Source: Histomonas meleagridis 2922-C6/04-290x
Lineage: Eukaryota > Protista > Parabasalia
Direction of reading: 5' to 3'
Assembly: GCA_020184695.1 (NCBI GenBank)
Contig: JAANOX010000141.1
Span: forward strand, 1 to 28,312
DNA length: 28,312 nt
A program made the position numbers and the translations under genes. Positions 1 through 28,312 of this stretch are shown here, in pieces. The notes below the pieces were generated by a model. The model searched no databases and was not told the DNA's origin. It worked only from the letters and a program-made list of their open reading frames with translations. The first letter of the stretch is position 1, and each line of letters begins with the position of its first letter.

Positions 1-2
1 TA

Positions 3-204
3 GAACCATCAATATCTGACCTAGACGATGATCATAAAGACAATTAAGATTTACTTGATCTCTGAAACAATGCAAATTCTGCGTTCCATGATCTGACAAG
101 CTAAAGTGTCTCATCTGATCAGCAAACCAAGGATGAATTTGTAAATATATTTATTTTATGTGAAACTTGCATCATGACTACAATACCTTTTTCATATTGT
201 AATA
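3..204 (+). pseudogene. Possible decayed ORF remnant (3' part of a gene entering from outside the window)
   Basis: Frame 3 reads EPSISDLDDDHKDN*DLLDL*NNANSAFHDLTS*SVSSDQQTKDEF..., protein-like but broken by stops at 45, 63 and 102. No family recognised. Confidence 0.25.
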
Positions 205-344
205 CACTAATAAATTATTTTTTTAATACAAATAAAAATCTTTTAAGGTATTAATGATTATTTAATATTTGTTTATTGAATTTTTGCAAAATGTTGATTT
301 TTTAATTTTCATTTGAGCCTTATTTTTGATGAAACAAAAAAATG

Positions 345-900
345 CGTTGTGTATTAGGCATTTTATTCTTGGGTAATAATATGTTTATTAAAATTTATTT
401 GAAGTATTTTTGAGAGTTGAGGTAATACAGACTTAGTTTCTTTTCCCTGAAAGCGTGCTTCTAGCGCTTCCTCTCCTTGTTGGAGTATGTCTGAATTAAC
501 TTCTTCATTCAGAACAGAAATAACATTTTATCCAAGTGATTCTAAGTAACTGCCGCAGCTGCAAGTGCCATTGAACAAGTTCGGGGTTGTCTGGAAGTGT
601 TCTAAGAAATTTTTCGAATGCAGCATCGGTTTCATCATTCATAGTTCCCGTGTGCACAAAAGAACAGCTGCTCTCATTTTGTCTCTTACTTTTTGATATT
701 CAGGATCTTTTTTCCACTTTTAGAAAGTATAGCTAAATCTTTCAGTGATAACTCAGTTTGATTTGATATTCAAACGATTGTTTGCATTGTCGCTGTAAAA
801 CCTCAATCCAAAAAATTTTGGGACAACTGGTAAGTATGTGGCTTTCTTAGTTATAGTTCTTTGTTCTGTTTATCAGAACTAATAATTCTTTTTTAACCTG
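345..900 (-). pseudogene. Frameshifted/nonsense-disrupted gene remnant of unknown family
   Basis: Minus-strand segments in different frames read as one helical protein: ...ELSLKDLAILS / KWKKDPEYQKVRDKMRAAVL / FVHTGTMNDETDAAFEKFLRTLPDNPELVQ / MALAAAAVT* / SVLNEEVNSDILQQGEEALEARFQGKETKSVLPQLSKILQ. GC is visibly higher than in the flanking poly-AT spacer. Confidence 0.45.
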
Positions 901-962
901 ATTTTAATTTAATCATGAAATTTCTAAAATTTCATTGAATACGTGTATCTTCGAACTAAAGA

Positions 963-2267
963 TTGATCTTCAAGGAAAAGATTGTGAAAAAGAATGGAGA
1001 GCAGTGCGCTGTTAACGTTGATACCACTCATGGAATTTTTGTATGTACAAATTGCAGTGGAATTCATCGTGAGTTTGGAGACCGAATTAAAAGCGTTTCG
1101 ATGGCAGCTTTTACGCAAGATGAAATTAGCCTTCTTCAAAAGCAAACTAACGAAGACTTCAATAAAATTTGGATGGCTAAGTGGAAGCCTGAGGATTGTC
1201 CACTTCCTCTTAACGCAGATGACAACAGACGTCGTGCATTTTTAACTGCTAAGTATCAAGAAAAGAGATGGTATTCAAAGCGAGCTGCAAGCCAACAAAA
1301 TAGTTCTCAACAGCAACAGCAATCACAAGGACATTCAGGAAGGCATCAAGGAGGTTTCCAGCAACAACAAAATCAAGGAGATTTCAATGGCGGATTTTCA
1401 AATCAAAATCAACAACCACAACAACAACAAAATCAATCAGGTGGATGGTCACCATTTGGAAATCAACAACAACAACAGCCACAACAGCAACAACAAGGTG
1501 GAGGTGGTGATTTACTCGATTTTGATTTCGGACCACCAACTCCTGCTCAAGAAAAAGCACAACAACAACAGTCACAACACCAAAGCCTTCTTGATCTTAT
1601 TGGTCTCATGGATGAACCTCAACAACCAAATCCAAATATGCGCCAACAAGGATTTGGTAACCAAGGAGGATTTGGAAACCAAGGGTTCGGCAATCAGAAC
1701 CAAGGATTCGGTAACCAGGGAGGATTTGGTGGCCAAAATCAAGGATTTGGTCAGCAACCAAATCAGGGATTCGGAAACCAGAATCAAGGATTTGGTCAGC
1801 CAAACCAAGGATATGGAAACCAGAACCAGGGATTTGGTAACCAGGGAGGATTTGGTGGCCAGAATCAAGGATATAACCAACAACAGAACAGAGGATTCGG
1901 TAACCAAGGAGGATTCGGTCAACAACAGAACCAAGGATTCGGCGGTCAGAACCAGGGATTTGGTAATCAGAACCAAGGATTTGGACAACCAAATAATCAA
2001 GGATTTGGTAACCAAAATCAAGGGTTCGGGCAGAACCAGGGATTCGGTAATCAGAACCAAGGATTTGGACAACCCAGAAATCAAGGATTTGGTAATCAGA
2101 ATCAAGGATTTGGACAAAACCAAAACCAAGGATTTGGACAACCATCAAACCAAGGATTTGGTAATCAAAATCAAGGATTTGGACAACCATCAAATCAAGG
2201 ATTTGGTAACCAAAACCAAAATCGCCAGCAGCCACAGAACAATGACTTCTTTGGTCTTGGCTTCTAG
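963..2267 (+). CDS. ArfGAP-domain protein with Q/N-rich GFG-repeat tail (AGFG/Hrb-like); 5' end disrupted, possibly a pseudogene
   Basis: GIFVCTNCSGIHREFGDRIKSVSM...W...IWMAKW...RAFLTAKYQEKRW is the second zinc knuckle, the arginine finger and the helical part of ArfGAP. It is followed by Q-rich linkers, DLLDFDF and SLLDLIG clathrin-box-like motifs, about 26 GFG repeats and a terminal DFFGLGF. The ORF-track start is TTG, the first in-frame ATG is at 1101, and the first CxxC is incomplete. Confidence 0.8.
   Translation: MIFKEKIVKKNGEQCAVNVDTTHGIFVCTNCSGIHREFGDRIKSVSMAAFTQDEISLLQKQTNEDFNKIWMAKWKPEDCPLPLNADDNRRRAFLTAKYQEKRWYSKRAASQQNSSQQQQQSQGHSGRHQGGFQQQQNQGDFNGGFSNQNQQPQQQQNQSGGWSPFGNQQQQQPQQQQQGGGGDLLDFDFGPPTPAQEKAQQQQSQHQSLLDLIGLMDEPQQPNPNMRQQGFGNQGGFGNQGFGNQNQGFGNQGGFGGQNQGFGQQPNQGFGNQNQGFGQPNQGYGNQNQGFGNQGGFGGQNQGYNQQQNRGFGNQGGFGQQQNQGFGGQNQGFGNQNQGFGQPNNQGFGNQNQGFGQNQGFGNQNQGFGQPRNQGFGNQNQGFGQNQNQGFGQPSNQGFGNQNQGFGQPSNQGFGNQNQNRQQPQNNDFFGLGF
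1650..2210 (+). repeat. Coding low-complexity repeat, (N)QGFG x about 26 (FG-repeat/prion-like domain)
   Basis: Repeated caaggatttggt/ggattcggt units encode NQGFG, with higher-order units such as NQNQGFGQPSNQGFG. Confidence 0.95.
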
Positions 2268-3852
2268 TTATTAGAGGGACCTAAACCAAAATGAACTAAT
2301 TTTTTTTTATTTAGCAGTGCATTTGGCTGCTAACTTTTTCAATGAGATACACACAATTTATAACGGTTGGATATTCTTTGATTTACAATGGAAAGTGTGA
2401 TTTTATTTCAATTTTCTGAACTTATTTGGCTGTGCATGTGCTTGGTTTTCGGTTGCTAACTTTTTCAATGAAAAAACGCGTTTTGTTTCCTTCTTCTTCA
2501 TCTTCAATATGTTTTATTTCTTGATAATATTTCAAAAGACAATTTGAAATGATTTTTGCGTGCTAATTTGCAATTTTAGCCATTACAAAGAAAAATGAAA
2601 TTTTTAAAAATTTACATATGTGACAAAAGAATTATAATGCCCCTTCCAATCATGCAAATACTTTGGTTACAAACAATATTATTTTCTTTGATAATTCTTT
2701 GAAAGACTTTATCTTGAAGAAAAACAAATTAACTTCTGTTCACCAAACATTTCTATTTCATTTCTTTTTAAGACTTTTTACAATTTTTATTGCAATTTAA
2801 ACTTTAGTTCACAAAAGATGTTTTATAATTTTGAACAAACAACCAAATATTTTTCTTTCTTTTCACATTTGCTAATTATTTTTAATTCTTTAATAACATT
2901 TTCCAATTTATGTTCTTGTGTAAATTTATTGATTTATATATTTTTTATTAAAATGTTTTGTTTACAAGAAAAAGCGGATGTTAAATTTATTTTTTTTTGT
3001 TATTTATTTTCTTTTTTTCGCATTCGAAACAAACTTTTAATGATGAAACATTAAAGAAGATAATTTTGTTCACATATAATGTAAAAGTATTTATTGAATA
3101 AAGCTTAAAATTATTTTTGTTGTTTCTTAAATTTGAAACATTTGCTTCATTACAAGCAAAAGCAAATCAATCGTTAAATTTACCTTTAAGATTGAGATTC
3201 AATAATACTTTTGATAAAGAATGTTTTATTGATAAAATAATTGCATTTAAATACTTGAAATTGTTTCATCCAATTTTTCATTAATAAAGGCTTATATATT
3301 CGAAATTGTGATAAATAATATAAAGTTGGCTATTCAATGAACAGCTGTTCTAAAGCTTTAGTTTTGATCATTTCCTTAATTGCGATTATCGTATTAGATT
3401 TTGGTCATTAAATGCCAAAAAAGAAACAAATCATAATTTCCACACTTAAATGAATTGAACTTTCAAAGAATGATCAAGAACTTCATACATAAAAAAAATA
3501 ATTACATTCTGTACAGATATATACTCCATATGAAATTTAAAAAGCAATAAAAAATGTGAAATAGAAAGACTTTTACCAAAATTTGGGAAAATGTCAAAAC
3601 AGTCAAAAACTCATCAGTACGAAAAGGAATTAATGATAATGAAACAAATATTTCTTTTAATAATTTGAAATCTAATTTTAATGTTTCTATATATATATTA
3701 ATAATCAACAATATTTTCTTTTGATAATATGATATACCATTTCATTATGGAGCCAAAATTTTCAAATATATTTCATTTGTGTTAGCAAAAATGTGATAAA
3801 ATATTTAAAAATAATAATATTATTAATAAATCAGTTTATTTAAAACATAAAT

Positions 3853-6800
3853 TTAAAAATCATCTGAAACATCTTCTGCGACATCATCAGGAATTTCATT
3901 ATCATTTTCATTATTTTTATTAATATTTTTATTCACGTTATAATTTTTTCCAGCCATTTCATAAATTTCTTGAATTGTTTCTATTTCGATATAATTTTCG
4001 ACATTTATATTATTTGAAATCATTTTATCGATTAAGTTCGAAGCCTTTAAATAATTTCCAACTGAAACAAATACTTTAATTAAAACAACATAAATATCAT
4101 CAATTCGAAGAATTTCTTCAATGTCTTTAATTTTAAGTAATTCATTACATAATATTTTTGATTTATTTGGGTCATTTTCGATATATGAAATTGCGTTTTG
4201 AAGGTTTTCAATACAATTAATTTGAAATGAAATTTTTTCGTATAAATTATTTTTATTATTAAATTCAAATTTATTAATAAATTGATATGACAGTTTTAAT
4301 AGTTTAAGTGATTTAGTATAATCGCCATTTGTTTGAATAATTTTATTCGAAATTTTAATAAGGAATTTGCAGATTTTATTATACGAATGAGTGCGACGAT
4401 AAAAATCAATACAAATTCTGAAAAGTGGACTTCTATCGTTTTCGCATTGTTTCGAAAGATATTTAACTGAAATTTCATAAATTTCATTTCGATTAATACT
4501 TAAAGCGAAACGAATAATTTTATCATTATCCTTAGAATCAATAATATTTTGAATTGCCGCTTTATAATCTTGTAAATAAATATAAATTTTAGCAGCTTCT
4601 AAATACGAATTTTGTTGATTTAAAAGTTTTGCAGATTGAACAATAATATTTTTATCATCGAAAGACTTAAAATTCGAAATGATATAATTAATACAATCAT
4701 TAGGTAATTGAATATTATATTTTGCGCAAATTTTATACGAAATTTTTATCTCATTTGAATATATATAAAATATAGAAGAAAGTTGATATTTACCAATATC
4801 ATAAAGTAATTTTCCGCATTTTTTTAGAAGATTTTTATCCGCTTTATTAATATTATTTAATGAAATATTTTCAAGGAATTCAATCGAATTAGAATTAATA
4901 CATAATAAAAGTGTTTTATTAATTCGACCACTTCTTGAATATAAAATAGATGCTAAATTAATATCACCTTTAATTTCATATTCATGAGCAGCTTTCGATA
5001 TTAAAACTTTTGGAGCTTTAAATGATAATGATAAAATATAATCTTTTTCATTAAATTTTACTGATAATTCAAACGCTGTACCAATTTGTTTCGTTTGTAA
5101 GAATAAATCAATAATTTTTCGTTGTTGAACTTTAAGAACATTTTCATCTTTAATGCTATTTAAATGTAATAAAAGTAATCTCGAATAATAACATAAAAGA
5201 TTTCGATTATTATTTTTCGATATATATTTATAAGCTTCTTCATAACGATTTAATATACAAAGAAGGCGAACAATTTCATGATTATTACCACTAAAATTAA
5301 AATGATTTAATGCAAGTTCATAATTTTTATGATATTCATAATAACGCCCAAACCATTGATGGATTATTAAATTATTTGGAAAAATTCGATTATATTGAAA
5401 GAAATTTTGAAGATTACTATTATGAAGTGTTATACGTAAAAGTTCTCTATCAAGAAAACCACTATTTAAATAATGTTTAAATGATTCTTCAAATTGATGA
5501 TTAAACTCATAATAAATTCCTAAAATATATTCATTGTTATTGTTAAAAAGTTTATTATTAAATTTATAAAAATCTAAATTATTAAAATCTTCTTTTTGAT
5601 GTATATCATTTAGAAATGAAATTTGATTCTTATTTGTTGTGTTATTATTAAAATTAAATTCATTGTTTAATTTATCAAAAAGAATTTTTGTGATTTCAAT
5701 TTCTTTATTATTTAAACAAAATATTACACTTTTATGTAAATAATTCAAATCGTCAATACTTGAAATTAATTCTTGAATTTTATCTTGATAATTAAATATT
5801 TTATAAAATAATAGTTCTATTAACATACGTTTTAAAGTAATATTAATTCCATCAATTATTTTAAATTGAGATATGAAAATTGTTGAAACAATTCCTTTAA
5901 TTGAATATATTGAAGAATTAATATTATTATAAAAGTAATAAATTCGAGGAGTTTCAACACGAAATATTGTACGTTCTTGATCGAACATAATTTTATTAAA
6001 CAAATAATTATTAAGATTTATATCTATAAAATATAAATAAATATGATTTTGACTTTGAATACAAAGAATTCGATTTGAAATTATATCCCAAAATTGGAAA
6101 ATTGGAATTTCATTTTCTTCAGGAAGTTTAATTTTATTCATTTTATTATTTTGTGGTGAATAAAGATATAAATATTTCGAGTTATTCCATGAATAATTTT
6201 TATAAACATCAATTAGAATACTAACGCAATATCCTCCTCTATTAATTGATATATTACGAATCCGATAAACTTTAGATTTATTAAATGATATTGTGTTAGA
6301 ATTTAGAAAGTTCGGAATTCTTCGACTAATATCATAAAGTTGGAAACAAATATTTTCTTCATTTTGACTAAAAATACAAAAATATTTACCGTTAAGTGAT
6401 ATTTGTATTATATTTCCTGGGATTTCAATTGTTTTATTTTGTTTTATTTCGCCTTGAAGTGTATATATATATAATATATTATTTTTAATACAATAAATGT
6501 TTTCACCTAAAATTTCAATAAGTAAACTTTCAGTATTTATTTCATTAATTTGCTGGAAATTTTTATATGTTATATTATATATTAACGTTTTATAATGTGT
6601 TATAATTAATAAATGTGAACCAGATAAACAAATTCGTTCAATGTTAAATGGAAAACGCTTACGAATTTGATTACTAATTAATAAACTATGTGAATCATTT
6701 TGAAATATAAAGATTTCTTTGTTAAATTGACATCGATAAATAGGTAAATTACAAAGATGATATTTACTATCTTCATCAATTAATATTGAAATTGGTATTA

Positions 6801-7791
6801 AACTCGAAAAAATACATTTTTTGGTTGATATATTTGAACTAAAATGTCGGAAATTGATAATTTTTTGTCTTTTGAAATCAATATAATGTAAATAAACATT
6901 TCCATTGTTTGTAATTGTCATGATTTCTTGTTGAAGCTGATAATATTGTAATCCAATGATATTTTCTTGTTTAGCAAATTCGAAGTTAATATAATTATCA
7001 CCTTTTAATGTGCTAATAATAATTCGATTTTTTTGATAATATAATAAATACTTTTGATTTATATGTTGAAAAAAATGATTTTCACCTTTTTCAAGTTGAA
7101 TTTGTTGTTTTTCTTCGAAATTAATTTCATTTTCTTTTGAGTATTCGAATTTATATTTATGTAAAATATTATAGTTATTAATTAAAATGAAATTATTTGA
7201 TTTTGATTTAAATGTAAAATAATTGATTGGTGTTGAAATTTGCTTTGTAGAAATTTGTTGTATGTTATAATTGTTTTCATTTTCATTATCAATTAATAAT
7301 AAAAAAATGTTTCCATCTTTTGTAATGAGAAGTGAATTTAATGTTGAATCATTTAAAAATGTCAAAAAATCAACTTGAAGATTACTGTCGATGTTATATT
7401 TCATTTTAACTTCATTCTGTTGAAATTCCCAATATATAATTTTACCGGTACGTGAAGTCGTAATTGAAATTGGTAATATAGAATGCCATGAAATATGCAC
7501 AATAGATGATTTTTCAATTGGGGTTCCATGATAAACTTGAGAATTATAAAAAATTGAAAATGTTCCATCACTCCATCCAATTCCTAAATAGTCTCGATAA
7601 TTTGACCAACAAATACTCGTACTTCGTTGCTTACGTGATATACGGTCTTGGGATAGTTCAATTCCATTAGGATGAAGAAAATGAACTCGAAAATCATTAC
7701 CGATTACTGCACAAATTTCTTTATAATTTGACCATGAAGCTGAAACAATTGTGGTGAATTTTGGTCGAACTGAAAGTGCGGGGTTTGTCAT
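3853..7791 (-). CDS. IFT140: Intraflagellar transport complex A subunit IFT140 (WD40 + TPR), highly divergent
   Basis: 1312-aa ATG-to-TAA ORF. N-terminal WD40 blades (STSICWSNYRDYLGIGWSDGTFSIF resembles IFT140 SLCWHP...LAVGWETG). TPR region QWFGRYYEYHKNYELALNHF...EIVRLLC resembles WWAQYLES...AALHYY...SLVRIHC. C-terminal RIDDIYVVLI...NYLKASNLIDKM...YIEIETIQEI resembles RIGDVYGFLV...EYQTAYRFLEEM. Confidence 0.85.
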   Translation of the reverse strand: MTNPALSVRPKFTTIVSASWSNYKEICAVIGNDFRVHFLHPNGIELSQDRISRKQRSTSICWSNYRDYLGIGWSDGTFSIFYNSQVYHGTPIEKSSIVHISWHSILPISITTSRTGKIIYWEFQQNEVKMKYNIDSNLQVDFLTFLNDSTLNSLLITKDGNIFLLLIDNENENNYNIQQISTKQISTPINYFTFKSKSNNFILINNYNILHKYKFEYSKENEINFEEKQQIQLEKGENHFFQHINQKYLLYYQKNRIIISTLKGDNYINFEFAKQENIIGLQYYQLQQEIMTITNNGNVYLHYIDFKRQKIINFRHFSSNISTKKCIFSSLIPISILIDEDSKYHLCNLPIYRCQFNKEIFIFQNDSHSLLISNQIRKRFPFNIERICLSGSHLLIITHYKTLIYNITYKNFQQINEINTESLLIEILGENIYCIKNNILYIYTLQGEIKQNKTIEIPGNIIQISLNGKYFCIFSQNEENICFQLYDISRRIPNFLNSNTISFNKSKVYRIRNISINRGGYCVSILIDVYKNYSWNNSKYLYLYSPQNNKMNKIKLPEENEIPIFQFWDIISNRILCIQSQNHIYLYFIDINLNNYLFNKIMFDQERTIFRVETPRIYYFYNNINSSIYSIKGIVSTIFISQFKIIDGINITLKRMLIELLFYKIFNYQDKIQELISSIDDLNYLHKSVIFCLNNKEIEITKILFDKLNNEFNFNNNTTNKNQISFLNDIHQKEDFNNLDFYKFNNKLFNNNNEYILGIYYEFNHQFEESFKHYLNSGFLDRELLRITLHNSNLQNFFQYNRIFPNNLIIHQWFGRYYEYHKNYELALNHFNFSGNNHEIVRLLCILNRYEEAYKYISKNNNRNLLCYYSRLLLLHLNSIKDENVLKVQQRKIIDLFLQTKQIGTAFELSVKFNEKDYILSLSFKAPKVLISKAAHEYEIKGDINLASILYSRSGRINKTLLLCINSNSIEFLENISLNNINKADKNLLKKCGKLLYDIGKYQLSSIFYIYSNEIKISYKICAKYNIQLPNDCINYIISNFKSFDDKNIIVQSAKLLNQQNSYLEAAKIYIYLQDYKAAIQNIIDSKDNDKIIRFALSINRNEIYEISVKYLSKQCENDRSPLFRICIDFYRRTHSYNKICKFLIKISNKIIQTNGDYTKSLKLLKLSYQFINKFEFNNKNNLYEKISFQINCIENLQNAISYIENDPNKSKILCNELLKIKDIEEILRIDDIYVVLIKVFVSVGNYLKASNLIDKMISNNINVENYIEIETIQEIYEMAGKNYNVNKNINKNNENDNEIPDDVAEDVSDDF

Positions 7792-7853
7792 TTCTTTTGA
7801 TGATTTTCTGTTTTCTTGTGTTTAAAAAAAATTTAAACGTTCATGAAAATATT

Positions 7854-7863
7854 TCATATCACA
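7854..7863 (+). promoter_or_regulatory. Trichomonad-type initiator (Inr) motifs within an 89-bp divergent promoter
   Basis: TCATA (7854) and TCACA (7859) match TCAYW and lie 18-27 nt before ATG 7881. The IFT140 ATG points the other way at 7791. Confidence 0.45.
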
Positions 7864-7880
7864 TTTCCCAAATTTCTCAA

Positions 7881-8990
7881 ATGAATTTCATTAAAAAAAT
7901 TGATTTTTACCCAAAATATTTAGAAGAATTTAATGAAAAAACAACAAATGGAGGAATACTAAGCATTATTACTTTTATATTTATATTTATTTTATTTTTC
8001 CTTAGTTTTGATTCTTATCTCAAATCTTTATCAAAACAAAATTTCATAGTTGAAGAAACAAAACTTCCATTTACTGAAAATCATGTCTTTGATCCTAACA
8101 GAATTCCAATGTTTAAAATTAATTTTGATTTATTTTTTTATAACATTGGTTGTTCATTTCTTCAAATCAAGTTAATTAATAATTATAAAGAGGTCGAAGA
8201 TGTTTATGACAGTCATATTCATACAGAACGTTATTCACGATTAACTAATCAATTAATATCCAAGAAATCATATCCCAAAAACTCGCATAATATCAATAAT
8301 AATTATTGTGGTTCATGTTATTCTATGCGATCAGGTTGTTGTAATACATGTGAAGAAGTTCTTCAAGCATTTAAATCCAAAAATCGACTTCTTCCACCAA
8401 TAATAACTATTGATCAATGTTCAAGCAAAGACTTTGAGCAAGAAATATATTCAATGTTAAATGAATCATGTCGAATATATGGTAATTTTTCTGTTTTACG
8501 ACATCCAAGTACATTTTACGTTACAATTGGCGATGATCAAGATGAAACACATTTTTCAAGTTATTCCAAATTTGGAATTAACATAAATGAATTTAACTTT
8601 TCACATCAAATTAAACATTTTAGTATTGGCGATACAACAAAAGATGATCATTTCCCACTTGATGGGTATAAAGATATTCAAACAAGCATTGGTCGTATGA
8701 AGAAATATTATTATATTCGTTCGATTGGAAGAGATCTTGAAGGGAAAAAATTTAGTATCTTTAGTACACAATTCCAAAAATTTTATAAAAATGAAAGTAG
8801 AAAATACCCTGGCGTGTACTTCGCTTATGATATTTCTCCTATTTTGGTGGTTGATACAAAAAATAAAAATTTAACAAAGTTTCTCGTAGATGTTTCATCA
8901 ATTCTTGGCGGTGTATTCGCAATTTTTACCTTCATAGATATGATAGCATACCGTCTTTCACAAGAGGAATCACTTACTAATACAGATTAA
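7881..8990 (+). CDS. ERGIC3: ER-Golgi intermediate compartment protein, ERGIC3/Erv46 family
   Basis: The true start is most likely ATG 7881 (MNFIKKIDFYPK...KTTNGGILSIITF, the family N-terminus plus TM1). It has the Cys-rich YCGSCY...CCNTCEEVLQAF motif typical of Erv46/ERGIC3, ESCRIYGNFSV, FNFSHQIKHFSIG, PGVYFAYDISPI and TM2 (SILGGVFAIFTFID). 369 aa. Confidence 0.9.
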   Translation: MNFIKKIDFYPKYLEEFNEKTTNGGILSIITFIFIFILFFLSFDSYLKSLSKQNFIVEETKLPFTENHVFDPNRIPMFKINFDLFFYNIGCSFLQIKLINNYKEVEDVYDSHIHTERYSRLTNQLISKKSYPKNSHNINNNYCGSCYSMRSGCCNTCEEVLQAFKSKNRLLPPIITIDQCSSKDFEQEIYSMLNESCRIYGNFSVLRHPSTFYVTIGDDQDETHFSSYSKFGININEFNFSHQIKHFSIGDTTKDDHFPLDGYKDIQTSIGRMKKYYYIRSIGRDLEGKKFSIFSTQFQKFYKNESRKYPGVYFAYDISPILVVDTKNKNLTKFLVDVSSILGGVFAIFTFIDMIAYRLSQEESLTNTD

Positions 8991-9227
8991 AATATATGTA
9001 AATAATAAATGTTTTTTATTAATTTTGTTTATTATAAATAATTTTTTAAAAAATATATTTTTATAAATTACATCTCTTTTTTTTATGGTTGTTTCTGCCT
9101 CCTATTTCATCTTTACGCATTGCTTTTAAAATTCTTAGATCTCATAGATCAAATGAATAAAACAATCAAGGCATGGAAATTGACTAGGTTTGGCTGTAAT
9201 TTAACTTAACGTTCATCCAAAATTACC

Positions 9228-9602
9228 ATGTCTCAACCTGCAAACATTCTCGAATCTATGAAGCAATTACTTCATCAAATGGAAATAACTGACTACGAGC
9301 CTGCTGTGCCTCACATGCTTGTGGAATTATTCTATAGACACGTAACAGATGTTCTCAAAGAAGCTCAACGTTCCTGCGAAGCTAGAAGAGATAAAGAGAT
9401 TAACGAAGATGATTTGAGACTGGCAATACAGGTTGTTCTTCAGCAATCTCTCCTACAAACAATTCCATTGGAAAGTATGCAAAAAATTGCAAGAAAAATT
9501 AATGAACAGCCTTTACCTGATGTGCCAGATATCCCAGAAGTAGTTCTTCCAAATGATGAAACATCTCTACTTCAGCCAAACTTCCAAGTATCACGCAATT
9601 AA
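9228..9602 (+). CDS. TAF9: TFIID subunit TAF9 (histone fold)
   Basis: LLHQMEITDYEPAVPHMLVELFYRHVTDVLKEAQ...INEDDLRLAIQ...IARKINEQPLP...LP...LLQPNFQV aligns end to end with TAF9 (MGITEYEPRV...DDVRLAIQ...RNQTPLP...LTAPNYRL). Confidence 0.92.
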   Translation: MSQPANILESMKQLLHQMEITDYEPAVPHMLVELFYRHVTDVLKEAQRSCEARRDKEINEDDLRLAIQVVLQQSLLQTIPLESMQKIARKINEQPLPDVPDIPEVVLPNDETSLLQPNFQVSRN

Positions 9603-9755
9603 TTTTTATCTACTTTTCATTCACTAACAATAAACATCAACAATTGTTACTTTCGTGTTTTTTTTGGTGTTATATGTATTTAATCATTATTCCTTTGGAT
9701 AAATAAAATTTTTGTTCGTTTTTTAAAATTAACGTTTTTTTGAACACCAATTAAA

Positions 9756-10228
9756 ATGAACGCTCAAAGAGATCAATTCAAGAGATTTTCCCTTGAGAAA
9801 AATTTCTTTTGGCATGGTGTATTAGCACTAAATGAAAACGGAGGACAAAGTATCTTTTAATTCTAACTTCAGCATTTTTTGATGTTCGAATGAAGAAAAA
9901 TGTACCAGGTGCTCCACAAATAGTTGGGTTGTACACGAATGATATTCCCCCTATGCCTCTTTCACCAACAGATACCTTAACATGTACATTTGTAATTGAA
10001 AATAATATGGGATTAACAACACAAAGAACTACTCTTGTAGAGAGCTCTGTTACAGGTACGGATTTGCAAAAGCTTATAGAGTCAAGTGAAAATGTCGGCA
10101 AACAAATATTACTCACAAACGAAAAAGGAGAATGGCAATTTATACAAATGGGTAATGTTTGGGGACTACGCTCTGTTGTTTTATATGTTTCACACGCTGT
10201 TCTTAACGAACATATTAAAGACATTTAG
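9756..10228 (+). CDS. Two-exon hypothetical protein, 149 aa (exons 9756-9849 and 9873-10228); weakly SPOC-like N-terminus
   Basis: ATG 9756 opens MNAQRDQFKRFSLEKNFFWHGVLALNENGGQ and hits TAA inside 9850-9872. Removing the 23-nt GTATCTTTTAATTCTAACTTCAG joins it in frame to the track ORF 9890-10228 (...GQTFFDVRMKKNVPG...). Confidence 0.75.
9850..9872 (+). other. 23-nt spliceosomal intron (phase 1)
   Basis: GTATCTTTTAATTCTAACTTCAG has GT-AG ends and a CTAAC branch point adjacent to the 3' AG. It contains an in-frame stop and restores the reading frame when removed. Confidence 0.8.
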
Positions 10229-10438
10229 ATTTTCATTTTGGAAACACAAACTTTTTTCGAAATTTGAATATGCTGGAAACGATTCAATTATTAGAGTTCT
10301 TGAAATATTTTTAAATGAAAACAGTGAATATAACATGTTTGAGTTTTTTTTCAATTATCAATAATGGTTTAATATTAAATTTTGATATTTTTATATTTGA
10401 TCATAAAGTAAAAAGTAATGGCAAAATTTAAATAATTT

Positions 10439-11152
10439 TTATTTTTTGGTACTTTCTTGCTCATCGTCATTAACAACAGGATATTCCTTTTGATCCTCTA
10501 AGAACCGCTTTTGTGAATACGCATACACAGCCCACACCGCTTCATTACACAAATTATCCAAGTCTATTTCAACGCTTTTGGAGTGCACTCCCAAATTCGG
10601 ATGATATCGAAGAACTATTTGCAGAAATTCATGTGCATCTTTTTTATTGCATAACTCATTAGACGCTTTAATGAAAGATTTGATTGTTGTTACGTCCATT
10701 TGAGGAAGCTTAGGAAATACGAATCGTGTTGGCGAATATTTTTGGATTTTTTCAGATGCATCATCAATTTCTTGGTAAAGCTCTTTTTCAAGTTTCATTA
10801 CTTTTTTGGACCAGTTTTTGAAAGTTTCTTCTTTTAATGTGCTAAGCATTTTTTCAAAGGAATCACGTAGTTCTTTAGCAGCCATGGCATAATATGAATT
10901 TCTTCCAAAAAATTTTTCTGTGTTTGTATGAACTAAAGAAAAATCGTATCTCAACTCTTTGATGCTTGAATATTCGTTTGTAAGTAGATTCCCTTGAATT
11001 TGACCAAGCGTCATTGGTTTTCTGATACGAGTATAATAATCTTCCATTCCCTCCATAGTGTCATCAACTGGGTTTACAAACATGGCTGATAATGGCTTTT
11101 CTAAAATTTTTTCCATGATTTTTATGCATTCATTTCGAGTATACTCGTCCAT
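10439..11152 (-). CDS. Single-bromodomain + ET/NET domain protein (BET/GTE-like), atypical acetyl-lysine pocket
   Basis: CIKIMEKI...SAMFVNPVD...DYYTRIRKPMTLGQIQGNL...YSSIKELRYDFSLVHTN is a bromodomain. C-terminal FLQIVLRYHPNL...VEIDLDNLCNEAVWAVYAY resembles the ET domain (VQIIQSREP...IEIDFETLKPSTLREL). Confidence 0.85.
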   Translation of the reverse strand: MDEYTRNECIKIMEKILEKPLSAMFVNPVDDTMEGMEDYYTRIRKPMTLGQIQGNLLTNEYSSIKELRYDFSLVHTNTEKFFGRNSYYAMAAKELRDSFEKMLSTLKEETFKNWSKKVMKLEKELYQEIDDASEKIQKYSPTRFVFPKLPQMDVTTIKSFIKASNELCNKKDAHEFLQIVLRYHPNLGVHSKSVEIDLDNLCNEAVWAVYAYSQKRFLEDQKEYPVVNDDEQESTKK

Positions 11153-11620
11153 CTGTTTGGCATAAATTTTTCAATTGAAATGTATACTGGCATTTTGAAT
11201 ATTTGAATGACTATTTGGTCCACCGCCAAAATAATAAACGGCACTTTGTAACCAGAATTGACAAATATTTGTTTGTTAACTAACATGCAAAATAGGAAGT
11301 ATCATATATCCAAATTTCTTTAAGTATGATTTATATAATTTATGATTATAAAAAATTATGGATTACAACATATAACATAAAGTCATTATAATGAAATTTT
11401 CGAAATCAAACAAGGTATTCATTTTATATTTATTTTAGTAATAGATTCATTCTAATGTACAAATAAAATAATGATCTCGTATTTTAAAAATCATCAAAGA
11501 AATAGTGAAGTGATTAGAAAACGATGGACGAATTGACTTATGAACGATTATTTTTCATCTAAATTCCGAATAAACCATAGAAATCGTGATTTACGATAGA
11601 AGAGTCTAAAAAACCAATTT

Positions 11621-12910
11621 TTATTGATAGCATTTTTCTTTTTTCCACAATTTGAATGCCTTTTTTGCCACATTAATATATTCTACATCTGTTACATATA
11701 CTCTCATTGCAGTTTCAACGAAATGTATTGGAACAATAGATGATATATCAGATGGTGTCAGGGTAACAATTTTATCTTCTGAACCAGATCTCCAAAAAGG
11801 AATTCCTAGAAGTGGATGTTGCTTAGAAATTCCGTACCTAAATCGAAGTTTGACATATCTCAATTTTTCACTTGGTATGTCAGCAAATTGAGAGATGTCT
11901 TTTTCGATTTGCTGCACTTGGCTTTGGGAGTACGAAAGCCCCTCTTCGTTCTTAGGGTTAACTCTTAGTTCTCCAACGAGCTTGTAGAGTTTCCTTTCAC
12001 AGATTCTGTCAGCTATCTTTTTTGCTTCTTCCCCACATTTTCCGGATTGAATTATTGTAAACAATCTGTCGTCTAACTTACAATAAAGTTCAACATTCTG
12101 AAGGGATTCTTCAAATTTAAAGTAAGGATCAGCTGCATCAAGCATATCTGTGATCATACAATCCATGGCTTGAATTGTGTGATGTTGATAAACTCTGTTA
12201 TGCATGTTGTTTCTGTTGAAGAAAAGCCGTTCTATTGTTTGCATTTCACTTATCTTCCATGCAAGCTTTCCTTCAACAACTCGACAATTATATATTAGCC
12301 GACTGAATTCAAAACTTGCTATGTTTAGGGATCGGTTAATGTCACGAACAAGGTAATCAAATTTGTCTAGATCAATATCACATTGTCTATTACAAACAAT
12401 GCATGATAAATATTCTGGAAATTTTTCATATGGATCTCCTCTGATATATGATGCAGCAGCATCAATAACATCAACAGGGATGTCAAGTTTGTATTTCCTA
12501 AAAATATGCTTTAAAACTTTGATTGACATATCTTCATGATCCCATAAAGGATCGTAATGGTGTGCAACATGTTCAAAGCAGTGGCTCCAAGGTCCGTGGC
12601 CAAGGTCATGACAAAGAGCTGCAATAATTACTGCTTGTGCATGTTCTGGTTGAATTTTGAGTTCTGGCTGTTGATTTTGTAAGTGCTCCATAAAAAGAGT
12701 TGCTAGATGAGCACATCCAAGGGAGTGTTCAAATCTAGTATGTGTAGCTCCTGGGTATACAAGATAATCACATCCAAGTTGACGTATATGTCTAAGTCTT
12801 TGGAATTCTGGGCAATCTATTATTGGCCAACAGTAACTTGGAATAAAGAGTGGACCATATATTTCATCATGAGGTGAGTGTCGTTTTGCTGTTGGCTTTT
12901 CTTGGGACAT
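11621..12910 (-). CDS. HD-domain dNTP triphosphohydrolase, SAMHD1-like (no SAM domain)
   Basis: IIDCPEFQRLRHIRQLG...VYPGATHTRFEHSLG...ALCHDLGHGPWSHCFE...WDHE...DLDKFDYLVRD...MHNRVYQH...RKLYK carries the metal-binding H/HD/D set and the allosteric-site residues of the SAMHD1 family. Confidence 0.92.
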   Translation of the reverse strand: MSQEKPTAKRHSPHDEIYGPLFIPSYCWPIIDCPEFQRLRHIRQLGCDYLVYPGATHTRFEHSLGCAHLATLFMEHLQNQQPELKIQPEHAQAVIIAALCHDLGHGPWSHCFEHVAHHYDPLWDHEDMSIKVLKHIFRKYKLDIPVDVIDAAASYIRGDPYEKFPEYLSCIVCNRQCDIDLDKFDYLVRDINRSLNIASFEFSRLIYNCRVVEGKLAWKISEMQTIERLFFNRNNMHNRVYQHHTIQAMDCMITDMLDAADPYFKFEESLQNVELYCKLDDRLFTIIQSGKCGEEAKKIADRICERKLYKLVGELRVNPKNEEGLSYSQSQVQQIEKDISQFADIPSEKLRYVKLRFRYGISKQHPLLGIPFWRSGSEDKIVTLTPSDISSIVPIHFVETAMRVYVTDVEYINVAKKAFKLWKKEKCYQ

Positions 12911-12969
12911 AAATTACCATTTTTTCAATTGTTGTCTGGTCAAATAAACCATAAAAGTGACATAGAAGA

Positions 12970-13806
12970 ATGTCTGTTGACGATTTAAGAGAAAACTTTT
13001 ACCTTGGATTTTATGCAAAAGTGATTTCTATTGGTGCTGGATTACCTAAAGATAATGAAGAAGTTGAATTTCTTGTTTTACGATCTAGATTAGCTCAAAA
13101 CCAAATTGATTTTGTTCTCAACGCGACTCGTTCACAAAGCAACAATGTGCAAAAAGGACTATATATTTTAGCAACAGCATTAAAGTCAGGCAAAAAAGAA
13201 GAAATGGAATCACTTCTTGAAGGTTCTGACAATTCTCTCATCAAAACATCACAATATTACAGCATTTGCATTGCTATTATCAATTTGCATCTTTCTCGTT
13301 ATATAGAAGCCTATGAAGCACTTATGGGAAATACACATACAGAAGCAATTGCACTTAGAATACAATCATTACTCTCAATAAATCGCCCAGACTTAGCTGA
13401 GGAAGAACTTTCCAGTCTTCAAAATACAATTGTCTCAACCTTATGTTCTGCATATGTTTCATTATTCAAAGACAAAGAATCCACAAAGAATGCGCTCTTT
13501 GCTCTTCTTGATCTCTCCGAAATGTACGATCCATCCCCCATCCTAACTAACGTTATTGCTGTTTGTCACTTCGCAATCGAAGAATGGGAAAATGGCCGAA
13601 ACGCGATACAAAATGCGGAATCGCTTTTCCAAAACGACGAAGCAACAACCATAAATGTTGGCGTTGCGTTGTGTCACTCTGAGGACTATGGAAAACTAAA
13701 AACACAAATAGAACTCATCAAAAGTATGAAGAATAAATATACATCAAAAATCGAAGAAATGTTAAAAGATTTCGATGATACAGCAGAAAGAATAAAAGAT
13801 CAGTAA
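12970..13806 (+). CDS. COPE: Coatomer subunit epsilon (COPI)
   Basis: DDLRENFYLGFYAKVI matches the epsilon-COP N-terminus. It also has RSRLAQNQ, EAIALRIQSLLSINRPDLAEEEL, NVIAVCHFAIEEWENG and a TPR-like helical pattern. 278 aa. Confidence 0.88.
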   Translation: MSVDDLRENFYLGFYAKVISIGAGLPKDNEEVEFLVLRSRLAQNQIDFVLNATRSQSNNVQKGLYILATALKSGKKEEMESLLEGSDNSLIKTSQYYSICIAIINLHLSRYIEAYEALMGNTHTEAIALRIQSLLSINRPDLAEEELSSLQNTIVSTLCSAYVSLFKDKESTKNALFALLDLSEMYDPSPILTNVIAVCHFAIEEWENGRNAIQNAESLFQNDEATTINVGVALCHSEDYGKLKTQIELIKSMKNKYTSKIEEMLKDFDDTAERIKDQ

Positions 13807-14677
13807 ATAACACTTTTTCTTTTATTTAATGTTTAAAATCAAAAAATATTTCCGAATTTTGGATTAAATGTTCTAACAATTGTTACTTTTGAGTATTTAA
13901 TGTTTTGCAAAAGAAATAAAATATTAAAACTTGTTAAGCTTAATAATAAGCATTACAATTCGTTCATATTGTTTAAACTTACTCCCAGACATCTTTTTTT
14001 GAAGTATTTAGTTTGACAATACCTGAAAATATTAAAATATGTTTTGAATAATTTTGGAAATTAAATAGGAAAGAATATGATTACATAATTGATTTCTTTC
14101 ATTTTTCCATATTTTTAAATATATAATTCTAATTTCACACTAAAAATTACATACATTTGAGAAGTTTATTTTCGATAACTTTTTTCTGATTATGTGGCGG
14201 TTACCCAATATGGCTAAATTTAGCGATTGAAATTGAAAATTGTTACCAAATAATAATTCTTAAATCATGAAAAAACATATCTGCACAGAAGTAATCAAGT
14301 AATTGTTTGAAAAAAATGATGATGATAATAAATTCAATATTTCCTGTTTCTGTGCATTTATCTAAACATATGCCTTTTGAAAACTTATATCAAAGATTGT
14401 AGTTTTTTGCATGTAATTAGAATCCATGAATAATAAATGATTTTATTGTTCAAAAAAATTTTAATTTTTGAGTTCCAATAGCTTTAAGCTCATTTTTCTA
14501 CAGTGAAAAGCATTATTATCCCATTGATATTAAAATTTCCTAATACACATCAGGATTCAAGACAAGTGATCGTTTTTGGCTCAATTCTTTTGATTTCAAT
14601 AAGTTACCACTTTTTGAGCGATGATTTTGTTTTTCATCATCACCGCCAAATTTTAATTTTGTGGAAAGTGCCTTTAA

Positions 14678-16732
14678 ATGGAATCAATAATCTCTGTAAA
14701 GGAATCAATCCTTGATGAATTTCGAAAGATCCCATATGTTTTTGATGAAGAAAAAATCTCAATGTTTACACCAGTTGAATATTCATTCAATGATAACTCA
14801 AAATATGTTTCAGGGTATTTTGTTCTTACAATTGGCACAATCTATATTCTTAAAAAAAATCTAAAATTGCATGACGAGATTTCTATCCTTGAAATAAAAT
14901 CTCTTAATCTCGAAAATTCGAATTTATTTTTAGAATACAGGGAAAATTCTTTTTCTCTTCGTCTCCAATTCTTCGAAAATGCAGAAGATGCCACAGAGCG
15001 CATTATTATTTCTTTAAATGAAACTATGTTTAACATTGAAGATGAGAATTTCAAAATTGATATCAACACAGATTCTTTACCAATACCAAAAATCAGCTCT
15101 CGCCGTAATGACTCATTAAAGAAGCGTGTTATTACTTTGTCTCATTATTATAAAATCCATTCAAAACCATTATTTGATTTTTCATATTTTGACAAATGGG
15201 AAAATAGCATCAACAAAACCACTCTTCAAATAACCTCGCTTCGTCTAGGTAATTTTGCCGCTGCAATTGGCCATGCTATTGCGTGGGAATCGACGATTCA
15301 AAATCTTACCTTATCAGCATTTCTTCCTATACAACTCGATGACTTTCTTTATTCACTTCTATCTCATACACGTAGTCTTAAAACACTTACATTTACTGAC
15401 TATAGCTCCAAACTTGAGAAATATATTTCCGATACATCAGACACAGAAATCAGCGAGCCACCTCCAGAAATACGCACCAACCTCCAAATTATATTTTCGC
15501 GATGTTCTCACAGATGTCTTGATCATTTACTTCGACAATTACGAAGTGCCATTTTTCCCCAAATGGCTTTAATTAATATGCGCATCGACAGTGATCAAAT
15601 GCTTGAAATCATTGATCGGTTAAAGCAATATTATATCTTACATCATGTCTCCAAGCTTAAACTTGCTAAATTTGATTTTTCAGATTGTAGTATTTCATTA
15701 GCAAGAAATTTTTTTAGTTCATTTAATCATTTAAAATGTCTCTACTTCAATGGAAGTAATGAACATACTAAAGATGGATCATTTGTTTTTTCATCATTAT
15801 GTTCATCATCTGCAAAACCTTATTGGGTTATATTAAACAACTTAACATTTAACACACCGATAGCTAGTAACTGTACTTTGTTATCATCGATTTCTGTTTT
15901 AGATGTTTCTACATGTGAATTTAATTCAGTTGGACTTAAGTCATTTTTAGAGTTTCTTACCTTTGATAGGTCAAAATTTCCATTGATTTTAATAGCGCGG
16001 AATTTAAAAATAAATGAAGATTCGTATGAAATGTTATCAGAAATAGAGTTTGAACAATGTTATCCCAATATTGTTGAATTCATTTGGGATAACAATATGA
16101 TTCCAAGTCAAAGTAGTCAATTTCTTTTTGCTTTTTTATACACACAAAAGAATTTAAGATTGGTTTCATTTCGAAACAATACAACCGATGATTCAACACA
16201 ATTATTGAAAGATATAATCAAACTTTCACACGGTTTAAAAATTTCAGGAATTGAAATCGAAGGTGATTTTGACAACTTTATTTTCATTCAATTCATTCAA
16301 TCATTGATCGTTTTAAGAAATTTGAAGTTTTTGGTTTTGGGGAACGTTAACGGAGGAGACAAAGAATTGCAAGCTTTAGAAAGCATTGTGAATGAATTAA
16401 AAATTAATGAAATTGGAATTTATGGATTTGAAAATAAAACTTTTAAAGAATTGACTGAATTCATGGATAGAGTTAAAAAGGCTAAAACTACAATTGCATT
16501 GGACATACAAAATCCATCAATTGACGAAATGAAAATATCAAAAAAGAATTCGGAAAAAAACGAAAAAATGAAAGAGAGTCTATTGAACGATTATGAAAAG
16601 TTAAAAAGAGTATTGAAAACAAATAAAAGAATATTTTATCATATGCAATGCCAAAAAGAAGGGAAGCTACCAAAGCCTGAAGTGTTCTTTGATTCTATTA
16701 GAACCAATTATAATGTTAAAAGTGCGATATAA
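14678..16732 (+). CDS. PH-like + RNI-type leucine-rich repeat protein (CARMIL-like architecture)
   Basis: 684-aa ATG ORF. N-terminal beta-rich segment GYFVLTIGTIYILKK...EISILEIKSL (PH-like), followed by LxxLxL repeats (IQNLTLS, LKTLTFT, LKCLYFN, ISVLDVS, LRLVSFRNN, ISGIEI, LKFLVL). Confidence 0.6.
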   Translation: MESIISVKESILDEFRKIPYVFDEEKISMFTPVEYSFNDNSKYVSGYFVLTIGTIYILKKNLKLHDEISILEIKSLNLENSNLFLEYRENSFSLRLQFFENAEDATERIIISLNETMFNIEDENFKIDINTDSLPIPKISSRRNDSLKKRVITLSHYYKIHSKPLFDFSYFDKWENSINKTTLQITSLRLGNFAAAIGHAIAWESTIQNLTLSAFLPIQLDDFLYSLLSHTRSLKTLTFTDYSSKLEKYISDTSDTEISEPPPEIRTNLQIIFSRCSHRCLDHLLRQLRSAIFPQMALINMRIDSDQMLEIIDRLKQYYILHHVSKLKLAKFDFSDCSISLARNFFSSFNHLKCLYFNGSNEHTKDGSFVFSSLCSSSAKPYWVILNNLTFNTPIASNCTLLSSISVLDVSTCEFNSVGLKSFLEFLTFDRSKFPLILIARNLKINEDSYEMLSEIEFEQCYPNIVEFIWDNNMIPSQSSQFLFAFLYTQKNLRLVSFRNNTTDDSTQLLKDIIKLSHGLKISGIEIEGDFDNFIFIQFIQSLIVLRNLKFLVLGNVNGGDKELQALESIVNELKINEIGIYGFENKTFKELTEFMDRVKKAKTTIALDIQNPSIDEMKISKKNSEKNEKMKESLLNDYEKLKRVLKTNKRIFYHMQCQKEGKLPKPEVFFDSIRTNYNVKSAI

Positions 16733-17318
16733 AAATAATTTTATTTTATTTTTCTATATTCACTCGTACCCTTTTTAAATAATAAAGTTAACGCATAAAA
16801 AACTGTTAAGTAATATGCTGTTTTTTTCACAAGATCTGATGGTGGAGGGGGAAACCACGAACGGATTCAATGATTATATTATCGTTTTCCCCAGAAAAGT
16901 ATTATCGTCTTATAGAAATTCCATCGTGTGTTAAATTTGCACCACTTTATTAAAGTTATAGAAAACTTTTCGTTTCAAAATTTATATAGCACAATTGATT
17001 TTGACTTTTTTATTTAAAGAAATTTACATGTAATATTGTTTATTAGTTAAGAATTTTCTAAAACAAATTTTGCTCTACATTTTTTTTTTAAAGATTGAAT
17101 CAAACGCATGAGGTTTTGTTGGTCCTTTGTTGAATTCTGCATTTTAATTTCCTATATTATAATATGATTTGGCCATTCCAGAACAACTTAATAATCAAAG
17201 CTACGATCGTTTTTAGGTCAATATTTCTGAGGTTGTCATTTTGTAACCGCGTTTAGGATAGAAATTTTCAGAGAAGAAAGTGGAATTGAAAAGAATTAAC
17301 GTCTGACTGCAGCCAACA

Positions 17319-18800
17319 ATGGAGAAAAACGAAATTCAAAAATTGCACCTACGTAGGTCATCCCGTTTATCTTCTGTATCATCTGAGGATACTTTTCAAT
17401 TATTCCAAGGTGAGAGTGGATATTATTCGGCATTATTTGAATTTTCTCAGGGTGCTGCTCCATCTGCTTTTTGGGAATATGGAAAAACTTCCGGAATAAC
17501 AGATTTTACAGCATTTATGAATGCTGTAGTCAATACGCCTGCTAACCCAAATTCTTATGATTCATGTGAACTACCAATTACCACAGTAACATCCAAGTAT
17601 GAATCTGCTTATTATATTGCTGTTTATACACAGGTTTATGATATAGATGCCAGAGGGTTTTCCCGTTCCGTTGTATTTGTTATAGCAAATCAATCAAAAG
17701 AAATGATTTATGCAATTCAATATTCTAGGCAACAACAAATAAACAATATTATAAGCAAGATACAACATAATACAGTTGCTTCGTTTCCACAAGATTTAAT
17801 GAAATTTGCTTCATCACTACAAAAAACAATTGATGCCAATTCTGAAGATGATTCAATATCAATTCTCAGGGCGAAGTTTGATGCACTCAAGCCAATATTA
17901 AAGCACTTTAATATCACAGAAATTGATGAATCTATAGGTGAAACCAAAAATCCCAGTTATTTCATGATTGTTAATAACGATCTCAGACCTATTAAAGTTC
18001 TAATTCACTTTACTGAGCTTGACCATACTCTCGATAACTTTGTTACACACCTTCCTCCTTCTCCAATCCTTGCTACAATTGAAAATCAAGCGAGTTACGA
18101 AGAAGATTTTCCAATGATTGATTTCGGCGGTTATTTCGGCTGTTATTCCAATTTAGTATTGGAAGTACTTCAAGATGAATATAACTTATCTAAGTTTAAA
18201 CTCACTGAGCTTGTGGCGAACAAATCCTTTTTTTATTGTGCGTTCACCGTTCTTAGTGGCCAAACCTTAGTTATTCGTTCGCAAAACACCGAAGAAGCAA
18301 TGTCACTTGCCAAGCGTTTTTCCATGTTATCACCATTCTTTAAGCCGCATTATGTTGCACAAATTGACAATGCTAATGCGTTAATGTGTCTTAAATATTC
18401 CATTGTTGTAGTTAAAAACTTTGAGCAAAAGAACAAAAACATGATAAGTTTACTTGATTTTGATAACAGTGTTTATTCAGGCGATGGATGTCCAGCGCGT
18501 TCTTTTGTATCATCAACACTTGGAAAAGGTGCCGACGGACCTGAGTCATTATTTTTGTTGATTTTGTATGCATCAATTAAAAGAATAGCAAATAAATTCA
18601 TCACAAAATTGGCAGAACTCTCCGTCGGAAAAAGATTACAGAAAGATAAAATACTCGAAGAGATGAAAAAAATCGGATTTTCAATGGAGGATGAGCCAAT
18701 ACTCAAGTATTGGATGCATTGTTACTTTAATAAGCAAAAATGGAGGCCTGTGCTAATGAAAAACAGTTCAAGCGTGGGATACACAATGATAACTTTCTAA
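17319..18800 (+). CDS. SMCR8/folliculin-family longin-DENN protein
   Basis: [12 protein letters not shown] resembles SMCR8 [33 protein letters not shown] resembles SMCR8 HLTLYDLEARGFVRPFCMAY. The C-terminal half has the DENN-like [14 protein letters not shown] segment. Confidence 0.7.
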
Positions 18801-18869
18801 TGTATGATTTGTAAATATTATGAATCAAAAATTCTTTTGGCATTTTCCATAATCTTATGTTTATCATGA

Positions 18870-19870
18870 GAAAAAAAGAAAACAACTTCTTTTACGATTT
18901 ACTAAAAATACTATGAAAACTGCATTTAATATCACTGCAACAGGAACACAATTCTGACAGCTATTGCTACAGTATTATCTTCATTTTGTTCGATTTTACT
19001 TATTTCGAAGTTATCATAAGAAAAAGTGAAATTAGAATAATAATTAGTGATTACTGAATCATAATAAGAAATTTTTGTGTTTCCTTGTGTATATTCTTGA
19101 TAAATCACAGAAAGTGTTTCAATATAGAAAATGAATCAATAAATATGATAGTATGTATCAATGTTAAATTATAATTATAATTTAACACAGGATTAAATGT
19201 ATTCGATTGACTTAAAGTATTTGATTGTGAAAAAGTATTTAATTGAGTAAATGCATTTGAAAATGTGTTTTGATTGACTATAAGATTTCGTTTGCCATGG
19301 AAGACAATCTTTAATAGTTGTTCCTTTTGAAACACTTAATGTTCCAAATGATTCATTAGCATACGAATATAATTTCATAAAGTTTGGTTGTCTGTCACCA
19401 TCATAATAAATACAACTTAAATTAGAACAAACAAAAAATACAAAACATTCAAATGAAGTAACAGAATATGGAATTTCAATATTTGTTATAGAAGAACAAT
19501 AATCAAATGCAAATACTCCAATTAAAGTAACAGAAGATGAAATTATGATATTTGTTAATGACAAACATTTTTGAAATGCTTAATCTCCAATAACAGAAGA
19601 TGGTATTATAACATTTATAAACAAAGAACAATAAGAAAATGCAGAATATCCTATTGTGACAATTATAATTACATTATTCCCAATTTCAATGGATATTAAT
19701 AAATTCAACCCATCAAATGCATTTAATGGAATCACACTAACATTGCCTCTGATGATAAGGTGCGTTATATTATCTTTGTTTTTAGCTGCTTCTTCAAATC
19801 CATTAGAATTGTAAATAATAAATGTTACAATATCTATACTATATGTGTGAAATATCTGTACTGAGAACAT
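18870..19870 (-). pseudogene. BspA/TpLRR (LRR_5) single-pass surface protein pseudogene
   Basis: ATG 19870 starts a signal-like MFSVQIFHTYS. TpLRR units follow (LIIRGNVSVIPLNAFDG; TIGYSAFSYCS; IPSSVIGD*AFQKCLSLTNIIISSSVTLIGVFAFDYCSSITNIEIPYSV), with an in-frame TAA at 19582-19580. A frameshift then leads into an FSQSNT stalk repeat, and a broken TM segment ends ...PVAVILNAVFIVFLVNRKR. Confidence 0.85.
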
Positions 19871-20145
19871 AGTAAAAACAAAAAAGTTATTCAAATTATT
19901 TATTTCTTTGATATTAGATTGAGAAATTCGCAAAAGTTTTTGTTATTCCAAAAATAAAAAAGCATAATAAAAAATTAGGACAGCAGCAAACATTGTGTTA
20001 TCTGCTTTAACAAACATATAAAAAAGTTGAATCGTTACTTAATCCACATATACCAAAGTGTTCATCGATTTTACATTTATTGATTTAAATTATCCGCAAT
20101 TATAAAAATGTATATTTTATATTTATTTAATTACATAACATTATT

Positions 20146-21852
20146 CTAATCACTAATATTAAATGAATTAACCAACAGTTCAATTTTTTTGTTTCTTGCT
20201 GATATTACCTCATAAACCCCATTTCCGTGTAGAATTAGATCATCGTCAAATCTGATTTTCAATTGTTCCGCAATTCTCTTAAGTTTCTCAACAGCAGCCT
20301 TCATAACGCTCAGCATTTGCTCCAGTATCAAATCCTTTCTTTTTTCAACGGTATTTTGATGTTTTAAGAAAATTTTCAAATCATAATATGACGAATCGTA
20401 TTCCTTAGAAACATCTGCTGCTGCCTGCCAAAGTGTGAGGGCCTCGTCAAGCTTTTGGCTTTCGTCTAAACTTGTTGTATACTTCAAAACAAGAGAAAAT
20501 TTCTGTTTGGCAGAAAATCCGAGAGAATCCCAAATTTTTTGTATCTTTTGGAAAGACTTTTCTCCTTCGTTCTTTCCAAGAGCCATTTTAATACTCAAGC
20601 TTTGAAGGAAATCAAGTGATTCTGTATCTTCCAAAGATAGTACTCGATGATCTAAATCAATAGCTTTCTTCTTAGGAAGCTCAGCATTTTCTTGACGTTC
20701 ATCATAAGTTTCTTCGTTGAGATTTTTGTCAAGTGAATATTCTTCGTCGAGAGATCCATCATCGTGTTGGGGTGCCTCGTTTGTTTCAGGGGGATCCGTA
20801 AGTTTAAACGGTGGCTCGGGCACCCCGTCATATTCTGGTGGAATGAATTCAAATTCATCAACGATACGATGGAGTTGCTCGATACTGTTGCATGACTCAT
20901 CACCTTCACGGGGTAATGGATCAGTATCTCTCCAGGTTTCAATGGGATTTGATGATCTTGTTGATGGTGTTTTTCTAGTTGTTTTTGGTATTTGGACTTT
21001 TGTTATATTTGGTAAACGTTTATTATTATTCTGTATAATAAGAGGATGCCTGCAAGACATGTTTGTTGGGACGTCAATTTCTTCCTTTGGTTGAGTTAGA
21101 GGTGGAATTGAATTATGGATGGGATTAATATTTTTAATTGCTGAAAAATTAGCGTTGGGAATTGGGTTGCTAGTATCATATTGGTAATATGGAGGAAGAG
21201 TATCATTTGGCTTAAAAATTTTTGCTATTATTTTTAAATCATTCATTGTGGAAAAATTCTTTTTTTGTGTCTTTCGTGGCATTGTTGTACTTCTTGTCCG
21301 CTCTGCTTCGGCTGGGATTTCGTAATCTTTAAGTTTATCTTTGGGCATCATTTTAATATCAACAGATTTTAAATTAATTGCTTTTTGAATGATTTCTTGT
21401 TTAAGAGATCTTGTTGTTGTTATAAAATCTTTCATTTCTTTGTTTAACTGCGCCTTTGTTTGATTTGAAGATGATTGATGATACATTTTCCTAACATATG
21501 AAGATAGAGCTTCCACAAAATCCGAAACAAAAAACTTGGAGTCAGCTGCATCAAAGTATGGCAAATCTACAATCTCTTTAATTGCCGAAGAAACAATATC
21601 CAGGGTTAACCAAAATTTTTGATATGGCTCTGTTTTACATATTGCTTCAATGTCTGTCTTGTTAAATCGGATTTTATCAACATTATCTAATTTTCTTTTT
21701 AATGATGTAAAATTCTGATAATACCTTTGATCCTTTTGTTGTGTCTGATAGTTTGGGAGTCCATCTTCAATTTTTGGTATCACAGATCTTGGTGAAGGTG
21801 GTTGTGTAAGTGAAAATTGATCTTGATAAAAATCTGTAAAGCCATATTCCAT
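20146..21852 (-). CDS. Coiled-coil protein with a CCDC87/MAP65-like C-terminal region
   Basis: The first ATG is at 21852 (568 aa), although the frame is open back to 21981. C-terminal IQKIWDSLGFSAKQKFSLVLKYT...LDEALTLWQAA resembles CCDC87 LERIWxxLxxPxKxQxDMxIKYS...LxxxVxAWExA. The centre is Pro/acidic and probably disordered. Confidence 0.55.
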   Translation of the reverse strand: MEYGFTDFYQDQFSLTQPPSPRSVIPKIEDGLPNYQTQQKDQRYYQNFTSLKRKLDNVDKIRFNKTDIEAICKTEPYQKFWLTLDIVSSAIKEIVDLPYFDAADSKFFVSDFVEALSSYVRKMYHQSSSNQTKAQLNKEMKDFITTTRSLKQEIIQKAINLKSVDIKMMPKDKLKDYEIPAEAERTRSTTMPRKTQKKNFSTMNDLKIIAKIFKPNDTLPPYYQYDTSNPIPNANFSAIKNINPIHNSIPPLTQPKEEIDVPTNMSCRHPLIIQNNNKRLPNITKVQIPKTTRKTPSTRSSNPIETWRDTDPLPREGDESCNSIEQLHRIVDEFEFIPPEYDGVPEPPFKLTDPPETNEAPQHDDGSLDEEYSLDKNLNEETYDERQENAELPKKKAIDLDHRVLSLEDTESLDFLQSLSIKMALGKNEGEKSFQKIQKIWDSLGFSAKQKFSLVLKYTTSLDESQKLDEALTLWQAAADVSKEYDSSYYDLKIFLKHQNTVEKRKDLILEQMLSVMKAAVEKLKRIAEQLKIRFDDDLILHGNGVYEVISARNKKIELLVNSFNISD

Positions 21853-22105
21853 TCGAAGAAAGCTTTCTTTCCTTTTATCAAGTGCAACAGGTGGCAATGG
21901 TTGAGATGTTAATTCAGCTAATTTTGTAAGAGTTGTATGGAAGGATGAAATTTTTCTTGTAACCGCTAACGATAGGAAATTCTAACGAACTTATTTCTAA
22001 GAAAAAGTGTCCTAAGAACGTACTAAACTGCCACTTTTCAAAATTGAGAAGTTTAATTTAAAGAAAAATGCATTTTTTCAACAATTTCAGCTTCAATAAT
22101 AAGAA

Positions 22106-22400
22106 AGGGTAAACACTAATTACAGAATAAAAATAGAAGTTGAACATATTTTCAATAATGACTTTTATGCTTTCACTTTCGCGTCGTATCGAACAAAACT
22201 AGTTGAGGTAAGTTTCGTATTGTCACTTAACAACAAGACTGAATTTCCTGCAAATGCAATTTGTTCAATAGTTGAATTCTTTCTATTCTTGATCAACATA
22301 TTATGTATAGCTTTATCGCGATGAACTAATACTGCATGTTATACATCAGGAAGTTGGATTTCTTATGTTTTTGATATCATTCGATGCTATTTTTTGAAAC
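22106..22400 (-). pseudogene. Possible ORF remnant
   Basis: EIQLPDV*HAVLVHRDKAIHNMLIKNRKNSTIEQIAFAGNSVLLLSDNTKLTSTSFVRYDAKVKA* has 57 open codons between stops and no usable start. No family recognised. Confidence 0.3.
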
Positions 22401-22659
22401 ATCGGCTTTCGATGTAAGAATATTTGTATGAATTACAAAAAGCGCAAAAACTTTAGGAATCTCTATAATTAATACTTTTAACGGTCAGCTTATCTTATAC
22501 AATTTAACAATAACTATAACAGAAGCAAATATTTTTTTTTTTAATTTTAAGACATCAACATGTAATGAACATTACATTCTTACCACATTGGAACAAAAAA
22601 AAATGCAAGCAAATCCAAAAAACATAACATTTTGATTAAATTTGGGAAAAAAAATTTGT

Positions 22660-23781
22660 TTATGATTGTTTATGACTGACAATTTTTATACCGTTTTCAT
22701 AATACTTGTTATTTGTGATGGCATATTCAGAGAATATATCAAGACTTGCAAATACTGAACCACCCAACCAAGCAGAATATTTTGGATTTTCCAACGAAAC
22801 AACATTTATTTGTGCTTCTGGTGCTAATTCCATTATTTCTTTTTCTAAACGCTCATGGAATCCTTTTAACATTACATTACCACCTGAAAGAATAATATTA
22901 TTAAACATCTTATTTCGAACCTCTTCATTGCAATCCATTATTGCTTTGAAAAGAACTTTATCAATTCCATCAGTTTCGTTATTTTTTGGGTTAAAAAGAA
23001 TTTCTGTACATTCAAAGCGTTCACTGTTAAGACCTATAACAGTACCATCTGGAAGACAAGCGCCAGAAGCGCAATTACTTGAAGTGATTGCATTTTCACT
23101 TTCTTTTTTGAAATCTAAAACAACATAAGCAATATTTTCTTTAATTGTTCGAAAAATTGTTAATTTAGTTGGTGCACTGACATATGTGTTACCAAGTCTA
23201 TAGTTAAGAACTTCCTGTAAACTTTTTGTTACATCGATGCCTGCTAAATCAAAATGTTTTTCTTTCCCTTTGATAATTGATCCTTCATAAACAGGCACTA
23301 TTTGTGTAACGCCATCACCTGATTCTAACACAATTCCTGTATCACATCCATTAGAAAAGCATGAAAAAAGAGCTTGATTATCAATATGTAATGCAGGAAC
23401 TTCAAATGTTTCGAATAGTATTTCTTCCATCTTTTCACAATTTGCTTGACTGTTTGGTACTGTTTCGGTAAGAATAACTGGATGTTCATGTGAATTTACC
23501 TTTAAGATATCAAAGGTATAACTATAAATTTTTTCAATTTTTTCCCAATCCGTAACATTTCCATTATTAATTGCATTTCGAATTGCGAGAACGTGGTCTA
23601 ACTTGAAAGCATCGTCACCTATATATATACCATTTAAATTATTTATGTTATTTATTTTTGGTTCTCCAACAACAGATGGAAATTTTAAACATGGATAACT
23701 CATACCTGCAAAACCTACTCTACACATGCTTGAACCATTGTCTATGACTATTGTTTGAACTTCTTCATATGGAGTTTCCAT
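22660..23781 (-). CDS. Divergent actin / actin-like protein
   Basis: IVIDNGSSMCRVGFAG, VTDWEKIEKIY, EHPVILTE, LFETFEVPA, TGIVLESGDGVTQIVPVYEG, DLAGIDVT, IKENIAYV, LPDG, ERFECTEILFNP, NIILSGG, KYSAWLGGS. ATG 23781 is preferred over 23805 because the Inr TCATTT lies between the two ATGs. 373 aa. Confidence 0.9.
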   Translation of the reverse strand: METPYEEVQTIVIDNGSSMCRVGFAGMSYPCLKFPSVVGEPKINNINNLNGIYIGDDAFKLDHVLAIRNAINNGNVTDWEKIEKIYSYTFDILKVNSHEHPVILTETVPNSQANCEKMEEILFETFEVPALHIDNQALFSCFSNGCDTGIVLESGDGVTQIVPVYEGSIIKGKEKHFDLAGIDVTKSLQEVLNYRLGNTYVSAPTKLTIFRTIKENIAYVVLDFKKESENAITSSNCASGACLPDGTVIGLNSERFECTEILFNPKNNETDGIDKVLFKAIMDCNEEVRNKMFNNIILSGGNVMLKGFHERLEKEIMELAPEAQINVVSLENPKYSAWLGGSVFASLDIFSEYAITNNKYYENGIKIVSHKQS

Positions 23782-23788
23782 TAAAAAA

Positions 23789-23794
23789 AAATGA
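23789..23794 (-). promoter_or_regulatory. Initiator element TCATTT of the actin-like gene
   Basis: Matches the trichomonad Inr consensus, with the +1 A 11 nt upstream of ATG 23781. Confidence 0.55.
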
Positions 23795-24239
23795 AATGTG
23801 TTCATTTTTGATGTGATAAAATTTGCCAGAATTTTAAAATTTCAAAATATTTTGACATTTTAAAAATTGGAATAAAATTTTGTCAAAATATTTTTATCGT
23901 TCCTTTTTTCCAAAGTTGATCTAGTTTTATATGTGATATTAAGATATAATTCATTATGCTTTTTGATGAAAATAATGAATTGCATTTAAGAATGTGTACG
24001 CATTTGAGAATCTATTCCTGATTTTTTAGGTAGGTTGAGCTTTTTTAACCATTCCACCATTTATCTCCTTGCTGCTATGAACAAGCCCACATATGTTTGA
24101 TTCCAAATCATCTCCGTGGTGGTAATGAATGCATTCATTTTATCCATACTGTTTTTCCTTTGAATTTTTGGCTATAAAGCTCATGACGTCATAATGCGAT
24201 GTACCATACAATTTTGCATTATATAAACGTAAAATATTA

Positions 24240-24485
24240 TTATCGTTAAACTGGGATGAATACAAAACATTCATCACATCTCAATGACAAATTGATTTTA
24301 TTCATACGATTTATATATTATCATTAAACTGGAATGAATACAAAACATTCATCACATCCCAATGACAAATTGATTTTATTCATACGATTTCTATGTTATC
24401 ATTAAACTGGAATGAATACAAAACATTCATCACATCTCAATGACAAATTGATTTTATTCATACGATTTATATATTATCATTAAAC
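24240..24485. repeat. Tandem repeat, 3 x 78 bp (A-B-A variant pattern)
   Basis: taaac recurs at 24247, 24325, 24403 and 24481 (exact 78-bp period). Copies differ at only a few positions, and the middle copy carries private variants (ccc, ctatg). Confidence 0.95.
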
Positions 24486-24551
24486 GCATTTGTTTCATAA
24501 ATTATTAATTCCTAATAACGATTTTGTTTCGATATTCATAACTAAATCCTT

Positions 24552-26716
24552 TTATTGAATTGTTGCGCATTTTGCCAAGTTCCTTGGTGCGTCTGGGCTT
24601 ATTCCCTTAATTTTTGCAATGTGGCAAGCGAGCAATTGGAACGGGATCACGTTAATCACTGTTTGCAAGCAGTCGATCACGTGCGGGAGCACAATCATTT
24701 CGTCTGCGAAATACGACATTAACTCATGATGCAAAGTGTCGGACAATATAATTGGGTAACCACCTCTTGCATGAATTTGTCCCAACGTTGAACGGTATTG
24801 TTCGATTGATACATCACTTGGTACAGTTGCCAAAAAGATCAATTTCATTCCTTCTTCGATGAGTGTAATTGGTCCATGTTTCAACTCTCCTTCGTGATAA
24901 CTTTCCGCATTAGTACATGCAATCGTCTTTAGCTTTAATGTTGTCTCACGTGCAATTGCATAATTACCTCCTCGACCACAGACCATTATACATTTTTGGT
25001 CTTGAAGTTTATCGGCTATATGTTCGATTTGTTCATCAAGTTTAAACGCTTCTTCTAATGTGCTCTCTAAATGTTTCAGTTCTTTGATGATCGAATTCTT
25101 TTCGTCAACTTTAACATCGCCGCCAATCGATAACGCTAAAAGTATTATCATAATTAAGTTCGCAGTAAATGTCTTTGTGGACGCAACGCCATATTCAACG
25201 CCAACATCAGTGTAACATGCAAAGTCGACATTCCGCGTAAGTGATGAGCCTCTTGTGTTAGTTATGCCAATACAAAACGCATTTCGATTATGGCAATTAC
25301 TTAATGCTAATAACGTGTCAGCTGTTTCACCACTTTGTGATACAAATACACAGACATCATTCTTCGAGACACGGCAATCTCGTTCGTTATATTCACATGA
25401 AAACTCAAATTGGATAACAGAAGGAATGAAATCTTCAAGAACTGTACGCGACGCAATCACTGCGTTGTATGAGCTGCCTGATCCAATGAAGATAAAACGT
25501 CGCGCTTTTTGTAGTTTGGGTAAAAACTCATTAATCCCTGGAATGTTTACAGTGTTGTCGTCGAAGTTAACATAACGATTTACCATTTTTTGAAGTATTT
25601 CCGGTTGTTGCTTGATTTCTGAAATTGTGAAATTGGTGGTATCCTTAGGTAATATGCTATAGACTTCTGACTTTGGTATATGTACAATATTTCGTGTTTC
25701 ATCGGGATCATTACCAATGTTATATATGATAATTCCTTGCTTTGTAAAATGAACGATATCATAATCATGAAGATATAATACCTCACACGTTTCTTCACAA
25801 AATGATTGGGCATCAGATGATATAAAGATTTCATCTGGTGGTGGAATAATATAATCTGGTGTGACGGTTGTGTCGAAAACCGTAAAAGTGCCGTCGAAGG
25901 AATTGAGAGAAATGTGATTAAAACCGTTGACGGTTTTGGCTTTGTTCTCCCGCTTAAACGGCCGGTTATACTTGAAGCCAAGAACTAAAGGTGAAACAAG
26001 ACGAGTCGCAACACACTCATCTGGGAAAAAGCGGGATTTATAGATGGTGGACGCAGAGCCTTCAATAAGACGAAAACAATTCCCAACAATAACTGGAAAC
26101 GAGGCTTCAGGAATTTTGGTATATATATAATCACACATCTTGGCAAGCATCTCAGTGTCTGTTTCACTGTTGATTGGAAGAGGACCTTCATTTGGTCGAT
26201 CTGTTTCAACATGAATGACAGAACTTGGTTGACCTAAGGAATTCCCAGAAAGATTACTATGCTTTCGAACACCAAGCTTTTTTATAAATCCCAAGCTTTC
26301 CAAAAAATCACGAATTTGGGAATAGTTATCGATACTTCCATTATGAACAACAACAAATTCCATCCTTGGAGATGAATCTTGTGGGTGTGCATTTCCAACG
26401 TTAGGAGGTCCATGTGTTGCCCATCTTGTATGACCAATTGCAACGTGTGGACCAAATGACTTATTATTATCTTCGTTTTCAAGATATTTATGGAGGCAAA
26501 GTTTGATTTCTTTGATAGATCCAACTGCTCGTGCGATTAAGATCCTTTTTTCTCCATTTATGATGTCATCAAAAGAAATACCGATACTATCATGACCTCT
26601 ATAACGTAAGTTCCTTAATCCGTTCAGGATTTTGATAATAATCTCTTTTTGGCTCTCTGTTAAAAAGTTAAGGTAACCAAAGATACCACTGGAGTTATAA
26701 AATAAGCATACCACAT
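24552..26716 (-). CDS. glmS: Glutamine--fructose-6-phosphate aminotransferase (GFAT/GlmS), two exons (26716-26712 and 26688-24552), 713 aa
   Basis: The spliced start ATG TG|T GGT ATC TTT GGT TAC gives MCGIFGY. Other motifs: YRGHDS, GHTRWATHG, VVHNG, SETDTE, SQSGETADTL, GVASTKTF, LKLK, GELKHGP, PRNLAK. Confidence 0.95.
26689..26711 (-). other. 23-nt spliceosomal intron (phase 2) inside the Cys2 codon of GFAT
   Basis: The minus strand reads GTATGCTTATTTTATAACTCCAG. Its removal yields the invariant MCGI N-terminus. Confidence 0.92.
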
Positions 26717-26725
26717 CCAATCAAC

Positions 26726-26731
26726 AAATGA
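26726..26731 (-). promoter_or_regulatory. Initiator element TCATTT of GFAT
   Basis: Inr consensus with the +1 A 13 nt upstream of ATG 26716, supporting that ATG as the true start. Confidence 0.6.
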
Positions 26732-26992
26732 TTATCATCGTTTATTATCAATTTTCTATGCCCTTTGAAATAAATTGTTCAACATTATATTGATATATCG
26801 TTTTCTTAAACCGTTTAAATTAGGCAAATTTTGTTGTTCTAAAAAATTTCAAAGAAATACTTTTTTATTGGTTTATCATGCGCAATATATATTCTCTGTG
26901 ATTATTTTAATAAGTGCCACTACAAAAAAGGTTTCTCGCTTGAACATTTTTTGAAATTAGATTATTAAAAAATTTTTAGATTAAATAATATT

Positions 26993-27209
26993 CGTATCCC
27001 AGTACAACTTAAATTCACCGAGTAATTATATAACCAACTCGATCAGAAGCGCATTGTAATGATGCAGAACAAAATTAGTTGTAGAAATAAATAAACTATT
27101 GAAACTTCGCTCAAAGTTGGGTAAAACATGTAAAGTATTTAATATCGAGGCAGTGGCCCAAGAAGATCTTCAATCACAAATCACAGATCTGTGTAGGATT
27201 TTTTCATAA
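26993..27209 (+). pseudogene. Possible ORF remnant
   Basis: RIPVQLKFTE*LYNQLDQKRIVMMQNKISCRNK*TIETSLKVG* then, after a frame change, NIEAVAQEDLQSQITDLCRIFS*. Protein-like, but no family recognised. Confidence 0.25.
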
Positions 27210-27560
27210 TTTTTCTTGTGTAAGATAAACAAATGAATGGCTTTGAATAATCGCAGATATTTTTGATAAACTCTGATTCATTCCCGCGATATTTTTTGTT
27301 TAACTTTAATAACGGTTATCAATAATTCACTCAAAAAGTAATCTGATTTGTTTATGAGCATCGCATCGTCATTTTTCTGAGCTTTTCAGAGGAATTTTTA
27401 TAATTTTTATTAATCACAAATTTAACAGACATTTATGAGTGTTTAATACCCGAACCATACAAAATTTTTCAAAACTTATAGCCGATATGAAGCGGTTATT
27501 TCACCTTTCTCAACCCAATTAAAACCGTTATTTTGGCGCTTCAGAACAACATTTTTTAGG

Positions 27561-28235
27561 ATGAGTTCTTTCAAGGATCGAATTAGCGCATTTCAAAACA
27601 GTGGGAATCAAGCGCCCGCTAACAACAACACACCTAAGCCTGCACAACCTGCGTCCAGCAATTTCATGAAAGATCGTCTTGCAGCATTTCAAAATAAAGG
27701 TAATGCAGCCCCACCAGCACCGAAACCTGCTGCTGCACCAGCAGAACCACAGCATTCATCGGGAAACATGAAAGATAGACTTGCTGCATTCCAAAATAAA
27801 GATAATGCTCCAGCACCATCTCCAGTTCAATCCAAACCAGCGCCACCACCAGCGCAACATTCATCAGGAAACATGAAAGATAGACTTGCTGCATTCCAAA
27901 ACAAACAAGATGCACCTGCACCTGCTCCGCATTCTTCAGAACCACAACATTCATCTGGAAATATGAAAGATAGACTTGCTGCATTTCAAAATAAAGGAAA
28001 TGTTCCACCTCCTGAGCCTAAGGCTGAACCACAACATTCATCTGGAAATGTGAAAGATAGACTTTCCGCCTTCCAAAATAAGCCAGCTGAAGAAGAGCCT
28101 GCTCCAGCACCGCCAGCACCACGACCACGCCAACGTGTACCTATTCCTACTAATGAAGGAGGTGGCGGAGGAGCTCCACCACTTGCACCACGTGGTGGAG
28201 GTCTTAAAGATCGACTTGCTATGTTCAAGAATACG
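27561..28235 (+). repeat. Coding repeat, core (HSSGN)MKDRLAAFQNK
   Basis: cattcatc(g/a/t)ggaaa(c/t)atgaaagatagacttgctgcatt(c/t)caaaa is repeated near-identically at about 27754, 27859 and 27949, with a variant near 28036 and more degenerate copies at both ends. Confidence 0.95.
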
Positions 28236-28292
28236 CCAATGGGAGGACCTATGGTGGGAGCTCCTATGGATGGCAGTGGCTTCTGGTTGTGA
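27561..28292 (+). CDS. Pro/Ala-rich disordered protein with 7 copies of a [MVFL]KDR[LI]xxF helix; C-terminus uncertain
   Basis: 243-aa ATG ORF with high coding-like GC. Motifs: FKDRISAF, MKDRLAAF x4, VKDRLSAF, LKDRLAMF, separated by PAP linkers. Confidence 0.85.
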   Translation: MSSFKDRISAFQNSGNQAPANNNTPKPAQPASSNFMKDRLAAFQNKGNAAPPAPKPAAAPAEPQHSSGNMKDRLAAFQNKDNAPAPSPVQSKPAPPPAQHSSGNMKDRLAAFQNKQDAPAPAPHSSEPQHSSGNMKDRLAAFQNKGNVPPPEPKAEPQHSSGNVKDRLSAFQNKPAEEEPAPAPPAPRPRQRVPIPTNEGGGGGAPPLAPRGGGLKDRLAMFKNTPMGGPMVGAPMDGSGFWL

Positions 28293-28312
28293 GCTCCGGA
28301 ACGAAGCATACC

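Follow-up and report, generated by a model that had tools for sequence, protein, structure and literature searches.

The window analysed here, i.e. the whole stretch of 28,312 nucleotides of Histomonas meleagridis DNA, holds two unrelated genes on opposite strands that are each interrupted by a segment of exactly 23 nt. This raises the questions of whether these segments are spliceosomal introns, whether they stand for a larger class in the genome, and whether that class is new in kind and fixed in length, as an earlier note on this DNA had proposed.

Two 23-nt interruptions in the window

The two strings were found where the earlier note had placed them, at 9850-9872 (+) and 26689-26711 (-), each occurring once in the window and in none of 100 shuffles. 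Both are 23 nt long, start with GTAT, carry TAAC at intron positions 15-18 and close with TAACTYCAG, their ends reading TAACTTCAG and TAACTCCAG; both, like every class member read, begin with GT and end with AG.

On the minus strand, the gene encoding glutamine-fructose-6-phosphate aminotransferase (GFAT) comprises exon 1 (26712..26716), which is ATGTG, namely the start codon followed by bases one and two of a Cys codon; a 23-nt phase 2 intron (26689..26711) splitting this catalytic Cys codon; and exon 2 (24552..26688), with 711 full codons plus the stop and with SIS and glutamine amidotransferase domains (Pfam SIS 4.5e-34, GATase_6 1.6e-09). Exon 2, which shares 59% identity with P0001 and 57% with the GFAT of Tritrichomonas foetus, opens at GIFGY and the relatives open with MCGIFGY; excision regains this obligatory start, the joined exons reading MCGIFGYLNFL as in relatives P0001-P0008. 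Left unspliced, the ATG opens a short frame that runs into a stop, and in the frame of exon 2 the earliest ATG is that of Met109. The public GFAT model P0007 begins at this residue 109 of exon 2 and so misses the catalytic Cys. A hidden intron was also suspected in the GFAT paralogue P0085, whose model begins ten codons late, but its locus reads MCGIFAY... uninterrupted, and judging from this reading the late start is a plain start-codon mis-call; a third GFAT paralogue is likewise uninterrupted.

On the plus strand, gene 1 encodes a conserved parabasalid protein of 149 codons, with exon 1 at 9756..9849 (94 nt, 31 codons plus 1 nt, ATG at 9756), a 23-nt phase 1 intron ending in CAG at 9850..9872, and exon 2 at 9873..10228, stop codon included. 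If the intron is kept, a stop is reached after 3 codons. The exon 1 peptide, which ends in NENGGQ, aligns with the N-terminal part of P0121, P0123, P0124, P0125 and P0127, and exon 2 has 50-63% identity to seven proteins of metagenome and transcriptome origin. With the intron taken out, a single codon, ACA (Thr), spans the junction, and the aligned relatives, which read through the junction, have Thr at the same column, flanked by the products of the two exons. An alignment-based scan found the region uninterrupted in one intron-less relative, on two genomic metagenome contigs; exon 2 alone as the query of the metagenome scan gave no matches. The structure model of one relative (pLDDT 79) combines an all-beta sandwich and a pair of helices, and for it a Foldseek search gave weak C2-like matches and nothing stronger, and a protein atlas look-up returned nothing. 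The public annotation has no protein matching gene 1, and when single exons of GFAT, gene 1 and Rab were used in protein word searches, the collection yielded no full-length Histomonas product of any of them. As excision restores conserved proteins in both genes, the sequences bear out the proposal that the two segments are spliceosomal-type introns whose removal is needed for a sensible protein.

Class size and length across the assembly

The census covered the entire H. meleagridis assembly (281 contigs, 43,133,364 bp), with the reversed pattern as the control. The strict motif GTAT-N10-TAACTYCAG gave 20 matches in these 43.1 Mb versus 3 in the control. When the gap was varied to total lengths of 15-45 nt, enrichment appeared at 23 nt only (20 matches, with 2 at 22 nt, 1 at 24 nt and neighbours of 0-2), and the sum over 15-45 nt (113 versus 120) was at background for all other lengths. 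With the 5' end fixed as GT only, 44 matches versus 39 were obtained, 20 of the 44 having GTAT and one GTTT case being real. With relaxed tails and the branch A at +17, the 23-nt pattern yielded 60 matches versus 31 (about 50 intron-like), the 24-nt pattern 20 versus 85 (about 11 intron-like) and the 25-nt pattern 20 versus 28 (about 6 intron-like). The length histogram that had been suggested as a check displays a sharp peak at 23 nt, together with a branch-like TAAC adjoining the 3' AG. On these patterns the class would have roughly 70 members or more with a relaxed 3' tail, a size that is partly a judgement of T-rich bodies, the reversed-pattern control being uneven (85 for the 24-nt pattern).

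About three quarters of the class are 23 nt long and the remainder 24-25 nt, as counted by a motif-driven census biased towards the geometry used to build the motif, and one member can be read as either 22 or 25 nt; four introns were found by frame logic alone inside fetched loci, two of 23 nt and two of 24 nt. Reading frames and domains that run on across the junction support the longer introns (24 and 25 nt) in Rab (contig 19), Yos1-like, Asf1 (contig 153), Arl, Mob1 (contig 32) and PH-kinase genes; these longer introns have the same 5' part and account for about a quarter of the class. The supposed fixed length of 23 nt is not supported, and from the sequences the length is strongly modal, not fixed. 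TAACTYCAG, taken before as the shared signature, is one of several tails only.

Members begin with GTAT (20 of 20 strict ones) or, in two cases confirmed at the sequence level, with GTTT, followed by TT at +7/+8 and a T-rich body. YTAAC or TAAT sits at a fixed place beside the AG, the putative branch A (its second A) being intron position 17; this A is 6 nt from the AG in most members, those of 23 nt, and 7-8 nt from it in the fewer members of 24-25 nt. Domains continue over the junctions for Ras (profile from position 28 or 61), Arf (from 19, 32 or 35), ASF1 (from 24) and RRM (split 59/70), and also for Mob1, Tctex-1 and AGC kinases. Some genes carry two or three such introns, with first exons down to 3 or 5 nt, and paralogous Mob1 and PH-kinase genes have a 23- or a 25-nt intron at the same site. 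Three copies of U2 snRNA with the canonical GUAGUA branch-binding stretch were identified; the Rfam search detected no U1 snRNA.

Several candidates were rejected. A 24-nt motif family of five copies, like several further matches, lies inside long opposite-strand frames and is chance; a candidate within the window, at 19416-19441 (-), belongs to the coding sequence of a BspA-like repeat gene, and the match in L060 is continuous Myb coding sequence.

Relation to trichomonad introns

Type A trichomonad introns (GTAYGT ... ACTAACACACAG) have variable lengths of 42-196 nt, a strictly conserved 12-nt 3' motif and a branch A 7 nt from the AG, whereas the window introns measure 23 nt; under a type A test of more than 40 nt with 3' ACTAACACACAG, both fell outside. 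Type A coexists in the same genome, as CTAACACACAG gave 14 matches versus 4 in the control, about ten of the 14 with GTATGT 62-113 nt upstream and several in kinase genes.

The closer reference is type B, described in Trichomonas vaginalis and T. stableri (Deng 2009; PMC6260720; PMC12316389; PMC13548475). T. vaginalis type B introns follow GTWYWD-N7-TCTAACAAACAG and have a 25-nt mode, with 23-nt cases validated by PCR and long reads (PMC12316389, PMC13548475). The Histomonas class resembles them in its GT-AG ends, 23-26 nt length, T-rich body, conserved T's just inside the 5' site, putative branch motif adjoining the 3' site, bias to the 5' ends of genes and the families hit (Rab/Arf GTPases, Mob1, Tctex-1 and AGC kinases), and its multi-intron genes recall T. 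stableri, with up to two per gene. Moreover, the Histomonas Rab intron (junction FSE/NYV, phase 0) occupies the identical position to the 26-nt type B intron of TVAG_416520 (P0161), whose junction is listed as FSE/NYV in Table 2 of PMC6260720. Two further sites, in AGC kinases (DNQ/l/II versus DNR/iEI) and in Mob1 (phase 2, after SK), appear, from the flanking residues, consistent with type B positions. The two classes differ in mode (23 versus 25 nt), in the putative branch A (+17 and usually 6 nt to the AG, versus +18 and 7 nt), in the 5' site (almost always GTAT, versus GTWY), in the TT (+7/+8 versus +8/+9) and in the tail (TAAC-N3-AG with several variants, versus TCTAACAAACAG); in type B one would expect (T)CTAAC joined directly to the 3' site and 7-8 nt between branch A and AG, where the putative branch A of Histomonas mostly lies at 6 nt. 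Members number roughly 70 versus 24 for type B, about threefold more in a genome a quarter the size, and unlike described type B they reach three per gene, with first exons of 3 or 5 nt. Taken together, the sequences make it highly probable that both window segments are ordinary GT-AG spliceosomal introns of the trichomonad short ('type B') class.

An intron class strictly fixed at 23 nt, with its own length-measuring recognition and different in kind from the short introns of Trichomonas, would fit the enrichment of the strict motif at 23 nt only and the shift of the branch A from +18 with 7 nt to +17 with 6 nt. However, it is hard to reconcile with the 24- and 25-nt introns sharing the same 5' half, with the paralogous Mob1 and PH-kinase genes that use either 23 or 25 nt at one site, and with the Rab site held in common with a 26-nt type B intron; as T. 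vaginalis type B itself includes validated 23-nt cases, the class is not new in kind as had been supposed, and we consider this reading improbable. Still less likely is that the segments break the frame through errors, belong to decaying pseudogenes or match the motif by chance. Some matches are clearly chance, inside long same- or opposite-strand frames, but the strict motif exceeds its control by 20 to 3, in dozens of unrelated genes exact excision brings back conserved N-termini and Pfam domains, and the inserts have GT, AG and a T-rich body in common, with TAAC always in the same place. Translational bypass or another non-spliceosomal excision system is scarcely credible, given that the segments carry all canonical spliceosomal signals, one position is shared with a PCR-validated T. 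vaginalis spliceosomal intron, and a canonical U2 snRNA exists.

Proposed geometry and consequences for annotation

For these type B-like introns, we propose that GTAT (rarely GTTT), T at +7/+8, the T-rich body and YTAAC/TAAT with its second A at position 17, followed by the AG usually 6 nt past this branch-like A (23 nt) and less often 7 or 8 nt past it (24-25 nt), would be read by the normal U2-type spliceosome as one compact unit of 5' site, branch site and 3' site. The spacing between 5' site and branch would be held at or near its steric minimum, which may account for the narrow length of the class. Removal from the RNA, the identity of the branch nucleotide and ruler-like recognition, and with them the length-measuring intron definition put forward earlier, are what we infer from this arrangement. 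A bolder version, which we regard as possible but doubtful, is that Histomonas has a hard 17-nt ruler from 5' site to branch A, one base tighter than in Trichomonas, tolerates 6 nt from branch to AG, and has expanded this intron type to some 70-100 copies, the first exons measuring 3-5 nt.

Very small introns occur elsewhere: those of the Bigelowiella nucleomorph are 18-21 nt and those of Stentor 15-16 nt. Mikrocytid introns are 16-17 nt (PMC10245619), so, contrary to what had been thought, 23 nt is not near the known lower limit. The Histomonas class shares with the mikrocytid, Bigelowiella and Stentor introns a very narrow length spread, implying a spacing constraint in the spliceosome; those introns, however, are shorter, run to thousands in a genome and have no conserved branch motif of the yeast-like type, whereas Histomonas has few introns and has kept the motif.

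The public H. meleagridis annotation is reported with at most one intron per gene. Because it misses the short introns, two public protein models begin too late and conserved genes are truncated or omitted, as with GFAT, which is without its catalytic Cys, a Rab, which is without its P-loop, and gene 1, which has no public counterpart. Of the mis-annotated starts expected to be many genome-wide, two are demonstrated, and 'many' would amount to at most the order of a hundred genes. Motif-guided re-annotation would correct gene models of this order in a veterinary (poultry) pathogen.

With these findings the short introns of trichomonads, described in Trichomonas (Trichomonadea), reach into Histomonas (Tritrichomonadea), and the shared Rab position argues, on sequence, that the class predates the split between the two. 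Histomonas offers a second, tighter geometry (17 + 6 nt) bearing on how close the 5' site, branch point and 3' site can lie. If the hard ruler is true, it would make Histomonas a small natural model in which to measure how tight the geometry can become in a U2-type spliceosome that has kept a yeast-like branch motif.

The 23-nt segments of gene 1 and GFAT

The AT-rich window (G+C 20-36%) encodes the eukaryotic proteins IFT140, actin, coatomer epsilon, a bromodomain protein and GFAT (glutamine-fructose-6-phosphate aminotransferase), and each of the two 23-nt strings, at 9850-9872 (+) in a 149-codon conserved parabasalid gene (gene 1) and at 26689-26711 (-) in GFAT, occurs in it once. In gene 1, exon 1 (9756-9849, +; 94 nt from the ATG at 9756) yields a product ending ...NENGGQ plus one base, and without splicing a stop is reached three codons past it. 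Exon 2 (9873-10228, +) shows 50-63% identity to seven metagenome- or transcriptome-assembly proteins, five of which run on upstream as ...FFWHG(I/V)L..NENGG(H/Q)TFFDVR.... A single alignment column separates the end of the exon-1 product from the start of the exon-2 product; the aligned relatives have Thr there, the residue that the split codon A|CA likewise encodes, so exactly 23 nt have to be removed. A more distant relative on a genomic metagenome contig encodes the region uninterrupted, thus the intron is not universal in the gene family. A Pfam search assigned the gene 1 protein to no family and a protein search found no public match; structure modelling of a relative gave a beta sandwich (pLDDT 79), to which exon 1 contributes the first strand, and the structural search returned weak hits only, on a T. 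vaginalis C2-domain protein (E 0.015).

GFAT reads ATGTG on the minus strand (26712-26716), then the intron, then TGGTATCTTTGGTTAC. The translation of exon 2 (24552-26688, -) begins GIFGYLNFL and those of parabasalid and fungal GFATs begin MCGIFGY; splicing restores the Cys codon TG|T, and in class II (Ntn) amidotransferases this Cys is the catalytic N-terminal nucleophile. Unspliced, reading from the ATG soon comes to a dead end, and the first ATG in the exon-2 frame is that of residue 109. P0007, the 603-aa public model, has exactly this residue as its start, and so lacks the first 110 GFAT residues. The earlier note had called introns at these two places; both strings were confirmed, lie far from chance and passed every sequence-level test applied, by which measure both segments are real introns.

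The other two GFAT paralogues in the genome have no interruption. For the contig 83 paralogue (L033), an intron was rejected as the reason for a wrong start, its MCGIFAYINY start being uninterrupted; its public model, P0085, begins MTDKTV, ten codons downstream. Upstream of GFAT, an ATG opens a 5-codon frame (26726-26738, -) 22 nt before the GFAT start, and between the two lies TCATTT, which resembles the trichomonad initiator element; this suggests a 5′ UTR of ∼13 nt that leaves out the upstream ATG. Elsewhere in the window, a BspA-like leucine-rich-repeat gene (19193-19933, -) has an in-frame stop at a repeat-consensus Tyr, and may be a pseudogene or contain a base error.

Genome-wide length distribution and geometry

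Motif scans covered the whole assembly (281 contigs, 43,133,364 bp) with the reversed pattern as control. GTAT-N10-TAACTYCAG yielded 20 matches versus 3 in the control. With the gap freed at total lengths of 15-45 nt, matches (113 versus 120) stayed at background at every length but 23 nt, namely 20 at 23 nt, two at 22 nt and one at 24 nt, bearing out the predicted genome-wide peak at 23 nt, with no other length enriched for this strict motif. Fixing the 5′ end as GT only gave 44 matches versus 39, with GTAT in 20 of the 44 and the others looking random, save one real GTTT case. At most of the 18 other strict-motif loci, removal of 23 nt fuses an upstream frame headed by an ATG with a long frame downstream, and Pfam matches at the junctions start or stop mid-domain, as expected of split genes: the Ras matches begin at profile position 28 (two Rab genes) or 61, the Arf matches begin at position 19 or end at 135/174, and RRM is split at 59/70; Mob1 and Tctex-1 domains were matched at junctions as well. 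Homology searches took each exon by itself, and frames across the junctions were read by script. Separately, at least 7 copies of the 18-nt string GTATATTATTAACTTCAG are spread over several contigs; they presumably belong to a repeated element or a gene family.

Additional introns outside the search pattern were detected by frame logic in the fetched loci. An Arl gene on contig 3 (L001) has two short introns; its first exon is the ATG alone, after which comes an intron of 23 nt that ends in TAACTAAAG. Its paralogue L056 (contig 61, ∼583.2-583.7 kb) carries three: 24 nt straight after the ATG, 23 nt with the 5′ site GTTTAT past an exon of 35 nt, and another 23 nt close to the 3′ end. The second intron of a Yos1-like gene and the first of a Rab gene are 24 nt long. 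A relaxed pattern, GTATNTTT-N6-TAAY-Nk-AG with the branch-like A held at position 17, gave 60 matches versus 31 in the control at 23 nt, 20 versus 85 at 24 nt and 20 versus 28 at 25 nt, of which ∼50, ∼11 and ∼6, respectively, were intron-like as judged on a T-rich body that is not a repeat. The class size is thus put at ∼70 under the relaxed pattern, an estimate from a motif-driven census with an uneven control, to which GTATNC/GTATNA and GTTT 5′ sites would probably add members. Fetched examples were upheld in Asf1 (24 nt, Pfam match from profile position 24), an Rbx1-like RING protein and Tctex-1 (two 23-nt introns each), two Arf-like genes, an EF-hand protein and a cyclin, as well as in four PH-AGC kinase paralogues and four Mob1 paralogues, each set having introns of 23, 23, 25 and 25 nt at one common site.

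Altogether, frame and domain or homologue support was obtained for ∼34 introns, 26 of 23 nt, four of 24 nt and four of 25 nt. A fixed 23-nt length, as first proposed, therefore does not hold, with eight of the ∼34 being longer and 23 nt the mode. What is invariant is how far the TAAC adenosine lies from the 5′ site (position 17, rarely 18); the distance between this A and the AG is 6 nt in the majority of introns and 7-8 nt in the others. From the motif and T. vaginalis mutagenesis we infer that this adenosine is the branch nucleotide, and the fixed +17 spacing would be consistent with ‘length-measuring’ recognition.

Three further loci were recorded. On contig 179 (-), two 23-nt intron-like sequences (29634-29656 and 29681-29703) are 24 nt apart, a gap that would equal an 8-codon internal exon. 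On contig 3, an intron-like segment (L079, 50560-50584) keeps frame either as 22 nt (ending TAACTTAG), which would make it the shortest of the set, or as 25 nt (ending ...TTAGCAG). In an ankyrin-repeat gene on contig 34 (L003, ∼110.3 kb), a canonical 23-nt intron lies close to the start; the frame of the gene breaks ∼100 codons past the intron and ankyrin-like coding resumes downstream.

Relation to Trichomonas introns

T. vaginalis has long type A introns (42-196 nt, GTAYGT...ACTAACACACAG) and short type B introns (∼25 nt, consensus GTWYWD-N7-TCTAACAAACAG); type B numbers 24 introns, among them three 24-nt and three 23-nt ones, validated by PCR and long reads, and some are located in 5′ UTRs. 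In T. stableri a gene can have as many as two type B introns. Small GTPases, Mob1, Tctex-1 and AGC kinases are families with short introns in both Histomonas and T. vaginalis. The Histomonas Rab gene on contig 101 is split ...KTFSE|NYVSTIG in phase 0 with the junction TGAA/AATT, and TVAG_416520 likewise has its type B intron, of 26 nt, at FSE/NYV, phase 0, TGAA/AATT (Table 2, PMC6260720), the protein of this gene sharing 65% identity with the contig-101 exon 2. The two introns are demonstrably at the same position, so the Histomonas short introns are the same class as type B, inherited. The slightly shorter, fixed-length class proposed earlier thus becomes the Histomonas version of a known one, whose geometry (17+6 versus 18+7 in T. 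vaginalis) has one base less both before and after the branch point. Three U2 snRNA copies have the canonical GUAGUA stretch, which fits a normal U2-type mechanism; U1 snRNA was not found with Rfam.

The type A-like CTAACACACAG gave 14 matches versus 4 in the control, ∼10 of the 14 with GTATGT 62-113 nt upstream and several in kinase genes; by these motifs, introns of both types, A and B, are present in Histomonas. Type A-like introns of 91-113 nt (GTATGT...CTAACACACAG) on contigs 36, 46, 126 and 235 (L020, L021, L022 and L027) contain TGATGA and CTGA boxes, suggesting that they may carry box C/D snoRNAs. In Tritrichomonas foetus, RABD1 (P0136) has the N-terminus MICFIVCFFFLTSE, then VLIIGDS, resembling a translated T-rich short intron ending ...TTAACTTCAG at the site of the first intron in the Histomonas contig-19 Rab, which hints at unannotated introns of this class, with the same tail motif, in T. 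foetus.

Consequences for annotation

The literature searched contained no published description of Histomonas splice sites; 573-638 predicted introns were reported in H. meleagridis, at most one per gene, with nothing said of intron sequence (PMC8529796). Several genes here have two or three short introns, which contradicts the reported limit of one. For a Rab gene whose true first exon is 28 nt, followed by a 23-nt intron before the remainder, the NCBI model ‘GTP-binding protein ypt1 [Histomonas meleagridis]’ (P0184, 176 aa) takes an internal Met as its start; the model lacks the P-loop because the missed intron cut off that exon. For the contig-101 Rab, a protein search found no matching public protein. 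The anticipated mis-annotation of gene starts was borne out in P0007 and P0184, both of which begin too late. The Histomonas short introns are hence no new kind of element but belong to an intron class already known, here with its mode at 23 nt, and are useful for re-annotation and comparative minimal-intron work.
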